From positions 1 to 64,000 of IMG/VR virus record IMGVR_UViG_3300047089_000152: a stretch of DNA of 64,000 nucleotides; one strand, given 5' to 3'. The translations under genes were made by a program, and so were the position numbers. Source of the stretch: a virus. Shown here piece after piece: positions 1 through 64,000 of the stretch. The notes under the pieces were generated by a model. That model made no database searches, had not been told where the DNA came from, and saw only the letters and a list, made by a program, of their open reading frames with translations. How positions within the stretch are numbered: the stretch's first letter is position 1; the number at the start of each line of letters is the position of its first letter.

Positions 1-110
1 GGTGTGGGTGGGTGGGTGGTGACGTGGGTAGGTGGGTGATGTGTGAGTGGGTGTGTGAGGTGAGTGGGTGTAGTGGGTAGGGTGGGCATGGAGTGTGGGG
101 TGGTGTAACG
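1..110 (+). repeat. G/T-rich low-complexity tract of GGGT/GTGG/GTGAG units at the window start
   Basis: Almost C-free run of ggtg/gggt units over the first ~110 nt; non-coding. Confidence 0.8.
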
Positions 111-144
111 TAAAGTAGTTGTGGATTGGTCTAGACCGGTGGTC

Positions 145-371
145 TGACCTGGCACTATGACGGTACGTGCACAGCTGTGACCTGGCCTTATGTACGTGAC
201 GTGGGTCACACTGCGTCATGTGACTGGTGTGACTGGTGAGGCGATTAGATATAGCATTCGATGCCTCGCTGGCCATGTCACGCTGTGTCACTGTTGATCA
301 TGGGCTGACCTGGCCTTATGACAGTGCGTGACATGGCCTTGACCTGGGCATACGCGCATAACCGCAGGTCA
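145..371. repeat. Cluster of TGACCTG(G) motifs in non-coding DNA, possibly packaging or genome-end protein-binding sites
   Basis: tgacctgg at ~145, 178, 306 and 340; tgacctggccttatg exact at 178 and 306; inverted gcaggtca at 364. Confidence 0.6.
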
Positions 372-390
372 GAGGGGGTGTATACGGCCA

Positions 391-406
391 TGGTACGATA
401 GAGGTA
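391..406 (+). promoter_or_regulatory. Putative phage promoter (extended -10 TGG-TACGAT followed by AGAGGTA)
   Basis: Same TGn-TACAST-AGAGGTA pattern at 35137, 39129, 40158, 43468 and 46262. Confidence 0.55.
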
Positions 407-432
407 GTTCACGTTCCGATCGGAGGTTGGTT

Positions 433-834
433 ATGGATACGCACACAACGCGCGACACGGTTACCGTCACGCTGGTAAACGTCAAGTGCGCATGTGACGA
501 GTGGGTCATGTGCCCCACCCATGAGGCACAGAACGACGCAGTCGTGGCAGGTCAAGACATGTTCACGACCATGATGGGTGAGGCTGGCATCACCCGCATG
601 GCCAGGCACTACCGCACGTACCGTAGCGAGGTTGCTGCGGCCGGTAGCTTGGACGCTCAGTTGGAGCGGTACGAACTGTTTACGGCCATGGTCTCGGAGC
701 GTCCGTGTACCGCTCCGATTGACCCCATGGCTCGTAGGTGGAATCGGACGCGCACCGCGCGTACGGCTCCTGCCGACGCTAGCCTGACCGACAGTCCGGT
801 TGCCGTGACCGACCGCAGTAAGCGCACCTGGTGA
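433..834 (+). CDS. Hypothetical phage protein
   Basis: ORF with GGAGG RBS at 422. Confidence 0.6.
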   Translation: MDTHTTRDTVTVTLVNVKCACDEWVMCPTHEAQNDAVVAGQDMFTTMMGEAGITRMARHYRTYRSEVAAAGSLDAQLERYELFTAMVSERPCTAPIDPMARRWNRTRTARTAPADASLTDSPVAVTDRSKRTW

Positions 835-843
835 ATCCCGGTT

Positions 844-874
844 TGACCGGCCACGTCTCGGACGTGGCCGGTCA
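844..874. repeat. Perfect 14-bp inverted repeat (intergenic hairpin)
   Basis: tgaccggccacgtc-tcg-gacgtggccggtca. Confidence 0.8.
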
Positions 875-923
875 TGCTGGCAGTCATCCGACCGTCAGTT
901 CCCCGATTCCTTTTGGAGGAATC

Positions 924-1334
924 ATGTCAGAGTCCACCGACACCACAACCACGATCGATGCTGAGCAGTTCGCTCAGTTCCAAGCGTTCCAGGCAAAGCA
1001 GGCCGCTGACAAGGCTAAGGCTGAGGCTGCCAAGGTCGCGCGCAAGCGTGCGAACAACCGGCCGCTCGACGCTTCCGGTGAGGAAATGCCCGCTGGACAG
1101 TCCTACGTCAAGATTCAGGCCGACTACCTGGCCGCCGTGCTCGACGTCTACCAGAACGACCCCGACTCGCTGGTCAGGTCACTGACCGACGTCCTGCTCC
1201 CCACCATGCAGCGTGTTGCGCATGCCCCCCGGCTCGCGCAGGCCAGCACCTACGATCAGGAGCGCAAGGTCATTCTGGCCGGCTCTCCTCCGGAGGGTAC
1301 GCTGCCCGTCCCTACCCCGAAGTCCGGCAAGTAG
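924..1334 (+). CDS. Hypothetical phage protein
   Basis: GGAGG RBS, strong GC3 codon bias. Confidence 0.75.
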   Translation: MSESTDTTTTIDAEQFAQFQAFQAKQAADKAKAEAAKVARKRANNRPLDASGEEMPAGQSYVKIQADYLAAVLDVYQNDPDSLVRSLTDVLLPTMQRVAHAPRLAQASTYDQERKVILAGSPPEGTLPVPTPKSGK

Positions 1335-1342
1335 TCACCCCG

Positions 1343-1379
1343 CTAGGGTGGGGCACCGTGACACGGTGCCCCACCCTAG
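1343..1379. repeat. Perfect 18-bp inverted repeat after a stop codon
   Basis: ctagggtggggcaccgtg-a-cacggtgccccaccctag. Confidence 0.85.
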
Positions 1380-1500
1380 GTCGACCGCGTGTCCCGTGTT
1401 TTGACAGTCACGGTCGGGCATCGGCACCTTACGTCCTATGGTGCGTGTCCGACCGTGGCTGTAGATGCACGTTCATCCAACCCGCATGGAGGTATCCGTT

Positions 1501-1695
1501 ATGTCCACCGACCCGACCGACCTGTCGGAACTGACCGACCTGTCGGAAACTCAGACGGGTCGGTGGCATCGCACTGTGTTCGACATTCTCATCCGTGACG
1601 AGATTGTCGCGCACCAGATTGTCGACTACCTGCCGGATGGCACGGTGGAATCCCGGACTGTCCAGCGCTGCAATCCGTGTCGCTGCTGGCAGTGA
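1501..1695 (+). CDS. Small hypothetical protein
   Basis: GGAGGT RBS; internal 18-nt tandem repeat (TDLSE x2). Confidence 0.55.
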   Translation: MSTDPTDLSELTDLSETQTGRWHRTVFDILIRDEIVAHQIVDYLPDGTVESRTVQRCNPCRCWQ

Positions 1696-1708
1696 CACGT
1701 CCTGACTG

Positions 1709-1742
1709 AATCCCCGCAACCCGCGTGGTTTGCGGGGATTTT
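1709..1742 (+). terminator. Putative intrinsic terminator
   Basis: aatccccgcaa...ttgcggggatt stem followed by tt. Confidence 0.55.
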
Positions 1743-2179
1743 CGTCGTCGTCCCCAACCTCACCTGTGGAGGTGAATCCGTAATGTCTGAAAATCCCCTG
1801 CGTGTCCTTGTCGCTGCTGGTGATCAGGATGCGCGTCGGCTCCTGGCCGACGTGCCTCGCATGGATACGCGTACGTGGCCGCGTTGGCTGCGCGAGCGTC
1901 CGATCGGCTGGGAAGGTGCCCAGCAACAGCAAATCGTCCGGTGTGCGTCGTGAACGCCAAGTCGTGCACCGCTGGTATCAGCGTTTGTGACGGTAGCTGT
2001 AACCGGGAGTGGGTGCAGATCACCCCGTCGGGGTGGTGGGCGACGTGGTTGTCGTGTCAAGACGGTGGCCAGGTCATCAGCGGTTCCGGTGTGACGTACA
2101 CGGGTACTCTGCCTGACGGTCGCACGGTCGCGCGGACATTCGACGGTCGAGAGTGGACCCAGGTTCGGGTGCGTGCGTG

Positions 2180-2560
2180 ATGCCCGCCCCGACGCTGGCC
2201 GACGCGTACCTGGATTTGCGTGTGTCGCTGGCCGACGCGCGTGACGAGTACAACATGGCTCTCATGCGTGCGAAACGTGCCCAGGACCGGGACGTGCGTA
2301 ATGCTCACCTGCGGTGGTCGACCGCGTGTAAACGGGCGCGTGACGCAGCCCGGAAACGCCGTGCGTGGCGTGCGAAACTGCGCGGGTTCGACGACGCTCA
2401 GCTAGCGCAGCTGTCCGGGACTATCCAGTGGAATCTGGGACCCGGAAATGCTCTGCGCCGCACACCTGAAGATTCTGCGCGTGACACCCAGAACCTGGCG
2501 ATGGTACGCGCGGAGATTACCCGGCGGTGTGAGAACCCAGGATCGGAGGTGATTCTGTGA
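2180..2560 (+). CDS. Hypothetical protein
   Basis: ORF in an overlapping gene chain. Confidence 0.55.
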   Translation: MPAPTLADAYLDLRVSLADARDEYNMALMRAKRAQDRDVRNAHLRWSTACKRARDAARKRRAWRAKLRGFDDAQLAQLSGTIQWNLGPGNALRRTPEDSARDTQNLAMVRAEITRRCENPGSEVIL

Positions 2561-2781
2561 TATCTGCCCTTGTGCATGAGTGTGTCTCAACCCGGGCTGC
2601 GTGTAACCGCGCGGATGTCCGTGAACGTCTGCGGCTCCGTGAACCCAGGTTCGCTGCGCAGCTTGACTACGCGGTGCGCGCATTGACGTGCATCCACCCG
2701 GGTTTGTTCGCGGCTTACCCACCCAACGCGACGGAGCATTGCTGGTATTGCAACCAGGATGTGCCGTACACCGAATTGTGA
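2557..2781 (+). CDS. Hypothetical protein
   Basis: GGAGG RBS, GTGA overlap. Confidence 0.55.
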   Translation: MISALVHECVSTRAACNRADVRERLRLREPRFAAQLDYAVRALTCIHPGLFAAYPPNATEHCWYCNQDVPYTEL

Positions 2782-2858
2782 GAACGCTACGGCAAGCGCC
2801 GGGGCATCCCAACCCAGTACGGGGGCGGGGATGCCCCGGGGTGTGCCGCATCGTGGCA
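2782..2858 (+). repeat. Intergenic structured repeat family A, copy 1
   Basis: gaacgctacggca-[hairpin]-ggtgtgccgcatcg. Confidence 0.7.
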
Positions 2859-2885
2859 TAACCCAGGATCAAGAAAAGTTCGGAG

Positions 2886-3524
2886 GTGACAATCGTGGAA
2901 GTTGATGCTGCACAGTACGCGGAGTTCCTGGCATACCAGTCCGGTGAGGCTGCGCGTGAACAGGAACGTGTAGCCGCCCAGTGGGCGGCGTGGGCCGGGC
3001 AGGTCGGCGGTGAGCCGTGGAAGATAGGCCGGGCGCATGACTTGGCGGTCGCGTTGATGGCCGACCATAGCGTGTCCGCGTGGACCCTGAAATTCGGGAA
3101 TGCGCTAAGGAAAGACGGTTCGGTCCATTACCTGCACAGGCCAGGTAGCCGCATGTGGGACGGGAAGCCCGGGACGCTCACGCTGTCCGGGCCGCTGATG
3201 TCGCTGTGGACCGCAGAGCAGCAGCGTGAAACGATCCTGCATGAGATCGCTCACATCATGTGCCCGGACAACGGCCACGACGCAGTGTGGGGATACCACT
3301 GCGCCCGGCTGGGTATCGAACCGCGTACCTGCTGGGACGAATCCCGGATGGCGTCTGCGCCGCCCGTGAAACAGCGTGTGCGCCCGTGGGTGGGTACGTG
3401 CAAAGGCGGGCACGCGCACAAGCCGCGTGCCCGTAAGCCGACCGCGCGGTATAGCTGCGCTGCGTGCAGCCCGGGCCGGTTCGACCCGGGTGCTCTTGTC
3501 ACGTGGGCGCTGAGGTCGCCGTGA
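2886..3524 (+). CDS. SprT-like zinc metalloprotease with C-terminal Zn ribbon
   Basis: ETILHEIAH (HExxH), GHDAVW, C-terminal CxxxH/CxxC. Confidence 0.8.
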   Translation: MTIVEVDAAQYAEFLAYQSGEAAREQERVAAQWAAWAGQVGGEPWKIGRAHDLAVALMADHSVSAWTLKFGNALRKDGSVHYLHRPGSRMWDGKPGTLTLSGPLMSLWTAEQQRETILHEIAHIMCPDNGHDAVWGYHCARLGIEPRTCWDESRMASAPPVKQRVRPWVGTCKGGHAHKPRARKPTARYSCAACSPGRFDPGALVTWALRSP

Positions 3525-3682
3525 AATGCGGGAAGCTGTGCTTCGCGACGGCAAGCCAGGCACGCGCGGCGATGCGTAAGGTACCAACCGATGCTAACGG
3601 CAGGTTCCCCACGCACGTGTACAGGTGCGGGCAGTGTAAGGCGTGGCATTACTCCAGCAGCAAACAGCGGAGGCGACAGTGA
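3521..3682 (+). CDS. Small Cys/His zinc-binding phage protein
   Basis: CGKLCF...YRCGQCKAWH. Confidence 0.65.
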   Translation: MKCGKLCFATASQARAAMRKVPTDANGRFPTHVYRCGQCKAWHYSSSKQRRRQ

Positions 3683-3900
3683 TGATCCCGATGGAATCCG
3701 ATGGATGGTGGGTACCCGTGAAACCTCGCAGGAACGAGGTAGCGAACCCGTCGTGTGAGTGCGGTCACGCGCAGGACGGGCACTGGCGGCGGGGCGGTTT
3801 CTGCCTGCGGCTGCATGCCCTGTATAAGGGTGCGCCCCTGTGCGGGTGCAGGCAGTTCACCAGGCGTGCCGCACCGGCCGTATCAACCCGGGGAGGTTAG
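3682..3900 (+). CDS. Small Cys-rich hypothetical protein
   Basis: CECGHxxxxH...CGC motif. Confidence 0.55.
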   Translation: MIPMESDGWWVPVKPRRNEVANPSCECGHAQDGHWRRGGFCLRLHALYKGAPLCGCRQFTRRAAPAVSTRGG

Positions 3901-3902
3901 CC

Positions 3903-4346
3903 ATGACAGCGGAGACAGCTCAGCCTGTAGTGCACCTGTCGTTGTTCTGCAAGCTCCAGTTCGTCCACGATCAGGATCGTGGACACCGGCAGTGTTCGGG
4001 TACGTGCGACGGTCACGGTTCCGGGATGCCATGCAGGCGGCGGTGCGCGTGCGTGTGCCACGCGCGCGGACAGAATCCCGAACAGATCACCCGCGAGTCT
4101 TTCCTGTCGCTGGTTCACGGTGAGCTGGAATCGTGGCTTCCGCGTGAACCCCGAACCCGTACGTCGTGGTGGATGTTCGTGCAGGAGATCGCCGCTGCCC
4201 GGTTCAACGCGGCGTACGCGGAGGATTTCCCGAAGGAACGGGACCCGCAGGAAGTAGCCGCTATGCGCGCGGAACGCGGGCGCGGACGTGAAAGCCTGCG
4301 GCCGGGTGACAGGGCCTCAACGAGGCAGGTCCCGCCCAAGGAGTAA
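3903..4346 (+). CDS. Hypothetical protein
   Basis: GGAGG RBS; CACVCH motif. Confidence 0.55.
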   Translation: MTAETAQPVVHLSLFCKLQFVHDQDRGHRQCSGTCDGHGSGMPCRRRCACVCHARGQNPEQITRESFLSLVHGELESWLPREPRTRTSWWMFVQEIAAARFNAAYAEDFPKERDPQEVAAMRAERGRGRESLRPGDRASTRQVPPKE

Positions 4347-4480
4347 CCCCCTAGACGCGGGCGGGGATCTGGTGGCTGTGAATAATCCCTGGTACGCGCC
4401 CCCATCGTGTCCGGGGGCGGAGGTTAGCCCCAGTTCCCCGCCCGTCCACGCAGTTTTCACCCCAGGAAAGGTATTTAGTC

Positions 4481-4918
4481 ATGTCGAAGGACAGGACCAA
4501 GGATGGTCCCAGCAGCGTCGACGACTACCGGTGGCGGGTAACTGTCCGTAACAACGTTACGGGGTTGCTGCGTGAATACCGGGTAGCAGCCACGTTGATC
4601 GCGTTGGCGTTCTGCGTGATGGTCACGGCTGTCGTGGCGTTCCCTGACAGTTTCGCCGGGCCGTTTCTGTTCCTAGCCGGGTACGGCATAGCCGTGTCCG
4701 GTTTTATCAATTTCGCGATACGTGAACTCGGCACGTTACAGAAACGCTGCGGCACAGCTGGGCACCGCCCATCACGCGCACTGATTCGTGGTGATGGGCG
4801 GTGCCCAGGTATGCCACATCGGTGTATCAATCCAGGGGAAGGAACCCCGTGTTTCGTCACCCGCTTATCGGCAGCGCCGACCCTGTCCAGGACGTGCGGT
4901 TCGTCGGTGTGCTCGTAG
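4481..4918 (+). CDS. Membrane protein with 2 TM segments; C-terminus reads through repeat A2
   Basis: Two hydrophobic segments; in-frame CAG at 4739 where sibling repeats have a stop. Confidence 0.55.
   Translation: MSKDRTKDGPSSVDDYRWRVTVRNNVTGLLREYRVAATLIALAFCVMVTAVVAFPDSFAGPFLFLAGYGIAVSGFINFAIRELGTLQKRCGTAGHRPSRALIRGDGRCPGMPHRCINPGEGTPCFVTRLSAAPTLSRTCGSSVCS
4742..4830 (+). repeat. Intergenic structured repeat family A, copy 2
   Basis: aaacgctgcggcac-[hairpin]-ggtatgccacatcggtgtatcaa. Confidence 0.8.
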
Positions 4919-5022
4919 AATCCGCCCTCGTATGCAGATGCGGCGGGGAGCCCACCGTGACTCTACCTGGCCCGGACGGCGACCTGCATGTCTGTAACGA
5001 GTGTGCTACTCGTCTCGTCTAG
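4849..5022 (+). CDS. Small zinc-finger-like protein
   Basis: GAAGGA RBS; CRC...CNEC. Confidence 0.5.
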   Translation: MFRHPLIGSADPVQDVRFVGVLVESALVCRCGGEPTVTLPGPDGDLHVCNECATRLV

Positions 5023-5097
5023 AACGCTGCGGCACGCGGGGCGCAGCCCGAACCCTGCACCGGGTACGGGCTGCGCCCGGTATGCCACATCGTGTAT
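5022..5097 (+). repeat. Intergenic structured repeat family A, copy 3
   Basis: gaacgctgcggcacgcg-[hairpin]-ggtatgccacatcgtgtat. Confidence 0.8.
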
Positions 5098-5129
5098 GCC
5101 GAATTCAACACTGCTCATCGGAGGACCCC

Positions 5130-5483
5130 GTGAAAATCAGGAGCCTGCTCATCGCCGGTACGATGCTGGCCGGAACCCCGCTTGGTTTCGCTGCGCTGGC
5201 CAGCCCCGCGGACGCGGCTGTCGTGTCCTGCTCGACTATCCACACGGACAAGACGTCGACCACGTCGACCGGGTCGTGGTCCCACACCGTCACGAACGAG
5301 AACAAGTGCGGCCGGGACTACGACAAGTGGACTGTGCGGATCTCCCACTCCTACACCGGCGCGCACTCCGTCACCCACACGTACAGGGACGAGGACTACC
5401 CGCGGTACAACCAGACCGCGGTCCGGGACTCCTGGTCCAAGACCGGCCGTTACACCCACACCGTGACCGTCACCGTCGGCTGA
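5130..5483 (+). CDS. Secreted Thr-rich protein
   Basis: Sec-type signal peptide ending PADA. Confidence 0.7.
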   Translation: MKIRSLLIAGTMLAGTPLGFAALASPADAAVVSCSTIHTDKTSTTSTGSWSHTVTNENKCGRDYDKWTVRISHSYTGAHSVTHTYRDEDYPRYNQTAVRDSWSKTGRYTHTVTVTVG

Positions 5484-5565
5484 CAGCGTGCGGCCCCCGG
5501 ATCACTCAGGAGCGAACCGTGCCGATCCGGGGGCCGCCGCATCACCACATCTGAGGAGGTGAAAT

Positions 5566-5835
5566 ATGCTCACCAGGCATTTTTACGCGCGTCGGCTCCG
5601 AGCCCACTTCGACGACGAGGCACACGCCAGGACTTCGATGCTCGCTTCTTACTGCGACTGGTGCGCCGGCAGGCGGCAGGTTCGTGTCGTTGTGGACGGG
5701 CAAATCAGCGGGCAGGCTTGCTACAACCACCTATCCCGGGTGATGTACGAACTCATACAGGCAAATCCAGGTGTCGCAGTGCACCCCGAATTCAAGGAAA
5801 CTAAGCGGCCACCCAGACCAGTCATCGTCAACTAG
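5566..5835 (+). CDS. Hypothetical protein
   Basis: AGGAGG RBS. Confidence 0.55.
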   Translation: MLTRHFYARRLRAHFDDEAHARTSMLASYCDWCAGRRQVRVVVDGQISGQACYNHLSRVMYELIQANPGVAVHPEFKETKRPPRPVIVN

Positions 5836-5913
5836 CACGAACGACAGGCGGGGAGCCGCCCGGGTGAGCCATATCGCCCGGGCGGTTCCCGGTATGCCGG
5901 ATCGGTGTATCAA
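5836..5913 (+). repeat. Intergenic structured repeat family A, copy 4
   Basis: [hairpin]-ggtatgccggatcggtgtatcaa. Confidence 0.75.
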
Positions 5914-5933
5914 ACCAAGGAAAGGAGCCGGTT

Positions 5934-6161
5934 ATGGCTAGGGCCACAGGTACGAAGCGCACCGAGCCGATGCCCGCGCACAGGCTGCTGGCCGCACTCA
6001 TCAGGGCGATGGAGGCGGGCGTGGACAACCAGGAAATCCTCATGGCCATGAGGTTCGCCGACAGGGCCGAGGGTGTGAAGCAGTCCCCCGTGTGGGGGAT
6101 GGTCACCGACGACATGAACGCAGCCGCCGACAAGATGAACGCGCTGCAAGACCCCACGTAA
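5934..6161 (+). CDS. Hypothetical protein
   Basis: AAGGAG RBS. Confidence 0.65.
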   Translation: MARATGTKRTEPMPAHRLLAALIRAMEAGVDNQEILMAMRFADRAEGVKQSPVWGMVTDDMNAAADKMNALQDPT

Positions 6162-6250
6162 CGCTGAACGGCACGCGGCGTGCCACCCGGTCCCACCAGA
6201 ATGTGCAGTGGGCCCCGGGTGGCACGCGGTACGCCGGGTCGGTTGTGCCA
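6160..6250 (+). repeat. Intergenic structured repeat family A, copy 5
   Basis: aacgctgaacggcacgcg-[hairpin]-ggtacgccgggtcggttgt. Confidence 0.7.
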
Positions 6251-6272
6251 CAGGTTAAGGAAGGAGACAGTC

Positions 6273-6413
6273 ATGCCCAGGTTTTCGTACATGGTGGTGT
6301 CCGCTGTCTTGGACGACCATGTATCAGATGAGGAAGCCAGACGGACCGTCCGGGACATTCTTGGCCCGGACTACGTCGTGACCGAAGGGATTGTCGATGA
6401 GCCAGCAGCTTAA
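6273..6413 (+). CDS. Small hypothetical protein
   Basis: AAGGAG RBS. Confidence 0.55.
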   Translation: MPRFSYMVVSAVLDDHVSDEEARRTVRDILGPDYVVTEGIVDEPAA

Positions 6414-6705
6414 CCTCCGGTACAACGCCGAGGTTGAACGTACAGGTGAGGACCCTTCCACGCAGAACTACATCACGTACTCGGCGGCAGCGACGCTGCT
6501 CCGGTCCCTGCGTGAAGGTGACGCCGCCGTCTTCAACGCCGTCGCCGGGCCGGGCGCGGACGAGATCTGATGCCAAGGTTCGTGGTCCTGGATTGTGAGA
6601 CAGGGCATCGCAGGGCGTGTCATTCTCGCCCGTGGCGGATCTGGAGCATCACGTATTGCGTATGTGACTGCCACGCGTGGTGGTCACGGAAAAGGAGAAG
6701 GAAAC

Positions 6706-7065
6706 ATGCCAAGGACGAGAACTGACCCTGTGATGGTCCACCTGGAAAACTACACGTACAAGCCACGCGACGAAAAGGTGAACGAGCCGCTGGTTGATCA
6801 CATGCGCAGCGACCACCCGTCAGCGTGGGCCCGTTGGATGGTGGGTGACACGCTGGGTGACATCGAAGACCAGCATTACATCGAACACGGGAAGCTGACC
6901 AGCGAAGCTGAGATGGCCCGGGAGATCGAAGCTGACAACCGACGCGAACAGATCCCCAGCGACCAGTGCCCGCGTTCCGCGGAATGCGACTGTCGGCCGG
7001 GCGCATGCAGCATGCTCGACGCGTCCGTCGCCCGGCACCCCGCCGGTAAGAACAGGAGCATGTGA
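6706..7065 (+). CDS. Hypothetical protein
   Basis: AAGGA RBS. Confidence 0.6.
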   Translation: MPRTRTDPVMVHLENYTYKPRDEKVNEPLVDHMRSDHPSAWARWMVGDTLGDIEDQHYIEHGKLTSEAEMAREIEADNRREQIPSDQCPRSAECDCRPGACSMLDASVARHPAGKNRSM

Positions 7066-7370
7066 TGCAGCAGGTTCCGCAAGACACAGTGACACGCGTC
7101 GTCGTCGGTGACGACTTCTACGGGTACCGGATGCCGGTCCCGTCGGAGTTCACCCCGGACCCGATGGCAGACCTGGACGAGAAGTGGTCCGTGCTGGAAG
7201 GCATCGGGATCCCGCGTCGCGACGAAACGACACCGCTGCGTGCGTGGCGGGATGCGGTAGCCGACGAGACCGGTGTGCCCCGCGCGCAGCTGGACACCGA
7301 ACAGGGGGGTGTCCTCGACCTGGGGTTCACACCCATGTACGTCCGCACGTTCGTCCTGTTCCTGGCCTAA
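7062..7370 (+). CDS. Hypothetical protein
   Basis: Overlapping start and stop. Confidence 0.6.
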   Translation: MMQQVPQDTVTRVVVGDDFYGYRMPVPSEFTPDPMADLDEKWSVLEGIGIPRRDETTPLRAWRDAVADETGVPRAQLDTEQGGVLDLGFTPMYVRTFVLFLA

Positions 7371-7522
7371 GCCATGTCTTCAAGGCGTAAGGCCATCAGG
7401 AACCTGAAACGGTGGAACAGGTACTTCTCGCATTACCGCGGGCATGTGCCCACGCCAGGTTTCTGGCGGGCTTTCAACCGCACGTGACATCATCGCGCGC
7501 CCGGCGCGTAATCCGGGCATAT

Positions 7523-7599
7523 GCCACTGGCACATGGCGCCGGCCTCGTACGTGGGTATTTGCCCCTGGGGTGCAGCTGTTCGATCCAGCTAGGTGGCA
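7523..7599 (+). ncRNA. tRNA-like element (acceptor stem plus T-arm; non-canonical D and anticodon region)
   Basis: agctg-TTCGATC-cagct T-arm followed by aggtggca, which pairs with 5' gccact. Confidence 0.3.
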
Positions 7600-7685
7600 C
7601 GAACCGGGCGCGCACGATCTCCGTGTTAACAGCACGGCATCTCACGTGCGCGCCCGGTCCCCACATAGAACGAAAGGAGGACAGC

Positions 7686-7952
7686 ATGGCCGACAAGATC
7701 GTGGACGGCGAAACCTATGACTGGTCCACGGAAAGAACCGGTGGCGGGCGGACCGCTAAGGGGTATACGAAGTACCTGCATCTCCTCGACGGGAAAGCCC
7801 GTGAACTCGACATCTACGACTACGGGCACACGAACCCGGTCAACTTCCTGATCGCGCTGCGGAGGGTCGCGCGTGTGCACGGTCTCGCCGCCAAAACCAA
7901 GGTTGTGGACGACCACACCGTCGCATTCCAGATCACCGGGAGACGTAAATGA
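7686..7952 (+). CDS. Hypothetical protein
   Basis: AAGGAGG RBS. Confidence 0.7.
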   Translation: MADKIVDGETYDWSTERTGGGRTAKGYTKYLHLLDGKARELDIYDYGHTNPVNFLIALRRVARVHGLAAKTKVVDDHTVAFQITGRRK

Positions 7953-8353
7953 ACGCGTCCGTGTTCGACGCGATCCGGGTCGCGCAGGACCTGACCACAC
8001 CGGACTCCACGAACTACGAATACATCCGCGGGCAGGCAGACCTGATCTGTCACCTGTTCGGCCTGTCCACGGACGAGTGGCGGGACGAGGTGATAGCGGA
8101 GATCAGGCAGCAGTCCGGCAAGTACGTGAATGTGGAGCCCGTCCGGGAGCCTTTGAACGTGACCATCACGCCGGATGCGCGTGATCGGATACGCGACCTG
8201 CACAAACCCAACACTGACCTGTCACCTACGCCCTACTGCACCAACGCGAACGGCATCCCGGGTAACCACAGGGACGTAACGGCGTGGCCGTGTGTGGTGA
8301 TAACGCTCCTAGAAGCGCTGGAAGCCGCAGAGAAACAGCTAAGCCTCGACTGA
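7949..8353 (+). CDS. Hypothetical protein
   Basis: ATGA overlap. Confidence 0.65.
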   Translation: MNASVFDAIRVAQDLTTPDSTNYEYIRGQADLICHLFGLSTDEWRDEVIAEIRQQSGKYVNVEPVREPLNVTITPDARDRIRDLHKPNTDLSPTPYCTNANGIPGNHRDVTAWPCVVITLLEALEAAEKQLSLD

Positions 8354-8370
8354 AAAGGGGATACAGGCAA

Positions 8371-8688
8371 ATGGAAAAGAACACTGAACTGGCATACGAG
8401 ACGCTGGACTACATCCGCGAGCACCCCGAGGAATGGGACCAGAATCAGTTCGTCTGCGGTACTACAGCGTGTTACGCCGGGCGTGCCGCGCTTATCAGCC
8501 TGGGACTTCAAAACCAGTCCCAGTACCATGAATACCGGATAAATAACGGCTTCGACACCGAAGCGATCGCAACGCGTGCGCTCGGCTGGACCAAACAGGA
8601 AGCCTCTCACGTGTTCTACAGGTTCACGAAGGACTTCGCGGTGCTGGAACGCGCCGTCAAGGAAGTACTCAACGGTGAGGTCCACTGA
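8371..8688 (+). CDS. Actinophage-type hypothetical protein
   Basis: IREHPEEWDQ...CGTTACYAG motif. Confidence 0.7.
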   Translation: MEKNTELAYETLDYIREHPEEWDQNQFVCGTTACYAGRAALISLGLQNQSQYHEYRINNGFDTEAIATRALGWTKQEASHVFYRFTKDFAVLERAVKEVLNGEVH

Positions 8689-8786
8689 ACCTCCGGTGAC
8701 ATTCAGCATCGCCACCCGCCCCCGTCCGGTCGGGTGGTGTTGCTGTGTGCCAGCCGGTGCGCAAACGATAGAAGGGAGGGGCAGTT

Positions 8787-9275
8787 ATGCCCCACCGATT
8801 TGACCCGTTCGGGGTGGACGAACCAGGAGACCAGGAAGAGGAAACGCTCCGCCGCCTCGACGCGAACCTGCTTGGCGGCGGCCCGCTGCCGCCGCGTGGG
8901 ACGATCGAGCAGTTCATCCAAGCTGCGGGCATCGTCGGCGACGGTGAGCAGATCCAGTTCATCGGGATCGCTGTCGGTGTCTCCAGCATGCCGGGCGTAG
9001 CCGGGCGTTCCCTCTCGTGGGATGCGGGTGACCCGCTGCCGCACACGTCACGGACGTTCGACGACCCGCCGTTCGCGTACACACCGTCCGAGTGGCGGGA
9101 CATGCTGATCCGGGGGGTCAGCCTGGCTGAGGACGAAGACGATTTCACGTTCGACCTGAAAGCGTCCCTCGGCCAGGACATGATCCACTCGCATCACGTC
9201 CCCGTCGACACGGCGATCGACGGGTGCGGCGAGTTCGCCGCGTGGCTGTGGTCCGAGTTCCGTACGGTGCCGTGA
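8787..9275 (+). CDS. Acidic hypothetical protein
   Basis: GGAGG RBS. Confidence 0.65.
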   Translation: MPHRFDPFGVDEPGDQEEETLRRLDANLLGGGPLPPRGTIEQFIQAAGIVGDGEQIQFIGIAVGVSSMPGVAGRSLSWDAGDPLPHTSRTFDDPPFAYTPSEWRDMLIRGVSLAEDEDDFTFDLKASLGQDMIHSHHVPVDTAIDGCGEFAAWLWSEFRTVP

Positions 9276-9487
9276 TGGTGCTCAGGCCGAAAGAACGTGA
9301 GATCAGGGTGCGTGAGATACGCAACACGCTGCTGATCGCCACGCGGGCGCAGACACCGAGCGGTGCGCTGAAGCTTCTACGTGAGGCCGCGGATCAGCTG
9401 ACCGTACTGCTCAAGCTGGAAACGGGAGGAGAGACAGCGAACGAGGCGGACGGGAACGTACGGGGAGCGCACGCAGCGCAGCCGTGA
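9272..9487 (+). CDS. Hypothetical protein
   Basis: Overlap chain. Confidence 0.5.
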   Translation: MMVLRPKEREIRVREIRNTLLIATRAQTPSGALKLLREAADQLTVLLKLETGGETANEADGNVRGAHAAQP

Positions 9488-9759
9488 AAGGTAAACGGTG
9501 TCCTGACTGCGGCCAGCCTATGACCCGGTATGTTACTGGCTGGAAGTGCATGAACGTCAAGGCGCACGCCAAGTCGCTCCGTAACCCGAACAAGGGTGCT
9601 GCCAGGAATCCCCGCGGTGTCAACCAGACCGCACAGAAGAAACCGTCCAAGGGCAGGTACGTTCTGACAGACTGCCCGAACTGTGAGAACGGTCAGCGTC
9701 TGAACCCTAAACGGTGCACACTGTGCAAGAAGCGCGGACGGGTCTGGACGATTAAGTAG
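9484..9759 (+). CDS. Basic zinc-finger protein
   Basis: Three CxxC pairs. Confidence 0.55.
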   Translation: MKGKRCPDCGQPMTRYVTGWKCMNVKAHAKSLRNPNKGAARNPRGVNQTAQKKPSKGRYVLTDCPNCENGQRLNPKRCTLCKKRGRVWTIK

Positions 9760-9761
9760 CA

Positions 9762-9828
9762 GCATCCTGCCAGGAGGAGCGTGCAGGTCCACAATGGACC
9801 TGCACGCTCTGCTTGCCAGAGAGGCAGC
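9762..9828 (+). repeat. Intergenic structured repeat family B, copy 1
   Basis: atcctgccaggag-[hairpin]-ctgcttgccagagaggca. Confidence 0.8.
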
Positions 9829-9852
9829 ATCAACTAGGAGTTTGAGATAGTC

Positions 9853-10428
9853 ATGAACATCACAGAACCGCCGACCACACCCATCGCGACGTTGCCGCCG
9901 AGACCAGACCATCACAACCGTAATCGTGTCCTCGCAGGCGCGGGCGCGGTCGTGGCGCTCGTGATCGGGATCGCTGTCGGTGCGTCAGCTAGCGGCACTA
10001 CCACCGTTACCAAGCCCGTTCCCGGTCCGACAATCACCGCGACACAGACGGTTGCAGGTCCCACGCCGACCGTCACGCAGACGACCCATGTCAAGGTCAC
10101 CCAGACAGTCAACGTGCCGCCGCCCGCGCTGACCGTGGCGTCGTACCACGGTACGGGTAGCTGGAACAGCCCGCAGTTCAACGTGTCCGACGGTGCGGTG
10201 CTGACCGTCCGGTTCTCCTACTGGAACAACACCAGCGGGTACGGCGGTGACAACTTCATCGCCGACATCGTGTCCAGCGGCGACAACTTGTCGCTCGCCA
10301 ACGACATTGCCGTCTCCGGTGGTAAGACCACCACGGTGTATCCCGACACCAGTCTCGGTGGCAGCAACCTGTACCACCTGGAAGTGCAAGCGACCGGTCC
10401 CTGGTCGGTCACCATCAGCTCCAACTGA
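9853..10428 (+). CDS. Membrane-anchored extracytoplasmic protein
   Basis: One TM segment, T/P-rich linker, beta-rich C-terminus. Confidence 0.75.
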   Translation: MNITEPPTTPIATLPPRPDHHNRNRVLAGAGAVVALVIGIAVGASASGTTTVTKPVPGPTITATQTVAGPTPTVTQTTHVKVTQTVNVPPPALTVASYHGTGSWNSPQFNVSDGAVLTVRFSYWNNTSGYGGDNFIADIVSSGDNLSLANDIAVSGGKTTTVYPDTSLGGSNLYHLEVQATGPWSVTISSN

Positions 10429-10502
10429 ATCCCTGGCAGGAGGAGGGGACACGCGCGCTCTGACCGGTGGTGCGCGTGTCCCCTCTGCTTGCCACGGAGG
10501 CA
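10427..10502 (+). repeat. Intergenic structured repeat family B, copy 2
   Basis: atccctggcaggag-[hairpin]-ctgcttgccacggaggca. Confidence 0.8.
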
Positions 10503-10519
10503 CAGCAGAAAGGACAACC

Positions 10520-10834
10520 ATGATGAGCAAGAGGACACGTTTGATTGCTGCTGGTGTGCTCGCAGCGTCCGCGTTGACAGCAGGCTGTTCCAGCCCGCAG
10601 CTGAAAGACCTCGGCGGGACCGGGCAGGCGAACCCCGACTACATCATCACATACCTGAACGTGTCAGAGTTCCCGAACATAACCCTGGTCTGCATCAAAG
10701 GCGTCGGGTTCGCGACCACAACCCGCGACTATGAGCCGCTCACCAGGATCCCCCAGTGGGACGCTTTCTGCGCCACGAAGGAACCAGCGAGCGGTCAGCC
10801 GATACCGACGCAGAGTCCTGCCACCACCGGCTGA
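10520..10834 (+). CDS. Lipoprotein
   Basis: Signal peptide with lipobox LTAG-C. Confidence 0.75.
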   Translation: MMSKRTRLIAAGVLAASALTAGCSSPQLKDLGGTGQANPDYIITYLNVSEFPNITLVCIKGVGFATTTRDYEPLTRIPQWDAFCATKEPASGQPIPTQSPATTG

Positions 10835-10847
10835 GGAGAACACGCAC

Positions 10848-11213
10848 ATGAAAGAAGCCCGAGAGATCTACGCAGAACTCCAGTCGGTTACGTATTTCAC
10901 GGTGACCGACGATCACCTCAAACTTATGCGCCGCGCCTACGTGTCCTGGGACGACTGCGAGTTTGGCGCCCCTGCTGTCGACTGCAAGCGCCCGTACGGG
11001 AACTCCGATGTCCTGGCCGACATAGCGGAGATCCTGGAAGTACCGGACGATCAGTGGAAAGACGCGGACGGGGAGCCGTTCCACGCGGCGGAGGCGCTCA
11101 TACGTTTGCATGCCGAGACGGCGGTCGTGCTGCAAATCGCGCTGTCTACCGGCCAGTTCAGCACCGGCCGTTACGTACGCGAAAAGTTCGGCACGTGGCG
11201 GCCACTAATCTAG
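10848..11213 (+). CDS. Hypothetical phage protein
   Basis: GAPAVDCKRPYGNSDV motif; AGGAG RBS. Confidence 0.7.
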   Translation: MKEAREIYAELQSVTYFTVTDDHLKLMRRAYVSWDDCEFGAPAVDCKRPYGNSDVLADIAEILEVPDDQWKDADGEPFHAAEALIRLHAETAVVLQIALSTGQFSTGRYVREKFGTWRPLI

Positions 11214-11310
11214 GCATCCTGCCAGGGAGAACACGCCCAGGCACGGCCCGCGCTTGCTAGCGGCTTGCACGGTACGGGTCTGGGCGTGTTCTTCTTGCCA
11301 GAGAAGCAGC
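11214..11310 (+). repeat. Intergenic structured repeat family B, copy 3
   Basis: gcatcctgccaggg-[long hairpin]-ttcttgccagagaagca. Confidence 0.75.
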
Positions 11311-11329
11311 GGACACGAAACGAGGAATC

Positions 11330-11569
11330 ATGAAAACGAGAACACGACCTATCCCGCATGTCCAACAGTGGCAGTGCGGGTTCTGCGGGCCTGGTGCGCG
11401 CGGTGACCCGCATGTCTGCCATGACAGCCGGGGCAGGTGCAGGGGCACGTGGGATTTCTTCGTACCCCATACCCTGGGAAACGAGTATGGTGCGGTGACC
11501 TGCGCGTGCGCCGCGTCTGGGCACCACAAGACGGTCGCCCGGGTCGTGAACTTTGCCTGGCTGTCATGA
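11330..11569 (+). CDS. Small Cys/His-rich protein
   Basis: GAGGA RBS. Confidence 0.55.
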   Translation: MKTRTRPIPHVQQWQCGFCGPGARGDPHVCHDSRGRCRGTWDFFVPHTLGNEYGAVTCACAASGHHKTVARVVNFAWLS

Positions 11570-11835
11570 GACAGGATGAGGCTGAGAGGCTCGCAGCGGC
11601 GCATGTCCGCACTATGAGACGGTTCGGGTTGCTGATGTGGCTTGTTATCCTCCCAGCGCTGGGACTGTTCTTGTACTTGGGGGTTTTCGCGCCCGGGTAC
11701 CACCCGCAGCGCCACTCAGCGCCCCCGACGTTCAGCTGCTCGTCTCAGCGTGCAGCGTCGCAGGTGCTGGGTGACGGCGGTGCGATAGCCCCGTTGTGCG
11801 GGAACACGCCATACCCTGACGCGCCGGGCACGTAG
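11566..11835 (+). CDS. Small membrane protein
   Basis: One TM segment, ATGA overlap. Confidence 0.55.
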   Translation: MRQDEAERLAAAHVRTMRRFGLLMWLVILPALGLFLYLGVFAPGYHPQRHSAPPTFSCSSQRAASQVLGDGGAIAPLCGNTPYPDAPGT

Positions 11836-12014
11836 CCCGCTGGGCGGCGGTAGAAGAGGAGAAATGAGATTCCTGGTCAAAGTGGATAGGTGGCTGCACC
11901 GCGTGATGCGCGGGCGCTGCTACTGTCCGTGGTTGTGCCTGAAAATTTCCTACTACCAGGCCATGAAAGACGAGAAGAAGAAAGGTAAGTAGCCGGTCCT
12001 GATCTGCGCATTAC

Positions 12015-12048
12015 ACCCGGATCCCGTTGTGTGGGGTCCGGGTTTTTT
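12015..12048 (+). terminator. Intrinsic terminator
   Basis: acccggatccc...gggtccgggt followed by a T run. Confidence 0.65.
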
Positions 12049-12069
12049 GCGCTCACCAGGAAGGTGAGC

Positions 12070-13722
12070 ATGTCGACAACAGAAAGGGCAGAAATGCCAG
12101 CGGATCGTAACAGTCGGGAACGGACACAGCTCGCGCAGATGTTCAAGAAGGAGATGTCCCGGGTCGCAGCCGAGCAGATCAAGGCCGCGTCCAGGCCGCC
12201 GACAGAGCAGGAGAAGCGCACCGCGGCGATCATGGCCAACCTGGACGAGCTGGGCGGCAAGATCGTCGGCGACGACAACATCGTCTTCGAGGGCACGCAG
12301 ATCAAGCTGCCCAGGGACATGGAGGGCAAACTCGACGAGGTCGTCGCGTTCATCGAGCAGTACGCCGAAAACCAGAACGCGCACTTCAACATGAAGCGCG
12401 CGTTCAACTACCGGCCACACGACGTGGCGGCTGCGTTCGGCCGCACGATGAAGAAGCTGTTCGGCGTGTCCGGGGTCGGGAAGGCGCAGTTCTCCATGTT
12501 CGGGATCATCCCACCGGAGTACATCAGCGTGAACTCCGGTCCCAACGGGGAAACCATCCAGGTCCCGTGGGGGAAGGTCGAGTTCTCGCTGCTCGAAGCC
12601 GAATTCTACATCGGTGCGACCAAGAGCGCAGAGTTCGGGACCGTCGGCGAGATCACCGTGGACGCACCGAAGAAGAACCGCAACAAGATCGACGGGTTCT
12701 TCAAGGTCCTCGCGGAGGAACTGCAACTCAGGTCGATTTACCGTGGCCACGCGATCACCGCGCACCCGAAGGAGCCTCAGTTCCTGGACCTGAACGCGAT
12801 CAACCCGGCGCGGGTCATCTACACCGAGGACGTGGAGACGCAGCTGCGGGTCAACCTGTGGGCGCCGCTCCAGTACTCGGAGACGCTGGCTGCGAGGAAT
12901 ATCCCGTTCAAGAGGGCCGTGCTGCTGTTCGGCCCGAACGGCACGGGTAAAACCCTCGCGGGTGGCCTGGCAGCGATGCTGTCCACGCAGAACGGGATCA
13001 CGTACATCCTGGTGCGTGCGCAGGACGACCCGATGGCCGCGCTGGAAACCGCGGCCATGTACGAACCGGCCGTGGTCATGGTCGAAGACATCGACACGGT
13101 CGCGTCTGCTAACCAGGACAGGAACCAGATCAAGCTGGTCCTGGACAGGCTGGACAACGTGGCCGCGAAGGGCCGCAAGATCATGGTCATCTTCACCACC
13201 AACGAAGTGGCCGACCTGGACCGGAACGTGCTCCGGCCCGGGCGTATCGACGCTGCGATCGAAGTCGGTGCCCTGGACCGTCCCGGGTACGAGCGGCTCG
13301 TCAAGGCGCTCATCGAACCGGAGTTCCTCTCCGACGACATCAACTACGACACGGTGTGCGAGGCGATGTACTACTACGACGAGGTCGCCAAGGAAAGGAA
13401 GGGGTTCCTGCCCGCGTTCGCTACCGAGGCGATCCAGCGGTCCATGCGGTACCGGATCATGGAGAACCATGGTGAGCCGGGTGTCATCACCACCGACAAC
13501 CTTGTGGACGCGTGCAAGGGCATGGCGTCGCACATCGTCCTGATGGACGCCGCGGAACGCGCCGACGACAAGAAGACGACGATGGAAGCCGCGTTCAGCG
13601 AGGCCATCGGCGCTGCCCTGTCGGACACGACAGGGACGTTCGCGGAGATCGAGGAAGGCGCAGGTATGCACTCCGTCTTCGAGAACGTGCAGGTGGAGTA
13701 CTCGACGGACGGCCATTCCTGA
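12070..13722 (+). CDS. AAA+ ATPase (classical AAA clade)
   Basis: Walker A GPNGTGKT, Walker B VMVEDID, sensor FTTN, arginine finger LRPGRID. Confidence 0.9.
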   Translation: MSTTERAEMPADRNSRERTQLAQMFKKEMSRVAAEQIKAASRPPTEQEKRTAAIMANLDELGGKIVGDDNIVFEGTQIKLPRDMEGKLDEVVAFIEQYAENQNAHFNMKRAFNYRPHDVAAAFGRTMKKLFGVSGVGKAQFSMFGIIPPEYISVNSGPNGETIQVPWGKVEFSLLEAEFYIGATKSAEFGTVGEITVDAPKKNRNKIDGFFKVLAEELQLRSIYRGHAITAHPKEPQFLDLNAINPARVIYTEDVETQLRVNLWAPLQYSETLAARNIPFKRAVLLFGPNGTGKTLAGGLAAMLSTQNGITYILVRAQDDPMAALETAAMYEPAVVMVEDIDTVASANQDRNQIKLVLDRLDNVAAKGRKIMVIFTTNEVADLDRNVLRPGRIDAAIEVGALDRPGYERLVKALIEPEFLSDDINYDTVCEAMYYYDEVAKERKGFLPAFATEAIQRSMRYRIMENHGEPGVITTDNLVDACKGMASHIVLMDAAERADDKKTTMEAAFSEAIGAALSDTTGTFAEIEEGAGMHSVFENVQVEYSTDGHS

Positions 13723-13788
13723 CCCCTGCCAGGAAGGTCCCGCCCAGGCGCACGCGGCCTGGGCGGGGCCTGCTCGACAGGAATCAGC
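13723..13788 (+). repeat. Intergenic structured repeat family B, copy 4
   Basis: cccctgccaggaag-[hairpin]-ctgctcgacaggaatca. Confidence 0.7.
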
Positions 13789-13841
13789 AAGTCTGCCCTA
13801 TGCCACTCATCAGGGGCTTCACAAGGAGGAGAAACAAGACA

Positions 13842-14942
13842 ATGGCACTACAAGATGTATCAGGAAGGACGGTCATCGTCGGCGGTGGTCTCCACGCAGC
13901 CGTGGTAGCCGCGACACTGTTCGCGTGCAATAAGCCAAGGCCAATCGTGGTAGAGCGACGGTCGAAGACAGGGGGCATATTCGCTGACCTGTCCAATTTC
14001 CGGATGAACTCCGCGAACGGTGCGGGTATCAGGTCGGTGGGCAGCCCGGGCCCGACCAGGATCCCGTCGATGTCACCGTCGGATGACATCAACTGGGTTC
14101 CCAACGCCACGCGCCAGGTCGCGTCCTCGTCGGGGATGGTGGAGTACCCGTACTCCTACGACATGGCCAAGCTGATCCAGGAAACACTAGCAGCGCACGC
14201 TCAGGTGTACACCAGCACCGAGATCACGTTCGACCAGTACGGTGGCTGCACTACGAACGATAGTTATATCGGGAACGCTAAACGGGTCATTTTCGCTGCC
14301 GGTCTCGTAGAACCCCCGGGCATGCCGACAGGCCCGGGGATCATGAGCGGTTACGCGTTCATGAAGAGTCCAGTGCGTAACCTGGCCGGTAAGAAGATCG
14401 CTCTGGTCGGTGCCGGTGACACCGCGTCGCAGGTCGCAGAGTTCATGGTCGGGCAGGGTGTATCAGCGCCTACCTCATTCCCTGATCGCGTCGACTGGTT
14501 CGGCGGTCTTTCCATGCCTACCACGAAACAGGAGTGGATGCTTAAAAGCCACGCCCGGTGGGCTGGGATCGGCCGTCACCTCCCCGACGAAGACAGGTCA
14601 AGGTCCGAAGGTGTTTTCAGCCCGCACATCGCACGGGGTGACGTGGCCTCGCTTGGCAGCGCCGCGTGGGTGAACGGGGAGGTTTACGACCTGGTCGTCA
14701 TGGCGACAGGTTTCGCCGTGGCCCAGTGCCCTGTCACGGCTGAATCTGCGATGAAGATCGGCGAGAAAATCGTCGCGAAATTCTACGACCTTGGTGACGG
14801 ATCCGCGCGCGTGTTCCGGGTCGGTACCTGCGCCTCGCTCAACGCGACGTTCAAGCCGTACCAGTCGCGTTTCCCCGCCGCGAAGGAAGCCATCTTCAAC
14901 CTCGGGCCGCGAACCGCGGCGTTCGCTGGGAGCCTGTCCTAG
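13842..14942 (+). CDS. FAD/NAD(P)-dependent oxidoreductase
   Basis: VIVGGGLHA and ALVGAGDTA Rossmann motifs, VVMATGF. Confidence 0.75.
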   Translation: MALQDVSGRTVIVGGGLHAAVVAATLFACNKPRPIVVERRSKTGGIFADLSNFRMNSANGAGIRSVGSPGPTRIPSMSPSDDINWVPNATRQVASSSGMVEYPYSYDMAKLIQETLAAHAQVYTSTEITFDQYGGCTTNDSYIGNAKRVIFAAGLVEPPGMPTGPGIMSGYAFMKSPVRNLAGKKIALVGAGDTASQVAEFMVGQGVSAPTSFPDRVDWFGGLSMPTTKQEWMLKSHARWAGIGRHLPDEDRSRSEGVFSPHIARGDVASLGSAAWVNGEVYDLVVMATGFAVAQCPVTAESAMKIGEKIVAKFYDLGDGSARVFRVGTCASLNATFKPYQSRFPAAKEAIFNLGPRTAAFAGSLS

Positions 14943-15006
14943 AAAACGAAGGAGTATTTTATGTCAGATCTCAATCTCACCGGCCTGGCTTAATACCAGA
15001 ACCGCT

Positions 15007-15077
15007 GAATCCTGCCAGGAAGGGCCACCGCATCGCTGTGTGCGCTGTGATGCGGTGGCCCTGCTTGCCAGGAGGCA
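15007..15077 (+). repeat. Intergenic structured repeat family B, copy 5
   Basis: gaatcctgccaggaag-[hairpin]-ctgcttgccaggaggca. Confidence 0.8.
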
Positions 15078-15102
15078 ATCGCATGCGAAGTGAAAGGAAA
15101 AC

Positions 15103-15669
15103 ATGATGGCGAAGAAGCCTGTGAGACCGCTGCGGAACCTCGCAGCGACCATCACTGTGCTCACCGACCGCAACGCAACGGTCGCGTCGGTGACCCTGGT
15201 GGACACGTATCTCGGGGTGCTGGACGGTGGGATGGGCACAGCGACCGGTTCGTGTAAACGGGAACAGGGCGACGTGTACGACGAGACGATCGCTCTCGAC
15301 CTGGCAGTTGGCCGGGCACTGATCAAACTAGGCTGGCATATGGTACGCCGCGCACACAGGAACGTCACCAGCGCAACGCTAGCTAAGCGGAAGAAGGAAA
15401 TACTTCGTTCTGTTCGCGGTCCGCGTCACGCCAAGCCCGGCGGGCAGATTCAGCTCCCGGTAATCCTGGAGGTGCGCGGCCTGGAAGCGGCTAAACGCGC
15501 AGCGCGGCGTCGCGGCGACAGGGCAGCCCTGGCGGCACTGGTAGCACAGGAGGCACTGATCCAGAACGCACCCCCGGACGCAGGCAGCGGACCGCAGGTC
15601 CCCGGCGGCGGCTACCACCGTGACAACGGCCTGCCCACCATCGAGTCGAACACCAAGGAGACATCATGA
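15103..15669 (+). CDS. DUF1876/Rv2632c-like domain protein
   Basis: GSCKREQGDVYDETIALDLAVGRAL resembles GxAxRxPxD...IG..LA..RAL. Confidence 0.55.
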   Translation: MMAKKPVRPLRNLAATITVLTDRNATVASVTLVDTYLGVLDGGMGTATGSCKREQGDVYDETIALDLAVGRALIKLGWHMVRRAHRNVTSATLAKRKKEILRSVRGPRHAKPGGQIQLPVILEVRGLEAAKRAARRRGDRAALAALVAQEALIQNAPPDAGSGPQVPGGGYHRDNGLPTIESNTKETS

Positions 15670-16394
15670 GTCCCCTCATCGGGATCACCACGTACAACGG
15701 GACGAACCTGCTGGCTGACCTGGACGATCCAACGGCGTACCTCCCGCGCGTGTACAGCGACGCGGTACGCAGGGCTGGCGGTCGGCCCGTCCTGCTCCCC
15801 GCGGGTGGCGAAGGTGATGAAGCCACCTGGACGGTCGGTAACGTAGACGGGATCATCCTGCCAGGCGGCCCCGACCTGAACCCGGCCCTGTATGGCCAGC
15901 CCCTGCACGACGAGACATCCCAACCTGACGATGAACGTGACGCGTGGGACATGGCAGTGGCGAAGAACGCGCTGATGTACGGTGTTCCGCTCCTCGGTAT
16001 CTGCCGTGGCATGCAGGTCATGAACGTGGCCCTCGGCGGTACGCTGCACCAGCACATCCCCGACCTGTTTGAAGACGTCGTCGACGAAGGCCAGCTTGTC
16101 GAGCATGACTTCTACGGGCGCGGATTCGGCGAGCACCTGGTCATAGTCGGAGGTGGCGGGCTGCTGGAGTCGATACTAGGCGGCGAACCGATGAACGTTC
16201 CCACCCACCACCATCAGGCTATCAACGAGGTGGGTAACAAGCTGATCCCGGTCGGGGTCGCGTCGGACGGAATCATCGAAGCGGTCGAAGTGGAATCCAG
16301 CGACCAGTTCGCGGTCGGTGTGCAGTGGCACCCCGAACGCGGCGACGACCCGCGGCTGTTCGACGCGTTCGTCATAGCGGCCAGCAATGGGTGA
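15666..16394 (+). CDS. Peptidase C26 / PuuD-like class I glutamine amidotransferase
   Basis: LPGGPD, LLGICRGMQ (Cys), HHQAI, GVQWHPE (His-Glu). Confidence 0.9.
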   Translation: MSPLIGITTYNGTNLLADLDDPTAYLPRVYSDAVRRAGGRPVLLPAGGEGDEATWTVGNVDGIILPGGPDLNPALYGQPLHDETSQPDDERDAWDMAVAKNALMYGVPLLGICRGMQVMNVALGGTLHQHIPDLFEDVVDEGQLVEHDFYGRGFGEHLVIVGGGGLLESILGGEPMNVPTHHHQAINEVGNKLIPVGVASDGIIEAVEVESSDQFAVGVQWHPERGDDPRLFDAFVIAASNG

Positions 16395-16614
16395 CACCAG
16401 CATCCCCGAACCGGAACGGCACTGGTTTTACCTCCGCTGCCCGGCGTGCCACACGCGGATCTGGAACCAGATGTTCACCACGGACCTGACGTACAAGATT
16501 CACTACCGGGGACACATCATCGAAGACTTGATAACCGCTGTAGATACCCTCGCGAAAGGAGGCGACCCGCGGTGCCTACCCCAAGACAGATACCTGACAC
16601 GCTGGCGACCCTGA
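16387..16614 (+). CDS. Small C2H2-like protein
   Basis: CPAC...HYRGH. Confidence 0.5.
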   Translation: MGDTSIPEPERHWFYLRCPACHTRIWNQMFTTDLTYKIHYRGHIIEDLITAVDTLAKGGDPRCLPQDRYLTRWRP

Positions 16615-17027
16615 CCCCGCTACCGGAGCGGAAGGACGGGTGGGAGCCGCGTCAGCGGCGCGCCAGGTCGAATGTGCGCGGCACCCGGGCGAACACCCTG
16701 CCGGATACCATGCCAGGTGAGAAAACGTGGCGTATCGTCCCAGACAATGCGACGATACGGACGTGGGGCAGGGGCAGAGGATACCGCGTGTCAGACCACG
16801 GCAGGATCTCCAGGTTCATCCGGTCGGAGTTCGCGGAGTTCATGAAGCTGAACGCGTCGTGGACCGTGAAGATAGTGTCCATCCAGCCGCCCGGCGCAAC
16901 ACAGGCCAGGGCGTTCTTCCAGGTGCGTCAAGGTTCGTACCTCGTCAAGCAGACCACCGACCTGTTCTACGTCAAACGTGAACTGGGTGAAGAAGTGTAC
17001 GCCCTGCTACAGGAGACGAGGAAATGA
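16572..17027 (+). CDS. Protein with Lsr2-type DNA-binding domain
   Basis: IRTWGRGRGYRVSDHGRIS matches Lsr2 IRxWA..NG..VS.RGRI. Confidence 0.7.
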   Translation: MPTPRQIPDTLATLTPLPERKDGWEPRQRRARSNVRGTRANTLPDTMPGEKTWRIVPDNATIRTWGRGRGYRVSDHGRISRFIRSEFAEFMKLNASWTVKIVSIQPPGATQARAFFQVRQGSYLVKQTTDLFYVKRELGEEVYALLQETRK

Positions 17028-17057
17028 CAGTCATAGCCATCAGAGAAGGAGGAGACG

Positions 17058-17243
17058 ATGCCACGCCCCAAGAAGCCGAAACCACCCCGGACCAGGGACA
17101 GTAAGAAACAGCCTGTCACTGTCGGGAAGCTTCCCGTCGTCAAGTGTGAGCTGTGCAAGCGGAAGATGGCGTTCCGGCCGGACAAAACGACAGGTCAGAA
17201 GGTACTGAACGACCACTACAAGCAGGTGCATGGCATTGGCTGA
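17058..17243 (+). CDS. Small basic C2H2 protein
   Basis: AGGAGG RBS; CELC...HYKQVH. Confidence 0.6.
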   Translation: MPRPKKPKPPRTRDSKKQPVTVGKLPVVKCELCKRKMAFRPDKTTGQKVLNDHYKQVHGIG

Positions 17244-17646
17244 CCAGCACAACCACGTAACCATGGACATCAAACCGCCCGGGGAGTGCCCCGCCTGCGA
17301 CGCGTACCACCGCAGCCAGGAACAGGGACACCGGGCGGAACCCCTGATCGGGGGGGAATCTCCTATCGGGGGGGAATCACGCGACGGGGGGGAAAATCAC
17401 TTCACCCAGCAGGCCATCGACGTCGCTGTCGATTACGCGCAGCGTGTCGTGCTCATCCAGTGGCTGCTGGATCTGGGCCTCGACGGTGAGGCGGACAACC
17501 TGCGTGACGCAACCGAAAGTGACGCCGCGCAAGCAGCCTACGACATCGCCGCGAACATCGTGGATATCTGCGGCAACGCGGAGCTACCTGAGCTGGCTGG
17601 CAAACTCCGTGACTGGGCTGACCAGCACGAAAAACTGGCACCGTAA
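17230..17646 (+). CDS. Hypothetical protein
   Basis: ORF with internal IGGES repeats. Confidence 0.55.
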   Translation: MALADQHNHVTMDIKPPGECPACDAYHRSQEQGHRAEPLIGGESPIGGESRDGGENHFTQQAIDVAVDYAQRVVLIQWLLDLGLDGEADNLRDATESDAAQAAYDIAANIVDICGNAELPELAGKLRDWADQHEKLAP

Positions 17647-17647
17647 C

Positions 17648-17706
17648 TGGCCGCTGGCCGTGCCACCCAAAGCGAAACTCTGGGTGGTGCGGGGAACGTC
17701 CAGTTC
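17648..17706 (+). repeat. Intergenic structured repeat family C, copy 1
   Basis: ggccgctggccgtg-[hairpin]-tgcggggaacg...gttc. Confidence 0.75.
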
Positions 17707-17728
17707 GCGAAGAAGGAGACCGAAGACC

Positions 17729-17968
17729 ATGAGTGAACCGAAACGTCCCGACTGGCCAGGTGAGGCTGACTGGAAACGGGCGCAGTCGGCTAGGAAGGCC
17801 ACCACCGCCGCTATCGGAGCTGAACTTATTAACGCCTTCAACCAGGGATGGACGGACCCGTCCGACATGGCGGGTCATGGTCACGAAACCAGCACCGGGT
17901 TCGAGTTCCACCTCGAACGTGACGGCGTGACCTACACGATCGCCGTGTCCAGGGACATGGGCACGTGA
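17729..17968 (+). CDS. Hypothetical protein
   Basis: AAGGAG RBS. Confidence 0.6.
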   Translation: MSEPKRPDWPGEADWKRAQSARKATTAAIGAELINAFNQGWTDPSDMAGHGHETSTGFEFHLERDGVTYTIAVSRDMGT

Positions 17969-18078
17969 CCTTGTGCCTATCACCGCGAGGTGCGGGAAGC
18001 ACTGCAAGTCGAAACGAATCGGCGGTCGGCTCGTAGAAAAACACTGCAACTGCAAACTGTGCCACGGGAAATACTCCA

Positions 18079-18330
18079 ATGGAGGAGATAAGAAATAACC
18101 CCGTGGACGCGTTGCATCATCACCCCGTGCGGGTGGTGGTGTTGCGTGCCAGCCGGCTGGGCATCGACCTCGACAACCAGCACCTCTACGGGTTCGCGTT
18201 GCTGATGCCCGACTCAATAGAACAGGAGGTGTGGGACGCGCTCGCCGAAGAGTGGCGGGACGAGATCGCGTACAGGACTACCACACGCGTCCCGGCCGCC
18301 GTGCAGGAGCAGCTGGTTCTGACGGGGTGA
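18079..18330 (+). CDS. Hypothetical protein
   Basis: ORF; start uncertain. Confidence 0.45.
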   Translation: MEEIRNNPVDALHHHPVRVVVLRASRLGIDLDNQHLYGFALLMPDSIEQEVWDALAEEWRDEIAYRTTTRVPAAVQEQLVLTG

Positions 18331-18652
18331 ACCCGGGGACTGGGGTGAGTACCTTACGCCGGGCGTATTCCAGCGGCCTGGCCTGTCTCACCTGGTTGCA
18401 TCGGTGCCCGCATTCCGGGCACCGATGCGGCCCCCCGTGGATGGGTCGCAGGTTGGTCAGCTCGAACCGCAAGTGCGGCGCTTCGCACACAGTGATGACG
18501 TGGTCGACCTGCCCACCGTCTACCCCGCCGGGTATCGGGTGGTAGCAGACGTGGCACACGGGACCGTAGGTGGCGTAGACGAGGCGGCAGAGCTGCTTCC
18601 ACCGGTACCCGCCGCGTCCCATCGGGCCCGTCCCGGCGGACTTGACTGCCAT
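18278..18652 (-). CDS. HNH endonuclease
   Basis: RWKQL...CHVC...VDHVI...NLRPIH...CN. Confidence 0.8.
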   Translation of the reverse strand: MAVKSAGTGPMGRGGYRWKQLCRLVYATYGPVCHVCYHPIPGGVDGGQVDHVITVCEAPHLRFELTNLRPIHGGPHRCPECGHRCNQVRQARPLEYARRKVLTPVPGFTPSEPAAPARRPGRVW

Positions 18653-18863
18653 GCCTAAAGGATAGAGGAAGTGGATGTGAGCTGTGAGCAACACGAACTG
18701 TACCCGTGGGGGTGAGTGCGGGGCGAATCACCGTGCGTACTGCAAGAAGTGCAGGGATGGTTTCCACTGCGGTCGGCATTTGAGGGGCTGCCACGATTCG
18801 TGTAGCAGATCGACAGGCTATCCTTCCAGGCGCAAAGACCCGCGAAGATAGGAGAACAACCAC

Positions 18864-19145
18864 GTGGAAGCGGTCAAGATACCCAAAGGTGACCGGGTAC
18901 TGCTCGTGAACCCGGAGCATCCCCGTCGTTTCCGGTTCAAACGGTGGGCTGGGCAACTACCAGACGGTGGCGTGCTCACCGCTACGGGACTGGCGGCGGG
19001 GTGCTGCGGTCACTACTCGTTCTTCCGCTGGCGTATCCTGCTTCACCGTCACCGTTACGACAGGCCGGTGCCTGAAGACATGAAAGCTGCGCTGCGCGGT
19101 GAAGCTCCAGTACCAGAGTGGTTCCTGAAAGGAGAACAACCATGA
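18864..19145 (+). CDS. Hypothetical protein
   Basis: AGGAG RBS. Confidence 0.5.
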   Translation: MEAVKIPKGDRVLLVNPEHPRRFRFKRWAGQLPDGGVLTATGLAAGCCGHYSFFRWRILLHRHRYDRPVPEDMKAALRGEAPVPEWFLKGEQP

Positions 19146-19252
19146 CGAAGAGGTGCCCTAACTGCGGTGCTCAGAATGATCTGAGAAACCTGGTATGCAG
19201 GGCTTGCAGGGCCTCCCTGCCCCCCAGCAGTACGTGAGAAAGGAGAACAACC

Positions 19253-20011
19253 ATGACTACACCTGCTAGTACGGCGCCGTGGCGGCAGATTATCGCCCCG
19301 GACAGGCTGCATCCCGGCCCGGATAACCCGCGTGAGGATCCGGGGGATATCCCGGCGCTGACCGCTTCGATCAGGCGGCATGGCCTGAAGCATCCTGTAC
19401 TGGTCGTGCCCCGGGGGGGTGAAAGCCAGGAATTCGACATCGAGGACGGGTGGCGTCGCTGGCTGGCGATGAGGGACTGGATGACAGGTATCCCTTGCGT
19501 GGTCATGCCTCAGCTGCCCGGTGAGAGGCGGCCGGTGCGGGCGATCTTCACCGCGCTGGTGACAGACGCGTACCGCAAGGACCTGAACCAGATCGAGCGA
19601 GCCAAGGGGTTCCAGCGGCTGCAAAAAGAATTCGGGTTCACCGCGACGGAGATCGCCGGGCAGATCGGCATGTCCGTGTCGACGGTGACGAACGCGCTGA
19701 TGCTGCTGGAACTGGCCCCCGAGACACAGCAGGCGGTCGCGGAAAAGAAGATCAGCGCCACCGAGGTAGGCGGGCTGCTCCGCAGGTACCGCGCGAAGCA
19801 GCGAAGGAAGCTGGGTAAGCAGCCGATCGCCCCGAAGTGGGAACCGGACTGGTTCACCCCTCAGCATGCGCTCGCTAAGCAGGCGGGGGAGCTGTGTGAC
19901 CGGCGTGAGCATAACATGCGCCGCCGCATCGGTAAGGTGGCGTGCGGCCAGTGCTGGGAGTCCGTCATCCGCCGCGACCAGGATAAGGTCAACGAGGCAC
20001 CCAGTGCCTGA
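19253..20011 (+). CDS. ParB/Spo0J-family protein with HTH
   Basis: NPR...LTASIRRHGLKHPVLV...DGWRRW; RKDLNQIERA; HTH TATEIAGQIGMSVSTV. Confidence 0.85.
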   Translation: MTTPASTAPWRQIIAPDRLHPGPDNPREDPGDIPALTASIRRHGLKHPVLVVPRGGESQEFDIEDGWRRWLAMRDWMTGIPCVVMPQLPGERRPVRAIFTALVTDAYRKDLNQIERAKGFQRLQKEFGFTATEIAGQIGMSVSTVTNALMLLELAPETQQAVAEKKISATEVGGLLRRYRAKQRRKLGKQPIAPKWEPDWFTPQHALAKQAGELCDRREHNMRRRIGKVACGQCWESVIRRDQDKVNEAPSA

Positions 20012-20183
20012 CGTAGTGCCAGCTGGGACGAAACTCCCTGCTGATGCGTATGCGCGGCTGCGGTGGCTCGCTTACAAGCGGAATACCACTGTCAGCGCGA
20101 TCATCGCGTCGTATGTGGCGCGGTGTCTCGCGGAGGAAGACCTGCGCGGGTTCGTACCCTCGGACGATCCGAAGGATTCCTGA
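20004..20183 (+). CDS. Ribbon-helix-helix DNA-binding protein
   Basis: LPADAYARLRWLA...TTVSAII pattern. Confidence 0.6.
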   Translation: MPDVVPAGTKLPADAYARLRWLAYKRNTTVSAIIASYVARCLAEEDLRGFVPSDDPKDS

Positions 20184-20434
20184 TGCCTACATGGCCGTGC
20201 CCTCAGTGCGGTGCGAAGAAAGGCGACCCGCATAAGCCTACGTGCAGCAGAGCGCGGGCCGGTCGCAGGAAACCTACATCGAAACGGGTGCAGCCCAGCG
20301 GCCTCCCCAGGGGTAAAGGCAGGTTCTCCACGTGCGTGAACCACAAACCTGTCGTGTACAAGACGCGGGGTGACACCGAGTACCTGCAATGCAGCACGTG
20401 CAGCAGACACCTCGGCAGCCGGAAGAAGAAGTAA
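20183..20434 (+). CDS. Basic zinc-finger protein
   Basis: CPQCGAKKGDPH..C; CSTC. Confidence 0.55.
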   Translation: MPTWPCPQCGAKKGDPHKPTCSRARAGRRKPTSKRVQPSGLPRGKGRFSTCVNHKPVVYKTRGDTEYLQCSTCSRHLGSRKKK

Positions 20435-20447
20435 GAGGAGGTCAGCC

Positions 20448-20738
20448 GTGGCGGATGAGCGTGACCGTTTCATGGTCGCGATGCACCAGATGCGGGACTC
20501 GTTCCAGGTCTTGAAGGAACACGCCGAGTGGGGTTACTACGAACAGGAGAACGGTGACTTCTACGACGGATACGCCGAAGCGAAGCGTATCTTCGGGGAC
20601 GTGCTGCTCCAGCGTGACACCCAGCCTGAGAAGGATGAGAAGTACTGGGAAGAGGTGGAACGTGCTGTCGGTAAAGGCACGCGGAGCATCCTGTGGGGCA
20701 CATCCACCCGTTCGCTGCGCAGGGCGCTCGCCCGGTGA
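20448..20738 (+). CDS. Hypothetical protein
   Basis: AGGAGG RBS. Confidence 0.6.
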   Translation: MADERDRFMVAMHQMRDSFQVLKEHAEWGYYEQENGDFYDGYAEAKRIFGDVLLQRDTQPEKDEKYWEEVERAVGKGTRSILWGTSTRSLRRALAR

Positions 20739-20739
20739 G

Positions 20740-21027
20740 ATGGTCATCTTCATGGCTTTCGCGTATGGGTGGAAGGGCAGGGACGACGAGGAACCCGGCG
20801 TGGACATTCCAGCACTTGCGATGCGCGCTTTCTTCGACGACCCGGGCGTGACCGAAGATGAGAAAGACAAACTCGCCTTCCGGTGGGCGTTGGACGCGGA
20901 GGAGTGGCTGAACAGGAACGTCGCACCCGAGGGGTACCTCTTTGGGTGGCACGATTTCGTGTTCTACCTGAATCCCACCCAGTGGTGGGAGCCGATCGGC
21001 GGACCCGACCAGCTGTGGCTCCCATGA
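20740..21027 (+). CDS. Hypothetical protein
   Basis: ORF in gene chain. Confidence 0.55.
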   Translation: MVIFMAFAYGWKGRDDEEPGVDIPALAMRAFFDDPGVTEDEKDKLAFRWALDAEEWLNRNVAPEGYLFGWHDFVFYLNPTQWWEPIGGPDQLWLP

Positions 21028-21302
21028 CCGTGTTCGGTGAAGACGGGATGGTCGTCTGGACGGAGGAGGACAAGCAGGAAGCTGACTGCGTACGCAGGAT
21101 GCGCGGTGTCAACACGGACATGCATGCCGTCGCGGACTATCACCGGAACCTGTCGGCTATCCGCAGCGTGCTGATCGGTGAGCTGGTACACCGGTTCGGC
21201 TGGTCGCAGCATGACGTCGCAGCCGAGCTGGGAATATCGCAGGCACGCGTCCACAAGATACTGAAGGAGCTTGATGAACGGAAACAAGAGGAAGTGGGCT
21301 GA
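21024..21302 (+). CDS. Helix-turn-helix protein
   Basis: WSQHDVAAELGISQARVHKIL. Confidence 0.7.
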   Translation: MTVFGEDGMVVWTEEDKQEADCVRRMRGVNTDMHAVADYHRNLSAIRSVLIGELVHRFGWSQHDVAAELGISQARVHKILKELDERKQEEVG

Positions 21303-21423
21303 GCGCCGGAAGCTTTTTGAGAAGCTGGCGAAGTCGCAGGCGCGTGCCAGGAGACTCGCCGAGAAGCAGGCCGCGGCGGACCGGAAACAAGTAGAAGGCA
21401 AGAAAAAGAACAGGTAGGGGTCG

Positions 21424-21750
21424 ATGGACCGTGAGGAACTGAGGCGCATCCTGGACCAGGTGACCGGTGAGATCCTGGACGAGATGCGACTTGATGGTTT
21501 CTACTACCAGGGAAGGAAGAGGTATGACCCGCAGGTGTGGGACATCAACAACGGGTACTGCGACAGCTGGGCTTTGCGCGCCGCGGAGCTGATACCTGGC
21601 GCGTTCACGGCGTGGATAGACCCGGACGTGGATCATTGTGTCCTGGTGTATGACGGGAAGTTCTACGACGCGGACTGCCCCGACGGCGTGGACAAGTGGT
21701 CTGAGCTGCCCATGTTCGCTGACCCGCAACAAGACAGACCGGATCAGTGA
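21424..21750 (+). CDS. Hypothetical protein
   Basis: INNGYC...HCVLVYDGKFYDADCPDGV. Confidence 0.65.
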   Translation: MDREELRRILDQVTGEILDEMRLDGFYYQGRKRYDPQVWDINNGYCDSWALRAAELIPGAFTAWIDPDVDHCVLVYDGKFYDADCPDGVDKWSELPMFADPQQDRPDQ

Positions 21751-21772
21751 AGAAGGGAACAAGAGACTTGAT

Positions 21773-21834
21773 CGCTGGCCGTGGCACCCCACCGGATATG
21801 GGGGTGCTGCGGGGAACGATCAACCGACGTTCCA
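21773..21834 (+). repeat. Intergenic structured repeat family C, copy 2
   Basis: cgctggccgtg-[hairpin]-tgcggggaacg...cgttcca. Confidence 0.75.
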
Positions 21835-21870
21835 CTGTAGTACACTATGCGCACAGAGAGAGGAAAAGCC

Positions 21871-22407
21871 ATGTTCAATGGTAGTAGCGCCTACGACGAC
21901 TCAGGCAGTGTCAGCCTCGGTAACAGCCACGCCAACAGCACCGGCCCCATGGGGTCCGGTCCGCGGTTGTTCAACCCGTATCCCATCGAGAAGTACGCCA
22001 CGGCATGAACGGGCAGGGCGGGTCCGGTGCGTCGACACGCGGCGGTTCCACAGAGCCGTTCTACATCAGGCTCCTCCGCCCCATCCAGCCCGGCGCGATC
22101 TGAGCACCTAGAAGGAGTCCCATGATGTTCGACTTCGCCCTCAACCCCAACGGGGAGTCAGGGACCAGCCGTGGCGAAGATCCCCGTCTCCTAGGATCCC
22201 GTCCCGCCACGCTCGGCGCGCGCGTCCTGTACGCCGGTGGTGAGGAACCCTTCAACCTGTAGGAGGCCCAACGTGGACAGCGGATTCAACGGGAACAGCT
22301 TCAGCGATTGCTCCCTCTGGGCACAGGACGCTCCCATCCGGCCGGTCGCACCCTACAAGCTGGGCATCAGCCAGGAAGCCATGCTGTACGGCCAGGGGAT
22401 GGTGTGA
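21871..22407 (+). other. Four tandem small ORFs (45, 32, 46 and 44 aa) at 21871-22008, 22005-22103, 22122-22262 and 22273-22407
   Basis: Each has an RBS or ATGA overlap; below the ORF-track cutoff. Confidence 0.5.
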
Positions 22408-22544
22408 CCTGGTAGCCTCACCCGTCCTGCCCCACCTGAGACTCAGTCGGGGCGCCGGGTGTCGATGACCGGTTAACAACAGTGCCCTGCTCAAGGTCAT
22501 GGATAAGGCCGGAAGGGTGATTAGCCCCGACTGAATGCCAGCGC

Positions 22545-22611
22545 TGGCCGCTGGCCGTGACCCCCGCCCGGATTGCGCGGGCGGGGGTCGCGGGGAACGG
22601 CCAACGTTCCA
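22545..22611 (+). repeat. Intergenic structured repeat family C, copy 3
   Basis: ggccgctggccgtg-[hairpin]-cgcggggaacggccaacgttcca. Confidence 0.8.
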
Positions 22612-22635
22612 ACGGGAAGAAAGGGATCAAAAAAC

Positions 22636-23019
22636 ATGAGCAGACGAACCAAGTTCTCAGCCGCGGCGATAATGGCTGGGCTGACCCTAGCAGGGTGCGG
22701 GACCGCGTCGTCCTCAGGTCCGGGAGCGGTCAGCTCCCAGCATTCGGTACTGAGGTCAGCAGAGGCAGACCCGAGCGTTAAGGCGGCCATCGACAAGGCC
22801 AAACGGGACGTAATCAACCCTTGCATCGACGGCAGCACCGGCGTCAGCTCGTTCATCGCCTGCGCCAAGGGCAAGGTGCCCAAGTCGCAGCGCGAGACGG
22901 TCGGCAAGTGCCTGGTCAAGGGCGCGCTGGCCGCCAAGAAGGGCCACACGACCTACGAGGTCGAGCAGGCGCTGATCAGCACGATCGGCCCGGCCTGCAT
23001 CGCCCCGGCCCTGCCGTGA
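22636..23019 (+). CDS. Lipoprotein
   Basis: Lipobox LAG-C. Confidence 0.75.
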   Translation: MSRRTKFSAAAIMAGLTLAGCGTASSSGPGAVSSQHSVLRSAEADPSVKAAIDKAKRDVINPCIDGSTGVSSFIACAKGKVPKSQRETVGKCLVKGALAAKKGHTTYEVEQALISTIGPACIAPALP

Positions 23020-23948
23020 ACACCCAGGCTGCGCCCGTCAGCAGTTACAAGCCGATACCGAAGATCAAACCGTGGTCCCTGCTGGGACTGGAATCGCTGG
23101 CCTGGGGTGTGGTGATCGGCCACGTCATCAAGTGGGCCGTGGACTGCTGGTACTTCATCATCAGCCAGCTCACCTGGTCTTTCACGTACGCCAAGGGCCA
23201 CGACACCATCAACTACTGGAACCTCACCGACATCTGGGACCGCCTGCCCTACTGGGTAGGACACACCCTGAATAACGTCGGCATCCGCACGAGCTGGACC
23301 GCCTGGCTCATGCTGGCATCGACCCAGCAGGGCTTCACCGAGCCCCGTCACCTGGCCCGTGGCGTGATCATCGGCCTGATCGCAGGCGTGTTCGTGCAGA
23401 TGCTGTTCGCCAAGCCGCAGCAGTACGGCGCGGAGGACGTGAGCACCTGGCAATACGTCCTGGCCCTGCCCAAGTCGCTGCTCTACGCCATTCCCGGCGT
23501 CGGGGCGATCGGCATCCTGGCCTACTACATGCCCTACCTGCTGAACCACGGCTGGCAGGTGCCCGGCAACAACCTGCTCAGCAACGAGATCAACGGCTGG
23601 GTGGCCGCCGGGAACTGGATCGGCATCGCCATGGGACTGGCCGGGTCACTGGTCTTCGCCAAGTACGCCAGCCGCAAGCCAGCCCAGGAAGCCCAGTGGT
23701 TCTACGCAGAGCGCAGCGCCGCGAAGATCAGCAGCGAGTCCACGCTGGGCAAGCTGCGCGGCACGCGGGTGATCGGCACGCCGTCACATCGGGTCCGGGT
23801 GCACTGGCTTATCGACAATGCGATCACATGCGTCGAGCGTGGCTCCTGGTCCGTGCGGCTGCTGGTCGGCGCGGCGTTCGTCATCCTGATCTCGGCGGGC
23901 GGTGGGGCCTTCATCACGCTGGCCGGGCCAGGGGCAGGGGCGCACTGA
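23016..23948 (+). CDS. Multi-pass membrane protein
   Basis: About 5 hydrophobic segments; coupled to the lipoprotein gene. Confidence 0.75.
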   Translation: MNTQAAPVSSYKPIPKIKPWSLLGLESLAWGVVIGHVIKWAVDCWYFIISQLTWSFTYAKGHDTINYWNLTDIWDRLPYWVGHTLNNVGIRTSWTAWLMLASTQQGFTEPRHLARGVIIGLIAGVFVQMLFAKPQQYGAEDVSTWQYVLALPKSLLYAIPGVGAIGILAYYMPYLLNHGWQVPGNNLLSNEINGWVAAGNWIGIAMGLAGSLVFAKYASRKPAQEAQWFYAERSAAKISSESTLGKLRGTRVIGTPSHRVRVHWLIDNAITCVERGSWSVRLLVGAAFVILISAGGGAFITLAGPGAGAH

Positions 23949-23965
23949 AACAGAAGGGATAGTTA

Positions 23966-24027
23966 GCCGCTGGCTGTGACGCCCGACCCTGGTATGGGCG
24001 GGCGTCGCGGGGAACGGCTACGTTCCA
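23966..24027 (+). repeat. Intergenic structured repeat family C, copy 4
   Basis: gccgctggctgtg-[hairpin]-cgcggggaacggctacgttcca. Confidence 0.8.
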
Positions 24028-24045
24028 CGGAAAGAAGGACAGAAG

Positions 24046-24255
24046 ATGGACAAGGTCATCCTGACCCGGGTCTACGTCGAAGCCAGGCAAGAAGGTCAAG
24101 AAGAAACAACCTGGACGGTCCAAATCTGGGAGTCGGCGTACGTCACGGAACCCGGCGTGCCCCCGGACATTCTCCGGCCGCTCCGCGGCTACGGAACAAC
24201 ACAGGAGGAAGCAGTCGCCAGTCTCCTCCACGACAGGTACGTGGAAGGAGCGTGA
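24046..24255 (+). CDS. Hypothetical protein
   Basis: AAGGA RBS. Confidence 0.6.
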   Translation: MDKVILTRVYVEARQEGQEETTWTVQIWESAYVTEPGVPPDILRPLRGYGTTQEEAVASLLHDRYVEGA

Positions 24256-24488
24256 GCTGGACTGAAAGGGCACCAGTGCCTGGCCTGCTCCTCTGAGATA
24301 CAGGCCGGGCAGGAAGAGGAACCGGTCCGGAGCAGGTCCGGTAAACCACGGCACCGGCACGTGAACTACCAGGACTGCCAGGCTGCACTGTCAGGTCGCA
24401 GCGAGATGAGCGCCGCGCTGCACTTGGATCGTGTCAAGCAGCGTGACGGGCACGTCGCTAACATGCCAGGCGCGGATGACATGGAGGA

Positions 24489-24749
24489 ATGATGGAAGAC
24501 CCTGCCACGTGGGGTGACGCGGAGAAGATCGTCCGGCGGGTCCTGGATGATTTCTTCAGGTACCAGAAGCTAGCGGCCACGGACCCCTTGAAGTTGATGC
24601 TCGGGTGGTCGCTGGAAATGCGTATCACCAGCGCCCTGCGCACAGCAGGGCTACTGAAGGATGAGGTGCGCGGTGAGGAAACCCCGGTGGCTGAAGTCCA
24701 GGAGGCGGAGGTCCGCGGAGAAGCAGGCCAAGGTGAGGCGGGACGCTAA
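24489..24749 (+). CDS. Hypothetical protein
   Basis: GGAGG RBS. Confidence 0.5.
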   Translation: MMEDPATWGDAEKIVRRVLDDFFRYQKLAATDPLKLMLGWSLEMRITSALRTAGLLKDEVRGEETPVAEVQEAEVRGEAGQGEAGR

Positions 24750-24825
24750 GGACAGGTACCGGCGTGTCAAGTCGAACGGTAACCCGGCCGCCACCAAATA
24801 ATACCTCGGAAGGGTTCTGGCCGTC

Positions 24826-25170
24826 ATGGGGCTGTTCAACAGCAGTAACTCCTGGACTGCGCAGGCGAAGGCTAACTCCCCGCCCGGTAACAAGGGGCAG
24901 TCCTGGTCTCAGGTTCAGGCTAAGCAAGCCAAGGAACGCAAGAAGGAGATCGTTGAGGCAAACAAACGTAAAAAGCAGGCGCGGCGTGACCTGGCGAGAC
25001 GTAACAGGAACCCGCTGCGGCGCACCCCCGGGTGGACGCAGGTCGCGAAGGGTGCGGACAAGAAAACCCTCAAGAAAGCCCAGGAGAAACGCGACAAGAA
25101 GCAACTAGAAAAGGACATCAGGAAGGCTGAGCGTAAGGCGAAGCGTAGAGCGAAGGGGTTCTGGGGCTGA
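24826..25170 (+). CDS. Highly basic K/R-rich protein
   Basis: Amino-acid composition. Confidence 0.6.
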   Translation: MGLFNSSNSWTAQAKANSPPGNKGQSWSQVQAKQAKERKKEIVEANKRKKQARRDLARRNRNPLRRTPGWTQVAKGADKKTLKKAQEKRDKKQLEKDIRKAERKAKRRAKGFWG

Positions 25171-25353
25171 GAACCCCGTAAAAGGGGGGAATCCCCTAGA
25201 CAGGAAGGTGTAACTTCAGTGAGTGAAGACAAGACGGGGAAAGACAAGCCTAAGCCTACTGGTCACCGAAAGCCTAATAGCGAGAACAAGGGCCGCGGGA
25301 CCAGGACCGGGGCGGGGAACCACGCGAAGCCGCAGCCGAAAGCGAAGTAGGCT

Positions 25354-25848
25354 ATGCCTTTCTTCCCGCCCCGGAAGACGGGGCCCTCGAAAAGCGGTGA
25401 CCTGTTCCGCACCGCAACCGGGAAACAGAGCAAACCGCTGCCACGTAAAACAGCCCAGCATCCCGGGTACCGCAGCCAGAAAGAAGCTGACCGTGGCGGT
25501 ACCCGCCGCGAACTGGCCAGGTACCGGGCAGAAGAAGCCAGAGATGCCGCCCTAGCTAAACTGGAACGTAAGAGGGTAGCGAGACAGTCGGCTCTTGAAA
25601 AAGCTGAGGAGCTGAAAGAGAAAGCCCTCCAGCGCAGGCGCGAAGCAGAGGATGCGGCCAACCGGAAACGGGAAGCCGAGAAGACCGCGGCGAAGGAGGT
25701 CGAGCGGAAGATAACCGCGAAGAATCTCCGCCTGCAACAGAGAGAAGCGAAAAGGAAACGTACAGCGGATCGGAAGGCACGACGCGAAGAAGCGAGGCAG
25801 CGTCGGAGGAACGCGGCCGAATTTAAGGCCGCCAGGAAGAAGAAATAA
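25354..25848 (+). CDS. Basic E/R/K-rich helical protein
   Basis: Amino-acid composition. Confidence 0.6.
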   Translation: MPFFPPRKTGPSKSGDLFRTATGKQSKPLPRKTAQHPGYRSQKEADRGGTRRELARYRAEEARDAALAKLERKRVARQSALEKAEELKEKALQRRREAEDAANRKREAEKTAAKEVERKITAKNLRLQQREAKRKRTADRKARREEARQRRRNAAEFKAARKKK

Positions 25849-25862
25849 GGAGGGTCGATTAC

Positions 25863-26210
25863 GTGCCCTGGCTTTCTAGCAGCAAGTCCTGGACTAACCA
25901 GGCGCGGGAGCCGCGGTGTAACCCGTCAAGGTCGGAGATGACGTTGACGCAGGCCGCCGCTGAGATGCGCAGGATCAACAAGGCGAAGGCCAACGCCGAG
26001 TCTAAACTTGTCAAGGCTGAAGATGACGGCAACCGGGGGGCTGCTGCCGCTTGGCGGCGGGAGATCAAGAAAATCGAAAAAAGAGCAGGTAGGCTGCGTG
26101 GGAGGTTAGGGTGGTGTCATGGAATATCTCTACGAGATGGCCGGGAAGAACCTGAAGTACAAGTACCGTGCCCGCAAGCCCGTGAGCGGTTACGGTTCCT
26201 CGTCTGGTAA
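25863..26210 (+). CDS. Basic hypothetical protein
   Basis: AGGAGG RBS; N-terminus resembles the 24826 protein. Confidence 0.5.
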   Translation: MPWLSSSKSWTNQAREPRCNPSRSEMTLTQAAAEMRRINKAKANAESKLVKAEDDGNRGAAAAWRREIKKIEKRAGRLRGRLGWCHGISLRDGREEPEVQVPCPQARERLRFLVW

Positions 26211-26307
26211 CAGCGGCAAACCGGTCCGCGGTACCCCGCCCAAGGGGATGCCACGCCAGTACCGGGGTAAGACACGGTTCACGTAAGCAACGCTGTGCTG
26301 ATGCTGT

Positions 26308-26547
26308 TCACCTACCGGGTTCGCGCCGCTGGGTGAACGGCACGAGGACAGCATGCACCGACATTACAGTGGCCGAGTCATACAGCAGTGCGGGCCTGCC
26401 CGGCCGACCAGAACGGCGGTACCCGCACGGCTCCAGGCCGACCGCGCGGACCATGTGGTGCACCTGCTCGACCGTGACAGGCGGGTCCAGCAGGTCCGCC
26501 AGCTCACCCAACGTCAAACCAGCACCCATCCTACGGAGGATACCCAA
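26308..26547 (-). CDS. Small putative DNA-binding protein
   Basis: LTLGELADLL...GRPALLYD. Confidence 0.5.
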   Translation of the reverse strand: MGILRRMGAGLTLGELADLLDPPVTVEQVHHMVRAVGLEPCGYRRSGRPGRPALLYDSATVMSVHAVLVPFTQRREPGR

Positions 26548-26917
26548 TGAAACTTAAGCTGATGATGTGGGCCGACGAGGTCGGCCACCGCATCCACCTA
26601 CCCCGGTGGGTTATCTGCGACCGGTTCGAGCGCTATATCAACCCGACCTCGAAGGATACCCCCACCCATGGACATTGAGACTGCGATCGTAGCGGCGCTC
26701 CAGCTGGCCGAAGGTGAAGGGTTCGAGGTTCCCGACCCGTTCCCCCGACCGGACGGGAAACTGGGACTCACCTACAAAGGCAAAGAATACGTGGTGATGA
26801 TCGAGGAGGTGCGTGCACGTGCCTCATAGAGGTAAATGTGAAGGTTGCGGGAAGTGGTCTTCGGTACTCAGACCGAAATTCGGCAAGTGGCTGTGCGTCA
26901 CCTGCCGCACAGGGAAG

Positions 26918-27568
26918 TTACTGGACCAGTCCGCAGCGCCAGACGAGTACGGCACGACCGTCGATCTTGCTGAGATCCATTCTTGCCTGCGGTGGGCGGC
27001 GGCCGTCGAGGTCCTCGCATGAGGGTCTGACGCATACCACGACCCCTGTCGACAGCGCAACCCGGAGAGAATACGTAGAGCAAAACGGGCACGTCGGCGG
27101 AAGCCCCCCAGGACCTGGGCGTATCCTTTCCCACTTCGGAACTTCGTCAATTGCAGGTAGCTGCCCGATACTTGTAGCTGCCCTGTCGATGAGCCGAGCG
27201 GCGAGCTGCCGTGCGTGCGGGCTGACTGCTTCAGCCAATCTTTCTATTGAATTGAGCGCTGCCAGGGTTGAGGAATTGCTTCCGCCTCGCATACGCCCGG
27301 GATGCCCTGCTACCACGATCCGCAGGCTCGCTTCGAGCCGCCGTATCATCTGGTGCGCGTCCATGAGCGCGTTGATGCAAGCGGTGTTCCCGGGTGTTTT
27401 CGATTCGGGTACAGACCGGCTGCCTACACTCGGCTCTGCGTCTTTGTCTACGATGAGAACACCCAAGGTAGGAAGTCCCCCGTCGGCCTGGTCGGAGTTC
27501 ACGTCGATGTCGTCGAACACTCGCAACTGATCTTTCAGTTCTGCACAGGCGGCGGTCAGATCTCTCAC
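26918..27568 (-). CDS. Actinophage-type protein with C-terminal Zn finger
   Basis: ESKTPGN; CPFCSTYSL...VCVRPSC. Confidence 0.7.
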   Translation of the reverse strand: MRDLTAACAELKDQLRVFDDIDVNSDQADGGLPTLGVLIVDKDAEPSVGSRSVPESKTPGNTACINALMDAHQMIRRLEASLRIVVAGHPGRMRGGSNSSTLAALNSIERLAEAVSPHARQLAARLIDRAATSIGQLPAIDEVPKWERIRPGPGGLPPTCPFCSTYSLRVALSTGVVVCVRPSCEDLDGRRPPQARMDLSKIDGRAVLVWRCGLVQ

Positions 27569-27707
27569 GCAGGGCCCTCACGGTCGGATGCTGGTGTGAA
27601 GCACCGGCTCCATCCGCGCCTCCCACCGGGGTCCGGGGCGGTGGCGGCTATGGCCGCGGCGACATGGACCCGGAGTCTAGCACGACCACATCAGAGAGGA
27701 TCACATC

Positions 27708-27911
27708 ATGTATTACGTAGCAACCGTTACCATCTACCGTCGCTCAGGCACAGAACCAGCAGGAGTGACCACGGTAGAGGTCACCACCGAGGTCGAGGCG
27801 TCGAACTGGGGTGAGGCGGCTAACAAGGCTACCGAGAACGTGCTAGACGACCACATTCATGGCGGCCTGGTCGGCAGCCGAATATTCTCAGTCGAGCTGC
27901 GTGCAGTATGA
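27708..27911 (+). CDS. Hypothetical protein
   Basis: GAGGA RBS. Confidence 0.55.
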   Translation: MYYVATVTIYRRSGTEPAGVTTVEVTTEVEASNWGEAANKATENVLDDHIHGGLVGSRIFSVELRAV

Positions 27912-28117
27912 GCAGGCCAGTGACTGACGCCGAGTCCGAGCAGGAGCAGCGCACCGCTGCGCGAGCAGGACCGGCTGAGAACGTGGTAAGCACCGCGTGC
28001 CCTGAGTGCGATGTCCGGTTCGCCATGCTGGCGCAGCGGTGCGCTACTGGCTGGCACCTGCGCTGCACCGAGTGCGGGTGGGCCGGTACCGGAGAGCTGA
28101 AGTCGGAAGCATCATGA
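27908..28117 (+). CDS. Small Zn-ribbon protein
   Basis: CPEC...CTEC. Confidence 0.55.
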   Translation: MSRPVTDAESEQEQRTAARAGPAENVVSTACPECDVRFAMLAQRCATGWHLRCTECGWAGTGELKSEAS

Positions 28118-28515
28118 AAGCAGCGCACATCCCTAAGATTGAGCGCAGGCTGGCGGTGGCCGTGGAGACGCTGCTGCCCGAGTCGACCAGCCGGGGCGAC
28201 GTGGAGTCGCCTGGTGACCGGCTCCGCCGGCTGCTCGTCCGGTTGGATTCCGCTGAGTTCGACGGTAAGGGCCGTCCCGAGGTGGGCTGGCGTGCTGCTG
28301 TGAACGACATCGTGGAGCTGCTGGACGTCGACGTGCCCGACCTAATCGACGCGGTACGCGAGGCGCAGGGTGCGCTACACAAATACTGCCGCCACTGCGG
28401 GGAGAGGCGGATCGGTCTGCTCATGGCCACCCCCGAGGACCACCACGTGTGGGAATGCCGGGACGTGGACGGCTGCGACACCAGGAAAGAGAGGAAAGGA
28501 CGAGATGAAGCCTGA
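28114..28515 (+). CDS. Hypothetical protein
   Basis: ATGA overlap. Confidence 0.55.
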   Translation: MKAAHIPKIERRLAVAVETLLPESTSRGDVESPGDRLRRLLVRLDSAEFDGKGRPEVGWRAAVNDIVELLDVDVPDLIDAVREAQGALHKYCRHCGERRIGLLMATPEDHHVWECRDVDGCDTRKERKGRDEA

Positions 28516-28754
28516 CACCTACCACCAGCCGGTCACCGGGATGTGGCTGTTCCAGGTCACGCGGTCCACCGTGGACGAGGTGGTGTCGTGACTCTTCAAG
28601 AAGAAGTGACCAAGTTCGTTAGGAGCGCGCTGGAAGAGGTGACCGAGGGGACCGAGACAGAGGTCACGGTACCTGCACGGTCAATTGGTGACCTGGTAAT
28701 CACGACACCAGGCTGGCAGGCCGTCCTGAAGATCACCCAGATGAGGCGAACTGC

Positions 28755-29144
28755 TTAGCCTATTTGCTGACCGTTCGCTGTCCTGGCTTGTGCTGCGCGT
28801 GCTTCGCGGAGGCTCTCTACGGTGGCGTTGACGATCATGTCGATCTCTTTCTGGGTGGGTTGCCAGGATGGGAACGGTCGGAACTGCATGATTTCCCTGC
28901 CTGGCCCGGTCAGGTCGACGCCGCGTATGGCGATCGCGACCCCGACCGTCATCGCGTTGACCATCGGTACGACGATGAAGTCCCACGCGCGGATTTCCAG
29001 GCCGAGCAGGGGGGTTTTCTTCAGCGCGTCGGAGATCATCGGGACGATCCGTTCCCGCATCGAATCGTAGGCGGGGGGTCCATGACCCAGCGTCTTCCCT
29101 GACAAGATGTGTTCCGGCCGGGCCGGCAGGTCGTCACGTTGCAT
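28755..29144 (-). CDS. Hypothetical protein
   Basis: Leaderless-type -10 (TAAAGT) just upstream. Confidence 0.6.
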   Translation of the reverse strand: MQRDDLPARPEHILSGKTLGHGPPAYDSMRERIVPMISDALKKTPLLGLEIRAWDFIVVPMVNAMTVGVAIAIRGVDLTGPGREIMQFRPFPSWQPTQKEIDMIVNATVESLREARAAQARTANGQQIG

Positions 29145-29527
29145 GCGTCTACTTTAGTCGCAGCCAGTCGGGTTCTTGTTCGGGGGGGAACCGTTCGGAG
29201 ACCTCACCCGGGTCGCAGTCAGGGTGTGACGCGAACCCTGCCTTGTACAGGACGGGGTCCATGGGACGGGCGCACACCCAGCAGCACCAGCGGCCAGTCC
29301 ACTCATCAAGTTTCAGGCCACCCAGGTGTGCTGCTGCGCGGCGCTGCGACCTGGACATGCGTACCCTGGACACGTTCCCGCCCCATCTTCTCGATCCTGT
29401 CAGCTGTGCGTTCCAGCACGCGGATAACCACACGCAGCGAGAACGGCCGTTTCTCCGGGCCCCGCGCTCTCAGCACCCACGCTGCGTCGCGTAGGGATCT
29501 AGCGTCGGCTTCGTTGGACCGCACCGG

Positions 29528-30397
29528 TCAGTCCATCCACAGTTTGATGCCTTTGGGGAGCGGGGTGTCCCACGGTTGCGTCCCGGTCAGGACACGGTCG
29601 AGCCACAAGCCAAGGTCGTTGCCGAACGTGCCGTAATGTATGGCGGTCATCCGCAGGATCGCGTTGGCGGGGTAGCCGAGTTTGGCGGCGATCTGCGCGA
29701 GGTTGAACATGCCCGCGGTGATGTACTCGCCGTGGAACTGGGTGTCGACCGGTGGTGCCGACCATCCGAGCGCGGCCAGGTCCGGGAGGGCACCGTGGTA
29801 GATGGACGTGTCGACCCGCCCGCACCCGGCCCAGGTGGTGATGTTCGCGCCCTTGATGCCGTCTGTGGACTGCCACAGGGTGTGCGGGAGCAGCCCCAGC
29901 TCGGATGACTGGTAGGCGGCGACCCAGGTGCGCCGGGCGGAGTTGAAGATGGGTGTGAGTCCGGTGGCGACAGCGAAATTCTGCCCAGAGTACAGCCAGG
30001 ACCGGACGTTCAGGGGCTGCGTGTCGAGGCCGTAGAACGCGTCGACGTGGGTCAGCCACGCGTCGGCGCGGCCAGCCTGGTTTCCGCTGCCCTCTTCCAG
30101 GTCGCAGATGAATACGGTACCCGGTGCGATAGCGGACCGGGGGCCAACCCAGTTGCAGAACTGGGTGGCCTGCGCTGTGGCGTCCTGGCTGCCGACGAGG
30201 TAGTGGTAGAGGCCGATGAAGCTGTACTTGTTGACTTTCAGCGCGGTGTAGTTGGAGACGAACATGTTGTCCAGATGGTGGCTGCCGTACCCTACCCGGC
30301 AGATGCCAGCCCCGCCGTTCTGCTTCTTGATACCCGCCCAGTCAGGGGCGGTAAGCCCAGCCTGGAATTCTGACACGTCCGGCAGTAGCACGGTCAC
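29528..30397 (-). CDS. Endolysin, glycoside hydrolase family 25 (muramidase)
   Basis: PDVSEFQ, GLYHYL, CDLEE (DxE), WVAAY, LWQSTD. Confidence 0.85.
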   Translation of the reverse strand: MTVLLPDVSEFQAGLTAPDWAGIKKQNGGAGICRVGYGSHHLDNMFVSNYTALKVNKYSFIGLYHYLVGSQDATAQATQFCNWVGPRSAIAPGTVFICDLEEGSGNQAGRADAWLTHVDAFYGLDTQPLNVRSWLYSGQNFAVATGLTPIFNSARRTWVAAYQSSELGLLPHTLWQSTDGIKGANITTWAGCGRVDTSIYHGALPDLAALGWSAPPVDTQFHGEYITAGMFNLAQIAAKLGYPANAILRMTAIHYGTFGNDLGLWLDRVLTGTQPWDTPLPKGIKLWMD

Positions 30398-30643
30398 GGT
30401 GTCTCCCTGCGGTGCAATAGCGTCTTGGTCATGCGCCAGATTTCGTGGCGTTCAGGGTCGGAGCGTGCAGCGTGGATGAACCCTCGGGTGAAGCCGTAGG
30501 TGAAGCAGGCTATGACCACGGCGGCCAGCATGAATGTCACCTTCTTACAGTATCATGGTGCGGGTCAGTTTAGGACAGGGGCACTACCCGCTGATACGCG
30601 CGTGGTACAATAGTGGTCCTGCTACCACGATTCTGGGAGAACA

Positions 30644-31774
30644 GTGACCCCCAACCCCCCCGAAGAGACCGCTGTCGCGCGCCGCGACCCCCAGCTTGAC
30701 CTGTCCGAGGTCGCGTTGGACGGGCCGCTGAAAAACATGGCGCAGGCGTGGGCCATCGCGAAAGTCCTCGCGCAGTCCTCCATGGTCCCCCACGCGCTCC
30801 GCGGTTCCCCGCAGAACTGCCTCGTCACGATGATGCTCGGGCAGGAACTGGACCTGACCTGGACCCAGGCCACCCGGGGTATCTACGTGCTGCCCAACGG
30901 CACCCCCGGGCTGCGCGGCCAGCTTCTCCTCGCCCTGATCCGCAAGGCCGGGCACCGGTACACCTTCGAGCGTACCGACGACTCGTGTACCTGCACGATC
31001 AGCCGCAAGGACGAGGATTTCAAGATCCCCCACGTGGGGTCGTTCACCCTGGACGACGCGCTGCTCGCCGGGCTGGTCTCCAAGAAAGACGGGAAGCTGT
31101 TCGCCCGGTCTTCCAGCGGGAACCCGCTGCCGTGGGAGCAGTACCGCCGTGACATGCTTCAGTGGCGGGCCGTCGCCCGCGCCGCTGGTATCGGCGCACC
31201 CGAGGTTATCTACGGGTTCGACATCGCCGGTATCGGTGACAACGCTGAAGGTCCCGCAGCTCCTGGCCCGGTTCCGTCACAGCCCTCGGCACCGGGCCAG
31301 GTTTACACCGCCGAGGTCGTCACCCCCGAACAGGACGCCCGGCAGAAGCTGGCCGAGCTGAACGCTGAGATGGCCGCGGGCACAGCCCAGACGCACGACG
31401 ACCCTGCTTTTCAGGGCGAGCATGGAGTTTCTGGCCAGGCAGATCAGGCTGATACTGCTCCTGCCGGGACGCTGAATTTCCAGCCCGCCGCACCGCCCGG
31501 ATACGACGACCTGGACCAGCTTTTGAAGCGGTCCGGGTTCCACGGTGACGCGCAAGACGACCTGGTGTCGGCGCTGGTCCACCGGAAAGTCAACGGCCTG
31601 ACCGACCTGTCCAAAGCTGAGGTGCTGATCACCCACGACGTGGTCACCAAGGCCATCCGTGGTGCTTCTACCACCGGGGCGAGGCGGGCAGCGCTGAACC
31701 AGGTAGCCTCAGCGGAACGCGACGCGATGGAATCCGCCACGGCCGAAGCTGACGAATGGACGGCGACGGAATGA
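30644..31774 (+). CDS. RecT-like ssDNA-annealing protein
   Basis: VPHALRGSPQNC...GQELDL...IYVL.NGTPG...PWEQYRRDMLQWRA. Confidence 0.75.
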   Translation: MTPNPPEETAVARRDPQLDLSEVALDGPLKNMAQAWAIAKVLAQSSMVPHALRGSPQNCLVTMMLGQELDLTWTQATRGIYVLPNGTPGLRGQLLLALIRKAGHRYTFERTDDSCTCTISRKDEDFKIPHVGSFTLDDALLAGLVSKKDGKLFARSSSGNPLPWEQYRRDMLQWRAVARAAGIGAPEVIYGFDIAGIGDNAEGPAAPGPVPSQPSAPGQVYTAEVVTPEQDARQKLAELNAEMAAGTAQTHDDPAFQGEHGVSGQADQADTAPAGTLNFQPAAPPGYDDLDQLLKRSGFHGDAQDDLVSALVHRKVNGLTDLSKAEVLITHDVVTKAIRGASTTGARRAALNQVASAERDAMESATAEADEWTATE

Positions 31775-32364
31775 GAGAAAGCCTGGTCATGGGGACACCG
31801 GTCAGGTTGTGCTGCTCCCGGCAGCACTGGGGTCCCGTCTGCCCGGACGGCAGGGTGATGTGCTGCGTCTGCTACGGCAGGTACGAACCTGACGAGCTGC
31901 ACGTCGACGGGACCGGTACGACGTGGGACATGTGCGCGAACTGCGGGAAGGACGTGGCCGGGTGATCTGTAAACCCTGCCGGAACCTGGACCACGACGGG
32001 TGCCCGGAGGTAGCCCGGCAGGCTGACCCGGACCTGCGTCCCATCGACAAGATCGCTGGTGCCGCGTGTTACTGCGCGCACCAGCCCGGTTCGTGCCTGC
32101 GCCCGGACCGGCAGGCAGACCCGAGGAGGGGAGCGTAGATGGCTAGGAAAATATGCCCGTACAAGTGGCCCAGCGCCGACGGGAAGCACACGCATTCCTG
32201 CAAGTACCTAGAAGGTCACAAGCACGGGCATGAGTGCCTGTGCGGGGCGCTGCCCCGGTGATGGCCACTAAGGATAAATGCTGCCGTGGATGGTACCGGT
32301 GCACGTGCGTCAAGACGTGTACCTGCCGGTGCGGGGCGTGCAGATGCTCCACGCGGAGACGCCG

Positions 32365-33396
32365 GTGAATATCCCCTCGACCGCCGAACTTCTACTCCGC
32401 GCCGACTGGGCGCGTCCCCGGTCTCGGCAGACAGCGCTGGGCATGTCCGACCTCGGTGGGTGTCGTCGCCGTGCCGGATATCAGCTGGCCGGTTACCAGC
32501 CGGAGAAACCAAGCGGATCAATTCAAGCTGTCATTGGCACGGCAGTGCATGATGCCGTGGATGCCGCGCTGAAAAAGATGCGCGAAGACGGGATCATTCC
32601 CGCCGACTCGGTCATCAACGAGGCCGTCTCGTTTGGTGGCGTCGTAGGGCACCCGGACCTTTATGTGGACGGGGTACTCAGGGATGTTAAAACTCTCGGG
32701 TATGGGGCGCAGCTGGCGAACGCGAAGCTGTACGGTCCGAAGCGGCAGCATCTGTGGCAAGTCATGACGTACGCCGCAGCCTGTATCCTCGCGGACCGGC
32801 CGGTGCGCACTGTCCAGATTGATTACCTTGTCAGGGATTCCGGTGAAAGCTGGATATGGGAAGGGCCGTTCGATTTCGGGCAGGTCCGCGAGGCGATGCA
32901 GTGGCTGGAATCGGTGCGGGAAACGCCGCTGGAATTCCTCGCCAGGGATTACGCTCCAGATTCGGCGACATGCAAAGGCTGCCCGTTCTTCAACGCCTGC
33001 TGGGACGGCCACGTGGTCGACCGTGACGAACGATCCGTCCTGCTAGTCACCGATGACGACGCGGTGCAGTGGGCGCTGCGACTGGAAGTAGCCCGGGAAC
33101 GGATCAAGACGGCGAAAGAAGAAGAAGCCCTGTCGAAAGGCGCGCTCGACGGGCTACGCCCTAACGACAAGGGAAAGGCGGAAATAAAATTGACTGGCTA
33201 CCCGAAGACTCTGCGCTGGACAGTCACTACGCGGAAGAATCTGGACACCGAAGTAATAAAGCAAGATTATGCGAGGGGCGGCATTATGCCGCCCCTCGCA
33301 TCGAGCGAAAGCGTCCGGTTGGAGTTGCTCGCGCCGCGGGATGAGGATTTATCCTGCCTATCCAATCCCGGCCGCTCCATGCCAAGCCATGCCTAG
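32365..33396 (+). CDS. Cas4-like / PD-(D/E)XK exonuclease
   Basis: SDLGGC, GTAVH, GHPD...DVKT, QVMTYA, CKGCPFFNAC (1+3 Cys). Confidence 0.85.
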   Translation: MNIPSTAELLLRADWARPRSRQTALGMSDLGGCRRRAGYQLAGYQPEKPSGSIQAVIGTAVHDAVDAALKKMREDGIIPADSVINEAVSFGGVVGHPDLYVDGVLRDVKTLGYGAQLANAKLYGPKRQHLWQVMTYAAACILADRPVRTVQIDYLVRDSGESWIWEGPFDFGQVREAMQWLESVRETPLEFLARDYAPDSATCKGCPFFNACWDGHVVDRDERSVLLVTDDDAVQWALRLEVARERIKTAKEEEALSKGALDGLRPNDKGKAEIKLTGYPKTLRWTVTTRKNLDTEVIKQDYARGGIMPPLASSESVRLELLAPRDEDLSCLSNPGRSMPSHA

Positions 33397-33413
33397 CCGC
33401 GCCTATCCCTTGC
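33350..33413 (-). ncRNA. Solo pentamer-code unit (putative guide RNA): 11 pentamers + GGCA + GGATA
   Basis: Minus strand gcaag ggata ggcgc ggcta ggcat ggctt ggcat ggagc ggccg ggatt ggata ggca ggata. Confidence 0.7.
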
Positions 33414-33420
33414 TACGTTC

Positions 33421-33450
33421 ATGGTATCATATAGGACGGGGAACGCACAA
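33421..33450 (-). promoter_or_regulatory. Putative promoter for the solo unit (TTGTGC-N18-TACCAT, extended TGn)
   Basis: -10 ends 7 nt before the first pentamer. Confidence 0.6.
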
Positions 33451-33462
33451 AAGGAGGTCGCT

Positions 33463-33690
33463 GTGGACGAGAGGGATGACTGGCTGGACCTGCCGCTGTC
33501 GGCTGAAGCGAAGCGGTTCATCGAGGCCACCCGGCAGGCCAGCATGACAGAACGCGAAACGATGATGGAATTCGCGGCCATCCTGTGCCGCTGCACTCCG
33601 TGGTATGACTACAGGAATCCGCGGGCTCCGCAAGAATCTTGCGTCGTGCATACAACAGTCATGTTTGACATGAAAGGCGGCTGGACGTGA
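33463..33690 (+). CDS. Hypothetical protein
   Basis: AAGGAGG RBS. Confidence 0.6.
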   Translation: MDERDDWLDLPLSAEAKRFIEATRQASMTERETMMEFAAILCRCTPWYDYRNPRAPQESCVVHTTVMFDMKGGWT

Positions 33691-33800
33691 AATGCAGGCA
33701 CGAGAAGTGCGGCATCTGCGGGAAATGCTTCATCCGCAGGTGCCCCGCCCGGGGCTGCACGTGCAACGTGCCGTGGCCCGGAGGTACGTAACCTGCTTTC

Positions 33801-34139
33801 TCACGCGGGATTACCCCCGATCTTCGCCATGAATTCCTTGATGCCCCGGGCGGCCTTGTCTCGTCCCGACTCCGTGTCGAGGTCAGCGACGATGACACCC
33901 GTGGCGATCTTCCATATCCCCGGGGGGACGGGCGTGCCGGGCTGGACCAGGGCGAGTATCGGCTTATCCAGCATGATCGCCATGCCCAGCTCGACCGCGA
34001 ACTTGATGTCGACCTTCCCGGCTTCGGGGATCAGGGACATGACGTACGCGGATTCCTGCATCGCCTTGACGGTGTGCTCACGCTGGTGGGCGACGAATCT
34101 GTCCCATTCTGGGCCCTGCGCCCAGTCGCCGTCGTTCAT
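33801..34139 (-). CDS. Hypothetical protein
   Basis: GGAGG RBS; VELGMAIMLDKPIL resembles the nucleoside deoxyribosyltransferase motif ExGxAxxxxKP. Confidence 0.6.
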   Translation of the reverse strand: MNDGDWAQGPEWDRFVAHQREHTVKAMQESAYVMSLIPEAGKVDIKFAVELGMAIMLDKPILALVQPGTPVPPGIWKIATGVIVADLDTESGRDKAARGIKEFMAKIGGNPA

Positions 34140-34155
34140 TGTTCCTCCGCTTGTT

Positions 34156-34497
34156 TCACCGTGTCAGGATTGAGACGGCCAGCGCGACCAGTACCAGGGT
34201 TACCGCCAGGGCGATGATGATGACAGCGAACGTCAGTGCGCGTGTCAGCGGGGGGGTGTCCGCGCTGGACCTCTTCCCGAGGATGGGCAGCCCCGACGCT
34301 GGCGTGGCGTTGGTGGCGACGGTCACGAAATCTTGCATTTCCTGTTCGGTCGGCGGGTCGTTGTTGAGCCGTTCCAGCGTGCGGACCACGGTGGGCTGGG
34401 ACACGCCGACCTCACTGGCGACCCGCCGGCCGGGCCATCCCAGGACCTTCGACAGAAGCCAGATGCGCATATCCACGGGGGAGGGCATCGTAGTCAT
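34156..34497 (-). CDS. HTH protein with C-terminal TM segment
   Basis: RRVASEVGVSQPTVVRTL plus hydrophobic tail. Confidence 0.65.
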   Translation of the reverse strand: MTTMPSPVDMRIWLLSKVLGWPGRRVASEVGVSQPTVVRTLERLNNDPPTEQEMQDFVTVATNATPASGLPILGKRSSADTPPLTRALTFAVIIIALAVTLVLVALAVSILTR

Positions 34498-35072
34498 TCA
34501 CCCTCCTGCTTTCCGCCTTCGGTGGCGTAATAGATGTCGTTTGAAGCTTCCTGGTACGCGGCGATTGCCTCGGCTTCTTCGGCTTCGCGGGCGAGGATGT
34601 CCCGTACGGGTTCGCCGTCGCGTGCTTCGGGGATGAGGACTTCGCCGGGTACCTGGAGGTCTTCGATGTCCAGGTTTGGTTTACCGCGTTCGGTGCGGGC
34701 ATAGTTCAGCGCGTCGATCAGCTTCCGCAGCGTGGTGATCTTCGGTCGTTTACGACCGCCGGTTTCCAGCTTGGCGATTTCGTCGCGGGACACGCCGATA
34801 CGCAGGCCGGGTTTGCTGAGGTCGACACCGGCTGCGGTGAGCATGGTGCGGAGGGTCTGGACGGCCTGGCCGGGGTGTTCAAGTACCTGTACCTGGTCTC
34901 CAGGCTTCACGTCGTGGGCTGCGGCTAGCTTGGCCAGGTCCAGTGCCTGGGATAGGTGTGCTAGCTCGATACGTTCAAGCATGGCGCTTTTACGGGCGGC
35001 AGCCATCCGTTCCGGGTCTACCATGACACCGATGGCTGGCCGGGTCAGGCGGGGCGCGTCTGGCTGTGTCAT
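34494..35072 (-). CDS. XRE-like HTH regulator
   Basis: GVSRDEIAKLETGGRKRPKITTLRKL; leaderless TACCAT -10. Confidence 0.65.
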   Translation of the reverse strand: MTQPDAPRLTRPAIGVMVDPERMAAARKSAMLERIELAHLSQALDLAKLAAAHDVKPGDQVQVLEHPGQAVQTLRTMLTAAGVDLSKPGLRIGVSRDEIAKLETGGRKRPKITTLRKLIDALNYARTERGKPNLDIEDLQVPGEVLIPEARDGEPVRDILAREAEEAEAIAAYQEASNDIYYATEGGKQEGE

Positions 35073-35190
35073 CCTTAAATGGTACCAGGTTGGACGGGGA
35101 CGGTACACGGCACGGTTTCCCTACCCTAGGACAGCGTGATACAGTAGAGGTACAAGACGGTATCCGCTACCGAGGAAGAAACCAACCCAC

Positions 35191-35565
35191 ATGGCACTCA
35201 CAAACGCCGCGTCCGGTGCAGACCACCTCGTCTCCCTAGACGACGAACGGCTGTCCTGCAAAGGCGACCGGCACAACTTCCCCAAACTCCGCGTCGGCAC
35301 CCTCCCCGCAGGGATGACCGCGCGAACCGTCCGCAGCGGCGTCTACCAGCTCACCTACATCTGCCCCGACTGCGGGACGGTACGACAGAAAACCACGCAG
35401 CGCGGCGGCCTCGTCGGCAACGCCAAGTACACCTACCAGCACCCCCCAGGCTACCTCGCCCCGAAAGGCGCGGGCCTCACCAAAAGCGACTACACCGCGG
35501 AACTCGCCCGCCGCGCAGCCCCCTACATCCGCGAAGCCGGGCGGCGTGAACAGGTGACAGCATGA
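35191..35565 (+). CDS. Hypothetical protein with CxxC
   Basis: CPDCGTVR...YQHPPGY. Confidence 0.65.
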   Translation: MALTNAASGADHLVSLDDERLSCKGDRHNFPKLRVGTLPAGMTARTVRSGVYQLTYICPDCGTVRQKTTQRGGLVGNAKYTYQHPPGYLAPKGAGLTKSDYTAELARRAAPYIREAGRREQVTA

Positions 35566-35969
35566 GAGAACTACAGCTCATCCTGTCCGACGACCTCACC
35601 TACGCGCAAACCGGTGAGCGGGTCCCCGCCGACGAAACCGTCGTGCTCGCTTTCGACGGGAAAACACGTGAACTGGACCTCACCAGCGAACACGCGAAAG
35701 AACTCCGCGACCTCATCGGCCCGTACCTCGAAGCCGGGCACCACCCCACCCCGCAGGCTTCCAAACCCCCGCCCGGCGTCGAAAGAGAAGAAAGTTCCAT
35801 CACCGTGGCCCGCGCCCGGCAGCAGCTCATCCGCGACTGGGCCGACGCCCGCGGGATGCGATCCCCCGACGGGAAACGACCCGTCTACCGGACTGAAAGC
35901 GGTGGATATTATTATTCGTATCGGCTGATGCGGCAATACGAAGCGCACCTGGCATCGCAAGGCGAATAG
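35562..35969 (+). CDS. lsr2: Lsr2-like nucleoid-associated protein
   Basis: LSDDL...ADETVVLAFDGKTRELDL...LGPYLEAG dimerisation domain; IRDWA. Confidence 0.8.
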   Translation: MRELQLILSDDLTYAQTGERVPADETVVLAFDGKTRELDLTSEHAKELRDLIGPYLEAGHHPTPQASKPPPGVEREESSITVARARQQLIRDWADARGMRSPDGKRPVYRTESGGYYYSYRLMRQYEAHLASQGE

Positions 35970-35971
35970 CG

Positions 35972-36184
35972 TCAGCCGAACACGGCTGAGCGGGCGCGGA
36001 GAAACTTGCGGGCGCAGAGTACGGGGTCTTTACCGATGCGGGCGAAGCCGATCGCAAGGTCGGCGGCTTTCTGCGGTGCGACTCCTCCCGCAACGAGCAC
36101 ATCGTATGCTTCTTCGACGCCCGGGGCCGGGGTGAGTATTGTGATGCCGCTCACCCCGGCCACGAATATCCGCATCCCGTCCAT
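35972..36184 (-). CDS. Hypothetical protein
   Basis: ORF. Confidence 0.45.
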   Translation of the reverse strand: MDGMRIFVAGVSGITILTPAPGVEEAYDVLVAGGVAPQKAADLAIGFARIGKDPVLCARKFLRARSAVFG

Positions 36185-36363
36185 CAGAACAGTGGCGTCT
36201 CTTCGTACCCTGGCATGACAGAGTTGACCCGCACCAGGTCCCAGCCGCCACCGGCGTCTATCTCAGCCTGGGCGGCCTCGTCGGTGACCGGTATCCACAC
36301 GTGGCCGGCGACACGGTACCAGCCGTCTTCCCGGGGAGCCTCGGGGATAGTCATGGGCCGATA

Positions 36364-36684
36364 CTACTCCGTCACCACGATCTGAATACCCGCACACTCG
36401 TCAGTCAACAGGACTGGCCCGGCAGGCCACAAGGTGTGCGCTACGGGTATCTCGGCTGGGTCCTGGTAGCGGCCGGTCAGCCACCCTTGCTCCAGCGCCT
36501 CGGCGGGATGACCATGAACCCACCTGTGACACGCCGCGCACAACGTGACACGGTTGCAGGCGCGTTCGTCGCTGCCCGCCGACCTGAGCATTCTGTGGTG
36601 CACGTGCAGGTCGCGTGTGCTCCCGTCACGTGCGCACCGGTTCCCGTCGCGTTGGCGAATCTCCGCGTCGGGCACGTTCACCAC
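36364..36684 (-). CDS. HNH endonuclease
   Basis: RDGNRC...HVHHR..RS.G...N.VTLCAACH. Confidence 0.8.
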   Translation of the reverse strand: MVNVPDAEIRQRDGNRCARDGSTRDLHVHHRMLRSAGSDERACNRVTLCAACHRWVHGHPAEALEQGWLTGRYQDPAEIPVAHTLWPAGPVLLTDECAGIQIVVTE

Positions 36685-37136
36685 AGCGTAACCACCCCGT
36701 CGCAGGTTATCTGTATAATGGTATGTATGAGTACCAAAGAAATCTGTGTGCGGAAGGCACGCTATTCTTCCGTGCTCAGCTGCAAGCACTACGTTCTAGT
36801 CGGCCAGCCTATCTTCCGTGTCGAGGGACGGTGGATCTGCAAGGAATGCTTCTGGGTGTAACCGGCCCACAGCCCGGTGCCGGGCGTCATCTGACGCCCG
36901 GTCAACGATGACCGCCAGCTGGTCTACGACTTTTTGCTGCGCGATCCTGGCCCGTTTGGCTTTACGCCGCTTACCGATCTCCACCCACCGTTCCCGTTCC
37001 TGTTCACGTGACCTGTCCATCGAAAGGGTCGACCGGCACTGCCCGGTGTGACCGGCGGGCCGCCCGCACGCGGGCGGGTCCAGGAGTGCACCCCAGATTT
37101 TTTCGTAACGGATCATTTCCCGGCCGCACCGTGGTG

Positions 37137-37589
37137 TCACGCCGTGCTGGTTGGGCATGCGCACCCCGCGACGTGAACCATGCCACCCAGCGGAGACCGG
37201 TAACACAACCGGTGCGGCTCCAACCGGGTCCAGTCCGGGCGGCCCGAAACCGCGGGGCGGGGAAGCGGAATACCCGGCCTGGCGTGCCGGTCACACTCCG
37301 CGAAATCCCACTCGTACACGGTGGCATGACACAACGGGCATTTGCGGTTCTGCCGCAGCTGCTGGTACCGCAGCGGGTGGCATTGCGGGCAGCGGGACAC
37401 CGTGTGCCCCATGTCGATCAGCCTGGTGGCCTCGTCACAGTACGAACACCAAGTTTCGGGTGCGCCGCGCGGGGTAGCCGGTGGTCGCGGTGCCTCGCGT
37501 GGCCTGGTGACCTCCTGCTGTTTCGCCTGCAACCGGGGGCAGTTCTTCCCCATGTGGTCGTCTTCGCCGCAGTAGAAACAGTTCGTCAC
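37137..37589 (-). CDS. Zinc-knuckle / multi-zinc-finger protein
   Basis: CFYCGEDDHMGKNC (CCHC); WCSYCD...CPQCHP. Confidence 0.6.
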   Translation of the reverse strand: MTNCFYCGEDDHMGKNCPRLQAKQQEVTRPREAPRPPATPRGAPETWCSYCDEATRLIDMGHTVSRCPQCHPLRYQQLRQNRKCPLCHATVYEWDFAECDRHARPGIPLPRPAVSGRPDWTRLEPHRLCYRSPLGGMVHVAGCACPTSTA

Positions 37590-38233
37590 AGGCTGGTCCC
37601 TCCGGGCTCCGGGTGGTACGGCGTCACGTGCCTGGGGCATTTGCACACGCCGGGCCGGATACCCTCCATGATCTGCCGGACCCGTTCCCTGGTCACGTCG
37701 AAGACCCCGCCGATCTCGTCCAGGGTACACCCCGCGGCGCGCAGCTCCCTGATCACCCGTTCCCGCACGCACACCGGCGTGGTAGCCGGTTCATATTCCA
37801 CGTAAGCCTGCGTGATCAGCAACTTCTGACCCCGCCGTTTCTCCCGCAGCTCCGCGTTCCGCTGGGCCACCTCCGCGTCCCGGGCTGCCCGCAGCCCCTC
37901 GGCCATACCCGACGCCAGGTACCCGACACCCTCCTCGGTGATGAACCACCGGTAGGTGGGAACGTTGTTGTAGTACGGGGACGGTTCCTTACCCCCCCGA
38001 CGGGTGCGGCCACGGCCGGTCTGCCGTTCCAGGATCTGATTCGTCCACGTCAACCGGCGTTGCAGGTTCGACATCGACGGGGTCGTGACCTTCCCCTTGA
38101 CCGGTTTGAACGGCGGGTCGGGGATGGTGAACTGCCGGGCCATGTCACCAGCGAGAAGACCCTGTTCGCCTGCTTCCTTCAACAGTTCCAGGACGCGGCG
38201 GGGGTTGGGTGGGTTGTGCGTTGACTCTGACAT
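37586..38233 (-). CDS. Protein with sigma-70 region-4-like HTH
   Basis: TLDEIGGVFDVTRERVRQI. Confidence 0.75.
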   Translation of the reverse strand: MSESTHNPPNPRRVLELLKEAGEQGLLAGDMARQFTIPDPPFKPVKGKVTTPSMSNLQRRLTWTNQILERQTGRGRTRRGGKEPSPYYNNVPTYRWFITEEGVGYLASGMAEGLRAARDAEVAQRNAELREKRRGQKLLITQAYVEYEPATTPVCVRERVIRELRAAGCTLDEIGGVFDVTRERVRQIMEGIRPGVCKCPRHVTPYHPEPGGTSL

Positions 38234-39082
38234 ACCGTTGACCGTAACCTCACCATGCTGGTCGTGTCAACCGGACGGGAACCGTAGCAGCGAAGAGAGG
38301 TAGCAGTGAGTACGAGAGAGTGTCTCAGCAAGAGCGGACAGTGCCTGAAATCCGTCTCCGCGAACGTCAGGGATCACCCTGCCTGCGTGGACGGGTGCGA
38401 GATGTTCCGGCATGTCCACGACGAGAACCTGAACTGCCTGGCCTGCTATTACGGTGAGCCGCCCCAGTTCTCGGACGACCCCCAGTTACTTGTCCTTGGG
38501 TTTCTTCTCCTGCGCAGGTTTGGCATGCGGGCCCTTCGGGCTGTCCGCGTCACGACGCCGCTGGAGGTAGCTGCCGCGCGTTTTCCGCGTGGACGCGCCT
38601 CCCTTGGTCTGCTTCCCCTTCTTTTTCTTACCCATGAGACCGCGCTCCCTTCCTGCGGCGGTGACGGATGACGACCCGGGCGTGCCAGCGGTTCATCTTC
38701 CTCCGCAGCCTGCGTTTCTCCGCTTTCACCCTGACTTGCCGAGCGTAGACGTAGCCTTGCATCACAACCTCCATGTACGTTGGTCCCCTGGTCCAGGTGT
38801 CCACCGTAACCCGAATCCTACGTTGACCTGGGTTTTCGCAAGTAAGCAACGCTCTTTGTTGCGCTGCTCTTAGGACCTTGACCTTGATGGTCAGCGGAGC
38901 TGACCGTTAGGGCAGAGCCGCGGCCCGCTGTTCAGTTGTCCAGGCATGGTGATCTGAGACACGGTGGCCGTCTCTTGTCCGTTCCGTGTCCTACGTGATA
39001 CTATGGGCATGCCGAAGTGCCAGCCCCATCTTCGCACGGTCCGGGGGCGCCCCGCAAGGGGTTCGGGCCGTGCTTCAACTTT

Positions 39083-39119
39083 TGGCAGGATCTCACGGTC
39101 GTGGCAGGATCTCACGGTC
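39083..39119 (+). repeat. 18-bp tandem direct repeat upstream of a promoter
   Basis: tggcaggatctcacggtc x2. Confidence 0.75.
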
Positions 39120-39143
39120 AGACGCCAGTGGTACACTAAAGGT

Positions 39144-39740
39144 ATGGCCGACGACTATGAGTTCTACAGGCGGGAAGGTCGACTCGATCACGCACAGCAG
39201 GTACTGCTTGGTGACCTAGAAGCGCGGCGAGAACTTCAGGAGTCGATCAACGATCTCCGCCGTGAGCATTGGGAGCTAAAAAAGCAAGTCACCGAAGCTG
39301 CCGAACAGCTGAGGCTGACACAACTCAAGTATCACACCGTCAGCACCGAACTTGCGATACGCATGCAGCTTGCTGACGAGCTACCACGCTACGAGCACTG
39401 GGCCATCGACCTGATCAGGTCGATGGCAACATTCGACCGGCGTCACCAGAAGTGGGAAAATTGCCCGGAGATCGAAGGTGTCTACGTCCTATACCAGGAC
39501 GAAGAACTACTCTACGTCGGCGAAGCCGCTAACATCCGCAAGCGACTGCGGAACCACCCGCAGCGCGGGTTCACGACAGTAAGGTACTGCGAAGTGCTCG
39601 GCGGCAAAGACGCTCGCTGCGCGACCGAAACCAAGCTTGTCAGAGCGCTGAACCCTGCTGGCAACGGTCGGGAGACCAGAGGCACTGTGATAGTTAAGCC
39701 CCTGGATGTTACGAGCGGTATGCGTATCCCAGTTCGCTGA
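39144..39740 (+). CDS. Coiled-coil plus GIY-YIG nuclease
   Basis: GVYVLY...LYVGEAANIRKRLRNH...E...LNP.GN. Confidence 0.8.
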   Translation: MADDYEFYRREGRLDHAQQVLLGDLEARRELQESINDLRREHWELKKQVTEAAEQLRLTQLKYHTVSTELAIRMQLADELPRYEHWAIDLIRSMATFDRRHQKWENCPEIEGVYVLYQDEELLYVGEAANIRKRLRNHPQRGFTTVRYCEVLGGKDARCATETKLVRALNPAGNGRETRGTVIVKPLDVTSGMRIPVR

Positions 39741-39768
39741 GTTTCTTGTCCCGCGTAGGCTGACCCGC

Positions 39769-40149
39769 ATGAAAACCTTGCTTCTCGCCGTCATGGTCAC
39801 GGTGTCGGCCGCTGCATGCTCCAGTAGCAGCACGACAAGCACCCCGCCACCAGCACCGACGTCCGCGACACCAAGCCTGTCGTCAGCGGCACCGTCGCAC
39901 ACCAAGACGCCCACACCGGCACCAACGCATACCCGCGCGGCAACTCCACCACCGACACGGACACGTGCCGCAGCGCCGCCTCCGGCCCCAGCTCCAGTGT
40001 CCTGCCACCCCACCAGCAGCACCGGGCACTGCTACAAGCCCGGCCAGTTCTGCCCGCAGGCTGACCACGGACTGACAGGAAATACCGCGTCCGGTGAGTC
40101 CATCACCTGCCGGTACGTCAGCGGCCGGTGGCACTGGGAACCATCCTGA
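39769..40149 (+). CDS. Pro/Thr-rich lipoprotein
   Basis: Lipobox AAA-C; C-terminal CYKPGQFC domain. Confidence 0.7.
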   Translation: MKTLLLAVMVTVSAAACSSSSTTSTPPPAPTSATPSLSSAAPSHTKTPTPAPTHTRAATPPPTRTRAAAPPPAPAPVSCHPTSSTGHCYKPGQFCPQADHGLTGNTASGESITCRYVSGRWHWEPS

Positions 40150-40209
40150 GACAATGATGGTACACTGTAGGTACGACAAGGGGTAAGTAGGTCGCCGCAG
40201 GGTGGCCGC

Positions 40210-40656
40210 ATGCCCCCGGATCTGGAGGAAAAAAAGATGGTGCGTGTATGGCAAGTTCGTCACACCTTCACATCCAGTAATGGTGAGACATACCGTAATG
40301 AAAAGGGAGGCGAGGTCGGTATAGAAACAAAGCCCGGAAGTCCGATCTGGGTCAAACCAGATGACCTCGATGAATTGATCGAGTCGCTCCTGGAAGTAAA
40401 AAACCATCCTGTGGAGCCATACAAGGCACCGGGATTCAGAGAAAGAACCAGCAGTGACGAGCAGATCGTGCGAGTGGATGGTGGTTACGCCTACACATGG
40501 CCAGGCGAGCCGCTCGCGATCGGTGACCGTGTACTGCTTCCCGAGAACTGGCTCAGTGCCGTGAAACACGGTCACGGACCGTTCCAGGGAACGGTAACAG
40601 GCTTCGGCACCGACTACGACGGTGTAATGTCAGCCGTTATCAAAAAGATCGACTGA
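40210..40656 (+). CDS. Hypothetical protein
   Basis: ORF downstream of a TACACT promoter. Confidence 0.6.
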   Translation: MPPDLEEKKMVRVWQVRHTFTSSNGETYRNEKGGEVGIETKPGSPIWVKPDDLDELIESLLEVKNHPVEPYKAPGFRERTSSDEQIVRVDGGYAYTWPGEPLAIGDRVLLPENWLSAVKHGHGPFQGTVTGFGTDYDGVMSAVIKKID

Positions 40657-40682
40657 CGGGGGCGGCGGGGGGCCTTACTTGC

Positions 40683-40730
40683 CTTGTGCGAAGCAACTAC
40701 CTGACCTGGGACGCTAAGCGTACACCTGTG
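40683..40730 (+). repeat. 48-bp direct repeat, copy 1 (promoter upstream element)
   Basis: cttgtgcgaagcaa-N6-gacctgggacgctaagcgtacacctgtg. Confidence 0.85.
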
Positions 40731-40748
40731 AAGGGGTATGCTGGTGAC

Positions 40749-41078
40749 ATGGCCAAAGGAAACCTCCCGTTCGAGTCCCTCACCGCGGCGACAGCCGCAG
40801 GTCCCGGAGCTGTGAACGACCTGCAAGACACCCTCGCGCTGCATTCGCTGACAGCCCAGATAACCGACTTTGCCGGTACAGGAAACTGGACGATCAGGCT
40901 GGAAGCCTCACTTGACAACGTAAACTTCGTGGCATTGCAGAGCCAGACCCTCAACGAAGACGTCAACATTCACTTCGTCGGCGTGGTCACCTTCCCCGCC
41001 CGGTACGTCCGCGCTAACCTACTCCTAGACTCCGGGGTGACGAGCATCACGGTTACCGCCTGGGTGGCAAGCGCCTGA
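40749..41078 (+). CDS. Beta-rich hypothetical protein
   Basis: LEASLDNVNF...PARYVRAN; leaderless TATGCT -10. Confidence 0.65.
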   Translation: MAKGNLPFESLTAATAAGPGAVNDLQDTLALHSLTAQITDFAGTGNWTIRLEASLDNVNFVALQSQTLNEDVNIHFVGVVTFPARYVRANLLLDSGVTSITVTAWVASA

Positions 41079-41081
41079 GCT

Positions 41082-41795
41082 GTGATGATCGCCCACTTCT
41101 ACCACACGTGGGTCGACGGCGAATGGGAACGCCCCGCTGCCGCGCATGTGATGGCTATGGGTGCGGCCGGTTTGCGCCCGGACGTGTTCGCGGTCGGGGT
41201 TGTGGGTTCGGCGGAACGACGTAAGGCCGCGCGGGGCTGGTGGCGTAAGGCTGCCGTGGCTGATTCGGTTGAGTTCACCGAAGCCGACGCCGGGTACGAG
41301 CAGGTGACGTTGCGGCGGTTGCGGGAATGGGTGGCTACAGCGGATCCGGCCACCCCAGTGCTGTACGCGCATTCTAAGGGTGCATACAACCTGTCACCGA
41401 TCACGGCGGTACACCGGGACGCTATGACATCAGGTGTGGTACGGCGATGGCGTGGAGCCGTCGCCGCGCTGACGGACCACGACGTGGCAGGCTGTTTCTG
41501 GAGCCTGGGGACACAGCCGCATTTCACGGGGAATTTCTGGTGGGCGCGGGCGGGGTATCTGGCTGGCCTGCCGGTGGTCGCGGATACGGACCGGTTCGCG
41601 GCGGAGTTGTGGTTGGGTCAGGATGACCCGGCTTGGTGTGAGCTGGGGGAATTCACTTATGCGGAGATGTGTGAAGCGGTGCTGGGGCGGCCAGAGTTGG
41701 ACGCTCCGGGGTTGGTGATGCCTCCGGGCGTGTCCCTGCTGGGGTCTCCGGCACCTGCCGCAACGATTCCGTATGGCCGGGCCGAGCGTATGTGA
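41082..41795 (+). CDS. Glycosyltransferase-associated phage protein (HxKG / GNFWW family)
   Basis: YEQVTL...VLYAHSKG...HFTGNFWWA...AELWLG. Confidence 0.6.
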   Translation: MMIAHFYHTWVDGEWERPAAAHVMAMGAAGLRPDVFAVGVVGSAERRKAARGWWRKAAVADSVEFTEADAGYEQVTLRRLREWVATADPATPVLYAHSKGAYNLSPITAVHRDAMTSGVVRRWRGAVAALTDHDVAGCFWSLGTQPHFTGNFWWARAGYLAGLPVVADTDRFAAELWLGQDDPAWCELGEFTYAEMCEAVLGRPELDAPGLVMPPGVSLLGSPAPAATIPYGRAERM

Positions 41796-41817
41796 GGTGC
41801 CAATAGTATTTGCTTTG

Positions 41818-41865
41818 CTTGTGCGAAGCAATTAACCGACCTGGGACGCTAAGCGTACACCTGTG
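41818..41865 (+). repeat. 48-bp direct repeat, copy 2
   Basis: Matches 40683-40730 except within the 6-nt segment. Confidence 0.85.
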
Positions 41866-41878
41866 GTACAATAGACCT

Positions 41879-42706
41879 ATGGCCACCTACAAGACGCTGC
41901 GCAGTGACGACCCGAAAGTCCAGCAAGCCCGGCAACGCGCCGGGAAAATCGTCGGGGCGATGAACGACCTCGCCGCCCTCGTCCAACAGTCGTGGGACGC
42001 GAAAGACTGGCGCGTCCTCGGCTATGACTCCTGGCAGAGTTACACGGTCGGGGAGTTCGGCCACGGCGACACCGCCATCAAAGCCCGGCAGGTCATCGTG
42101 TCCATGCTCCGAGGAACCGGACTGTCCCAACGCGCCATCGCCGCGGAGACCGGCGCGTCCGTCGCGACCGTCAACAACGACATTGCCGACCTGTCAACCG
42201 CACCCCCGGAGGGTGACCCTACGACGATCGACCGGCGACCCCGGCCGACTGTTCAGGAACCTGAACAGTCACTCAGAGTAACCGGGCTGGACGGTAGGAC
42301 ACAACCCGCCAGCAGAGGAGGCATGACAGGAGACCAGCGCAGAGAACGGGACCGGCTACTGCGGGCGCAAAGACGGCAAAGAGAAGCGGCCCTCCGCGAA
42401 ACCCACGCCGCCGACGCCGCCCGGCCGGTACCTGACATGATCCACGGTCACCCCGTGACCGTCACCTGCCCGATGTGCGTAGAACTGGCACGCCCAGCCC
42501 GCGAAGCACCCGTTGAACCACTAGCTGGACATTCCGTCGAAACCCGGCTTCGGCTGCTGTTCGCCGGGTTCCTCGACGGTCTCACCCCCGACCAGCTCAC
42601 CGCCCTGCACGACCACTGGGACGAGATCATGAACGAAACCGTCACAGACCGGATCACTAGCTGGGCCGCCGTCGGCCGTACCGTCGCGCAGGAAAGGGCA
42701 AGCTGA
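41879..42706 (+). CDS. HTH DNA-binding protein
   Basis: WRVLGYDSWQSY..GEF; GLSQRAIAAETGASVATVNND. Confidence 0.75.
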   Translation: MATYKTLRSDDPKVQQARQRAGKIVGAMNDLAALVQQSWDAKDWRVLGYDSWQSYTVGEFGHGDTAIKARQVIVSMLRGTGLSQRAIAAETGASVATVNNDIADLSTAPPEGDPTTIDRRPRPTVQEPEQSLRVTGLDGRTQPASRGGMTGDQRRERDRLLRAQRRQREAALRETHAADAARPVPDMIHGHPVTVTCPMCVELARPAREAPVEPLAGHSVETRLRLLFAGFLDGLTPDQLTALHDHWDEIMNETVTDRITSWAAVGRTVAQERAS

Positions 42707-43125
42707 TGAACGGTCAGACTGTCCCCCGGCCCCGGCCGTGCGCGTCGTGTCCGTACCGTAGAGACGTGCCGTCCGGTGTGTGGGCCGCGGAAGAATATGA
42801 CAAGCTACCCCGCTACGACGGGGACACGGGTGAGCAGGCGATGGCCGGGGCGTTCGGCGTGTTCATGTGTCACCAGGCTGACGGGCACCTGTGTTCAGGT
42901 TGGGTAGCCGCCCACGACATGCAGCACAACCTGGCGATACGCATGGCCCGCGACGTGGACATGCCAGCGGTCCTGTCGTACACCACGGACGTGTCGGTGT
43001 TTGGTTCCGGTGCGGAAGCCGCGGCGCACGGCAAGGCCGACATCGAGACCCCGGGGCCGGAAGCTATGCGGACCGTGGAGAAGATCACCGTGGTACGCGG
43101 TAGGCGCGGGAAAGGGAAAGGATGA
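42706..43125 (+). CDS. DUF6283-like Cys-rich protein
   Basis: PCASCPYRRDVPSGVWAAEEYDKLPRYDG...FMCHQ...CSGW. Confidence 0.7.
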   Translation: MNGQTVPRPRPCASCPYRRDVPSGVWAAEEYDKLPRYDGDTGEQAMAGAFGVFMCHQADGHLCSGWVAAHDMQHNLAIRMARDVDMPAVLSYTTDVSVFGSGAEAAAHGKADIETPGPEAMRTVEKITVVRGRRGKGKG

Positions 43126-43319
43126 GGCGGCCTAGGACGGAGCTGGAAGCGTACCGGTGTCCTGATTGCGGGTACACGGCGTTGATACAGCGGCTGGCTA
43201 GCCGGAGGAAGCTGACGGGGCATTTGAAGTGGTTGTGGTGTGTGCGGTGTGAGGTGCCCACGAATCATGTACTGGTCCCCTAGCCTGGACGGTTGTGGTA
43301 CGCTGTGGGTACAGCAAAC

Positions 43320-43453
43320 GGACCGGAAGGGAAAGGCTGGGCGCGGCAGGCATCGCAGCGGCCGGGATAGCAGCGGATCGGAGCGGCAGGACAGGATTGG
43401 CAGGGCACGGCTGGGCTAGGTGTGGCTGGGCTGGGAACGGAATGGATTGGACA
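43320..43453 (+). ncRNA. Upstream pentamer-code mini-array (13 pentamers + GGCA + 13 pentamers), putative guide RNA
   Basis: ggacc ggaag ggaaa ggctg...ggagc GGCA ggaca...ggatt ggaca; extended -10 TGG-TACGCT at 43296-43304. Confidence 0.75.
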
Positions 43454-43483
43454 CTAGCCGCACCGCATGCTACAGTAGAGGTA
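43448..43483 (+). promoter_or_regulatory. Promoter for the RAMP-like gene (TGGACA-N17-TACAGT-AGAGGTA)
   Basis: -35 overlaps the last pentamer of the mini-array. Confidence 0.6.
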
Positions 43484-43520
43484 TAGTCAACGGACGAGGG
43501 CATGAAAGGAACAACGCACC

Positions 43521-44186
43521 ATGCCACCACGCAAGACCACCACAGGCGGACCAGTCCAGCTCACCAGGCTGGCAGAAGAAGTCGCCCAAATCCACATCGC
43601 CGGGGCTACGCCACTTATTATTCATAAATGGTCGGAAAAGGCGCTCAACCAGATGCGGATCGCCCAGTCCGGGGCAATTAAGCCGCCCCGCGAACCCAAG
43701 AACGCCGAAGAAAACGCCCACGCGGCAACATACTGGGTCGACGTCGCCGAGACGATCCCCGGCATCCCCAGCGTCTCATTCAAGGCCGCCATGGTCGGAG
43801 CCTGCCGGTTCTTCGACGGCCTCCCCATGACGACAGCAAAATTGCTGTTCTTCGTCGACGGGGTCGTCAGCGAAGCCAAGGGCGACGCGCCAGCACGCGA
43901 CCTGCTCGTCCCGATTATCTCCGGCCCTGGGGAAATGCGGGAAGACACCCCGCGCAACGACAACGGAAACCCGGACCTCCGGTACAGGAATCAGTTCTTC
44001 CCGTGGAAAGCCGTACTCAACGTGCGGTTCATGCCCGCGAAGATCGCCCCCGAATCCGTCATCGCGCTAGCTGACGCCGCCGGTCGTGGCGGTGTCGGAG
44101 AATGGCGTCCATCCGCACCGAAAAGCGCGACTGGCACATACGGCCAGTTTCGTGTCATCACCCGGAAGGAATGGGAGTCGGCCTAA
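43521..44186 (+). CDS. Stand-alone RAMP/Cas7-like RNA-binding protein (Vipr-like effector)
   Basis: IHIAGATPLIIH (first RRM strand), PGIPSVSFKAAM (cf. Cas7/Csm3 PxIPGSSLKG), C-terminal G-loop GVGEWRP...GTYGQFRV; flanked by pentamer arrays. Confidence 0.75.
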   Translation: MPPRKTTTGGPVQLTRLAEEVAQIHIAGATPLIIHKWSEKALNQMRIAQSGAIKPPREPKNAEENAHAATYWVDVAETIPGIPSVSFKAAMVGACRFFDGLPMTTAKLLFFVDGVVSEAKGDAPARDLLVPIISGPGEMREDTPRNDNGNPDLRYRNQFFPWKAVLNVRFMPAKIAPESVIALADAAGRGGVGEWRPSAPKSATGTYGQFRVITRKEWESA

Positions 44187-44187
44187 A

Positions 44188-44745
44188 ATGGCGACCATCA
44201 CCGTCGAACAGCAGTGGGCGTTCAAATCGGGTGCGCGTGTCCCGGGTGGCGTCCACGCCGAGGATGTGGTGCGTGAGAAGGAACAGATGGAAGACCACCT
44301 GGGCCGCCTCGCCACCACGGAGGAAGCCGCGGAAATGGTCCTCCGCTGGCCTACCAAGTACAAGGCGCACCGGGCGTTCGCACCGGCAACCGAGAAAGAA
44401 GCACTCCACGAAGCAGTGGTACGCGGTGTTCGGAGCGCCTGGAGTTCCGTGATTCAGGTCGACGTCGAAATCACCGAGGTCACCAACCGGATTTCCGGTG
44501 ATATCGAGATCGCAACCAGGCGTGTCGACGCACCCGAAGTGAGATGGTTTCACGCCGTGCCAGCACGCGTCGGCGACACGCAACGAGTTTATGACTCGTT
44601 GCCGAATATCGCAGCCGATGCTGACAAGGAAGCGGCGCTGTCCGAAGATCTCGCCACGCAAGCACGCAACTTCTCCGCAAAAGTAGCCAGCGTCACTGGC
44701 GAGCTGGCGCGGTTGCACAAGTTGCGCAGCACCGCCGGAAATTAG
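44188..44745 (+). CDS. Accessory protein coupled to the RAMP-like gene
   Basis: Starts 1 nt after the RAMP stop; helical; directly precedes the array. Confidence 0.7.
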   Translation: MATITVEQQWAFKSGARVPGGVHAEDVVREKEQMEDHLGRLATTEEAAEMVLRWPTKYKAHRAFAPATEKEALHEAVVRGVRSAWSSVIQVDVEITEVTNRISGDIEIATRRVDAPEVRWFHAVPARVGDTQRVYDSLPNIAADADKEAALSEDLATQARNFSAKVASVTGELARLHKLRSTAGN

Positions 44746-44748
44746 ACC

Positions 44749-44786
44749 ACCAGGTTCCGGCCGGGGAAACTCGGCCGGAACCTGGT
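44749..44786 (+). other. Leader hairpin (16-bp stem, GAAA loop) immediately 5' of the main array
   Basis: accaggttccggccgg-ggaaac-tcggccggaacctggt. Confidence 0.8.
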
Positions 44787-44794
44787 CGGTAAGG

Positions 44795-46073
44795 GGAGTG
44801 GAGGGGCAGGGACTGTCGTGGCAAGGAACGGCAGGGCACGGAGTGGATTGGCAGGATAGGCTCGGCGCGGCCAGGCGGGGAGCGTTTCGGAGTGGCATGG
44901 ATTGGCTGGGACTGGCAGTATCGGATCGCAGTGGTCAGGGTAGGCAAGGCCCGGCCAGGCGGGGCTCGGTATGGCCTGCACTGGCGGGGAACGCAATGGA
45001 GTGGCAGGACCGGTGTGGAATGGCTGGGACGGGAACGGCGCGGTAGGGAATGGAGTGGCAGGAACGGTGGGGCCGGGCGCGGCGCGGCTAGGCTCGGCGC
45101 GGACGGGCATGGATTGGCTGGGCAGGACAGGATCGGAGAGCAGGGGGCTGGCGCGGCATGGCACGGAGAGGCAGGAGAGGAACGGTCGGGACAGGAGCGG
45201 CAAGGAGCGCACCGGCAGGCAGCGGCAGGGAATGGCATGGAACGGACTGGATTGGCAGGACAGGACCGGCATGGCCAGGAGGGGCATGTCCTGGAATGGA
45301 ATGGCAGGAATGGCTGGGTACGGCGGGGCCGGGCGAGCATTGGACAGGACCGGCAGTCGCGGAAGGGCTCGGCAGGGACCGGATTGCAGCGGCGAGGATG
45401 GGCTAGGCAGGAGCGGAACGGCAGGGCATGGCCTGGATCGGAGCGGCTGGGCAGGATAGGCATGGATCGGCCTGGGTAGGCAAGGAGGGGCTGGGACGGG
45501 ACCGGATTGGCAGGGCAGCAGTGGAGAGGCAAGCCGTGCAATGGCGGGGCGGGGCGTGGCATGGACTGGACCGGCAGGACTGGACTGGACTGGATTGGAG
45601 AGCAGGGCAGTGGCAGGGATCGTAGGGGTTCGGACGGGCAGGTTAGGCTTGGACGGGCTAGGCGTGGCATGGGCCGGCAAGGAACGGCTCGGAGCGGCAG
45701 GGATTGGCACGGCTCGGAGTGGCAGGACCGGACGGGTACGACGTGGCGTGGCTGGCATTGGCAAGGACTGGCAGGAGTGGATTGGCAGGGCCGGGCTTGG
45801 CATGGCGTGGCTGGGAATGGCGTGGCAGGACAGGTGGGGCTTGGCGGGCCGGGGATCGGCACGGATGGGCATGGCATGGCCCGGTAGGGCATGGCAGCAT
45901 TGGACTGGACCGGACCGGCAAGGCTTGGCTTGGCTGGGATCGGATGGGAACGGCAGGAGCGGAGCGGACTGTCGTGGCATGGCATGGCCTGGCGTGGCGC
46001 GGATCGGACGGGCAGGATAGGTCGGGCGTGGAATGGAACGGACGGGCTGGGCATGGAACGGCAGGATAGGAGT
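44795..46073 (+). ncRNA. Main pentamer-code array: 21 units of 8-17 G(G)N-NN pentamers, each closed by GGCA (putative multi-guide RNA precursor)
   Basis: 44795-46063 is exactly 237x5 + 21x4 nt; GGCA marks at 44850, 44914, 45003, 45057, 45121, 45170, 45254, 45303, 45352, 45406, 45450, 45514, 45573, 45637, 45721, 45770, 45824, 45893, 45952, 46011, 46060. Confidence 0.85.
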
Positions 46074-46130
46074 GACCCGCAGGGCTACTGTCGGGGTGGG
46101 CCGCGTGCCCCGGCAGAAGTTCGGCGGTGG

Positions 46131-46283
46131 ATGATCTTGTGCTCGTGCGGCCATCCTGCGGTCGAGCATGACCTGAACCGTTCGGAGACTAAGCGAACAG
46201 TTTGCCTGACCACCGAACGGACTACGAAATGTCCGTGCGTGCTATATTCACCAGACCTTCGTGATACACTAGAGGTACAATGA
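46131..46283 (+). CDS. Small Cys/His protein
   Basis: CSCGH...H...C...CPC. Confidence 0.45.
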   Translation: MILCSCGHPAVEHDLNRSETKRTVCLTTERTTKCPCVLYSPDLRDTLEVQ

Positions 46284-47149
46284 ACGAGACCATAGAACGA
46301 GAAGACCGCAGGGCCGTCACCGCGCTCACCTCCGGGGAAAACGCCACGAAGGTCACCGTCAAAACAAGCGACGGCAACTACGAAGAACGACAGCTAACCG
46401 TCCACGGGCTCGCACGGCTGATTCCCGTGATCGCACTGGGCGACATGGACCGGCTGATAGACGACGTGCGCGAACACGGCGTCCTCGAACCCCTGATCAT
46501 GTTCCAGGGACAAGTCCTTGACGGACGCAACCGGCTCGCCGTAGCTTCGGTCGTCGGCGTACCCGTGCAGCTCACCGAATTCGACGGAGACGAAGCCGCA
46601 GCCAGAAACTTCGTCTGGTCCGCGAACGCTGCGAGGCGGCACCTGTCCGTCCCCCAGATCGCGCTGGCCGCTGAACGGTTCGGTTTCGTCGACGCCGCCA
46701 AAGCCGAAGCAGGCCCCGACGACCCCAACCTGGATATCCGCTCGACGGTCGCACCATGGGCGCGAATCGCCGCGCGAAAGGTCGGTGCGATCACCCCGGC
46801 TACACTGGAACGGTTCCAGCAAGCCAGGATCCCCGAGGCACCCGACACGATGCGCCGGGTCGATTCCGGTGAGATCCGCCGGGTCGACGTCGCGGTCAAG
46901 GAAGCGGTCGCGGAGCGGACCGTGCTCACCGGCCGTCTCATCCAGGTTCCACCCCCGGTTGCGCGTACCGCGTGGGACCGGCTGGGCTGCGCGCGGGGTG
47001 ACGTTCTCGCCGCGGAACGCGCCATCCTGGCAGGGGACTGGGGTGGGATGGAAAGGGACCAGTTCGCTGTCCGCGCCCGTGAAATCCAGGGAGCCCTGAT
47101 CAGGATTCAGAATTTGTATCGTTATGGATCGGGCGGCAGGACCGGTTAG
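46280..47149 (+). CDS. ParB-like N-terminal domain protein
   Basis: DVREHGVLEPL...LDGRNRL...FVWSANAARRHLS. Confidence 0.8.
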   Translation: MNETIEREDRRAVTALTSGENATKVTVKTSDGNYEERQLTVHGLARLIPVIALGDMDRLIDDVREHGVLEPLIMFQGQVLDGRNRLAVASVVGVPVQLTEFDGDEAAARNFVWSANAARRHLSVPQIALAAERFGFVDAAKAEAGPDDPNLDIRSTVAPWARIAARKVGAITPATLERFQQARIPEAPDTMRRVDSGEIRRVDVAVKEAVAERTVLTGRLIQVPPPVARTAWDRLGCARGDVLAAERAILAGDWGGMERDQFAVRAREIQGALIRIQNLYRYGSGGRTG

Positions 47150-47207
47150 GACGGGCTAGGAATGGCTGGGCTGGGCATGGACTGGAATGGCAGGAATGGA
47201 ATGGCTA
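47135..47207 (+). ncRNA. Pentamer-code unit (GGCA + 10 pentamers + GGCA + 3) between the ParB-like gene and the next gene
   Basis: ggca ggacc ggtta ggacg ggcta ggaat ggctg ggctg ggcat ggact ggaat ggca ggaat ggaat ggcta. Confidence 0.7.
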
Positions 47208-47473
47208 AGCCGGATTTCGCCCACGGCGTGCAAGGCTACAACTGGCACAAGTGCCGGTGCGAACAGTGCCGGGCGGCTAACTCCGCCCGGTCCCGTACCT
47301 CCCGCGCTGCCCGCAAAGCACGCACCGCGGCGGGTGACCCCGCCGTCCCGCACGGGACCAGGGGCGGGTACACCAACTGGGCGTGCCGGTGCCTGCCATG
47401 CTCCCAGGCCAACAGCGAGGCGTGCCTGGAATACCGGAACGCCCACAGTAACCGTCAGGACATCGTGACCTGA
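47201..47473 (+). CDS. Small protein with two HG..gY...CRC..C repeats
   Basis: HGVQGYNWHKCRCEQC; HGTRGGYTNWACRCLPC. Confidence 0.7.
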   Translation: MAKPDFAHGVQGYNWHKCRCEQCRAANSARSRTSRAARKARTAAGDPAVPHGTRGGYTNWACRCLPCSQANSEACLEYRNAHSNRQDIVT

Positions 47474-47549
47474 CACCGTGGCCAGCCCCGTACCACTGGT
47501 GTAGTGTGACCGGGGTACGTTCAATGCTGGCGGAAACAGAAGGGCATAC

Positions 47550-48194
47550 ATGTTTACTTCTCTACGGCGCGGCCTCCTGGTCGCTGCTGCTACCGCTGTC
47601 GCGCTGGGTGGTTACGCCCTGAGTGCCAGCGCTGCTACACCTGGCTGTACCGCAGTGGCGGGGAACGCCTGCGGGTCCTGGAACACTGAGGTGCCGGGAC
47701 TGCCCGACCTCGACGTGCAAGGCGGCGCAGCGGTCAGCGGCAACAGCCTGATCGTCTTCACCCGCAGCAACCATGACAAGGCCGAGGATTTCATGGTCCA
47801 GATCGTCGCACCGGGAGCGACCTCTAAGTACACGGTTGGCGGCTTCACGGCCGGGGTCACCACTCCTCCCGCTGGCAGCGTGGCTATCCGCTACGCGCCC
47901 AATGGCGTGGACTCCGGGCTTTGCGTCTCGACGGTCAACCCGAACGGGCACGCTGCCGCGCAGCTTCGCGTGTGCAGCAATAACACCACCCAGTTCAACC
48001 CGTTCCAGACTTTCACCTCGCCTGTGGCGTCTGGTGACTTCACGGCGGTTCAGTTCACCGAGGTGATCCACGGCTACGTGATGACCGACCCCGCCAACAA
48101 CGGCTCGATTGGCGTCAAGGGCGCTCGCGTCCAGGTGATCTTCGCCAACAACCTTCATCACACCGGCCAGTTCTGGGGACAGAACGGCGCATGA
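47550..48194 (+). CDS. Secreted protein, ricin-B/beta-trefoil-like
   Basis: Signal peptide ASA; LCV...AQLRVC; Q.W. Confidence 0.65.
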   Translation: MFTSLRRGLLVAAATAVALGGYALSASAATPGCTAVAGNACGSWNTEVPGLPDLDVQGGAAVSGNSLIVFTRSNHDKAEDFMVQIVAPGATSKYTVGGFTAGVTTPPAGSVAIRYAPNGVDSGLCVSTVNPNGHAAAQLRVCSNNTTQFNPFQTFTSPVASGDFTAVQFTEVIHGYVMTDPANNGSIGVKGARVQVIFANNLHHTGQFWGQNGA

Positions 48195-48320
48195 CGAAAC
48201 GGCAGGCGGCAGCCGGCGTGGCCTACGTGCTCTGCGCGTTCCTCGCCATCGCCGGCTTCTGCCTGCTCATCGCCGCGCTGATCATCGCCATGCCCGGCAT
48301 CGACTAGGAAAGGTTCACGC

Positions 48321-48935
48321 ATGAGATTCAGGAAACGTATTCTGGTAACCGCGGCGGCCCTGGTAGCGTTCGCCGGCCTGGCGCTGTCCAGCCCAGCTGC
48401 CCACGCCTCGACACCGTCGATCTGCGGGAACGGCGGCACCGGGTACTGCCTCAACGCCTGGGGTGGCGGCGGCACCGACCTGCCAGTCAAGATGTACAAC
48501 GGCGGGGTAGCCAACGACGCCTACAACTTCCAGCAGATCGTGTTCATGTGCCACGACGGGCACGTCCACGCAGCCGCCCCGTACGGCCCGTGCCCGTTCA
48601 ACAACAGCAGCCTGGACTCGCAGATGAACGGCGCGGTGATCTTCGAGATCGCCTCTGGCAGGGACGGCCTGTGCGTCGGTTCAACGTCCTCAACTGTCGG
48701 CTCGACGGAGGAAGCCTGCCCCGATAGTTTCGGTAACTTCGGCGGCTGGGGCACGATCTACGCGCAGGCGGGTAACTCCAGCTGTCAGAGCCCGAAGTTC
48801 TTCGCGGAAAGCCGGTACTGGTCAGACGCCTACGGCGGGCTGTCCAGCCTCGCGTCCGGAGGGAACGTAGGCAAGCAGGCGTTCACCTCCCCGAACACCT
48901 CGGGGGCGACCTGCTGGGGATGGGTCAACACCTAG
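48321..48935 (+). CDS. Secreted Cys/Gly-rich protein
   Basis: Signal peptide ending PAAHA. Confidence 0.7.
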   Translation: MRFRKRILVTAAALVAFAGLALSSPAAHASTPSICGNGGTGYCLNAWGGGGTDLPVKMYNGGVANDAYNFQQIVFMCHDGHVHAAAPYGPCPFNNSSLDSQMNGAVIFEIASGRDGLCVGSTSSTVGSTEEACPDSFGNFGGWGTIYAQAGNSSCQSPKFFAESRYWSDAYGGLSSLASGGNVGKQAFTSPNTSGATCWGWVNT

Positions 48936-48948
48936 CCCACGACACAAC

Positions 48949-48982
48949 GAAGCCCCGCCGGTGGGAACACCGGCGGGGCTTC
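48949..48982. terminator. Terminator hairpin between convergent genes
   Basis: gaagccccgccggtg-ggaa-caccggcggggcttc. Confidence 0.75.
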
Positions 48983-49016
48983 ACTGTGTCAGAGGTCGCG
49001 CTGTACAGGGTTCACC

Positions 49017-49490
49017 CTACCAGACGCGGAAGAACATGGTGGGCCCTCCACCCCACCAGCCTATCCACCCGATCTGCTGCCCGGTGGAGTGCGCACCGAA
49101 AGTCTGATGCCACCACGCGGTCACCAGCTCCACGTGACCCGACCCGTAGAACGCCAAATCTCCACGCTGCGGGGCATACACGCGGTGCAGGTGCCCGGAC
49201 GCCAGCATCGAATACGTCGAATGCGGCAGGGAGATCCCCGCGTGGGCGAACGCGACCATCACCAGGCCGGAACAGTCGTAAGACGGCCCGGTGCCACCCC
49301 ACGCATACCAGTGGCCGTAAGCGTTGGCCGTGGCCCAGTTCAACGCCACGTTCCCCGCATGCGAACCGCCCAGCACCATCGCATGCGACGTGGCCGCGTG
49401 GGCTGGCGGGGCCAGTGCCGGGGTGGCGAACAGCAGCCCACCCAGTATCGCCGCGACAGCCAGCAGCCGGCGCGTCACTTGCACACCCAC
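49017..49490 (-). CDS. Secreted NlpC/P60 peptidoglycan peptidase
   Basis: YAWGGTGPSYDCSGL...GDLAFY..GHV; signal peptide. Confidence 0.9.
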   Translation of the reverse strand: MGVQVTRRLLAVAAILGGLLFATPALAPPAHAATSHAMVLGGSHAGNVALNWATANAYGHWYAWGGTGPSYDCSGLVMVAFAHAGISLPHSTYSMLASGHLHRVYAPQRGDLAFYGSGHVELVTAWWHQTFGAHSTGQQIGWIGWWGGGPTMFFRVW

Positions 49491-50296
49491 TGGGCGAAGG
49501 TGTCACCGGACGCCTTGAACTTCGCGACGGCGTTGAGGGCGTTGACGTACGGGTTGTAGAGGTTGCCCGGCACCACCTGGCCCAAAATTTGCCAAAGCGA
49601 GGTCGCCCCGGAGGGGTTGTATGCGTAGACGTTCCCGCCTGATTCGCATTCGGCGATCTCCGCGGCGTGCGCCGCCGCCCATGCGGGGCCGCCAGCGCTG
49701 ATCCACAGGGCTTCCAGCCCCGCGTAGGAGTAGTGCAGCGAACCGGTCACCGCGGACCGGCGGACACTGGACTGTCGGGCTACCGCGTGGGCAGCGGCGT
49801 GGCACGGCACGTCCCAGCCGTCCCTGTCGTTGTCACCGCACTCGTTGGGGTAGCCGTACGTGATACCCCACACCTTCCCGTTGCGGGTCACAGCGTGCCG
49901 TACAGCGGCATGCGGGGCATGGTAGGTGGACCCGAGGTGGAGCAGCTTCGGGGGGTCGGTGCACCGGGTCAGGTTCAGGACCTGGCCGGGGAAGATCAGG
50001 TTCGGGTTGCGCCCGATGGTCTTCTCGTTCTGGTGGTAGAACCCGGTCCAGTCGTTCGCGACCCCATGGCAGTACTGTACGGCCAGGCCAGCGAGGGTGT
50101 CCCCCGCCCGGACGGTGTGCTGTACGGGGAGTCCCGCGTGGACGGGCAGCGCAGCGACTGCCAGCCGCAAGCCGACAGTGTCCGGTGCAGGTCGCACAGC
50201 TACCGCCGCGGGCGACGCATACGCGGCCGGGATCAGGGTAAACGTGCTAACAGTGGTGAAAGCGAGGGCGAGTGCACCCGCCAGCATACGTTTCAT
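49475..50296 (-). CDS. Secreted LysM plus lytic transglycosylase protein
   Basis: HTVRAGDTL...NPNLIFPGQVL; IAECESGGN..A.NPSGATSLWQI. Confidence 0.85.
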   Translation of the reverse strand: MKRMLAGALALAFTTVSTFTLIPAAYASPAAVAVRPAPDTVGLRLAVAALPVHAGLPVQHTVRAGDTLAGLAVQYCHGVANDWTGFYHQNEKTIGRNPNLIFPGQVLNLTRCTDPPKLLHLGSTYHAPHAAVRHAVTRNGKVWGITYGYPNECGDNDRDGWDVPCHAAAHAVARQSSVRRSAVTGSLHYSYAGLEALWISAGGPAWAAAHAAEIAECESGGNVYAYNPSGATSLWQILGQVVPGNLYNPYVNALNAVAKFKASGDTFAQWVCK

Positions 50297-50457
50297 CGGT
50301 GAGGTTTTCCTTTCGGGAAAGGTACCTCGCTGAAACGTAGACCAGCGCTCCCCTCGCTGTCACCGTTTCGTGATGAGTCTTCCTGATTCACCCGATAGTC
50401 CACGATTCACGCAGGTCAGCCGTCTGGGTGAATCGCCGCGGTTCGGTTACAAGACGA

Positions 50458-50494
50458 GAAAATACCCCGCAGCGCAACGCTGCGGGGTATTTTC
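50458..50494. terminator. Bidirectional intrinsic terminator
   Basis: gaaaataccccgcagcg-caa-cgctgcggggtattttc. Confidence 0.8.
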
Positions 50495-50526
50495 AGGGAG
50501 CCCAGGGGCAGCCCTTTTTTCGAGTA

Positions 50527-50790
50527 CTAACGCAACCCGCTGAGTGGTCCGCCGGTCACCCCTGTCACGTCCGGGGTGTTGACACGAGGTCTCAGTCCCG
50601 GACGGGAAGTGTGCGGGGCCATGTATGCGGCCACGGTGTGACCGATCCAGGCGAGCGCGAACGGAAGCACGTCCAGGACCGGCTGCGGGACCCCGTTATG
50701 GAACGCCGGGATGTACGATACAAGCGCCCACACGACCAGCCCCGTCACGCCCCCTGCAACAGCCCCCGCCTTGACCTTGGTCTCTACCAT
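50527..50790 (-). CDS. Putative holin
   Basis: VETKVKA, 2 TM segments, AAYMAPHT.RP. Confidence 0.7.
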   Translation of the reverse strand: MVETKVKAGAVAGGVTGLVVWALVSYIPAFHNGVPQPVLDVLPFALAWIGHTVAAYMAPHTSRPGLRPRVNTPDVTGVTGGPLSGLR

Positions 50791-50797
50791 GGGCGCA

Positions 50798-51583
50798 TCA
50801 TAACCCGTGCACGAGGGTAATGATAGAGACAATCACCCCGGTAGCGACGATAAGCGCTACGACGATCGACACGACCGCGTTCTGAGACAGCCGCTGGTCG
50901 GTGCGCGCCTCCGTGTGTCCCCTGTCTGAGCCCTCACCCCGGTCGATGCGTTCTTTCAGTTCACTGATCCGGTCGGTGAGACTCTTATCCAGCGCGGTGA
51001 TCTGCGTCCCCACCAGGTCGATCTGCTTGGTGAAGTTCGTCTCCGTCTTCGTCGCGGCGGTGGTGTTCGCGTCGTTCTGCTGGGACACGGATTCTTTCTG
51101 GGCGAGGAGCGCAGCGTCCAGAGCCTCCTTGCTGGACTTCTTGTCTTGCTCGCCTCGCGTGTCCCGTTCGGTGAACTGCTGCTGGATCGCGTTGAACCGC
51201 TCCTCGTGGAGCTGACGCAGCCCTTCGACGGCGATCTTGATGTCTGTCTGGAGCCGTTCCCGCAGCGCGTCGGACTGCTCAGGGCCCTGGTTGATCACGC
51301 CATCCAGGATCTTCATGATCTTCTCAAGCCCGGCGATCCGCTGGGTCAGTAGCGCTTCCAGGGAGTTGACTGAGTTCGCGATGTCGATCTGCCGCTGGGT
51401 GGCACCTTCGCGGATGGTGACCTCGTTGCGGCCGATCCGGGCTTCCAGGATTTCTTTGACGGAAACCAGTTCGCGGCGCAGGTCATCCTTGGCCTGGGAG
51501 ACTGCGTTGTTGGTCAGCTCGGTGGGGTCCTGCGTCACCCACCAGCCTTGCCCCGGCGGTGGGCTTTGTCCCGGGTCGGTCAT
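50798..51583 (-). CDS. Coiled-coil protein with C-terminal TM segment
   Basis: Heptad-rich; hydrophobic C-terminus. Confidence 0.75.
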   Translation of the reverse strand: MTDPGQSPPPGQGWWVTQDPTELTNNAVSQAKDDLRRELVSVKEILEARIGRNEVTIREGATQRQIDIANSVNSLEALLTQRIAGLEKIMKILDGVINQGPEQSDALRERLQTDIKIAVEGLRQLHEERFNAIQQQFTERDTRGEQDKKSSKEALDAALLAQKESVSQQNDANTTAATKTETNFTKQIDLVGTQITALDKSLTDRISELKERIDRGEGSDRGHTEARTDQRLSQNAVVSIVVALIVATGVIVSIITLVHGL

Positions 51584-51628
51584 GCTTTTATTATCAGGGA
51601 CCAGCAGTCACGGCGGTGTAACGAAATT

Positions 51629-51934
51629 TTAGGCGGGGCCGCGGACACCAGCCAGCGCGGAATCGAAGTTGAACGTCGCGGGCTGCGTACCCACCCCGTA
51701 GTACACCTGAGCGACCGCGAACAGGTTGTTCGACTTCGTCCAGAACGTCGCCGCGTCAGCGGAGGAGAACCCGAGCGTTACCAGCGCCGCGGTCTGCGCC
51801 GCCTGGTCCGCGCCGAGCGTAGCGATCCAGTTCCACAGCTTCACGACAGCCGACATGTCGGCCTGCATCCCCTTCGCGACGCTGGTGAGGATGTTGTTGG
51901 CCTGGTCGCTGCTCGTAGTGACACCTACGGTCAT
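51629..51934 (-). CDS. Hypothetical tail-associated protein
   Basis: Coupled to the minor tail gene. Confidence 0.65.
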   Translation of the reverse strand: MTVGVTTSSDQANNILTSVAKGMQADMSAVVKLWNWIATLGADQAAQTAALVTLGFSSADAATFWTKSNNLFAVAQVYYGVGTQPATFNFDSALAGVRGPA

Positions 51935-54900
51935 TCAGTTCCTCCTCGTTTTCCTCGTACGGTACACGATCGCGGAGTGTCCGGTACCGACAGTGCTGGA
52001 CCAGTTGCAGTACATCGCGATGGAGTGGCTGGCGGTCGTGTCGAACGCGCAGTTGACGGCCACGTTGTTGATGGTCGCGAACTGGTTGGCGATACCGCCG
52101 ATGTTGACGCCTTTCCGTGTGACCCCGCCGTCTAGCGCGCAGTTTACGGTCCCACCGGCCCCGGTCGTCTGGACGGTGGCGCGGAGCCGCAGGCAGAACG
52201 CGTAGGTCAGTCCCGTCTGGTTGATGACCGTCCCGACCGTGACAGAAGACGTACCGCTGAACGCCACACCGTCAAGGAAAAGGTCCAGTGTGAAGGTGGC
52301 CGACGTTCCAGCCGGGGTCGTATACGTCCCGTCGCATTCAAGCTCAAACTCGGACCCGGCGATGGCCTCATTCGCCACGTAGTTCAGGGTGCTCGACAGG
52401 ATGTGCGGGATCGTCTGCGTGTTCATCGTGAAGTTCGTCAGGTCGACCACGCACCGGTCGATGATCAGGTCGTTCCCGGCGCTGGACAGGTACCGGAGCC
52501 TACCCTGCGAGCTGGTATACAGCTGGCTGGCCCCGGACAGCGCCGCGGGTGCGCCGGACTGGCTGACCAGGGTGAGCTGCTGACCCATGATCCCGACCGG
52601 GTAATTGTTCCCGACCGTGTCCGTGCCCGCGACCGGGGCGATCGACGTAATCAGGTTCCCCGCCCCGACCGAACCGGTGTAGGCCAGGTAGTCGGGGAGC
52701 GTGTCGGTGCTGACCGACAGGAATTCCGCCGCCTGGATGATCGTCGCGTCGACGAACCCGGCGTAGACCTGCCCGGCGGCGATCAGCGACGCGGTGAGCG
52801 TGCCAGTGGCGATGTTGGACGCGACGATGGTGCCCGCCGCGATCAGCGAAGATATGATCGTCCCCGCCTGGATCGTGTTCGTCGCGTTGAACGTGATCGG
52901 GTTCCACGCCGACCCGTTCCACTGGGAGATCAGGCCGGTGGCCGAGTTGATCCAGATGTCGTTCAAGTTCGGGTTGGCGGGGGCGTTCACGGAGATCGTA
53001 ACGGCGTTCCCGCCCAGGGTGTGGATGGTGATCCCCTGGTTCAGCATCGACGGGGTGATCGACCCGTTCGCGATCAGCCCGGCCAGGCCCAGCGAGCCCT
53101 GCGCCTGGGAGGAGACGGGGCTCCCACCGGGGATCTGCGCGGTCTGGATGGTCCCCGGGTTGAAACCGGTCTCCCACGGGGTTTCGGGGACTGCGTTGAA
53201 CGCGAACGTCCACTCCTTCGCGTTCAACGTCTCGTTGTAACCCCACACCAGCTGCTTGATGACCGTGCTGGTCAGGAACGACGGGGGGTTCGTGATCTGG
53301 AAGTAGTCACCCAGGTCAAGGTTCGGGAGGGTGGAGAACAGGGTCGCTGACGTCGACCTGATCATCTTGACGGACACGACCGGGAACCGGACCTCGTCGA
53401 CAGCCCCGACGTTCAGGAGGAAATTAGCTATGCCAGGGCATTGCGTGTCAACCGCCGCGTTGACGCTGCGCGTGTACCCGTAACCGTTCCCGATACCGTT
53501 TGGCGGGTTCAATATCGACATCGCACCGGCCGTCAAAATAGCCTGCTGCGTGTACCCCGTCCAGTTCGTGATCGTGATATTGTTCCGGGTCATCTGGTCG
53601 TCATACGCCGGGGCGAGGGACGCGTCGATGACCGCCGCGGTGTAGTTGAACGTGACCGACACGACCTGGTTCGCCATCGACGCGTTCGTCCGGTACCCCA
53701 GGCCGAACTGGTCTTTCGTCTCATACAGCAGCCCGCAGTCGGTGTCCTCAATCGACTGGAGCACGTTGGAGATCGTGTCGTCCAGCTGGGGCCCCAGCGA
53801 AGCTGACGCGGAACTGGTCCCGATCGTCTCCGTTGCTATGCCCTGCTCGGCGCAGACGCGGGTGAACCTGTCCAGCGCCTTCTCACCCACATACCCGTTC
53901 AGGGCTGTAGCAGCCGCGACCATCGACGTGGGGGCACCGTAGTTGACGTGGAGATGCCCGAACGCCGTGTCCATCAGCGCGAACGCACGCGAAACCTGAA
54001 TCCGGGTGACCGCGGCGATCGTCGCGGTGGTCAGCGTGCCCGTCACCGACTCGGTGATACCGGAGGCTCCCTGCTGGATAATCCTGAGCGCGAAGTTGAT
54101 GTTACCACCGGAAGGGACAAGTTCCATGGACACCAGGTACGATGCGCCTTTGACGTTCGTCGTGGTCGTCCCGGAGAACACCACCGCCCCACCGGAGTTC
54201 ACCCCCTGCATTTGCAGGGTCCCGGCCGCGTTCAGGTACAGCTCGAACTTCCGCACCGTCCCCGACGGGGAGTCGATCTCGACCAGGTTCCAGTTCGTGG
54301 TCCCAGAACCTGAATCACCCGCAGGGGGCACGGTAAGCAGGAACCGGGTCACGTTATTCGTCGGTGTCCCACCGGCAGGGACAGTCGCGATGATAGAAGC
54401 CCCGTTAAGGACCGGGATCGCGTCGCTGCCGTGGAACGACTCACTCGACGCCAGCGACAGTCCCGCCTGCCCCCCCACGAACTGCTGCAACGCGTTTGCT
54501 GTGCCAGCCGGTGACCCGAACGGTACCAGCTGCCCCGACCCTGTCCCGTCCTCGCACGGCCAGTACGCCTGCACCGCAGGGCCCGTCAGGTTGTCCACGT
54601 ACCGGCGGAACGCAGAACCTATCGTGGTCAGCTGCTGGGAGATGCGCCGCCAGATCCCCGACGCGACCACGTCCACGGACACGTCCCGGCCGGACGGGTC
54701 CCACCGGGGTGGCCACTCTGACACTTCACCCCAGAACCGGAAACCGGCATAGTTCTGACCCGCCGTCGACGTGGCCGACAGGAATACCCTGATCTGCGTG
54801 TTCCTAGTGATGTTCGGGAAATACGCCCCGGCGCTGTTTTTCGGGGTGAACCGGCCGTCCCGGTCGTTCAGGGTCAAAGTCAGCTGCGCGGGCTGGATTG

Positions 54901-55177
54901 TCGACGTCCAGTCCGCCCGTCCCATCCCCGTGATCTGCACCGGGTTCCGCTGGTACACGTACTGGGTGACGTCCGTCCACACACCGCCCAGCAGCAGGTC
55001 AACCCGCAGCCCAAGCCGCTGCGCGGGGAACGTCGACGCTGTGACAGTAGTACCCGGGATCCCCGCCAGCCCCGACGCGGTAGCCAGCTGAGCCAGCACA
55101 GCCGTGGTCGACACCGTCGACTGGAGGGCGGTACCCGCACCGGAAGCGAGCTGCGCGGGGGCATTGGTGGCTGGCAT
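51935..55177 (-). CDS. Minor tail protein (1080 aa)
   Basis: Follows the TMP; WTDVT...LTLNDRDGRFTP.N; AYWPCED. Confidence 0.85.
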   Translation of the reverse strand: MPATNAPAQLASGAGTALQSTVSTTAVLAQLATASGLAGIPGTTVTASTFPAQRLGLRVDLLLGGVWTDVTQYVYQRNPVQITGMGRADWTSTIQPAQLTLTLNDRDGRFTPKNSAGAYFPNITRNTQIRVFLSATSTAGQNYAGFRFWGEVSEWPPRWDPSGRDVSVDVVASGIWRRISQQLTTIGSAFRRYVDNLTGPAVQAYWPCEDGTGSGQLVPFGSPAGTANALQQFVGGQAGLSLASSESFHGSDAIPVLNGASIIATVPAGGTPTNNVTRFLLTVPPAGDSGSGTTNWNLVEIDSPSGTVRKFELYLNAAGTLQMQGVNSGGAVVFSGTTTTNVKGASYLVSMELVPSGGNINFALRIIQQGASGITESVTGTLTTATIAAVTRIQVSRAFALMDTAFGHLHVNYGAPTSMVAAATALNGYVGEKALDRFTRVCAEQGIATETIGTSSASASLGPQLDDTISNVLQSIEDTDCGLLYETKDQFGLGYRTNASMANQVVSVTFNYTAAVIDASLAPAYDDQMTRNNITITNWTGYTQQAILTAGAMSILNPPNGIGNGYGYTRSVNAAVDTQCPGIANFLLNVGAVDEVRFPVVSVKMIRSTSATLFSTLPNLDLGDYFQITNPPSFLTSTVIKQLVWGYNETLNAKEWTFAFNAVPETPWETGFNPGTIQTAQIPGGSPVSSQAQGSLGLAGLIANGSITPSMLNQGITIHTLGGNAVTISVNAPANPNLNDIWINSATGLISQWNGSAWNPITFNATNTIQAGTIISSLIAAGTIVASNIATGTLTASLIAAGQVYAGFVDATIIQAAEFLSVSTDTLPDYLAYTGSVGAGNLITSIAPVAGTDTVGNNYPVGIMGQQLTLVSQSGAPAALSGASQLYTSSQGRLRYLSSAGNDLIIDRCVVDLTNFTMNTQTIPHILSSTLNYVANEAIAGSEFELECDGTYTTPAGTSATFTLDLFLDGVAFSGTSSVTVGTVINQTGLTYAFCLRLRATVQTTGAGGTVNCALDGGVTRKGVNIGGIANQFATINNVAVNCAFDTTASHSIAMYCNWSSTVGTGHSAIVYRTRKTRRN

Positions 55178-55185
55178 CTAACGGC

Positions 55186-58100
55186 TCACCTTTCCTGTAA
55201 GTGACTGCCCCAGGCGCGCTGGACCGATCCGCCGCCCTTGACCTTGACGTTTTTCTTCAGCCACGAGATCAGGAACGCGTCGAACGCGTTCCCCGACGGG
55301 GTGATCTCGAACGTGACGGTGGGGCCACCTGAAGCGCTGACCGCCTCATTCCGCCCGGTCCCGTTGTACGCCATCGTCAAACCGGGTTTCAGCCATCCGC
55401 CCCGGTCATAATTGACCATCCCGCCCAGCATGAACGGTGCCACCGAGGAGATGAAAGCCCCCAGGTTCCCGGCGACGTCACCACCGTACGTGTGGGTCAC
55501 CGGGGGTAGCACCGGGCCGGGGGGCGGGGGAGTCACCCCGGGGTGCGCCGCGATGAACGCGTTCGAGTAGCCGAGCATCTTGGAGATAGCGTTGACGGTT
55601 GCCTTGTCCCTGCCTAGTTGCGCTTTCCAGCCCTTCACCGGCCCGGCCAGGGATTTCAGGCTGCCAGCCGCGCGGATCTCCTTGTCCAGGCCGAGTTCGT
55701 TCACGCCCAGCTGGCCGCGCCACGCACGTTCAACGGTCAGCTCGCTGCCCAGCACACCCAGACGGCGGGTCTCATCCGCGGCTGTCGCGGCCCAGAACTT
55801 GTGCTGCCCGGAGGATAGTCCCTTAGCCCCGGCCAGCGCCTTGGCCCGGCTGACCGCTGCTTGCATCGCTGCTATCTGCTGGTTCACCACGACCGGACCC
55901 CACGCGGCGCCGAACCCGCCCCCACGCTTAGACTGCCATGCCCTCAGATACGCGGACCCGCGTGACGCGACCGACCCGCCGGCAGCGTACCCGGGGACCA
56001 TGCCACCCGAACCGTAATATCCGACACCGCCAGGGTGCGCGTAATACTGGTTCCACGCGTTCACCGGGTTGCCGTACCGCTGCGCGATGTACGCGTACAT
56101 CCAGGACAGCTGCGGGCCTGCGTGCGACCCTCCAGCAGCCTGCGCGGCGAACGGCATCTTCGTCGGGGGCAGCGCCTGCGGGATGCCGTACGCACCCGAG
56201 GAGGGGTTCCGCGCGAACCGGTTGTATCCGGCCTCGTGCATTTCCAGGGTGTTGAACGACGGCCACATCGACGAAGGCCACGGGAACATGCTCCTGGCTA
56301 TGGCCAGGTTGGCTGCCGCATCCCCGCCGGTAGGCCCAGCACCGGACACACCCCCTGAAGCAGCCGCGGCAGCCGCGGCCTTCACCGCGGCGGCCTCGGC
56401 GGCTTTCAGCGCGGCCCGCATCATCGACACCATCGACGCTTGCATCGTGGTGCTGAACTGGTGGTACTTATTCACCGCGTACTGGCCGGAAAGCACGGTC
56501 CGGTCACCGGCCTGGACCAGGCCACCACCTGAGAACCCGGGTAGCATCCCCCGCAGGTGATCAACCGCACCGGCGTTGACCATCTTCGTCGGGACGACCA
56601 CCTCACCGGGCATCAGCATCGCCGCGACACTATCCTTACCGGGCGTACCCCCGGTGACATACCAGCCCGCCGCGGCCTGCTTCTGCTTCCCTGTCGCCGC
56701 GTTGATCTCCGACAGGGAAAACGAACCCTTACCCGTCATGAGCAGCTCGAACGCCGCGGACTTAGGTATCCCCAGCACCTTCGCGATCATCCCGGCGATC
56801 TTTCCGGTGCTGTCATTCGCGGCGCGGCCAGCGGTGACAATCTTGTTCGCCGTGTCCACCAGCGCCTGCGACCCGCTATGCGCGGCTGCGGGCAGCTTAG
56901 AACCAAGCCTCTGATCCATAGCGTCCAGGACCGCTGTCGCCTGCGGCCCCTTGATACCCAGGTCTGCGAGGTCTTTCAGCAGGGTCTGGCGGGCCCCGTG
57001 CCCGGCCGCTGTTGCTTGCGTCCCGTGAATGACAGATTTCGCGTACGCGTTCATCGCGCCCTGCAACCCGACCGCGTTCTCCACCGCGACCGCCATGTCC
57101 TTCGACAGGTCCTGAGCCAGCGTCGCACCCAGCTTCTGCGCGTCCAGGGACATGTTCGAGAACGAGATCGCCGCTGCCGCGGCGGCCTTCTGAGCCGCAC
57201 CCAGCGGGTCCTTCGTTTTACCCGCCCATTTAGATAGCAGCTGAAGGTTCGTGGTGGCCGGACCCCCCGCTTCCTGCGCCAGAGCAGAGATCTCCGCCGC
57301 GGCCACCTTCGATGTCCCGGCCATCGGGATCATCACCTGCACGACTTCCTTGATCGCCGCGATCTGCTGAGACGAAGCAGTCCCGGTCAGCCGGAACGCG
57401 TCAGCCATCTGCGTCGCAGCGTTGAACGTGTCCTGGAAGTCGGTTTGCAGCTGCAACGACGCGTCCGTGACCCTGCGGGACACACCCGTCAGGCCGGTGC
57501 CCAGCCCGGAAATCGCCGCGCCCGCCACACCCGCGTCGTTGCTGAACCGTTTCAGCGTGTTCGCGAACGTCAAGAACCCGGATACGGGGCCCGCCACGAT
57601 CTTGTCGAAGGTGTCAAACGCCGTGTTCAGCGACTGGACGTTCTTCAGCTGGTCGGACTGCGCGATAGTCAGCACGTTGATCGCGCTGCCCAGCTGGGTC
57701 GCGCCCACCCCCATGTTCGCGTAACCCTGAACGACACCGTTGATCTGAGTAAGTGCCTGCGTCCACTGCTTGCTGTTCCCCAGGAAATCGGAGACCTTCA
57801 CCCCGGCCAGCGCCGCCAGGGCCATCGCCCCGGACAGCCCGTCAGTCCCGAACGCGTGCGTGATACCAGCTAGCCGGCCCGTCACCAGGGTCAGCTGGCC
57901 CGCCAGCTTGTTATGCTCCTCAGCTAGCCGCTGCACGTCCTGCGCCGCGTTGGATATGCCGCTAGCCTGCAACGCGATCTGCAACGCGGCCAGGTTACCC
58001 CCGGACGTTTTCAGCGCGCCGCTGAGCTTGCCCGTCTCATTCGACAGTTTCGCTGTCGTCTGCGACAGGGCGTTACTGAGCGTGTTGATGAGATTCAGGG

Positions 58101-59928
58101 GGGTCGCGTGGGCGACCAGCCGGTCCATTGACTCGTTGAACCTGTCAACCGCCGACTTGCCCCGGCCCAGCCACAGGTACAGAGCCGTCAGCGCCGCGAC
58201 CGCGACCACCCCGATCGCGATCCACGGGTTAGCGGCGATCAGCCCCCCGAAAGACTTCGCCAAAGCAACCACCCGGCCCGGGAGAGCCTTAAGGTTGTTA
58301 CCCAAGTCGCGGAACGTCGCCCCGAGGACAGCGAATTTCGTCCCCCCGCCCGCCGCTGCCAGGTCCTTCACAGCGGTCCCGGCCAGTCTCGTCCCCACCG
58401 CCGTCGCGGCGAGCTGTTCCAGCGGTCGCAGCAACCCGATCAGCGCGGTTGTTGCCAGCCCTGACCACAACCAGATCCCGTGGACAGCCACGACCACCGC
58501 GAGTATCGGCAACGGCAGTTTCGTGAAAATGTCGAAGAGTCTCGCGGCGGCACCGACGATGCTCAGCAGAGCCTCAGCGATACCGGTCTGCTGGGTGACC
58601 CGGATCAGTCTCCCGAACGCGTCACCCAGCGACACGGCGATACGGCCGAACTCTTGCAGGTCACGCTTACCCGCGGCCAGGAAGTTCGACAGGCCGGAAC
58701 CGCTAGTCGTAGCCAGGACGGTGATCTTAGCGGCCAGCCGGTCGATGAAAGCGCCCGTATCGACGGCGAGCTTGTTGAAAAGCCCGGTCTTGGTCCCTAC
58801 GATCGCGATCGCGTCACCGTACAGCTGCCACACCTGCGGCCGGACCGTGTTGTGAAGCTTCTCCAGGTTCCCCGTCATCGGCGGGATCGTCGCGTTCAAA
58901 GCGTCGGAGACCGTGTGAATGTTCTGGAGCCTGTTGAACACTGCGCGGGCCGCGTCAGCCCCCGCGATACCGAACGCTGCCAGCCCCGCAGCTGCGGTGA
59001 CCAGCGCCGGGATGATCACGGCGAGGGTTTCTATAACGGTATCCAGGGCGATATGCCACCCCGACACGGCGGACAGCCCCCCGAACAGCGCCACCCGGGC
59101 GGTCAGCGCCCCGATACCGAACCGGCCGAACGCCCCAGCCCCCTGTATCAGCCTGTTGTTCGTCGCCGCGACCACAGGGTTGAGCCGTTTAAACGCCTCC
59201 TCCAGCCCGAGGAGCTGCCCCTCAGCCGCGGCTAGCCCCGCCAGGTCGACCTTCCCGCCCAGCTTCAGGTCAGCGGCCTCACGTTTAAGCTGATCTATCG
59301 CCCCTTCAGACACCGCGATAGCCGTTATCAGCGCCTTGGCGTCGGCGCCCACCACGATTTTCCTCGCGTAACCCTTCAGCAGCGCGATCTGCGCGAGGAC
59401 AGCGTCGAGTTCCTTCTCAGCCTTGTTCCTGTCGACGTCCAGGGGCAGACCTTCAGGGTCACCCAGCGAAGCGCGCAGGTGGAACGCTTTTTGTTCCAGC
59501 CTCGCGATCTGCAACAGGGCCTGCTTCGCGTCCGCGTCGATCTTCAGACCCGAAGCGTCCTCCCGCAGCTGCGCCAGGTTCGCGCGTTCCTTCGCGATCG
59601 CAGCGTCTATCTTCCTGGTGTCCGCGTCCATCGCGATTTTCGCGACCGTATCCGCTAGCCCCTTAAGTTGCAGCTGCAACTTGCGGATAGTAGCCTCTGC
59701 GGGTTTCCCGTTCGCCCCGATCTTAACCTCGGCGAGCTGCCTGTTCAGGTCAGTCATCCGCGCTTTCAACGCGGCTATCTGCCCGCGGGCCTGCGTGGTG
59801 TCCGCGGTGACAGGGATTTTCCCCTCAAGCCCCGCCAGGGCCTTCGTCACACCGGCGATCGCCTGGCTGCGGAACATCTTCGTGTCCGCCTCAATCGAGA
59901 CGAACACCTCACCGATACGGCTAGCCAC
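55186..59928 (-). CDS. Tape measure protein with C-terminal lytic transglycosylase domain
   Basis: 1580 aa, Ala-rich; GKDSVAAMLMPGEVVV; HEAGYN..ARNPSSGAYGIPQALP. Confidence 0.9.
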   Translation of the reverse strand: MASRIGEVFVSIEADTKMFRSQAIAGVTKALAGLEGKIPVTADTTQARGQIAALKARMTDLNRQLAEVKIGANGKPAEATIRKLQLQLKGLADTVAKIAMDADTRKIDAAIAKERANLAQLREDASGLKIDADAKQALLQIARLEQKAFHLRASLGDPEGLPLDVDRNKAEKELDAVLAQIALLKGYARKIVVGADAKALITAIAVSEGAIDQLKREAADLKLGGKVDLAGLAAAEGQLLGLEEAFKRLNPVVAATNNRLIQGAGAFGRFGIGALTARVALFGGLSAVSGWHIALDTVIETLAVIIPALVTAAAGLAAFGIAGADAARAVFNRLQNIHTVSDALNATIPPMTGNLEKLHNTVRPQVWQLYGDAIAIVGTKTGLFNKLAVDTGAFIDRLAAKITVLATTSGSGLSNFLAAGKRDLQEFGRIAVSLGDAFGRLIRVTQQTGIAEALLSIVGAAARLFDIFTKLPLPILAVVVAVHGIWLWSGLATTALIGLLRPLEQLAATAVGTRLAGTAVKDLAAAGGGTKFAVLGATFRDLGNNLKALPGRVVALAKSFGGLIAANPWIAIGVVAVAALTALYLWLGRGKSAVDRFNESMDRLVAHATPLNLINTLSNALSQTTAKLSNETGKLSGALKTSGGNLAALQIALQASGISNAAQDVQRLAEEHNKLAGQLTLVTGRLAGITHAFGTDGLSGAMALAALAGVKVSDFLGNSKQWTQALTQINGVVQGYANMGVGATQLGSAINVLTIAQSDQLKNVQSLNTAFDTFDKIVAGPVSGFLTFANTLKRFSNDAGVAGAAISGLGTGLTGVSRRVTDASLQLQTDFQDTFNAATQMADAFRLTGTASSQQIAAIKEVVQVMIPMAGTSKVAAAEISALAQEAGGPATTNLQLLSKWAGKTKDPLGAAQKAAAAAAISFSNMSLDAQKLGATLAQDLSKDMAVAVENAVGLQGAMNAYAKSVIHGTQATAAGHGARQTLLKDLADLGIKGPQATAVLDAMDQRLGSKLPAAAHSGSQALVDTANKIVTAGRAANDSTGKIAGMIAKVLGIPKSAAFELLMTGKGSFSLSEINAATGKQKQAAAGWYVTGGTPGKDSVAAMLMPGEVVVPTKMVNAGAVDHLRGMLPGFSGGGLVQAGDRTVLSGQYAVNKYHQFSTTMQASMVSMMRAALKAAEAAAVKAAAAAAASGGVSGAGPTGGDAAANLAIARSMFPWPSSMWPSFNTLEMHEAGYNRFARNPSSGAYGIPQALPPTKMPFAAQAAGGSHAGPQLSWMYAYIAQRYGNPVNAWNQYYAHPGGVGYYGSGGMVPGYAAGGSVASRGSAYLRAWQSKRGGGFGAAWGPVVVNQQIAAMQAAVSRAKALAGAKGLSSGQHKFWAATAADETRRLGVLGSELTVERAWRGQLGVNELGLDKEIRAAGSLKSLAGPVKGWKAQLGRDKATVNAISKMLGYSNAFIAAHPGVTPPPPGPVLPPVTHTYGGDVAGNLGAFISSVAPFMLGGMVNYDRGGWLKPGLTMAYNGTGRNEAVSASGGPTVTFEITPSGNAFDAFLISWLKKNVKVKGGGSVQRAWGSHLQER

Positions 59929-59931
59929 AGG

Positions 59932-60369
59932 TCACACCTGACCCTGGAGAGCCCACAAGGACTCCATCAAGAACGGGTACGGCCTCGCACCAGGATGATG
60001 CACGAGCGGCCCGAAATACCCCGTCGCGTAATTCGACAGCGACCAGGCCCCAGACGATTCGATGACGTGCGGTTTCGTGCCCCTCTCCAGGAACTGCGCC
60101 GCACCCGACGCGGACACCTCAGACCACGGCGTATCCGAACCGATCGCATGCAGATACGAATGGATCGAAGCGGCCGTCCCACCCGGTGGGGTCGACGTCC
60201 CCGGCCGCCCGCTCTTACCCGGCGACCCCACCACCCGCTTACGGACCTTCGCCCGGGCATACACCGCCGCCCGGCCACCCAGCTCCTGCATCAGATGCGC
60301 GACAGGGCCAAGAGGGTCATTCAGGAAAGCGCGGATCTCAGCCTCGCTGAACTTCACGCGTACACCCAT
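59932..60369 (-). CDS. HK97 gp10-like tail/neck protein
   Basis: FLERGTKPHVI...VHHPG...PFL. Confidence 0.75.
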   Translation of the reverse strand: MGVRVKFSEAEIRAFLNDPLGPVAHLMQELGGRAAVYARAKVRKRVVGSPGKSGRPGTSTPPGGTAASIHSYLHAIGSDTPWSEVSASGAAQFLERGTKPHVIESSGAWSLSNYATGYFGPLVHHPGARPYPFLMESLWALQGQV

Positions 60370-61084
60370 CAGACCTCCCCGTCCCATTCGACACCCAGCG
60401 AAGCCATATGCTCGCGGAGCTGATCCTTCGCCGTCGATTCCGCACCCTGATCTGCGTACAGCTCGTCCATGAACTGCTTCTTCTGCTCCTCATCCAGCGG
60501 GTTAGTGATACACGCCAGGGCTAGGTTGCACGCTTGCCGCGGGGTGAGCGACGTGATACCGCGGCCTGTCTTGTAGATCTGACCGCCGTCGATTTCCGCG
60601 AAGTGCTCTGCCGCCCAGCCGAGGAGCTGGAAGGCGACTCGGTAGGGCGCGCCGCGATCAGCTTGATCGCCTGGGCCACCACATCCATCAGTTCCTCAGC
60701 ATCAGCCTTGCACCGCACCGCATGATCCTGGAACCTGTCCCAGTCACCTTCACCTGCGAACGCGCAGTCCCGGGCAGCGGCACTTTTCCCCGCTTCCTTA
60801 CAGCCAGGGCAGTTACCGCACGGATCCTCATCTTCCAGGATCACGTCCCGCAGGATCTCATACATCGCCGCGTACGCCCGGTCATCATCGGTCCGCAGGT
60901 TCGCCGCGTGGCTGAACTTCAGCAGCGGCATCAACCCGACCTTCTCCGAAACGCGGAAAGACTCCCCGGCCAGCGTGATAACCCTGGCCGGGGAGATGAC
61001 TTCCCCGGACAGCTCCGGGTCTGTTGCCTGCTGTAGCTCGATCGCGCCGCGTTCCGCAGCGTCGTCCATCTCTTCGTAGTCCAC
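60369..61084 (-). CDS. Tail assembly chaperone: short form 60521-61084, long form via -1 frameshift near 60645 ending at 60369
   Basis: Lies between MTP and TMP; RPT motif cgc-cct-acc with an open -1 frame ending in a TGATG overlap. Confidence 0.7.
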
Positions 61085-61175
61085 CGGGACAGAACCTCCT
61101 TGCCTGAGTAGCATGAATGGTGCCGTTCCCCAGCGGCGTGGCAGCGCCCCTTACCGGGGCGCTGCCACTTACGGA

Positions 61176-61634
61176 TCAGGTACCAGCGATACCGGAAGAC
61201 GGGTAGCGGATGATCGGCGTTGCAGCATTCCACGTCGACTTCAGGCTGACCGCAGCGGAGACACCACCAGCAACCGAGTAGTCCGGCAGGACCGCGCCGA
61301 AGAAGTACTGGCCGGGGGCGGTGCCCTGCGCACCGATAGTCGACGGGTACAGGTACATGTTCCGCGAAAGACCATCCGTCGCAGCCACATACGTCTGCGC
61401 CGTGGCCGTGTCATAGAACCCCGAGAAGTCACCCGACGCGTCGGGCAGGCCAGCGACCCAGATCAGGTTCGGGTCACCCATCGCGGTCACGTCAACCTTG
61501 TTCACCACGAAGTTGATAGACCAGTCAGTCAGAAACGCCATCGGCGACGCGATAGCCGTACCGGTAGCGAGACCACCACCGGGACCGGTGACCCCGACGT
61601 AAACGATCCCGTTACGACCGTGGATACGTGACAT
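61176..61634 (-). CDS. Major tail (tube) protein
   Basis: RIHGRNG..Y...DWSIN...VDVTAMGD...VAGLPDASGDFSGFYD. Confidence 0.8.
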   Translation of the reverse strand: MSRIHGRNGIVYVGVTGPGGGLATGTAIASPMAFLTDWSINFVVNKVDVTAMGDPNLIWVAGLPDASGDFSGFYDTATAQTYVAATDGLSRNMYLYPSTIGAQGTAPGQYFFGAVLPDYSVAGGVSAAVSLKSTWNAATPIIRYPSSGIAGT

Positions 61635-61652
61635 TTGCTGTGCTCCTTCTAC

Positions 61653-62708
61653 TCAGTGTTCCAGGAGTTCCAGCAGGCGTTTCGCGTTGCTGGTGAACGT
61701 GCGGTCAGCGATAGCCTCACGCGCTTTGTATGCCGCCTGTTCCCGTTCACTATCGTGGGCGAGCCACCAGCGGATCTGATCCCCTGCCTCTTCCGGGCTG
61801 GAGAACGTAGGGAGCATGTCCAGCACCGAATCCCCCTCCGCGCGGGGATCGCGGAGGTAGAAAAGCCCGCACGCCGCTTGTTCCACCTCACGGGGCCCCA
61901 TCGCCCACGGGACGGCGGTGCTGTCAGCGTCCGCGTCGTCGTATTCGCGGCGGTAAAAGTTGATGCCGCACTTCGCGTTGCGGTACACCTCGGCCACTTC
62001 GCTGTTGTCGACACAGTCGTCAATGTCATGGCCCATGAACCTGCGCAGCGGAGACTTCGACGCCCCCGGCCAGCAGCCCCCCAGCAGCACGTCCAGGCCG
62101 TCCAGGTTCATCCGCTCGAAAAAGTCGATGCGGGACTGGAACCCCGTCCCGATGAACGCCAGGTCCGCCGCGAGGTCCACGTTGACAGGGCCCGTGCGAG
62201 GGTAATGCACGGAAGGCCGGTACGCGTGCGGCGCATACTCCGCGACGGCACCTAGCTCCCGGTACTGCTCAATGTTCACCGGGTCGTTCAGCAAGACGAT
62301 GTCGCTGCATTCCGCGCGTTCCAGCTGCATCTTTTCCTGGTACGGCGACTCGGTGGCGAGCAGGACAACTTTCATCCGCCGCTGCTGAAGCAGGGCCATC
62401 AGCCCCGGGGTGACGAAGAAACCGGAAACGAAAATAACCGCGTCTGGCCAGAACGTGAAAGCCGCATGAGAGATGCCCTGCATCGCCATGCGCAGCGCGT
62501 CCTCGTCGTTCATCGCCCGGCGTACCAGCGGGTGCCCCGACTCGTCCACGTCCCCCGTGGAAATCAAAGCATGACCGTAAAATTGTATACGATCATCAGA
62601 ATTAAAACTGGCAACTTCACACCCAAGCTCCCGCAGCGCCTCACACCAACCGTCATGCACATCAGCCACAGAAAAATTTGGGCCTGGATGTACCACTAGT
62701 ATGCGCAC
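61653..62708 (-). CDS. Glycosyltransferase (CgeB / Glyco_trans_1_2-like)
   Basis: DLAFIGTGFQSR...VAEVYRNAKCGIN...GPREVEQAACG. Confidence 0.8.
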   Translation of the reverse strand: MRILVVHPGPNFSVADVHDGWCEALRELGCEVASFNSDDRIQFYGHALISTGDVDESGHPLVRRAMNDEDALRMAMQGISHAAFTFWPDAVIFVSGFFVTPGLMALLQQRRMKVVLLATESPYQEKMQLERAECSDIVLLNDPVNIEQYRELGAVAEYAPHAYRPSVHYPRTGPVNVDLAADLAFIGTGFQSRIDFFERMNLDGLDVLLGGCWPGASKSPLRRFMGHDIDDCVDNSEVAEVYRNAKCGINFYRREYDDADADSTAVPWAMGPREVEQAACGLFYLRDPRAEGDSVLDMLPTFSSPEEAGDQIRWWLAHDSEREQAAYKAREAIADRTFTSNAKRLLELLEH

Positions 62709-62748
62709 GGAAGCATCATCCTGTCCTAAGTGTGGTAGGATAGTAATT

Positions 62749-62817
62749 GCATTGGAGGGGCATGGCATGGCACGGCCCGGAGTGCTGGGGTGGGGAACGG
62801 AATGGATGGGCAGGATA
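62749..62817 (+). ncRNA. Solo pentamer-code unit (12 pentamers + GGCA + GGATA), antisense within the tail operon
   Basis: gcatt ggagg ggcat ggcat ggcac ggccc ggagt gctgg ggtgg ggaac ggaat ggatg ggca ggata; TGG-TAGGAT -10 at 62733-62741. Confidence 0.75.
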
Positions 62818-62864
62818 GATCCAGGTTGGTGCGCATCTTTTACAGGTGCGCACCAACCTGGATC
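62818..62864 (+). terminator. 18-bp perfect hairpin immediately 3' of the solo unit
   Basis: gatccaggttggtgcgca...tgcgcaccaacctggatc. Confidence 0.65.
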
Positions 62865-63250
62865 AGAAATGAGCATCCCATGTATTGCTGGCCGGCGTAT
62901 TCGGTGAGTCCGTAGGTCATCACCTGCAATACGACCGTGAACTCCACCGCCCCGCCCAGGGTCGGGTCAGCCTGCACCGCCGCGTTGATGCTTTTAGTAC
63001 CGGACGTGGACACGTAGTCGTCGATTACGTCCTGGCCGGAAGCGTCGTTCGCGGCGGATACCAGCACGACGGCGAGGAGATTGACCTGGGTTTCGCCGTC
63101 CATCGTGATGCCGTAATTGACCGCTGGCCGGTTCGGGATTATGACCGCGCATGGCGGTATGACCTGCCCGGGTGCGATCGCGTGTACGTTCAGCCCGGTG
63201 GTGGATAGCCGGGTTGCGAGCGCGACCCTGATCGCTTTGACGTTAGCCAT
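62840..63250 (-). CDS. Tail terminator / completion protein
   Basis: IRVALATRL...SINAAVQADPTLGG; position. Confidence 0.7.
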   Translation of the reverse strand: MANVKAIRVALATRLSTTGLNVHAIAPGQVIPPCAVIIPNRPAVNYGITMDGETQVNLLAVVLVSAANDASGQDVIDDYVSTSGTKSINAAVQADPTLGGAVEFTVVLQVMTYGLTEYAGQQYMGCSFLIQVGAHL

Positions 63251-63331
63251 CTACGGGCGGTCCTTGCATGTATGGCCCTTCTTGGTCCAGTAGACCTTCC
63301 CGCATATGCCGCACGCTTTCGTCATCCCCAT

Positions 63332-63988
63332 CTATACGCCGACTTTCCCGCGGCCTCTGATGTAGCAGCGGAGCTGCTCCGCGATCCACGGGTTAGGATT
63401 CAACCGGACAATGCCGAGGTCAGCCATACCCATGACACCCCAGGGGGCGTCTTTCAGCTTGAACCAGTCCGAGGCGATCAGCAGCGCCGCCTGGGTAACC
63501 ACGGGCGGGACCTGCGGCCAGCCGAACACGCCGGTGATCTGGACCCGGTCGAGGTGGACGAACGGCCAGATGAACGGGAACCAGTTCGACTGCCCGATCA
63601 CCTGAACCTGCGTGTACGGTTTCGGTTCACCGGAGGCGAGCTGGTTGAACTGGCCGTCGCCGACGCGGAGCATGTAGTTGGTGTTCTGCGTCCATGTCGT
63701 CTCGTACACCCCGTCCCCGTCACTGTCGATTTTCAGGGACGTGACGGACACCAGGTCATCGACGGGGAGCAGCCAGATGTCCTGCGGCTGGTATGTGCGC
63801 GTGTCGGTGAACCGGAAGAAATGCCTCCCGCAGTACGTGTCAATCCACCGTGACGTCGCCAGGCAAACCGAAGCGATCACCGAATCGGTGGCAGGGTCGG
63901 TTTGCCCGAGTCGGTCTTTCAGCTCCTCGGGTCCCACGTACCAGCGTGGCTGGTCCAGCGCCAGTACCCGCCACGTTCCGGGCTGCAC
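63332..63988 (-). CDS. Head-to-tail adaptor (5' end probably beyond the window)
   Basis: YVGPEELK...ATSRWIDTYCGRHF...GWPQVPPVVTQAALL. Confidence 0.8.
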   Translation of the reverse strand: MQPGTWRVLALDQPRWYVGPEELKDRLGQTDPATDSVIASVCLATSRWIDTYCGRHFFRFTDTRTYQPQDIWLLPVDDLVSVTSLKIDSDGDGVYETTWTQNTNYMLRVGDGQFNQLASGEPKPYTQVQVIGQSNWFPFIWPFVHLDRVQITGVFGWPQVPPVVTQAALLIASDWFKLKDAPWGVMGMADLGIVRLNPNPWIAEQLRCYIRGRGKVGV

Positions 63989-64000
63989 ATCTGATGCGGT

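Follow-up and report, generated by a model that had tools for sequence, protein, structure and literature searches.

A solo vrRNA that may have replaced, and may target, a small gene of related phages

A tract of five-base repeats lying antisense over the 3' end of a Cas4-like exonuclease gene is very probably a solo vrRNA belonging to the VIPR system of the phage that carries it. In the full explanation proposed here, which is judged rather likely, this guide targets a family of small genes occupying the same intergenic slot in sister phages, and it has itself replaced that gene in place. The kind of system is already known; what is new is that a guide replaces the gene that it best matches, a point that is moderately supported. 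The DNA analysed, referred to as the window, corresponds to the initial 64 kb of an IMG/VR record of 104,150 bp and 63% G+C, which CheckV estimates to be 81% complete.

The guide unit and the VIPR system of the phage

Read on the - strand, the cassette opens with a weak -35-like TTGTGC (33450..33445), which abuts the ribosome-binding site of a + strand gene encoding a 75-aa protein. It is followed after 18 nt by TACCAT (33426..33421), which closes an extended -10-like TGATACCAT (33429..33421) overlapping a TATGAT at 33431..33426. Then come the 7 nt of a short 5' leader, GAACGTA (33420..33414), predicted from sequence similarity, and the guide tract itself, made of 11 five-base units (33413..33359) whose 5-nt register is unbroken throughout: GCAAG GGATA GGCGC GGCTA GGCAT GGCTT GGCAT GGAGC GGCCG GGATT GGATA. 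With six GGC, four GGA and one GCA, each followed by a variable NN pair (AG TA GC TA AT TT AT GC CG TT TA), the triplets depart from the canonical GGY. The tract ends on a 3' punctuation formed by GGCA (33358..33355) and GGATA (33354..33350), common to the solo unit at 62749 and to units of the main array; more generally, GGCAGG is found at the 3' end of every solo of the genome and GGCA at that of array units. Downstream lie a spacer (33349..33302), antisense to the conserved 3'-terminal codons of the nuclease gene (SESVRLELLAPRDED), and, about 50 nt past the end of the guide, a perfect 15-bp hairpin with a 3-nt loop and a T-rich trailer (33301..33269), terminator-like and located within the nuclease codons YARGGIMPPLAS.

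An earlier note, made from the letters of the DNA, had described the promoter-like pair, the 7-nt interval, the 11 pentamers and their GGCA GGATA end, and all of these are present on the - strand as it had them, with an identical NN string on re-reading. It had also pointed out that the first pentamer, GCA-NN, and the 3' end are shared with the 62749 unit, and that the same end closes the main array, which the letters bear out; GCA-first units are in addition found within the main array. As for its remark that the NN string is AT-rich for this genome, the G+C content is indeed low, at 32% the second lowest of 26 guides scored, but the range of these guides (29-69%, mean 47%) makes it no outlier. 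A search against Rfam gave no match.

The pentamer grammar is not a matter of chance, since the 64-kb window contains 79 matches to a 7-unit GGNNN pattern versus 0.00 expected (100 shuffles), and six occurrences of GGCAGGATA versus 0.27 expected. These six sites are the 33350 guide unit, the 62809 unit, three positions within the main array and the array end at 46060-46068.

VIPR was first described in 2026, mainly in enterobacterial and Pseudomonas phages. Its components are the minimal Cas7-like Vipr protein, one accessory gene, and vrRNAs built from GGY/NN pentamers (at least four in tandem, with a conserved trinucleotide and a hypervariable NN), whose NN pairs read double-stranded DNA with every third base skipped; there is no PAM, binding represses transcription on either strand, and both non-GGY consensuses (NNNGG and other non-canonical motifs) and solo vrRNAs have been described (10.64898/2026.04.26.720920, 10.64898/2026.04.26.720927, 10.64898/2026.10.15.759431). 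Staggered vrRNA arrays with a one-base overlap are presented in fig. S18 of 10.64898/2026.04.26.720920 and their structure in 10.64898/2026.04.26.720927, while the type II exemplars have a pseudoknot tail on the vrRNA.

In the window, the vipr gene expected to serve the guide (43521..44186, + strand) encodes a 221-aa Cas7-like RAMP, recognized by its fold and by a PDB match. This protein has 607 homologues, its sole PDB sequence match is SUSP1 Vipr (E=0.56), and the top Foldseek matches of its AlphaFold2 model (pLDDT 86) are all Csm3/Cas7/Cmr4-6 RAMPs, with E from 1e-5 to 1e-3. The main staggered vrRNA array, 1.27 kb long (44795..46068, + strand), has the same unit grammar and the GGCA punctuation, and position 3 of its triplets is C or A (GGC 92 versus GGA 89); the grammar is present in 21 units beside the RAMP gene. 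Several short solo units also lie in intergenic gaps of the window. It is on the pentamer grammar, the RAMP-fold Vipr and the published vrRNA class that the assignment of the 33350 unit as a solo vrRNA of a VIPR-positive phage is based, and it is held with high confidence. Readings of the pentamers as centromere/ParB sites or as sites for a ring protein (TRAP-like) were dropped in view of the VIPR papers and of the RAMP fold.

The slot between the nuclease and the 75-aa gene

The gene that the guide overlaps is a + strand ORF (32278..33396), preceded by a RecT-like gene, and its product is identified as a Cas4-like PD-(D/E)XK exonuclease by Pfam and PHROG matches and by the alignment of homologues, which reveals four invariant cysteines at positions 62, 232, 235, and 241. 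Its true start codon is probably close to 32344. The conserved part of the nuclease ends at about 33348, and the ORF continues to ...APRDEDLSCLSNPGRSMPSHA, its last 15 codons (33349-33393) overlapping the guide unit. As the earlier note had noticed, these last residues are the guide read backwards (LSCLSNPGRSMPSHA). Most of the 118 nuclease homologues aligned are 327-334 aa long and end 2-3 residues past ...LELLAPRDE, so that the 15-residue tail does not appear as conserved protein; the comparison of homologue ends thus favours the insertion that the note had proposed, as does the variable insertion slot seen in the sisters. The overlap between guide and nuclease would then follow from the loss of the nuclease stop codon. 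In one homologue (P0002, whose nuclease is 79% identical), the tail also starts with LSC and has many Pro and Ser residues, and this may be another antisense array. For annotation, the implication is that the 15-residue tail is an artefact of an overlapping RNA gene.

A single-protein query of IMG/VR returned no close relatives of the nuclease, and the sister loci were found by alignment-based searches of IMG/VR and JGI metagenomes, the slot being scored where both flanks were present. In all of these sisters the nuclease is followed by the conserved 75-aa gene, which forms the right border of the slot in this phage as well (33463..33690, + strand, GTG start, RBS AAGGAGG), and what lies between them varies. 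The slot is empty (17-20 nt) in six loci (L086, L087, L088, L089, L125, and L136), contains a gene of 74-98 aa on the - strand in eight (L009, L082, L084, L090, L111, L124, L126, and L130), an HNH-like ORF in one (L085), and another ORF in one (L116). In this phage it is a 118-nt gap holding the guide cassette, in the same - strand orientation as the small gene.

The small gene family (74-98 aa) has a conserved helix, TDT(V/I)NRAxQxYAY, and is found in high-G+C phages. It has no match in Pfam, a weak PHROG match to a family of unknown function and, by profile search, a weak match to the ribbon-helix-helix regulator CopG (chain 7ak7_C, E=0.19); the AlphaFold2 monomer consists of two helices and a C-terminal hairpin, and its best Foldseek match, a weak one, is HU (E=0.27). 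The product can thus be regarded at most as a small protein with a putative DNA-binding function. By tblastn, the record of this phage (81% complete) contains no homologue of the slot gene (E > 0.5).

The flanks of the cassette resemble those of the sisters that carry the small gene, in the promoter/start region and at the TAA, from which we infer an in-place exchange of the small gene's body for the guide, the promoter position and the stop codon being kept. The TAA at 33351..33349 aligns exactly with the stop codon of the small gene in L009, L111, and L082, and the extended -10 of the guide lies at the position of the small gene's TGGTATGAT/TGGTAGGAT promoter. The leader and flanking bases (ATGAACGTAGCA) resemble codons 1-4 of the slot gene of L111 (ATGACAGTAGCA), and these codons were apparently kept too. 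The similarities in question are short, namely 12 of 14 bases at the start and the position of the TAA.

The earlier note had further speculated that the adjacent RecT/Cas4-like pair makes or moves guide units. The sister phages G001 (97% complete) and G003 both have this pair, without any vipr or vap homologue and without a guide array (short GG runs of 6-7 units only), and such a role is not supported.

Matches of the guide in the slot-gene family

To seek targets, both strands were scanned for guide-sense identity, counted over the 22 informative positions with a single wildcard base separating successive pairs, following the published procedure. Two other solos served as positive controls: a site immediately next to solo 47139 matches it at 18/20, and for solo 79506 the best score is 20/24 within its own genome, rising to 22/24 in the sister G001. 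For the 33350 guide, the best match is 14/22 in its own 104-kb record, equal to the null given by shuffled guides, and 13/22 within 2.5 kb of the unit, and on these scores a self-target or a near-match in a neighbouring gene was rejected; in all, own-genome matches above chance are lacking for three of the seven solo units that were scored, among them this one. Conversely, the guides of the sister L086 have no match above chance in this genome.

In the sister loci (399 kb, metagenome scan), the top matches are 17/22 in L090, 16/22 in L082, and 16/22 in L111, L084 being one of four loci tied at the next score, 15/22. In these four loci the match falls on the same codons of the slot gene (TDT-V-N-R-A-x-Q-x-Y-A-Y-x), and the skipped bases are all on wobble positions. 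The guide decodes to Y-(N/K)-R-A-(I/M)-(N/K)-(I/M)-Y-A-Y-L: it is 12/12 on the NRA and YAY codons, which are invariant in the family, and it departs from every known allele at the first codon of the site and at the Gln codon, which is nearly invariant. Wobble-aligned skips on invariant codons are the targeting pattern that has been described for VIPR (10.64898/2026.10.15.759431).

Over 963 kb, 10% of the shuffled guides attain 17/22 as well, and the significance of the slot-gene match comes not from its score but from its location, its wobble register and its consistency across the family. When the test is restricted a priori to the first five slot genes identified, the probability that a shuffled guide attains a maximum of at least 17 is 0.0004, and the other 22-position guides of this phage score at most 13/22 on slot genes. 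A score of 18/22 (82%), above the published target cut-off of an 80% NN match, is found in four IMG/VR loci of the family representing three distinct alleles (L140/L147, L150, and L154); these were found with a pattern that fixes part of the site, and there is no adjoining nuclease in the DNA fetched. No allele of the family scores above 18/22.

Wider searches were also carried out. The exact gapped pattern of all 11 units has no match in IMG/VR, and units 2-11 have none in JGI metagenomes and a single one among 185,579 species genomes, which is about the number expected by chance and comes from a Ferruginibacter MAG that is AT-rich. Eight-unit sub-patterns match 38 IMG/VR loci, all in unrelated contigs of 28-44% G+C (best score 19/22), and these were judged to be chance matches. 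The relaxed allele pattern NRAI..YAYL gave no match. Under the one-base-skip rule, it is the slot-gene family that the guide matches best.

These data also bear on the strongest competing explanation, in which the solo vrRNA is functional, its real target lies elsewhere in an unsampled phage, prophage, plasmid, or host gene, and the resemblance to the slot gene is a coincidence. The best match in the slot-gene family is just 77-82%, 17/22 is a score that shuffled guides can attain as seen above, five related virus records contain no match at 19/22 or better when up to 3 mismatches are allowed, and some other solos likewise lack an above-chance match in their own genome. What such a coincidence would have to account for is that the top matches fall on orthologous codons of the very gene that occupies this slot in the sisters, aligned with the wobble positions and perfect on the invariant codons; besides, the partial exact matches in IMG/VR are all in the unrelated, low-G+C contigs just mentioned. 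An unsampled target is accordingly considered unlikely, if still worth bearing in mind.

Finally, the earlier note had suggested that the guide might be aimed at promoter DNA. Its best gapped matches are instead in coding sequence, with the skips on wobble positions, and the AT-richness of the NN string is explained by its spelling positions 1-2 of Tyr/Asn/Ile/Leu codons. Moreover, solo 79506, which has a clear match in coding sequence, is with 29% G+C in its NN pairs even more AT-rich.

Expression, proposed action and comparison with known systems

The guide cassette appears as self-contained: it lies upstream of vipr, at a distance of 10 kb and on the other strand, with an unrelated + strand gene on either side. 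Five solo cassettes, including this one, have an extended -10 of the form TGnTAnnnT 7-19 nt upstream of the first unit, and a sixth has TATAAT in its place. TTGTGC-N18-TACCAT was not called by a scan for consensus sigma-70 promoters, and the extended -10 would be the better-supported promoter feature of the guide. Strong hairpins are found downstream of four solos, again including this one. The idea that the hairpin is unique to guide-bearing genomes was rejected, several sisters having weaker or imperfect hairpins in the same nuclease codons, and for this reason it is not claimed that the hairpin evolved for the guide. Taken together, independent transcription of the predicted guide RNA from the - strand is plausible.

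The same signals argue against a decaying relic, i.e., a former vrRNA or array fragment that sits in an insertion hot spot and is no longer expressed or loaded. The degenerate first unit (GCA rather than GG) and the weak -35 are what one would expect of a relic, but GCA-first units also exist in the main array, the register is intact over all 11 units, the GGCAGGATA end is identical to that of the main array, and both the shared type of extended -10 and the perfect hairpin are in place; decay is therefore deemed improbable. More improbable still is self-regulation, the guide either binding promoter DNA or acting as an antisense RNA on the 3' end of the nuclease mRNA: the ~45 terminal codons of this mRNA would have their complement in the transcript and the NN string is AT-rich, but the overlap follows from the lost stop codon, there is no above-chance gapped self-match in the record or around the unit, and published VIPR systems avoid self-targets. 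That there is no RNA gene at all, the repeat being a protein-coding tail of the nuclease, whose ORF does run through it, or a protein-binding site at the DNA level, as could be imagined from a gene adjoining the main array that looks ParB-like by eye (with no Pfam match), is hardly tenable given that most homologues lack the tail and that the same grammar recurs in the units beside the RAMP gene and matches a published RNA class.

By analogy with the published system, the solo guide favoured here would be a - strand transcript taken up by the Vipr encoded 10 kb away, whose protomers would each hold a GGC/GGA triplet and present the 11 NN pairs. The latter would base-pair with DNA, every third base being skipped, and binding would silence transcription. 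In the case of the slot gene, Vipr would polymerise on the guide and, in a resident phage or one that co-infects, bind the small gene at its NRA..YAY codons, thereby blocking transcription of this gene at the bound site of the rival. Since binding represses transcription on either strand and the site lies within the + strand operon formed by RecT, the nuclease and the 75-aa gene, the roadblock could also hit genes located downstream in the rival. The phage itself could not be targeted, as its guide sits in place of the target, and a recombinant that regains the small gene would lose the guide. A guide in the exact place of the gene that it best matches would hence have a built-in discrimination between self and non-self, in which the weapon is linked to immunity.

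An extension of this model, which is speculative and regarded as quite unlikely, is that guide and small gene are alternative alleles, of which the guide allele actively displaces the gene allele and spreads as a nuclease-free, RNA-guided homing element. In a mixed infection, the guide-loaded Vipr would bind the rival's slot gene in the RecT-nuclease operon, and the roadblock or R-loop so formed would not only silence the operon but also favour its recombinational repair with the guide-bearing genome as template. If true, this would explain why solo guides sit beside, or in place of, genes that they recognise.

The case shows a large high-G+C soil phage with single guides distributed through its genome. 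If upheld, the replacement of a gene by a guide that matches it would provide a simple, testable model for the placement and inheritance of guides relative to genes, and would suggest that, when phages compete with one another, a small and widespread family of phage genes is worth targeting.

Compared with known systems, the closest in architecture is the staggered-array VIPR (10.64898/2026.04.26.720920), with which this phage shares five-base units made of a fixed triplet and a variable NN, the one-base shift GGCA|G, a minimal Cas7-like Vipr gene and a partner gene by the array, and skips aligned with the codon wobble. Unlike in published arrays, position 3 is here C or A, rather than C/T, the pseudoknot tail of the type II exemplars is apparently missing, and the 33350 unit lies 10 kb from vipr with promoter-like and terminator-like signals of its own.

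The placement of the guide recalls the VIPR-null SUSP1-like phages, in which solo vrRNAs found in place of the deleted vipr-vap1 target the vipr of relatives (10.64898/2026.10.15.759431, section 8). In both cases, a lone guide is found where relatives have the gene that it recognises, scores lower in its own genome than in those of rivals, and is wobble-aligned on conserved codons. In contrast to these phages, however, the present one keeps its own VIPR system; the gene replaced and targeted is here an unrelated small accessory gene of the recombination module, and the replacement concerns one small ORF, whereas a 1.1-kb deletion left pre-existing guides behind in the SUSP1-like case. Solo vrRNAs are also encoded by satellites, where they redirect Vipr to decoy repeats of the host (10.64898/2026.10.15.759431, section 7). 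They too are stand-alone vrRNAs away from a vipr gene, but they are carried by the targeted parasite and aimed at multi-copy host sequences, while the 33350 guide is carried by the VIPR owner and has neither a multi-copy target nor a self-target.

Outside VIPR, CRISPR mini-arrays and solitary repeat units are known from viruses, where they are directed at viral relatives, with contiguous spacers between repeats. The guide described here resembles them as a minimal guide cassette in a virus, apparently serving competition between viruses, and differs from them in the RNA class and the effector. Free-standing homing endonuclease genes, for their part, are located in variable intergenic slots of phages and act on the allele that lacks them. 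The guide likewise sits in a variable slot between conserved genes, a slot that in L085 holds an HNH-like ORF; unlike these elements, it involves no known nuclease, VIPR of this kind being described as a binder and silencer.

The nuclease gene and its tail

The Cas4-like nuclease ORF as listed (window 32278..33396, + strand) begins about 22 codons upstream of the start found in all homologues, and translation probably initiates instead at the ATG at 32344. Within conserved codons of this gene, YARGGIMPPLAS, lies a perfect 15-bp hairpin (window 33269-33301) that is terminator-like on the - strand only; the residues encoded there include Ile-Met in this phage, at the place of Ser/Ala-Lys/Gln in relatives. 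P0002, a nuclease homologue from a Logan contig, is 79% identical and carries a 40-residue tail, rich in Pro and Ser, which starts with LSC, as does the tail of the nuclease of this phage. An antisense pentamer array carrying another guide would produce a tail of this kind.

The slot in a sister locus

In the sister locus L085, the slot between the nuclease gene and the conserved 75-aa gene is occupied by a small + strand ORF (L085:10975-11215) that, with its CxxC...H...CxxCH spacing, resembles an HNH homing endonuclease. The presence of this HNH-like ORF suggests that selfish or accessory genes in general can land in the slot.

Other features of the window

The ORF directly after the main vrRNA array (window 46280-47149) appeared ParB/sulfiredoxin-like by eye, and a Pfam search with it found nothing. 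Since a 67%-identical homologue is present in the sister phage G001, which is devoid of VIPR, this ORF is not VIPR-specific. Degenerate tandem repeats rich in GTGG/GTGGGT, with periods of 4, 17, and 49, occupy window 1-102, at its very start, and may be a genome-end feature. The 18-nt unit GGGGGGAATCCCCTATCG is present in 3.4 tandem copies at window 17333-17394.

Guides and VIPR loci among sister phages

A further solo guide (79506-79570 of the full virus record) matches G001 at 44743, with 22/24 guide NN positions identical when one base is skipped between pairs, versus only 20/24 on the neighbouring copy in its own genome; it is thus an independent case of a guide fitting a rival's allele better than its own. 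The sister phage L086, whose slot is empty, has a separate and different VIPR locus (L086:18754-20481), and its guides gave no match above chance in the genome of the present phage. This locus encodes a distant homologue of Vipr (212 aa; hhalign 89%, E 2e-6) and a 226-aa partner, and arrays of the canonical GGY type (GGT/GGC) flank the pair at either end.

What the first reader, a model, noticed from the sequence alone, without database searches (positions are those of the whole stretch)
43320..46116. Phage-encoded non-CRISPR RNA-guided system candidate: RAMP/Cas7-like protein, partner gene and punctuated pentamer-code array
Seen in sequence: the order is mini-array (43320-43453), promoter, 221-aa gene, coupled 185-aa gene, GAAA-loop hairpin, 1.27-kb G(G)N-NN pentamer array, then a 3' hairpin (46088-46116). 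The 221-aa protein has RAMP-type motifs (IxGxTPL, PGIPSVSFKAAM, terminal G-loop GVGEWRP...GTYGQF). No cas1/2/3/5/6/8 and no repeat-spacer CRISPR is visible. Established knowledge: Cas7-family RAMPs polymerise along guide RNA with a fixed nucleotide period. From memory (not checked here), phage VIPR loci pair a RAMP-like protein with GGY/NN repeat RNAs whose NN dinucleotides specify a gapped DNA target. Inference: each protomer binds the constant triplet and displays the variable NN, so each GGCA-delimited unit is one guide, probably against competing phages or host promoters, and probably acting by binding rather than cutting.
Basis: partly seen in the sequence, partly recalled or inferred. 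Interest (0 to 1): 0.97.

Follow-up and report, generated by a model that had tools for sequence, protein, structure and literature searches.

The report
Actinophage VIPR guide-RNA silencing system
This uncultured 104-kb high-GC phage carries a VIPR system, the CRISPR-related RNA-guided DNA silencer first described in 2026 preprints, so the finding is real and was read correctly, but it is a new example of a known kind with a few unusual details.

Summary

**What is there**
- 43521-44183 encodes a Cas7-like RAMP. A family profile hits the solved SUSP1 Vipr protein (E 2.9e-6). The model matches Csm3/Cas7 with Z 10.4.
- A conserved partner gene starts 1 nt after its stop.
- After a strong hairpin comes a 1.27-kb array of about 22 units of GG-N-NN pentamers. 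Each unit ends in GGCAG and overlaps the next by one G. This is the published "staggered" vrRNA array.
- 34 of 41 viral loci with a homologue have such arrays beside the gene, including those matching Mycobacterium phages.
- Cas1, Cas2 and CRISPR repeats are absent.

**Function**
- The published 1-nt-skip rule holds for two stand-alone guides. One matches a radical-SAM gene of a related VIPR-less phage at 22/24.
- Targets of the 22 array guides were not found.

**Unusual details**
- Pentamer position 3 is A or C, not pyrimidine, and A is concentrated at unit ends.
- At least seven promoter-guide cassettes lie outside the main array, and most have a downstream hairpin.
- Two of them sit next to near-matching genes of their own genome.

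**Verdict**
New member of a known kind. This scan had already found VIPR systems in at least nine other genomes.

The parts
43320..43453 (+). Upstream mini-array: three pentamer units. M1 43320-43349 and M2 43360-43389 end in GGCAG. M3 43389-43453 ends in GGACA at the -35 of the vipr promoter.
   Evidence: An extended -10-like TGTGGTACGCT lies about 15 nt upstream.
43448..43476 (+). Promoter-like site of the vipr-vap operon (TGGACA-17-TACAGT, TG-extended)
   Evidence: a consensus match only
43521..44186 (+). vipr: 221-aa Cas7-like RAMP (Vipr family)
   Evidence: phrog_4652 5.7e-23. Profile hit to PDB 36pp_D SUSP1 Vipr at 2.9e-6. AF2 pLDDT 86.6. Csm3/Cas7 matches. 607 homologues.
44188..44745 (+). 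vap-like partner gene: 185 aa, translationally coupled, fold unknown, long C-terminal helix
   Evidence: Homologues. The profile finds ORFs close downstream of vipr in about 14 related loci. AF2 pLDDT 94. No fold match.
44746..44790 (+). Strong hairpin between vap and the array
   Evidence: dG -41.5, z -8.1. The stem is kept in L044 with 2 compensatory pairs.
44795..46064 (+). Main staggered vrRNA array: about 22 units of 5-17 pentamers (median about 11). Each unit ends in GGCAG, whose last G is the first G of the next unit.
46064..46116 (+). Array tail (GGATAGG...) and weak 3' hairpin 46088-46116
   Evidence: z -0.8. The same GGCAG-GATA ending is seen at stand-alone cassettes.
47139..47193 (+). 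Stand-alone guide cassette S47k between the ParB-like gene and the next gene
   Evidence: It has a 20/22 near-match at 47096-47127 on the minus strand.
62754..62813 (+). Stand-alone guide cassette S62k with a -10 box and a strong terminator hairpin
   Evidence: (dG -42.2, z -8.3)
33354..33408 (-). Stand-alone guide cassette S33k on the opposite strand

Best explanation
This is a phage-encoded VIPR system with a staggered vrRNA array.

Proposed mechanism:
1. The vipr-vap operon is transcribed from the promoter at about 43448-43476.
2. Transcription reads through the hairpin into the 1.27-kb array.
3. The long transcript yields about 22 guide RNAs of 5-17 pentamers.
4. One Vipr protomer binds each pentamer. 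It buries the two G's and base 3 and displays the last two bases.
5. The filament reads double-stranded DNA as NN-x-NN-x, with one base skipped that usually falls on the codon wobble position.
6. It blocks transcription of genes of competing phages or other mobile elements.
7. The 4-nt step at each GGCAG|G junction breaks the 5-nt register. This probably ends one filament and marks the processing site.
8. Further single guides elsewhere in the genome, each with its own promoter-like box, load onto the same protein.

Shown here: the fold and family of the protein, the conserved gene-array linkage, the array grammar, and the 1-nt-skip matches of two stand-alone guides.

Inferred from the SUSP1 and P. 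fulva work: RNA loading, filament formation, silencing rather than cutting, and processing at the junctions.
For: - Family: profile of 38 homologues against the solved SUSP1 Vipr, E 2.9e-6 over thumb and G-loop.
- The residues that bind the two G's in SUSP1 (H17, R138, D177, W178, R179; paper .720927) align to H35, R156, E194, W195, R196.
- Fold: all top Foldseek hits are Cas7-family RAMPs. VIA Z is 10.4 over 153 residues, and Z 9.3 to 6ifn_E, the chain the discoverers used as their query with cut-off Z 6.
- Linkage: 34 of 41 IMG/VR loci with a homologue carry same-strand GGNNN arrays next to it. So do Mycobacterium phage Saal and Gordonia phage UmaThurman and the 93%-identical relative L044.
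- Architecture: GGCAG ends with a 1-nt overlap match the published 'staggered vrRNA arrays'.
- Code: among skips 0-3, only skip 1 gives outliers.
  - Guide S47k scores 20/22 (z 8.3) against its own genome.
  - Guide S79k scores 20/26 against its own genome.
  - S79k scores 22/24 (z 7-11) on the homologous radical-SAM gene of the related VIPR-less phage G001, with skipped bases at wobble positions.
- Array guides have no match in the phage's own genome, as expected for weapons aimed elsewhere.
- No Cas1, Cas2 or CRISPR array.
Against: - No RNA data: transcription, processing sites and protein loading are untested.
- No target was found for any of the 22 array guides or 3 mini-array guides in the phage's own genome, in five related phage genomes (503 kb), in about 50 Vipr loci, or with two exact 9-dinucleotide seeds in IMG/VR.
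- Base 3 is a purine (A) in 38% of pentamers, although the SUSP1 pocket is reported to exclude purines.
- Two stand-alone guides match their own genome at 83-91%, above the 80% threshold that the published work uses to call a target.
- The partner protein has no recognisable DNA-binding or nuclease fold, so 'silencing not cutting' rests on absence of evidence.
Confidence: 0.88

Rival explanations
1. The same VIPR machinery is real, but in this phage it serves at least partly for self-regulation. Stand-alone guides would bind near-matching sites in the phage's own genes, for example to shut off the ParB-like gene and a radical-SAM gene at a set time, rather than to attack competitors.
For: - S47k matches its own genome at 20/22, at 47096-47127. 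That site covers the 3' end of the ParB-like gene and the cassette's own -10 box.
- S79k matches its own radical-SAM gene at 20/24, 0.65 kb away.
- Both are p<0.002 against 500 guide shuffles in a 3-kb local search.
Against: - S79k fits the allele of the VIPR-less relative better than its own (22/24 against 20/24).
- Four other stand-alone guides and all array guides have no significant self match.
- The published systems avoid self matches.
Confidence: 0.12
2. The pentamer region is protein-coding or plain low-complexity DNA. The long ORFs across it (453 and 475 aa on the minus strand, several of 80-195 aa on the plus strand) would then be real genes, and the link to the RAMP gene would be fortuitous.
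For: Open reading frames of up to 475 aa span the array. GenBank annotators called such an ORF in Gordonia phage UmaThurman (gp40).
Against: - Period-5 power is 3.8 against period-3 power 0.56, the opposite of the neighbouring genes.
- GG is invariant at pentamer positions 1-2, while positions 4-5 use 15-16 dinucleotides.
- The same arrays recur beside vipr in 34 of 41 loci, with different content each time.
- In-phase runs exceed shuffles by about 45-fold.
Confidence: 0.01
3. It is a decayed or inactive VIPR remnant. The purine at base 3 and the degenerate pentamers would reflect erosion of an array that no longer loads onto the protein.
For: - 38% A at base 3.
- About 10% of pentamers lack GG.
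- No targets found.
Against: - Both genes are intact, and the G-binding residues are kept.
- The A's are not random: they sit in the first two pentamers and the last two before GGCAG (27/30, 18/30, 22/30, 23/30, against about 35% inside). The same grammar holds in the 93%-identical relative, whose guides are otherwise almost all different. That indicates selection and turnover.
- Published vrRNAs also show internal degeneracy.
Confidence: 0.04

Closest known systems
VIPR systems with staggered vrRNA arrays (bioRxiv 10.64898/2026.04.26.720920, main text and Fig. S18 legend)
   Same: - Lone Vipr RAMP plus one accessory gene on a phage, with no cas genes.
- Arrays of GG-led pentamers with hypervariable last two bases.
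- Adjacent guides overlap by 1 nt, so the end of one marks the start of the next.
- Guides of about 9-16 repeats.
- The 1-nt-skip match falls on codon wobble positions.
   Different: - Base 3 is A or C (53% C, 38% A) instead of pyrimidine, and A is concentrated at both ends of each unit.
- I could not see the paper's figures or its type table, so I cannot say which of the seven types this is, or whether its 'NNNGG' class already covers this consensus.
Type II VIPR of Escherichia phage SUSP1 and the Pseudomonas fulva prophage (same preprint; structures in 10.64898/2026.04.26.720927; PDB 36pp)
   Same: - Protein family, with E 2.9e-6 by profile.
- G-loop GVG(D/E)WRP, thumb arginine and beta-sheet histidine are conserved.
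- vipr-vap operon with one small array upstream and the main array downstream.
- 1-nt-skip rule.
   Different: - No conserved 3' tail or pseudoknot after each guide; units abut directly.
- About 22 guides in one 1.27-kb array, against 3 downstream guides in SUSP1.
- The partner protein is unrelated in sequence to anything solved.
- The host is probably an actinobacterium.
Solo (orphan) vrRNAs of satellites and VIPR-less phages (bioRxiv 10.64898/2026.10.15.759431)
   Same: - Single guides away from the vipr locus.
- Self-match scores are lower than the match to a competitor's allele (S79k: 20/24 self, 22/24 relative).
   Different: - Here the solos sit in a phage that has its own Vipr.
- There are at least six, spread over 60 kb on both strands.
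- Two lie within 0.7 kb of the near-matching gene in their own genome.
Cas7 backbone subunits of class 1 CRISPR effectors (Csm3, Cmr4, type VII Cas7)
   Same: RRM core, thumb hairpin and glycine-rich loop (Z about 10). One protomer binds each fixed RNA period.
   Different: - 5-nt rather than 6-nt period.
- No repeat-spacer array, no Cas1/Cas2, no large or small subunit.
- Sequence identity is only 9-13%.

Membership tests
VIPR system | Vipr protein: a minimal RAMP with RRM core, thumb and glycine-rich loop, related to known Vipr proteins | tested here: met
   Profile against PDB 36pp_D SUSP1 Vipr, E 2.9e-6. Foldseek top hits are all Cas7-family. VIA Z 10.4, rmsd 3.8, 153 aligned residues. The model shows a beta hairpin at 154-170 and a loop at 188-197.
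VIPR system | Residues that hold the two guanines (SUSP1 H17, R138, D177, W178, R179) | tested here: met
   They align to H35, R156, E194 (conservative; D in most relatives), W195 and R196.
VIPR system | Tandem GGY-NN (or related) pentamer repeats, at least 4 units, next to vipr | tested here: met
   About 250 pentamers downstream and 25 upstream. The consensus is GG-(C/A)-NN rather than GGY-NN. The preprint allows related consensi such as NNNGG.
VIPR system | Minimal locus: vipr plus one accessory gene, no cas genes, no CRISPR array | tested here: met
   Two coupled genes. Cas1 and Cas2 profiles are silent on the whole contig, with working controls. No repeat-spacer repeats. Other cas families were not searched one by one.
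VIPR system | Noncontiguous target code with one skipped base per dinucleotide | tested here: met
   Met for two stand-alone guides. Only skip 1 gives outliers, with 22/24 on a relative's gene. Untested for the array guides, because no target was found.
VIPR system | Guide RNAs are expressed, processed and co-purify with Vipr; the complex represses transcription | not testable with these tools
   Needs sRNA-seq, pull-down and reporter assays.
VIPR staggered-array subtype | Neighbouring guides overlap by 1 nt; no spacer, tail or ribozyme between them | tested here: met
   There are 16 GGCAGGA junctions plus GGCAG+4-nt junctions. No Rfam hammerhead or other family. The same junction is seen in Saal, UmaThurman and the IMG/VR loci.
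Type II VIPR (SUSP1 clade) | Invariable structured 3' tail (pseudoknot) after each repeat tract | tested here: not met
   Units abut with no tail. Only the last unit and the stand-alone cassettes are followed by hairpins, and these differ from one another.
CRISPR-Cas (class 1) | Repeat-spacer array plus adaptation genes cas1/cas2 and multi-subunit effector | tested here: not met
   Only one RAMP gene is present.

The most novel reading that the evidence does not exclude
In this sub-lineage the constant part of the VIPR code has changed, and the guides are organised as linked 'weapon plus immune allele' cassettes.

- An A at base 3 would act as punctuation: it caps the first two and last two pentamers of every guide and so sets filament ends or processing.
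- Stand-alone guides would be kept next to a gene of their own genome that carries one to four escape mismatches, while the perfect or better-matching allele sits in co-infecting VIPR-less relatives.
- Recombination would then transfer guide and resistant allele together, as an RNA-guided form of allele exclusion.
Probability: 0.15. Interest if true: 0.75.

Novelty: new member of a known kind. Interest (0 to 1): 0.42.

Why it matters
- It extends VIPR, so far studied experimentally in E. coli and Pseudomonas phages, to a large clade of high-GC actinophages.
- That clade includes culturable Mycobacterium smegmatis and Gordonia phages, where the arrays are currently unannotated or mis-called as genes. 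This gives an easy experimental entry point.
- The A/C alternation at base 3 is a natural test of how strict the 'pyrimidine pocket' is.
- The near-self matches of stand-alone guides bear on how VIPR-bearing phages avoid silencing themselves.
- None of this changes the picture of what VIPR is.

Tried and rejected
**Target searches that found nothing**
- All 31 guides against the phage's own 104-kb genome under skips 0-3.
- The same guides against about 50 Vipr loci and five related phage genomes. Nothing for array guides.
- Exact IMG/VR scans:
  - S47k and S79k: 0 hits each.
  - Array unit A12: 0 hits.
  - Array unit A4: one hit in a low-GC contig, which does not extend (18/20) and is within chance expectation.
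- The ParB-like allele of relative G001 is not matched by S47k.

**Base 3**
- Base 3 as a read position is rejected. It agrees with the skipped base at only 2-6 of 10-12 positions at the three known sites (hand count).
- The G-loop D-to-E change as the cause of A usage is rejected. Many GGC/GGT-only loci also have E.

**Partner protein and other checks**
- No Pfam, PHROG, NCBIfam or PDB sequence match.
- Foldseek best E 0.57. VIA best Z 4.9, on the terminal helix only.
- Close phage relatives: blastn found none in INPHARED.
- Tandem Repeats Finder sees only fragments, because the NN bases vary.
Full report
**1. The observation**

The mini-array at 43320-43453 and the main array at 44795-46064 share a strict 5-nt rhythm.
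- GG recurs at lag 5 at 2.8 times expectation and almost never at lags 2-3.
- 179 of 254 pentamers lie in in-phase GGNNN runs of five or more, against a mean of 3.9 in dinucleotide shuffles.
- Period-5 power is 3.8 against period-3 power 0.56, the reverse of the flanking genes. The 453- and 475-aa ORFs across the array are therefore artefacts.
- Positions 1-2 of the pentamers are G. Position 3 is C 53% and A 38%. Positions 4-5 use nearly all dinucleotides.
- In-phase runs end in GGCAG and the next run starts one base early. This gives 16 GGCAGGA junctions plus a few GGCAG+4-nt ones, and about 22 units of 5-17 pentamers.
- The hairpin at 44746-44790 is strong (dG -41.5, z -8.1). The 3' hairpin at 46088-46116 is not distinguishable from shuffles.
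- A promoter-like site lies at 43448-43476.

**2. The protein**

The 221-aa product has no Pfam or NCBIfam match and hits only PHROG 4652, of unknown function. It has 607 homologues in the large protein collection.
- A profile of 38 of these homologues hits one solved chain only: the SUSP1 Vipr protein (PDB 36pp), E 2.9e-6, over the thumb and the G-loop.
- The AlphaFold model has pLDDT 86.6.
  - Foldseek matches Csm3, Cmr4 and type VII Cas7 at E about 1e-5.
  - VIA-align gives Z 10.4 for the same families.
  - VIA-align gives Z 9.3 to 6ifn_E, the query chain of the VIPR discovery pipeline, whose cut-off was Z 6.
- The SUSP1 residues that hold the two guanines align to H35, R156, E194, W195 and R196.

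**3. What is known**

VIPR was described in three 2026 preprints.
- It consists of a lone ancestral RAMP (Vipr), an accessory gene (vap) and vrRNAs of GGY-NN pentamers.
- The NN bases read double-stranded DNA with one base skipped per dinucleotide.
- It acts in phage-phage and phage-satellite conflict by transcriptional silencing.
- Seven types are defined. Array forms include 'staggered arrays' in which neighbouring vrRNAs overlap by 1 nt.

The junctions seen here are exactly that form.

**4. Relatives**

tblastn finds the protein in 27 Mycobacterium phage and 5 Gordonia phage records.
- In Saal, a GGCNN array with GGCAG|G junctions lies just upstream of gp51.
- In UmaThurman, the array lies just downstream of gp39 and is annotated as the CDS gp40.
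- Of 41 IMG/VR loci with a homologue, 34 carry same-strand arrays next to it.
- The closest relative (L044, 93% identity, soil metagenome) has a 1.1-kb upstream and a 0.7-kb downstream array. Only one of its guides is recognisably shared with this phage, so guide content turns over quickly.

**5. The partner gene**

The 185-aa gene starts 1 nt after the vipr stop. It evolves fast: three close homologues and distant ones down to E 8e-13. Even so, a profile of them finds ORFs close downstream of vipr in about 14 related loci, including UmaThurman gp41. The model is confident (pLDDT 94): a helical N-terminal part, a four-stranded sheet and a 40-residue terminal helix. It has no fold match. I cannot say which published vap family it belongs to.

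**6. The code and the targets**

The contig is a 104,150-bp virus record of 63.6% GC. It carries RecT, an exonuclease and tail genes distantly like those of Streptomyces phages.

Besides the main locus it has single-unit guides at:
- 33354-33408 (minus strand), 47139-47193 and 62754-62813 in the window;
- 79506-79570, 86576-86645 and 90454-90508 beyond the window.

Each has a -10-like box upstream, in most an extended TGn-TAnnnT box, and most have a downstream hairpin.

I scanned all guides against the phage's own genome with 0-3 skipped bases. Only skip 1 gave outliers:
- S47k scores 20/22 at 47096-47127, in the 3' end of the ParB-like gene and over its own -10 box.
- S79k scores 20/26 at 80226-80263, in a radical-SAM gene.
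- Both are p<0.002 in a local test, S62k is marginal (p 0.018), and the rest are not significant.
- Skipped bases fall on wobble positions.

Related phages were found through the ParB-like and tail proteins.
- The six checked (G001-G006) all lack Vipr.
- In G001, S79k matches the homologous radical-SAM site at 22/24 (z 7-11). This is better than its own allele and again appears only at skip 1.

This is direct support that the published rule applies to this system, and that at least one guide is aimed at a relative. No target was found for the array guides.

**7. What is unusual**

- Base 3 is A in 38% of pentamers here and 30% in L044, but at most about 10-15% in nearly all other loci of the clade.
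- The A's are positional, and L044 shows the same pattern in weaker form:
  - first pentamer 27/30;
  - second pentamer 18/30;
  - the two pentamers before the terminal GGCAG 22/30 and 23/30;
  - interior about 35%.
- The SUSP1 pocket for base 3 is reported to exclude purines.
- This Vipr and its close relative differ from otherwise conserved residues at seven positions. The G-loop D-to-E change is not the cause, because it is common in GGC-only loci.
- Base 3 does not track the skipped target base at the three known sites.
- The near-self matches of two solos exceed the 80% threshold that the preprints use to call targets.

**8. Verdict**

The system is a member of the published VIPR kind, staggered-array form, and not of the SUSP1 type II, because it has no 3' tail. 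The scan's own records show VIPR loci already followed up in at least nine other genomes with the same verdict. The A/C grammar and the gene-linked solos are worth a note. They do not make this a new kind, and I could not see the preprint's supplementary figures to exclude that its 'NNNGG' class already covers the consensus.

Noticed in passing
window 47096-47193: Stand-alone guide S47k (47139-47193) matches 20 of 22 informative bases at 47096-47127 on the opposite strand, 11 nt upstream of itself. That site is the 3' end of the ParB-like gene and includes the cassette's own -10 box. The two mismatches are both first codon positions.
   Followed up: partly
genome 79506-79570 and 80226-80263 (beyond the window); relative G001 44706-44743: Stand-alone guide S79k matches a radical-SAM gene of its own genome at 20/24. 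It matches the homologous gene of a related 119-kb phage without Vipr (IMGVR_UViG_3300036771_000024) at 22/24, and only under the 1-nt-skip rule.
   Followed up: yes
window 33354-33408 (-), 62754-62813 (+); genome 86576-86645, 90454-90508: Four more single-guide cassettes, each with its own -10-like box (an extended one in three) and a downstream hairpin in three of the four. None has a significant target in the phage's own genome or in five related phages.
   Followed up: partly
L002 (Gordonia phage UmaThurman, record 33362-33685) and L001 (Mycobacterium phage Saal, record about 36588-36834): Published phage records annotate pentamer arrays as protein. UmaThurman gp40 lies wholly inside an array, and the annotated start of Saal gp51 reaches back into one.
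   Followed up: partly
window 47162-47473: The first 13 or so codons of this ORF are the S47k guide. The homologue in relative G001 aligns only from residue 16, so the true start is probably further downstream.
   Followed up: partly
window 41810-44745 compared with G001: The HTH gene, the DUF6283 gene, the zinc-ribbon gene, vipr and vap have no counterpart in the related phage G001, while the ParB-like gene and its downstream neighbour are syntenic. The VIPR cassette therefore sits in a variable region, and all six relatives checked lack it.
   Followed up: partly
window 1-106: The contig starts with a G/T-rich tract (GGTGTGGGTGGG...), of unknown meaning. It could be a genome end or an assembly edge.
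   Followed up: no
window 30644-33393: A RecT-like annealing protein is followed, about 0.5 kb downstream, by a Cas4-like PD-(D/E)xK exonuclease (PHROG 1706/1674). This is an ordinary phage recombination module, not part of a CRISPR system.
   Followed up: no
window 44746-44790 compared with L044 about 6545-6590: The hairpin between vap and the array is kept in the 93%-identical relative, with two compensatory base pairs. The GAAA loop is not kept, and the relative has a U-tract after the stem where this phage has none.
   Followed up: partly

What the first reader, a model, noticed from the sequence alone, without database searches (positions are those of the whole stretch)
44795..46063. Strict grammar in the array: 5-nt register, 4-nt GGCA punctuation, 21 different units
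Seen: every distance between successive GGCA tetramers is 5n+4 (44-89 nt), and the span is exactly 237 pentamers plus 21 tetramers, so there are no stray indels over 1.27 kb. Position 1 is G, position 2 mostly G, position 3 mostly C or A (GGC/GGA, with minority GCA, GGT, GTC). Positions 4-5 vary freely and I saw no duplicated unit. Inference: this is a selected, information-bearing code rather than a slippage microsatellite, and GGCA marks a processing or filament-capping boundary. The GGA-rich scaffold differs from the GGY scaffold I recall for VIPR, so it may be a distinct subtype. Units of 16-17 pentamers may be fusions of two 8-9-mers.
Basis: partly seen in the sequence, partly recalled or inferred. 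Interest (0 to 1): 0.9.

Follow-up and report, generated by a model that had tools for sequence, protein, structure and literature searches.

The report
Phage VIPR guide array, mixed GGA/GGC
The 1.27-kb five-base rhythm is the guide-RNA array of a phage VIPR system (a CRISPR-related, RNA-guided DNA binder published in 2026), of the known "staggered" type, but written with a mixed GGA/GGC scaffold that the studied E. coli system does not accept.

Summary
Window 44795-46063 parses as 237 pentamers plus 21 GGCA tetramers, giving 21 different units of 8-17 pentamers. Position 1 is always G, position 3 is A or C, and positions 4-5 are free.

It is the downstream vrRNA array of a VIPR locus in a 104-kb uncultured soil phage. 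The gene 43521-44186 encodes a Cas7-like RAMP whose family profile hits the solved SUSP1 Vipr protein. The GGCA 4-nt register break matches the published "staggered array" (bioRxiv 10.64898/2026.04.26.720920, fig. S18 legend). It recurs in almost every related locus I fetched, and this scan has noted such arrays before in at least 43 other genomes.

Three things stand out:
- The scaffold is GG(A/C), with GGA concentrated in the two pentamers at each end of a unit. The same holds in the one sister locus.
- A separate set of viral contigs uses almost pure GGA pentamers, still delimited by GGCA.
- GGA use goes with Glu instead of Asp in the Vipr G-loop (0 of 32 Asp proteins against 16 of 27 others).

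Targets of the 21 array guides were not found. RNA ends could not be tested. I class it as a new variant of a known kind.

The parts
43320..43453 (+). Upstream mini-array: about two pentamer units, with an internal GGCA at about 43385. It lies between a DUF6283 gene and vipr.
   Evidence: Runs of 6 and 13 GGNNN pentamers. This matches the SUSP1 layout of one vrRNA upstream of vipr.
43448..43476 (+). Promoter-like site (TGGACA, 17-nt spacer, TACAGT, with TG extension) ahead of vipr
   Evidence: Consensus scan only.
43521..44186 (+). vipr: a 221-aa stand-alone Cas7-like RAMP with G-loop AGRGGVGEWRPS
   Evidence: Matches phrog_4652. There are 607 homologues. The family profile hits PDB 36pp 'SUSP1 Vipr protein' at E 7.6e-6 over the G-loop region. 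The AF2 model has pLDDT 86.7. The top Foldseek hits are Csm3, Cmr4 and type VII Cas7, with E down to 4e-6.
44185..44745 (+). Candidate accessory gene (vap-like), 186 aa, no known family
   Evidence: Overlaps the vipr stop and is conserved at 75% in sister locus L045 only. It has two homologues in 5.8 billion proteins. No Pfam, PHROG or PDB hit. The AF2 model is unusable at pLDDT 44.
44746..44790 (+). Strong stem-loop between the vap-like gene and the array
   Evidence: Free energy -41.5 kcal/mol, z -7.05. L045 has a hairpin at the same place with changes on both arms (output).
44795..46063 (+). Staggered vrRNA array: 21 guides, each [GG(A/C)NN] x 8-17 closed by GGCA
46280..47149 (+). ParB/Srx-like gene, 289 aa. 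It is a possible second accessory gene, and its 3' end is the near-target of the next lone guide.
   Evidence: Matches phrog_21315. Atlas gives a ParB/sulfiredoxin lead. Conserved at 72% in L045.
47096..47127 (-). [quoted passage not shown]
   Evidence: None of 100 permuted guides reached this score.
47139..47193 (+). Lone vrRNA unit: 10 pentamers plus GGCAG, preceded by GGCA
33354..33408 (-). Lone vrRNA unit ending in GGCAG, with a -10-like box upstream
62754..62813 (+). Lone vrRNA unit ending in GGCAG, with TGGTAGGAT upstream and a hairpin downstream

Best explanation
The span is the main guide-RNA (vrRNA) array of a VIPR system carried by a 104-kb phage.

Inferred by homology to SUSP1: the + strand is transcribed, and Vipr protomers (gene 43521-44186) bind one per pentamer. 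They sequester G1, G2 and base 3 and present bases 4-5. These pair with DNA targets in which every third base is skipped (NNxNNx...), usually codon positions 1-2.

Inferred: each GGCA is one base short of a pentamer. A filament that grows in 5-nt register therefore cannot continue across it. That would make GGCA the 3' end mark of one guide, with the next G starting the following guide (the published '1-nt overlap'). The result would be 21 independent guides, either cut apart or kept as separate filaments on one RNA.

Shown here:
- The grammar itself.
- The Vipr homology.
- The conservation of the GGCA delimiter across Vipr clades and scaffold types.
- Unit-wise gain and loss in relatives.
- The 1-nt-skip rule works in this genome for guides containing GGA pentamers.

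Special to this lineage: base 3 may be A as well as C. GGA is preferred in the two pentamers at each end of a guide, and the Vipr G-loop carries Glu where GGY-only proteins carry Asp.
For: Grammar:
- 237 pentamers plus 21 GGCA, with entropy 0/0.58/1.39/2.0/1.93 bits.

Vipr identity:
- The family profile hits SUSP1 Vipr (PDB 36pp) at E 7.6e-6.
- The fold matches Cas7-family RAMPs.

Association of array and gene:
- Same-strand arrays of at least 40 nt lie beside the gene in 39 of the first 44 Vipr-homologue loci, and also in L045-L055.

Delimiter:
- GGCA is the dominant non-5-mer in all clade members with at least 40% identity and in GGA-type arrays next to 23-35%-identical Viprs.
- Whole units are inserted or deleted between GGCA marks in L010-L014.
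- Most lone guides end in GGCAG, and at least three are also preceded by GGCA.

Code:
- Lone guide 79506-79570 matches three Vipr-less sister phages at 22/26, against 20/26 in its own genome. Lone guide 47139 matches 20/22.
- Skipped bases are unrelated to base 3.
- The NN composition of the array fits codon positions 1-2 (+25.6 bits antisense, +13.2 sense). Other phases score -54 to -108 bits.
- Array guides have no match in their own genome above permuted controls.

RNA and turnover:
- Units have no RNA structure beyond shuffles.
- The sister locus L045 has flanks 77-81% identical but shares no guide.

GGA features:
- GGA makes up 61 of 84 end pentamers against 53 of 153 interior ones, p 2e-8. 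L045 shows the same pattern.
- G-loop Asp: 0 of 32 proteins have 30% or more GGA. Non-Asp: 16 of 27 do, p 1e-7.

Published mechanism.
Against: - Transcription, strand, ends and processing are therefore inferred.
- No target was found for any of the 21 array guides in 1.9 Mb of sister and related loci, in exact scans of viral contigs, or in about 700 actinobacterial genomes.
- A strong hairpin sits directly upstream of the array with no room for a separate promoter. Expression would need read-through or processing.
- The Asp/Glu correlation is not phylogenetically corrected, and 11 Glu proteins still use GGC/GGT.
- The accessory genes have no assignable function.
Confidence: 0.88

Rival explanations
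1. Same VIPR array, but not cut. The array acts as one long RNA on which each GGCA register break merely separates neighbouring Vipr filaments (a poly-guide string). GGCA is then a spacer, not a processing site.
For: - No nuclease or ribozyme is recognisable in the locus, and no Rfam family was found.
- The paper states that staggered arrays were not among the architectures confirmed by small-RNA sequencing.
- A phase break alone is enough to interrupt a filament in which two protomers share each GGY.
Against: - Lone guides with their own promoter-like box and terminator hairpin still end in GGCAG. This points to a role at the 3' end of a single guide.
- The fig. S18 legend speaks of processed vrRNAs.
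- Other VIPR vrRNAs are about 100-nt species.
Confidence: 0.25
2. The A/C mixture at base 3 carries no meaning. A relaxed base-3 pocket lets A and C drift freely, and the excess of GGA at unit ends is a by-product of how units are copied or recombined, with shared end sequences.
For: - Base 3 is unrelated to the skipped target base.
- Guides with GGA and GGC pentamers match targets equally well.
- Eleven Glu-type Viprs use almost no GGA.
Against: - The end bias is strong (p 2e-8).
- It recurs in L045, whose guides are all different, and in the lone guides.
- Base 3 almost never becomes G (5 of 237) and rarely T (14 of 237).
- Recombination at shared ends would also be expected to conserve NN there, and it does not.
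Confidence: 0.3
3. It is a non-functional G-rich microsatellite, or a DNA-level structure such as a G-quadruplex tract, unrelated to the neighbouring RAMP gene.
For: GG every 5 nt could in principle form two-tetrad quadruplexes (my own knowledge, not tested).
Against: - Slippage would give repeated units. Here 21 units are all different, with maximal entropy at positions 4-5.
- Register is kept without stray indels over 1.27 kb.
- The array co-occurs with Vipr genes across dozens of loci.
- The NN composition has a codon-phase signature.
Confidence: 0.02
4. It is protein-coding: the 475-aa or 453-aa open frames on the minus strand (44742-46169, 44693-46054).
For: Long open frames exist.
Against: - No Pfam family.
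- A 5-nt period with 4-nt shifts cannot keep a reading frame's meaning.
- The sister array is unalignable while the flanking genes are 72-93% identical in protein.
Confidence: 0.01

Closest known systems
VIPR 'staggered' vrRNA arrays (bioRxiv 10.64898/2026.04.26.720920, Results and fig. S18 legend)
   Same: Head-to-tail pentamer guides in which the end of one vrRNA is the start of the next, with a 1-nt overlap. That equals a 4-nt unit in a 5-nt register. The array is phage-borne and lies next to a lone vipr gene.
   Different: The text available to me gives no delimiter word and reports no experimental confirmation for this architecture. Here the delimiter is GGCA (GGCAGGA in 16 of 21 cases). 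The scaffold is GG(A/C) with an end bias, and the array has 21 guides.
Type II VIPR of Escherichia phage SUSP1 (same preprint; structures in 10.64898/2026.04.26.720927, PDB 36pp)
   Same: The locus order is vrRNA, vipr, small accessory gene, vrRNA array. Guides have 9-16 pentamers. The 1-nt-skip reading falls on codon positions 1-2. The G-loop ...GVG(D/E)WRP is shared.
   Different: - SUSP1 guides each carry a conserved 3' tail with a pseudoknot. Here there is no tail, only GGCA.
- The SUSP1 base-3 pocket excludes purines, and the GGY>GGA guide was among the motif perturbations the paper reports as abolishing silencing. Here 48% of pentamers are GGA.
- The proteins align only over the C-terminal third by sequence.
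Solo vrRNAs of phages and satellites (bioRxiv 10.64898/2026.10.15.759431)
   Same: Lone guides lie outside the main locus and match rivals better than self (lone guide 79506: 22/26 in sister phages against 20/26 in its own genome).
   Different: Here they sit in a VIPR-positive phage, scattered next to the genes whose rival alleles they match. This is outside the finding proper and was covered by another report of this scan.
Class 1 CRISPR Cas7 filaments (Csm3, Cmr4, type VII Cas7)
   Same: The RAMP fold, with one protomer per fixed RNA step and a thumb that flips bases periodically.
   Different: There are no CRISPR repeats, no other cas genes and no spacer-repeat structure. The step is 5 nt, not 6, and the guide is non-contiguous.
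Non-canonical VIPR repeat motifs (bioRxiv 10.64898/2026.10.21.760802: GAC/NN, CAC/NN, WGT/NN, TGH/NN)
   Same: Shows that the fixed triplet can differ between Vipr clades.
   Different: GGA/NN or GG(A/C)/NN is not named in the text I could read. Here the change lies within a clade whose other members are GGC/GGT.

Membership tests
VIPR system | A stand-alone Vipr protein: minimal RAMP with RRM core, G-loop and thumb, outside any CRISPR-Cas locus | tested here: met
   The profile of 34 homologues hits SUSP1 Vipr (PDB 36pp) at E 7.6e-6. The AF2 model (pLDDT 86.7) matches Cas7-family RAMPs at E 4e-6 or weaker. No cas genes or CRISPR repeats were seen nearby.
VIPR system | vrRNA genes made of tandem pentamers with a fixed GGY-like triplet and a hypervariable NN | tested here: met
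   Entropy is 0/0.58/1.39 bits against 2.0/1.93 bits, and units have 8-17 pentamers. The triplet is GG(A/C), not GGY. That counts as a 'related consensus' in the sense of the paper.
VIPR system | Targets read by the 1-nt-skip rule (NNxNNx) | tested here: inconclusive
   Met for two lone guides of the same genome: 20/22, and 22/26 in three sister phages, with 0 of 100-200 permuted guides as good. For the 21 array guides there is only compositional support, a fit to codon positions 1-2. No target was found.
VIPR system | Predominantly phage-borne, with a small accessory (vap) gene beside vipr | tested here: inconclusive
   Phage origin is met: terminase, capsid, protease and endolysin genes are present, and the record is flagged as a virus. 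A 186-aa gene overlaps the vipr stop, but it belongs to no known vap family and has only 2 homologues.
VIPR system | vrRNAs are expressed and co-purify with Vipr | not testable with these tools
Staggered vrRNA array (fig. S18 architecture) | Adjacent guides abut with a 1-nt overlap and have no tail or ribozyme between them | tested here: met
   All 21 junctions are 4-nt GGCA followed by G. No Rfam ribozyme was found. The same junction occurs in the related loci.
Type II VIPR (SUSP1-like) | Each vrRNA ends in a conserved structured 3' tail (pseudoknot) | tested here: not met
   There is no conserved sequence between units other than GGCA. Units fold no better than shuffles.
CRISPR array | Direct repeats of about 25-40 nt alternating with spacers, with associated cas genes | tested here: not met
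   The tandem-repeat finder sees only periods of 5-15 nt. There are no CRISPR Rfam hits.

The most novel reading that the evidence does not exclude
Base 3 of the pentamer may be a second, protein-read layer of the code. A single G-loop change in Vipr (Asp to Glu, residue 194 here, equivalent to SUSP1 D177) would open the scaffold from GGY to GGA. This lineage would then use the A/C choice positionally, with GGA at both ends and a GGC-rich core, to set where a filament starts and stops around the GGCA mark. If so, natural VIPR systems come in mutually orthogonal scaffold classes, and guide boundaries are written in the scaffold itself.
Probability: 0.3. Interest if true: 0.65.

Novelty: new variant of a known kind. 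Interest (0 to 1): 0.5.

Why it matters
VIPR was described only in 2026, and its studied example needs a pyrimidine at base 3. A natural system that writes half of its pentamers with adenine, a set of viral contigs that use almost only GGA, and a candidate one-residue switch together give a direct route to orthogonal VIPR scaffolds. They also give a test of how the protein reads the fixed triplet.

The conserved 4-nt GGCA break, present in GGC-, GGA- and mixed-scaffold arrays and respected by unit gain and loss, is the best handle so far on how tail-less staggered arrays are divided into guides. The preprint did not confirm that architecture experimentally.

The array itself is otherwise an ordinary member of a kind that this scan has already met many times.

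Tried and rejected
Targets of the array guides:
- Exact 1-nt-skip scans of IMG/VR for A04, A12, A19 and A17 gave 0 hits.
- Mismatch-tolerant scans found nothing for A18 in 401 genomes of the class of a Vipr-bearing Mycobacterium genome, or for A15 in 301 genomes of its order.
- Local scans of 1.23 Mb (sister phages G001-G005 plus loci) and a further 0.7 Mb found nothing above permuted-guide controls, with one exception.
- The exception is A11 (+AG), at 17/18 in the 5' part of a terminase gene (L086-L088). I reject it as probable chance. A collection scan of the same pattern gave 20 hits in about 6 unrelated sequence families, including an unrelated perfect 18/18. Its NN also fall on codon positions 2-3, the phase the array composition disfavours.
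- Decoded peptides include an HTH-like string for A15. It is untested beyond and remains a lead only.

Other negative results:
- Base 3 as a read base is rejected: it agrees with the skipped base in only 2-3 of 10-12 positions.
- The AF2 model of the vap-like protein had pLDDT 44, so no fold search was made.
- Near-identical DNA in the phage collection: none.
- Fusion origin of the 16-17-mers: no internal GGA-GGCA-GGA signature. GGCAA pentamers occur in long and short units alike.

Full report
**1. The observation**

I read window 44400-46500 and parsed 44795-46063 by dynamic programming, allowing only 5-mers and the tetramer GGCA.
- The parse is complete: 237 pentamers and 21 tetramers, giving units of 8-17 pentamers.
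- The 20 distances between delimiters are 44-89 nt and all equal 5n+4.
- The parse cost is 55.5. The best of 200 shuffles costs 292.5, and most shuffles cannot be parsed at all.
- Position 1 is G in 237 of 237 pentamers. Position 2 is G in 213. Position 3 is A 114, C 104, T 14, G 5. Positions 4 and 5 have 2.00 and 1.93 bits, and all 16 dinucleotides occur.
- No two units resemble each other.

GGCA by itself is not the mark. It occurs 63 times, mostly as in-frame GGCAN. GGCAGGA occurs 16 times, always at a boundary. Because base 3 is almost never G, GGCAGG followed by a non-G identifies a register break almost unambiguously.

**2. What it is**

VIPR systems were published in 2026. They consist of a lone RAMP protein (Vipr) and vrRNAs of GGY/NN pentamers. 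Targets are read with every third base skipped, and "staggered arrays" are described in which adjacent vrRNAs overlap by 1 nt. Structures show one protomer per pentamer.

The gene 43521-44186, 0.6 kb upstream on the same strand, encodes a 221-aa protein with a glycine-rich loop.
- It has 607 homologues without annotation.
- A profile of 34 of them hits the solved SUSP1 Vipr protein (PDB 36pp) at E 7.6e-6 over the G-loop region.
- Its model (pLDDT 86.7) matches Csm3, Cmr4 and type VII Cas7.

The genome is a single 104,150-bp, 63.6% GC virus record. It carries terminase, capsid, protease, endolysin and RecT genes. Its terminase is at most 36% identical to that of any isolated phage, and the nearest are actinobacterial phages.

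The locus order is mini-array, vipr, overlapping 186-aa orphan gene, hairpin, 21-guide array, ParB/Srx-like gene. This parallels SUSP1.

The ORFs across the array have no Pfam family. No Rfam family matches. Single units fold no better than shuffles.

**3. Comparison with relatives**

I fetched 55 loci encoding Vipr relatives.
- Same-strand arrays of at least 40 nt lie beside the gene in 39 of the first 44 loci, and also in L045-L055.
- In all members with at least 40% identity, the dominant non-5-mer is GGCA, and units have 7-16 pentamers.
- A more distant clade (L034-L044) uses a 7-nt GGAACAN delimiter instead. L007 uses GGCG plus TTCAG.
- In five near-identical mycobacteriophage loci (L010-L014), the last unit is shared by all five and the first by four. 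Whole interior units are present or absent exactly between GGCA marks, and shared units differ by single NN bases. Units are therefore the modules of evolution.
- The one close relative is L045, a soil contig with Vipr 93% identical and flanks 77-81% identical in DNA. It has a shorter array and shares no guide. Array content turns over far faster than the genes around it.

**4. The scaffold**

Relatives use C (66-100%) and T at base 3. A is at most 8%, apart from one locus at 15%. Only this phage and L045 have 31-59% A.

Within units, GGA makes up 61 of the 84 pentamers in the two positions at either end, against 53 of 153 interior ones (p 2e-8). L045 and the lone guides show the same pattern.

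A collection scan for GGANNGGANNGGCAGGANNGGA returned 61 loci. Many hold arrays that are 60-100% GGA, beside Viprs only 23-35% identical to this one, and still delimited by 4-nt GGCA. In those arrays GGCA is the only C-containing word. It is therefore a true delimiter rather than a shortened pentamer.

The G-loop residue before W/G-R correlates with scaffold use.
- It is Asp in 32 distinct Viprs, all with at most 7% GGA.
- All 16 arrays with at least 30% GGA belong to Glu proteins (15) or a Gly protein (1).
- Eleven Glu proteins still use GGC/GGT (Fisher p 1e-7, not corrected for phylogeny).

In this phage and L045, D194E is one of seven lineage-specific changes at otherwise conserved positions. 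The equivalent SUSP1 residue, D177, contacts G1. The neighbouring G-loop residues form the pocket that excludes purines at base 3. The SUSP1 GGY>GGA guide was among the motif perturbations that the paper reports as abolishing silencing. Glu is thus a candidate permissive change, but this is inference.

**5. Does the published code apply here?**

The genome has about eight lone pentamer units outside the locus. Most have a TGn-TAnnnT box upstream and end in GGCAG. Three are followed by hairpins.

[quoted passage not shown] This is 12 nt upstream of the unit itself, in the 3' end of the ParB-like gene, with the skipped bases at wobble positions.
- The unit at genome position 79506 matches its own genome at 20/26 and three Vipr-less sister phages at 22/26.
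- No permuted guide reached these scores.

GGA and GGC pentamers pair equally well, and base 3 is unrelated to the skipped base. Another report of this scan treats these lone guides. I use them only to show that the rule holds in this system.

For the 21 array guides, the NN composition fits codon positions 1-2 (+25.6 bits antisense, +13.2 sense). It rejects the other phases (-54 to -108 bits). None has a match in its own genome above controls. This is as expected for weapons aimed at other elements.

**6. Targets**

Targets were not found (details under Tried and rejected). The host is unknown and the phage comes from sparsely sampled soil. The absence therefore says little.

**7. Mechanism**

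Shown:
- The grammar.
- The protein family.
- The conserved delimiter.
- Modular unit turnover.
- The validity of the skip rule with GGA pentamers.

Inferred from SUSP1:
- Transcription of the + strand.
- One protomer per pentamer.
- Silencing by DNA binding.

Inferred from the anatomy:
- A 4-nt step cannot be bridged, because two adjacent protomers share each fixed triplet.
- GGCA therefore ends a filament and defines the 3' end of a guide.
- That lone guides with their own terminators keep GGCAG favours a role at the guide's 3' end, a minimal substitute for the SUSP1 pseudoknot cap.

Whether an RNase then cuts there is open (rival 1). The strong hairpin just upstream (-41.5 kcal/mol, with both arms changed in L045) may stabilise the vipr mRNA 3' end or the array 5' end. 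I could not decide which.

**8. Verdict**

- The thing is a staggered VIPR array, a known kind that this scan has already reported in at least 43 other genomes.
- New here, as far as the accessible text of the four preprints shows, are the GG(A/C) scaffold with its end bias, the existence of GGA-type arrays sharing the GGCA delimiter, and the Asp/Glu correlation.

Noticed in passing
window 47096-47193: A lone guide lies 12 nt downstream of a 20/22 gapped match to itself on the opposite strand, inside the 3' end of the ParB-like gene. The match also covers the guide's own -10-like box (TATCGT).
   Followed up: partly
G000 genome 79506-79570, 86576-86645 and 90454-90508 (beyond the window); window 33354-33408(-) and 62754-62813: Further lone vrRNA units with promoter-like boxes. 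The first matches three sister phages at 22/26 against 20/26 in its own genome. The second matches G004 at 22/28, which is borderline.
   Followed up: partly
G001 (IMGVR_UViG_3300036771_000024, 119 kb, 97% complete), G002, G003: Sister phages with terminase 81-83% identical have no detectable vipr gene. The VIPR locus is therefore accessory within this phage group.
   Followed up: partly
L034-L044 (e.g. L038:5303-7252, L041:6871-7283): A more distant Vipr clade separates GGC pentamer units with a 7-nt GGAACAN word instead of GGCA. L007:1995-2353 uses GGCG followed by TTCAG.
   Followed up: no
window 44746-44790 and L045:6538-6590: A 20-bp stem-loop lies directly before the array and is kept in the sister locus, with substitutions on both arms. 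In L045 it is followed by ATTTT.
   Followed up: partly
window 2-102: A GTGG-rich tandem repeat (periods 4, 17 and 49) lies at the very start of the contig.
   Followed up: no
window 17333-17394: An 18-nt tandem repeat, GGGGGGAATCCCCTATCG, is present in 3.4 copies.
   Followed up: no
window 19253-20011: A second ParB-like gene (phrog_6218, E 1e-28) lies far from the VIPR locus.
   Followed up: no
L086:1993-2018 (also L087, L088): Array guide A11 plus its GGCAG end matches 17/18 in the 5' part of a terminase gene of another soil phage group. I judged it probable chance.
   Followed up: yes

What the first reader, a model, noticed from the sequence alone, without database searches (positions are those of the whole stretch)
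44795..44853. Decodable target predictions, with possible skipping of codon wobble positions
Seen: unit 1 NN string is gt gg ag ct gt aa ac ag ac gt tt. Inference: if each NN pairs with two target bases and skips the third, unit 1 specifies GTnGGnAGnCTnGTnAAnACnAGnACnGTnTT. A guide in codon phase would then tolerate synonymous third-position escape mutations. I could not locate targets by eye.
Basis: inference. Interest (0 to 1): 0.7.

Follow-up and report, generated by a model that had tools for sequence, protein, structure and literature searches.

The report
VIPR guide-RNA array in soil phage
The 59 bases are the first guide of a 21-guide array of a phage VIPR system, a CRISPR-like silencer first described in 2026.

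Summary
Observation confirmed. Positions 44795-44853 are 11 pentamers GGM-NN plus a GGCA tetramer, with exactly the NN string reported.

They open a 1.28-kb array (44795-46069) of 240 pentamers and 21 GGCA tetramers with no other indel.

The array is a "staggered" vrRNA array of a VIPR system (bioRxiv 10.64898/2026.04.26.720920 and .720927).
- The upstream gene 43521-44186 is a Vipr homolog. Its family profile hits PDB 36pp "SUSP1 Vipr" at E=2.5e-37, and its model has a Cas7-like fold.
- 78 of 119 viral loci found by the DNA pattern alone carry one Vipr gene.

In scans with skip 0-3 against shuffled controls, only skip 1 gave hits.
- Stand-alone guide S79 matches a radical-SAM gene 20/24 in this phage and 22/24 in six VIPR-less relatives.
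- S47a matches the ParB-like gene 18/20.
- In both, the skipped bases are wobble positions.

No target was found for unit 1 or any other main-array guide.

Local peculiarities: GGA is as common as GGC, nine stand-alone guide genes are dispersed over the genome, and wobble A/T is enriched at the two own-genome sites.

This scan has already found VIPR on other DNA. Verdict: a new member of a known kind.

The parts
44795..44853 (+). The finding: vrRNA unit M01, 11 GGM-NN pentamers plus the GGCA of its terminal GGCAG
   Evidence: NN string as reported
44795..46069 (+). Main staggered vrRNA array: 21 units of 8-17 pentamers. Each ends in GGCAG, whose last G is the first G of the next unit.
   Evidence: architecture as in fig. 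S18 legend of 10.64898/2026.04.26.720920
43521..44186 (+). vipr gene (221 aa), a single-RRM RAMP / Cas7-like protein
   Evidence: Profile A1 against PDB 36pp 'SUSP1 Vipr protein', E=2.5e-37. AF2 model pLDDT 92. Top Foldseek hits are Csm3, Cmr4 and type VII Cas7. PHROG 4652.
44188..44745 (+). Candidate vap (accessory) gene, 185 aa, starting 1 nt after the vipr stop; function unknown
   Evidence: No Pfam or PHROG hit. Only 3 homologs among 5.8 billion clusters. AF2 pLDDT 49.
44748..44790 (.). 15-bp G+C-rich hairpin between the vap candidate and the array
   Evidence: role (terminator or processing/5' end) not determined
43296..43448 (+). Upstream mini-array: promoter-like TGGTACGCT, then units S43a (43320-43384) and S43b (43389-43448) joined by GGCA
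47135..47193 (+). Stand-alone unit S47a (10 pentamers, 47139-47188) between the ParB-like gene and the next gene
47099..47127 (-). Site matching S47a by the 1-nt-skip rule, 18/20, inside the 3' end of the ParB-like ORF 46280-47149. Skipped bases are codon position 3.
   Evidence: 0 of 1000 shuffles reach 18. It is also the gene-wide maximum of wobble A/T.
62754..62813 (+). Stand-alone vrRNA gene S62 (11 pentamers + GGCAG) followed by a hairpin
33354..33408 (-). Stand-alone vrRNA gene S33 on the minus strand (10 pentamers + GGCAG)

Best explanation
Positions 44795-44853 are the first guide unit of a staggered vrRNA array of a VIPR (Viral Interference Programmable Repeat) system. The system sits on a 104-kb uncultivated soil phage, probably of an actinobacterium.

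From the published work on the Escherichia phage SUSP1 and Pseudomonas fulva prophage systems: one Vipr protomer (here the product of 43521-44186) binds each pentamer. It buries the GG plus the third base and presents the two variable bases. The filament then pairs these dinucleotides with double-stranded DNA whose matching dinucleotides are separated by one skipped base. Binding silences transcription.

Inferred here by homology and by this genome's own matches: the same code applies, and the skipped base falls on codon wobble positions, so synonymous escape does not help the target.

Unit 1 would therefore read GTnGGnAGnCTnGTnAAnACnAGnACnGTnTT on either strand of a target that is not in the collections I could scan, most likely a rival phage, satellite or prophage of the same host.
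For: - Family membership. The profile of 46 homologs hits the solved SUSP1 Vipr at E=2.5e-37. The model has a Cas7 fold. Equivalents of SUSP1 H17, R138, W144, W178 and R179 are conserved in alignment A1.
- Association. A scan for (GGNNN)x10 alone gave at least 119 viral loci, and 78 of them carry exactly one Vipr homolog next to the array, on the same strand.
- Architecture. The array has 240 pentamers and 21 GGCA|G junctions, which equals the published 1-nt-overlap staggered arrays. Units hold 8-17 pentamers, against the published 9-16.
- Code in this genome. Only skip 1 gives matches beyond shuffles.
- S79 matches the B12-radical-SAM gene 20/24 in this genome. It matches 22/24 at the homologous site of six relatives whose wobble letters differ. 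The skipped bases are codon position 3 in all.
- S47a matches 18/20, with the skipped bases at codon position 3.
- The mechanism itself comes from the papers read.
Against: - No target was found for unit 1 or for any of the 21 main-array units. I looked in the phage's own genome, 400 kb of related phages, 1.1 Mb of VIPR loci and the exact-pattern scans.
- Expression and processing of the array are unshown, because no RNA run holds this phage.
- The third pentamer base is A in 45% of units here, whereas the SUSP1 pocket is reported to exclude purines. This Vipr must therefore differ in that pocket, and the code was never tested for such a variant.
- The adjacent 185-aa gene resembles no described vap.
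Confidence: 0.85

Rival explanations
1. The array is real VIPR-type DNA, but the main array no longer works as a set of guides. It could be a decaying relic, or an RNA sponge or decoy for Vipr proteins of rival phages.
For: No target was found for any of the 21 units. Solo vrRNAs that hijack another element's Vipr are described in 10.64898/2026.10.15.759431.
Against: Over 1.28 kb there is no indel other than the regular GGCA junctions, and GG is kept in about 90% of pentamers. This argues for purifying selection. An intact vipr with its own promoter-like site lies directly upstream. My target search covered only exact patterns for a few units.
Confidence: 0.07
2. This GGM-type system reads targets by a rule other than the 1-nt skip, for example a different gap or use of the third base.
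For: Position 3 is A or C here instead of the pyrimidine of the studied systems. The papers mention other consensus types whose rule was not tested.
Against: Within this genome and its relatives, only skip 1 yields matches beyond shuffles, at 18/20, 20/24 and 22/24. Skips 0, 2 and 3 give none.
Confidence: 0.05
3. The G-rich 5-nt rhythm acts through nucleic-acid structure or another protein, not as guides. Options are G-quadruplex or R-loop DNA, a TRAP-like ring wrapping GGN triplets, or a proline-rich protein read from the minus strand (ORFs 44693-46054 and 44742-46169).
For: GC skew is +0.4 over the array. GG-N3 spacing could in principle form two-tier quadruplexes. Two long minus-strand ORFs are open.
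Against: The tight, strand-specific linkage to a Vipr homolog in 78 of 119 loci and the solved Vipr-vrRNA structures explain the rhythm fully. Minus-strand stops can arise only from the rare GGCTA, GGTTA or GGTCA units, so open frames are expected. Both frames give the same P-x-x-x-x pattern, which is a nucleotide-level artefact. Rfam finds nothing.
Confidence: 0.02

Closest known systems
VIPR systems with staggered vrRNA arrays (bioRxiv 10.64898/2026.04.26.720920, fig. S18; structures in 10.64898/2026.04.26.720927)
   Same: Phage-borne. A single about 20-kDa RAMP protein (Vipr) sits next to same-strand arrays of GG-x-NN pentamers. Units hold about 9-16 repeats. Neighbouring vrRNAs overlap by 1 nt (here GGCAG/GGANN). 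A small accessory gene follows vipr. Matches obey the 1-nt skip with the skip at the wobble position.
   Different: The third base is A 45% / C 47% (GGM), not GGY. GGA is concentrated in the first two and last two pentamers of a unit. There is no structured 3' tail between units. There are 21 guides in one array plus nine stand-alone guide genes scattered over 60 kb, several with their own promoter-like site and hairpin. The accessory gene resembles no described vap. Two guides match the phage's own genes at 83-90%, whereas the papers found no self-hit at or above 80%.
Type II VIPR of Escherichia phage SUSP1 (PDB 36pp)
   Same: Homologous Vipr, with the G-loop GxGD/EWRP and the thumb arginine conserved. 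The guide logic is the same.
   Different: SUSP1 has about 100-nt vrRNAs with a 3' pseudoknot tail and strict GGY. Pairwise sequence similarity to this Vipr is undetectable by phmmer and is seen only through the family profile.
Vipr homologs of cluster F mycobacteriophages (e.g. Saal gp51, Cheoctovirus)
   Same: These are the closest named relatives of this Vipr, at 47% identity. Saal has a staggered GGC-NN array with GGCA junctions just upstream of gp51.
   Different: Saal's array is about 250 nt, almost pure GGC, and lies in the immunity region of a temperate 58-kb phage. Its downstream gene gp52 is unrelated to the 185-aa gene here.
Class 1 CRISPR Cas7 backbones (Csm3/Cmr4, type VII Cas7)
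   Same: RRM core, glycine-rich loop and thumb. One protomer binds per fixed number of guide bases, with periodic base flipping.
   Different: There is no repeat-spacer array and no sign of adaptation genes in the locus. The period is 5 on the guide against 3 on the target, instead of 6 against 6.

Membership tests
VIPR system | Vipr protein: minimal single-RRM RAMP with G-loop and thumb, homologous to characterised Vipr | tested here: met
   Profile hit to SUSP1 Vipr (36pp) at E=2.5e-37 over 180 positions. AF2 pLDDT 92, and all top Foldseek hits are Cas7-type RAMPs.
VIPR system | vrRNA region of tandem pentamers with conserved GGY (or a related consensus) alternating with hypervariable NN, flanking vipr on the same strand | tested here: met
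   240 pentamers downstream and 25 upstream of vipr, all on the + strand. The consensus is GGM rather than GGY, which counts as a 'related consensus'.
VIPR system | 9-16 repeats per vrRNA | tested here: met
   Units of 8-17 pentamers plus the terminal GGCAG.
VIPR system | Staggered array: adjacent vrRNAs overlap by 1 nt | tested here: met
   All 21 register shifts are GGCA followed by G, so unit spacing is 5n+4. Actual RNA ends were not observed.
VIPR system | Targets obey the 1-nt skip rule, with the skip usually at the codon wobble position | tested here: met
   S79 scores 22/24 in six relatives and 20/24 in its own genome. S47a scores 18/20. Only skip 1 exceeds shuffles, and the skip is codon position 3. 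This is met for 2 of 29 guides; no target is known for the rest, including unit 1.
VIPR system | vrRNAs are expressed, processed and bound by Vipr | not testable with these tools
   No RNA run holds the phage. Only low-depth soil DNA contigs were found.
VIPR system | vap accessory gene next to vipr | tested here: inconclusive
   A 185-aa ORF starts 1 nt after the vipr stop. It has no Pfam or PHROG hit, only 3 homologs, and a low-confidence model.
CRISPR-Cas | Repeat-spacer array with contiguous spacers, and cas1/cas2 or further cas genes | tested here: not met
   The repeats are 5-nt units, not 25-40-nt repeats with spacers. The neighbouring genes are DUF6283, an HTH protein and a ParB-like protein. 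A genome-wide cas search was not run.
TRAP-like RNA-binding ring site | 11 or so (G/U)AG triplets with 2-3-nt spacers bound by a TRAP-fold oligomer | tested here: not met
   The spacing is similar, but the linked protein is a RAMP, not a TRAP fold.

The most novel reading that the evidence does not exclude
Some stand-alone guides of this phage act on the phage's own genes or on their alleles in close kin.

S79 lies beside a B12-radical-SAM gene. It matches that gene 22/24 in six VIPR-less relatives and 20/24 in its own genome. The own allele carries a Phe-to-Tyr change at a read position. Its skipped (wobble) bases are recoded to A/T in 9 of 11 codons, which is the gene-wide maximum and the top 0.13% genome-wide.

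The S47a site in the ParB-like gene is likewise its gene's wobble-A/T maximum.

This suggests one of two things: a weapon-plus-linked-antidote arrangement against kin, or VIPR-based self-regulation with targets tuned for easy DNA opening. If the second holds, the 'skipped' base is not neutral.
Probability: 0.3. Interest if true: 0.6.

Novelty: new member of a known kind. Interest (0 to 1): 0.4.

Why it matters
The finding shows that a tool-less reading of raw sequence recovered the noncontiguous VIPR code. That code is real, but it has been in print since April 2026, so the decoding idea itself is not new.

This instance adds four things:
- A large staggered array (21 guides) in a high-G+C soil phage.
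- A pentamer consensus in which adenine is as common as cytosine at the position that the SUSP1 structure says excludes purines.
- Guide genes dispersed over the genome as separate promoter-to-hairpin units.
- Two guides whose best matches lie in the phage's own genes, at sites with unusual A/T wobble bases.

The last point, if confirmed, bears on two open questions. One is how VIPR phages tell self from kin. The other is whether the skipped base influences target opening.

Tried and rejected
- Nucleic-acid-structure and ring-protein readings (quadruplex or R-loop, TRAP-like site, Rho site on the antisense strand, primase or Chi sites) were my first ideas. I dropped them once the linked protein proved to be a Vipr.
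- Minus-strand ORFs are judged artefacts of CC periodicity.
- Rfam gave no family for 43000-47600.
- Megablast of 42-49 kb against phage genomes gave no match.
- Close Vipr relatives in GTDB genomes: none.
- Full-length skip-1 patterns gave no hit. I tried M01 in IMG/VR (64) and JGI metagenomes (83), S79 (69), S47a (70) and M10 (80) in IMG/VR, and M10 in GTDB genomes (84).
- The M01 9-dinucleotide anchor gave 11 metagenome hits. This is about the number expected by chance, the flanks do not match, and six hits are two repeated sequences. Rfam finds nothing on them (87).
- The S43a 9-dinucleotide anchor gave 2 chance-like hits.
- Earlier readers' peptide decodings (M10 as helicase motif V, S43a as a Xer-like helix) could not be confirmed.
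- Cross-targeting among 349 units and 1.1 Mb of VIPR loci showed no excess at any skip.
- The NN composition fits codon positions 1-2 better than other phases, but hardly better than a uniform model, so it carries little weight.
- The ParB homolog of relative G002 does not carry the S47a site.
- The vap fold has pLDDT 49, so it was not searched. The protein atlas gave nothing.
- No RNA holder is listed. Laid contigs show only low-depth identical fragments and other phages' arrays.
No mismatch-tolerant scan of actinobacterial genomes was therefore possible.

Full report
**What is there**

Positions 44795-44853 read GGAGT GGAGG GGCAG GGACT GTCGT GGCAA GGAAC GGCAG GGCAC GGAGT GGATT GGCA.

The unit opens a 1.28-kb tract (44795-46069). 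A dynamic-programming segmentation splits it into 240 pentamers beginning G-G and 20-21 tetramers, with no other length change. Every tetramer can be read as GGCA followed by G. Successive units therefore share one G (…GGCAG/GGANN…), and unit spacing is 5n+4.

The autocorrelation of G peaks at lag 5 (0.57) and shifts by -1 every 54-59 nt. GC skew is about +0.4. No + strand frame is open. Two long minus-strand ORFs are expected by-products, because minus-strand stops can arise only from the rare GGCTA, GGTTA or GGTCA units.

**The genome**

The window is the first 64 kb of a 104,150-bp single-contig virus record with 63.6% G+C. Low-depth identical fragments occur in three soil or rhizosphere metagenomes.

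Smaller tracts of the same kind lie at:
- 43320-43448 (two units);
- 47139-47188;
- 62754-62813;
- 33354-33408 on the minus strand;
- genome positions 79506, 86576 and 90454, outside the window.

Several have a promoter-like TGGTAC(A/G)CT just upstream and a hairpin just downstream. That motif occurs seven times in the genome, always on the + strand.

**How it was identified**

They span 39-71% G+C. Most hold high-complexity arrays with the same grammar, including GGCA junctions.

Clustering all ORFs of these loci showed one family shared by most of them. An iterated HMM found exactly one member in 78 of 119 loci, next to the array and on its strand. The window's 221-aa gene 43521-44186 belongs to this family.

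A profile of 46 members (A1) hits PDB 36pp, "SUSP1 Vipr protein", at E=2.5e-37. The AlphaFold model (pLDDT 92) matches only Cas7-type RAMPs such as Csm3, Cmr4/6, type VII Cas7 and gRAMP.

This led to three 2026 preprints on Viral Interference Programmable Repeat systems. They report the following:
- vrRNAs are 9-16 pentamers of GGY/NN.
- One Vipr protomer binds per pentamer.
- NN pairs with target DNA whose dinucleotides are separated by one skipped base.
- The skipped base usually lies on the codon wobble position.
- Targets are rival phages, satellites and prophages.
- Some systems have "staggered arrays" in which neighbouring vrRNAs overlap by 1 nt.

The tract here is such a staggered array.

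**Test of the code on this genome**

I defined 28 units, later 29. I scanned the whole genome on both strands with 0, 1, 2 or 3 skipped bases, against guides with shuffled dinucleotide order.

The 21 main-array units show nothing beyond chance at any skip, which agrees with guides aimed elsewhere. Only skip 1 gave matches that no shuffle reached:
- **S47a** scores 18/20 at 47099-47127. The match is antisense, lies in the last codons of the ParB-like ORF 46280-47149, and is 11 nt upstream of the guide.
- **S79** scores 20/24 at genome 80226-80260. The match is antisense and lies inside a B12-binding radical-SAM gene (Pfam) that ends 60 nt from the guide.

In both cases the skipped bases are third codon positions.

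Six related IMG/VR phages carry this radical-SAM gene at 75-78% identity. At the homologous site S79 matches 22/24 in all six. The skipped bases are again codon position 3, although the wobble letters differ from this phage's at nearly every codon. The chance expectation is about 1e-5 in 400 kb.

Those relatives have no Vipr homolog in the four records of 61-139 kb, one of which is 97% complete. They also have no arrays near the gene. The syntenic ParB region of one relative lacks vipr, the array and S47a.

Enrichment exists, only at gap 1, and in codon phase.

**Unit 1 and the main array**

No target was found. The evidence is:
- No significant hit in the own genome, in 400 kb of relatives or in 1.1 Mb of VIPR loci.
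- The full unit-1 pattern has no exact match in IMG/VR or in the JGI metagenome contigs.
- A 9-dinucleotide anchor gave 11 metagenome hits. This is about the chance number, none matches the flanking dinucleotides, and six are copies of two sequences.
- Unit M10 gave no exact match in IMG/VR or GTDB genomes.
- S43a was read as a Xer-like helix. Its anchor gave two chance-like hits.

The tools allowed only exact patterns on the large collections, and only for a few units. This is therefore weak negative evidence.

**How this instance differs from the described systems**

*Third base.* The third pentamer base is C in 47% and A in 45% of units. In the other 115 loci it is C 68%, T 22% and A 6%. 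This is the highest A share among genuine arrays sampled. GGA dominates the first two and last two pentamers of a unit, and GGC the middle.

*The binding pocket.* The SUSP1 structure paper says the pocket for this base excludes purines. In the profile alignment the equivalents of SUSP1 E71, M72 and C173 are V, S and a gap here, while H17, R138, W178 and R179 are kept and D177 is E. Relatives with GGY arrays also have small residues at those positions, so I draw no conclusion from this.

*Guide layout.* Guides occur both as one 21-unit array and as nine dispersed promoter-to-hairpin genes.

*Accessory gene.* The 185-aa gene after vipr has three homologs in 5.8 billion clusters, no family and no confident model.

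*Self-matches.* The two own-genome sites exceed the 80% threshold at which the papers found no self-targeting.

*Wobble A/T.* Both sites are the maxima of wobble A/T content in their genes. The radical-SAM site has 9 of 11, which ranks in the top 0.13% of 20,447 windows genome-wide. The ParB-like site has 6 of 10.

I see two readings of the self-matches:
- A guide aimed at the kin allele, placed beside an altered own allele. The Phe-to-Tyr change removes one read base. Earlier notes of this scan describe the same pattern on other phages.
- Self-regulation, with targets tuned for easy DNA opening.

I cannot decide between them.

**Closest named relatives**

The closest named relatives of this Vipr are the gp51-type proteins of cluster F mycobacteriophages, at 47% identity. 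Phage Saal has a roughly 250-nt GGC-NN staggered array directly upstream of gp51, partly inside the annotated start of that gene.

**Verdict**

The interpretation matches a mechanism that is already published and is supported here by in-genome evidence. The specific target of unit 1 is unknown.

This is a new member of a known, very recently described kind, with a few local peculiarities worth a bench test. This scan has already reported VIPR loci on other DNA.

Noticed in passing
L120:1927-1961 (genome 80226-80260), guide at L120:1207-1266 (genome 79506-79565): Stand-alone guide S79 sits 60 nt beyond the end of a B12-radical-SAM gene. By the 1-nt-skip rule it matches that gene 20/24 in its own genome and 22/24 in six VIPR-less relatives. 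The own site has 9 of 11 A/T wobble bases, against a mean of 2.3 genome-wide, and a Phe-to-Tyr change.
   Followed up: yes
window 47099-47127: The S47a-matching site is the wobble-A/T maximum of the ParB-like gene and lies 11 nt upstream of the guide. The one relative with this gene has a different C-terminus and no guide there.
   Followed up: yes
window 39129, 40158, 43296; genome 79478, 90430, 94251, 100703: The motif TGGTAC(A/G)CT, which looks like an extended -10 element, occurs seven times, all on the + strand. Three copies sit just upstream of stand-alone vrRNA genes. The others precede ORFs that start a few bases downstream.
   Followed up: partly
window 1-100: The contig starts with about 100 nt of G/T-rich irregular repeats (GGTGTGGGTGGGTGGG…). 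This may be a genome end, a terminal repeat or an assembly edge.
   Followed up: no
L159:2597-2845 (Mycobacterium phage Saal, NC_023580.1 about 36587-36835): A cluster F mycobacteriophage carries a staggered GGC-NN vrRNA array upstream of gp51, a Vipr homolog annotated as hypothetical. It lies between the antirepressor region and the excisionase. The annotated start of gene 51 lies inside the array.
   Followed up: partly
window 12031-13722: A 563-aa AAA-ATPase-like ORF has its nearest phage homologs in Mycobacteroides abscessus prophages and Gordonia phages (34-37% identity). This is the only weak hint at the host range.
   Followed up: no
L009:8252-8680 and L118:3276-5245: In low-G+C viral contigs the vrRNAs are separate modules of about 105 nt. 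Each has roughly 14 pentamers plus an A/T-rich spacer with promoter-like hexamers, instead of being staggered.
   Followed up: no
L150, L155, L156, L157 around the M01-anchor hit: Four metagenome contigs share a conserved non-coding-looking element with a CTCGTGAA(T/A)ACGAG hairpin. Rfam does not recognise it. It is probably unrelated to this finding.
   Followed up: partly
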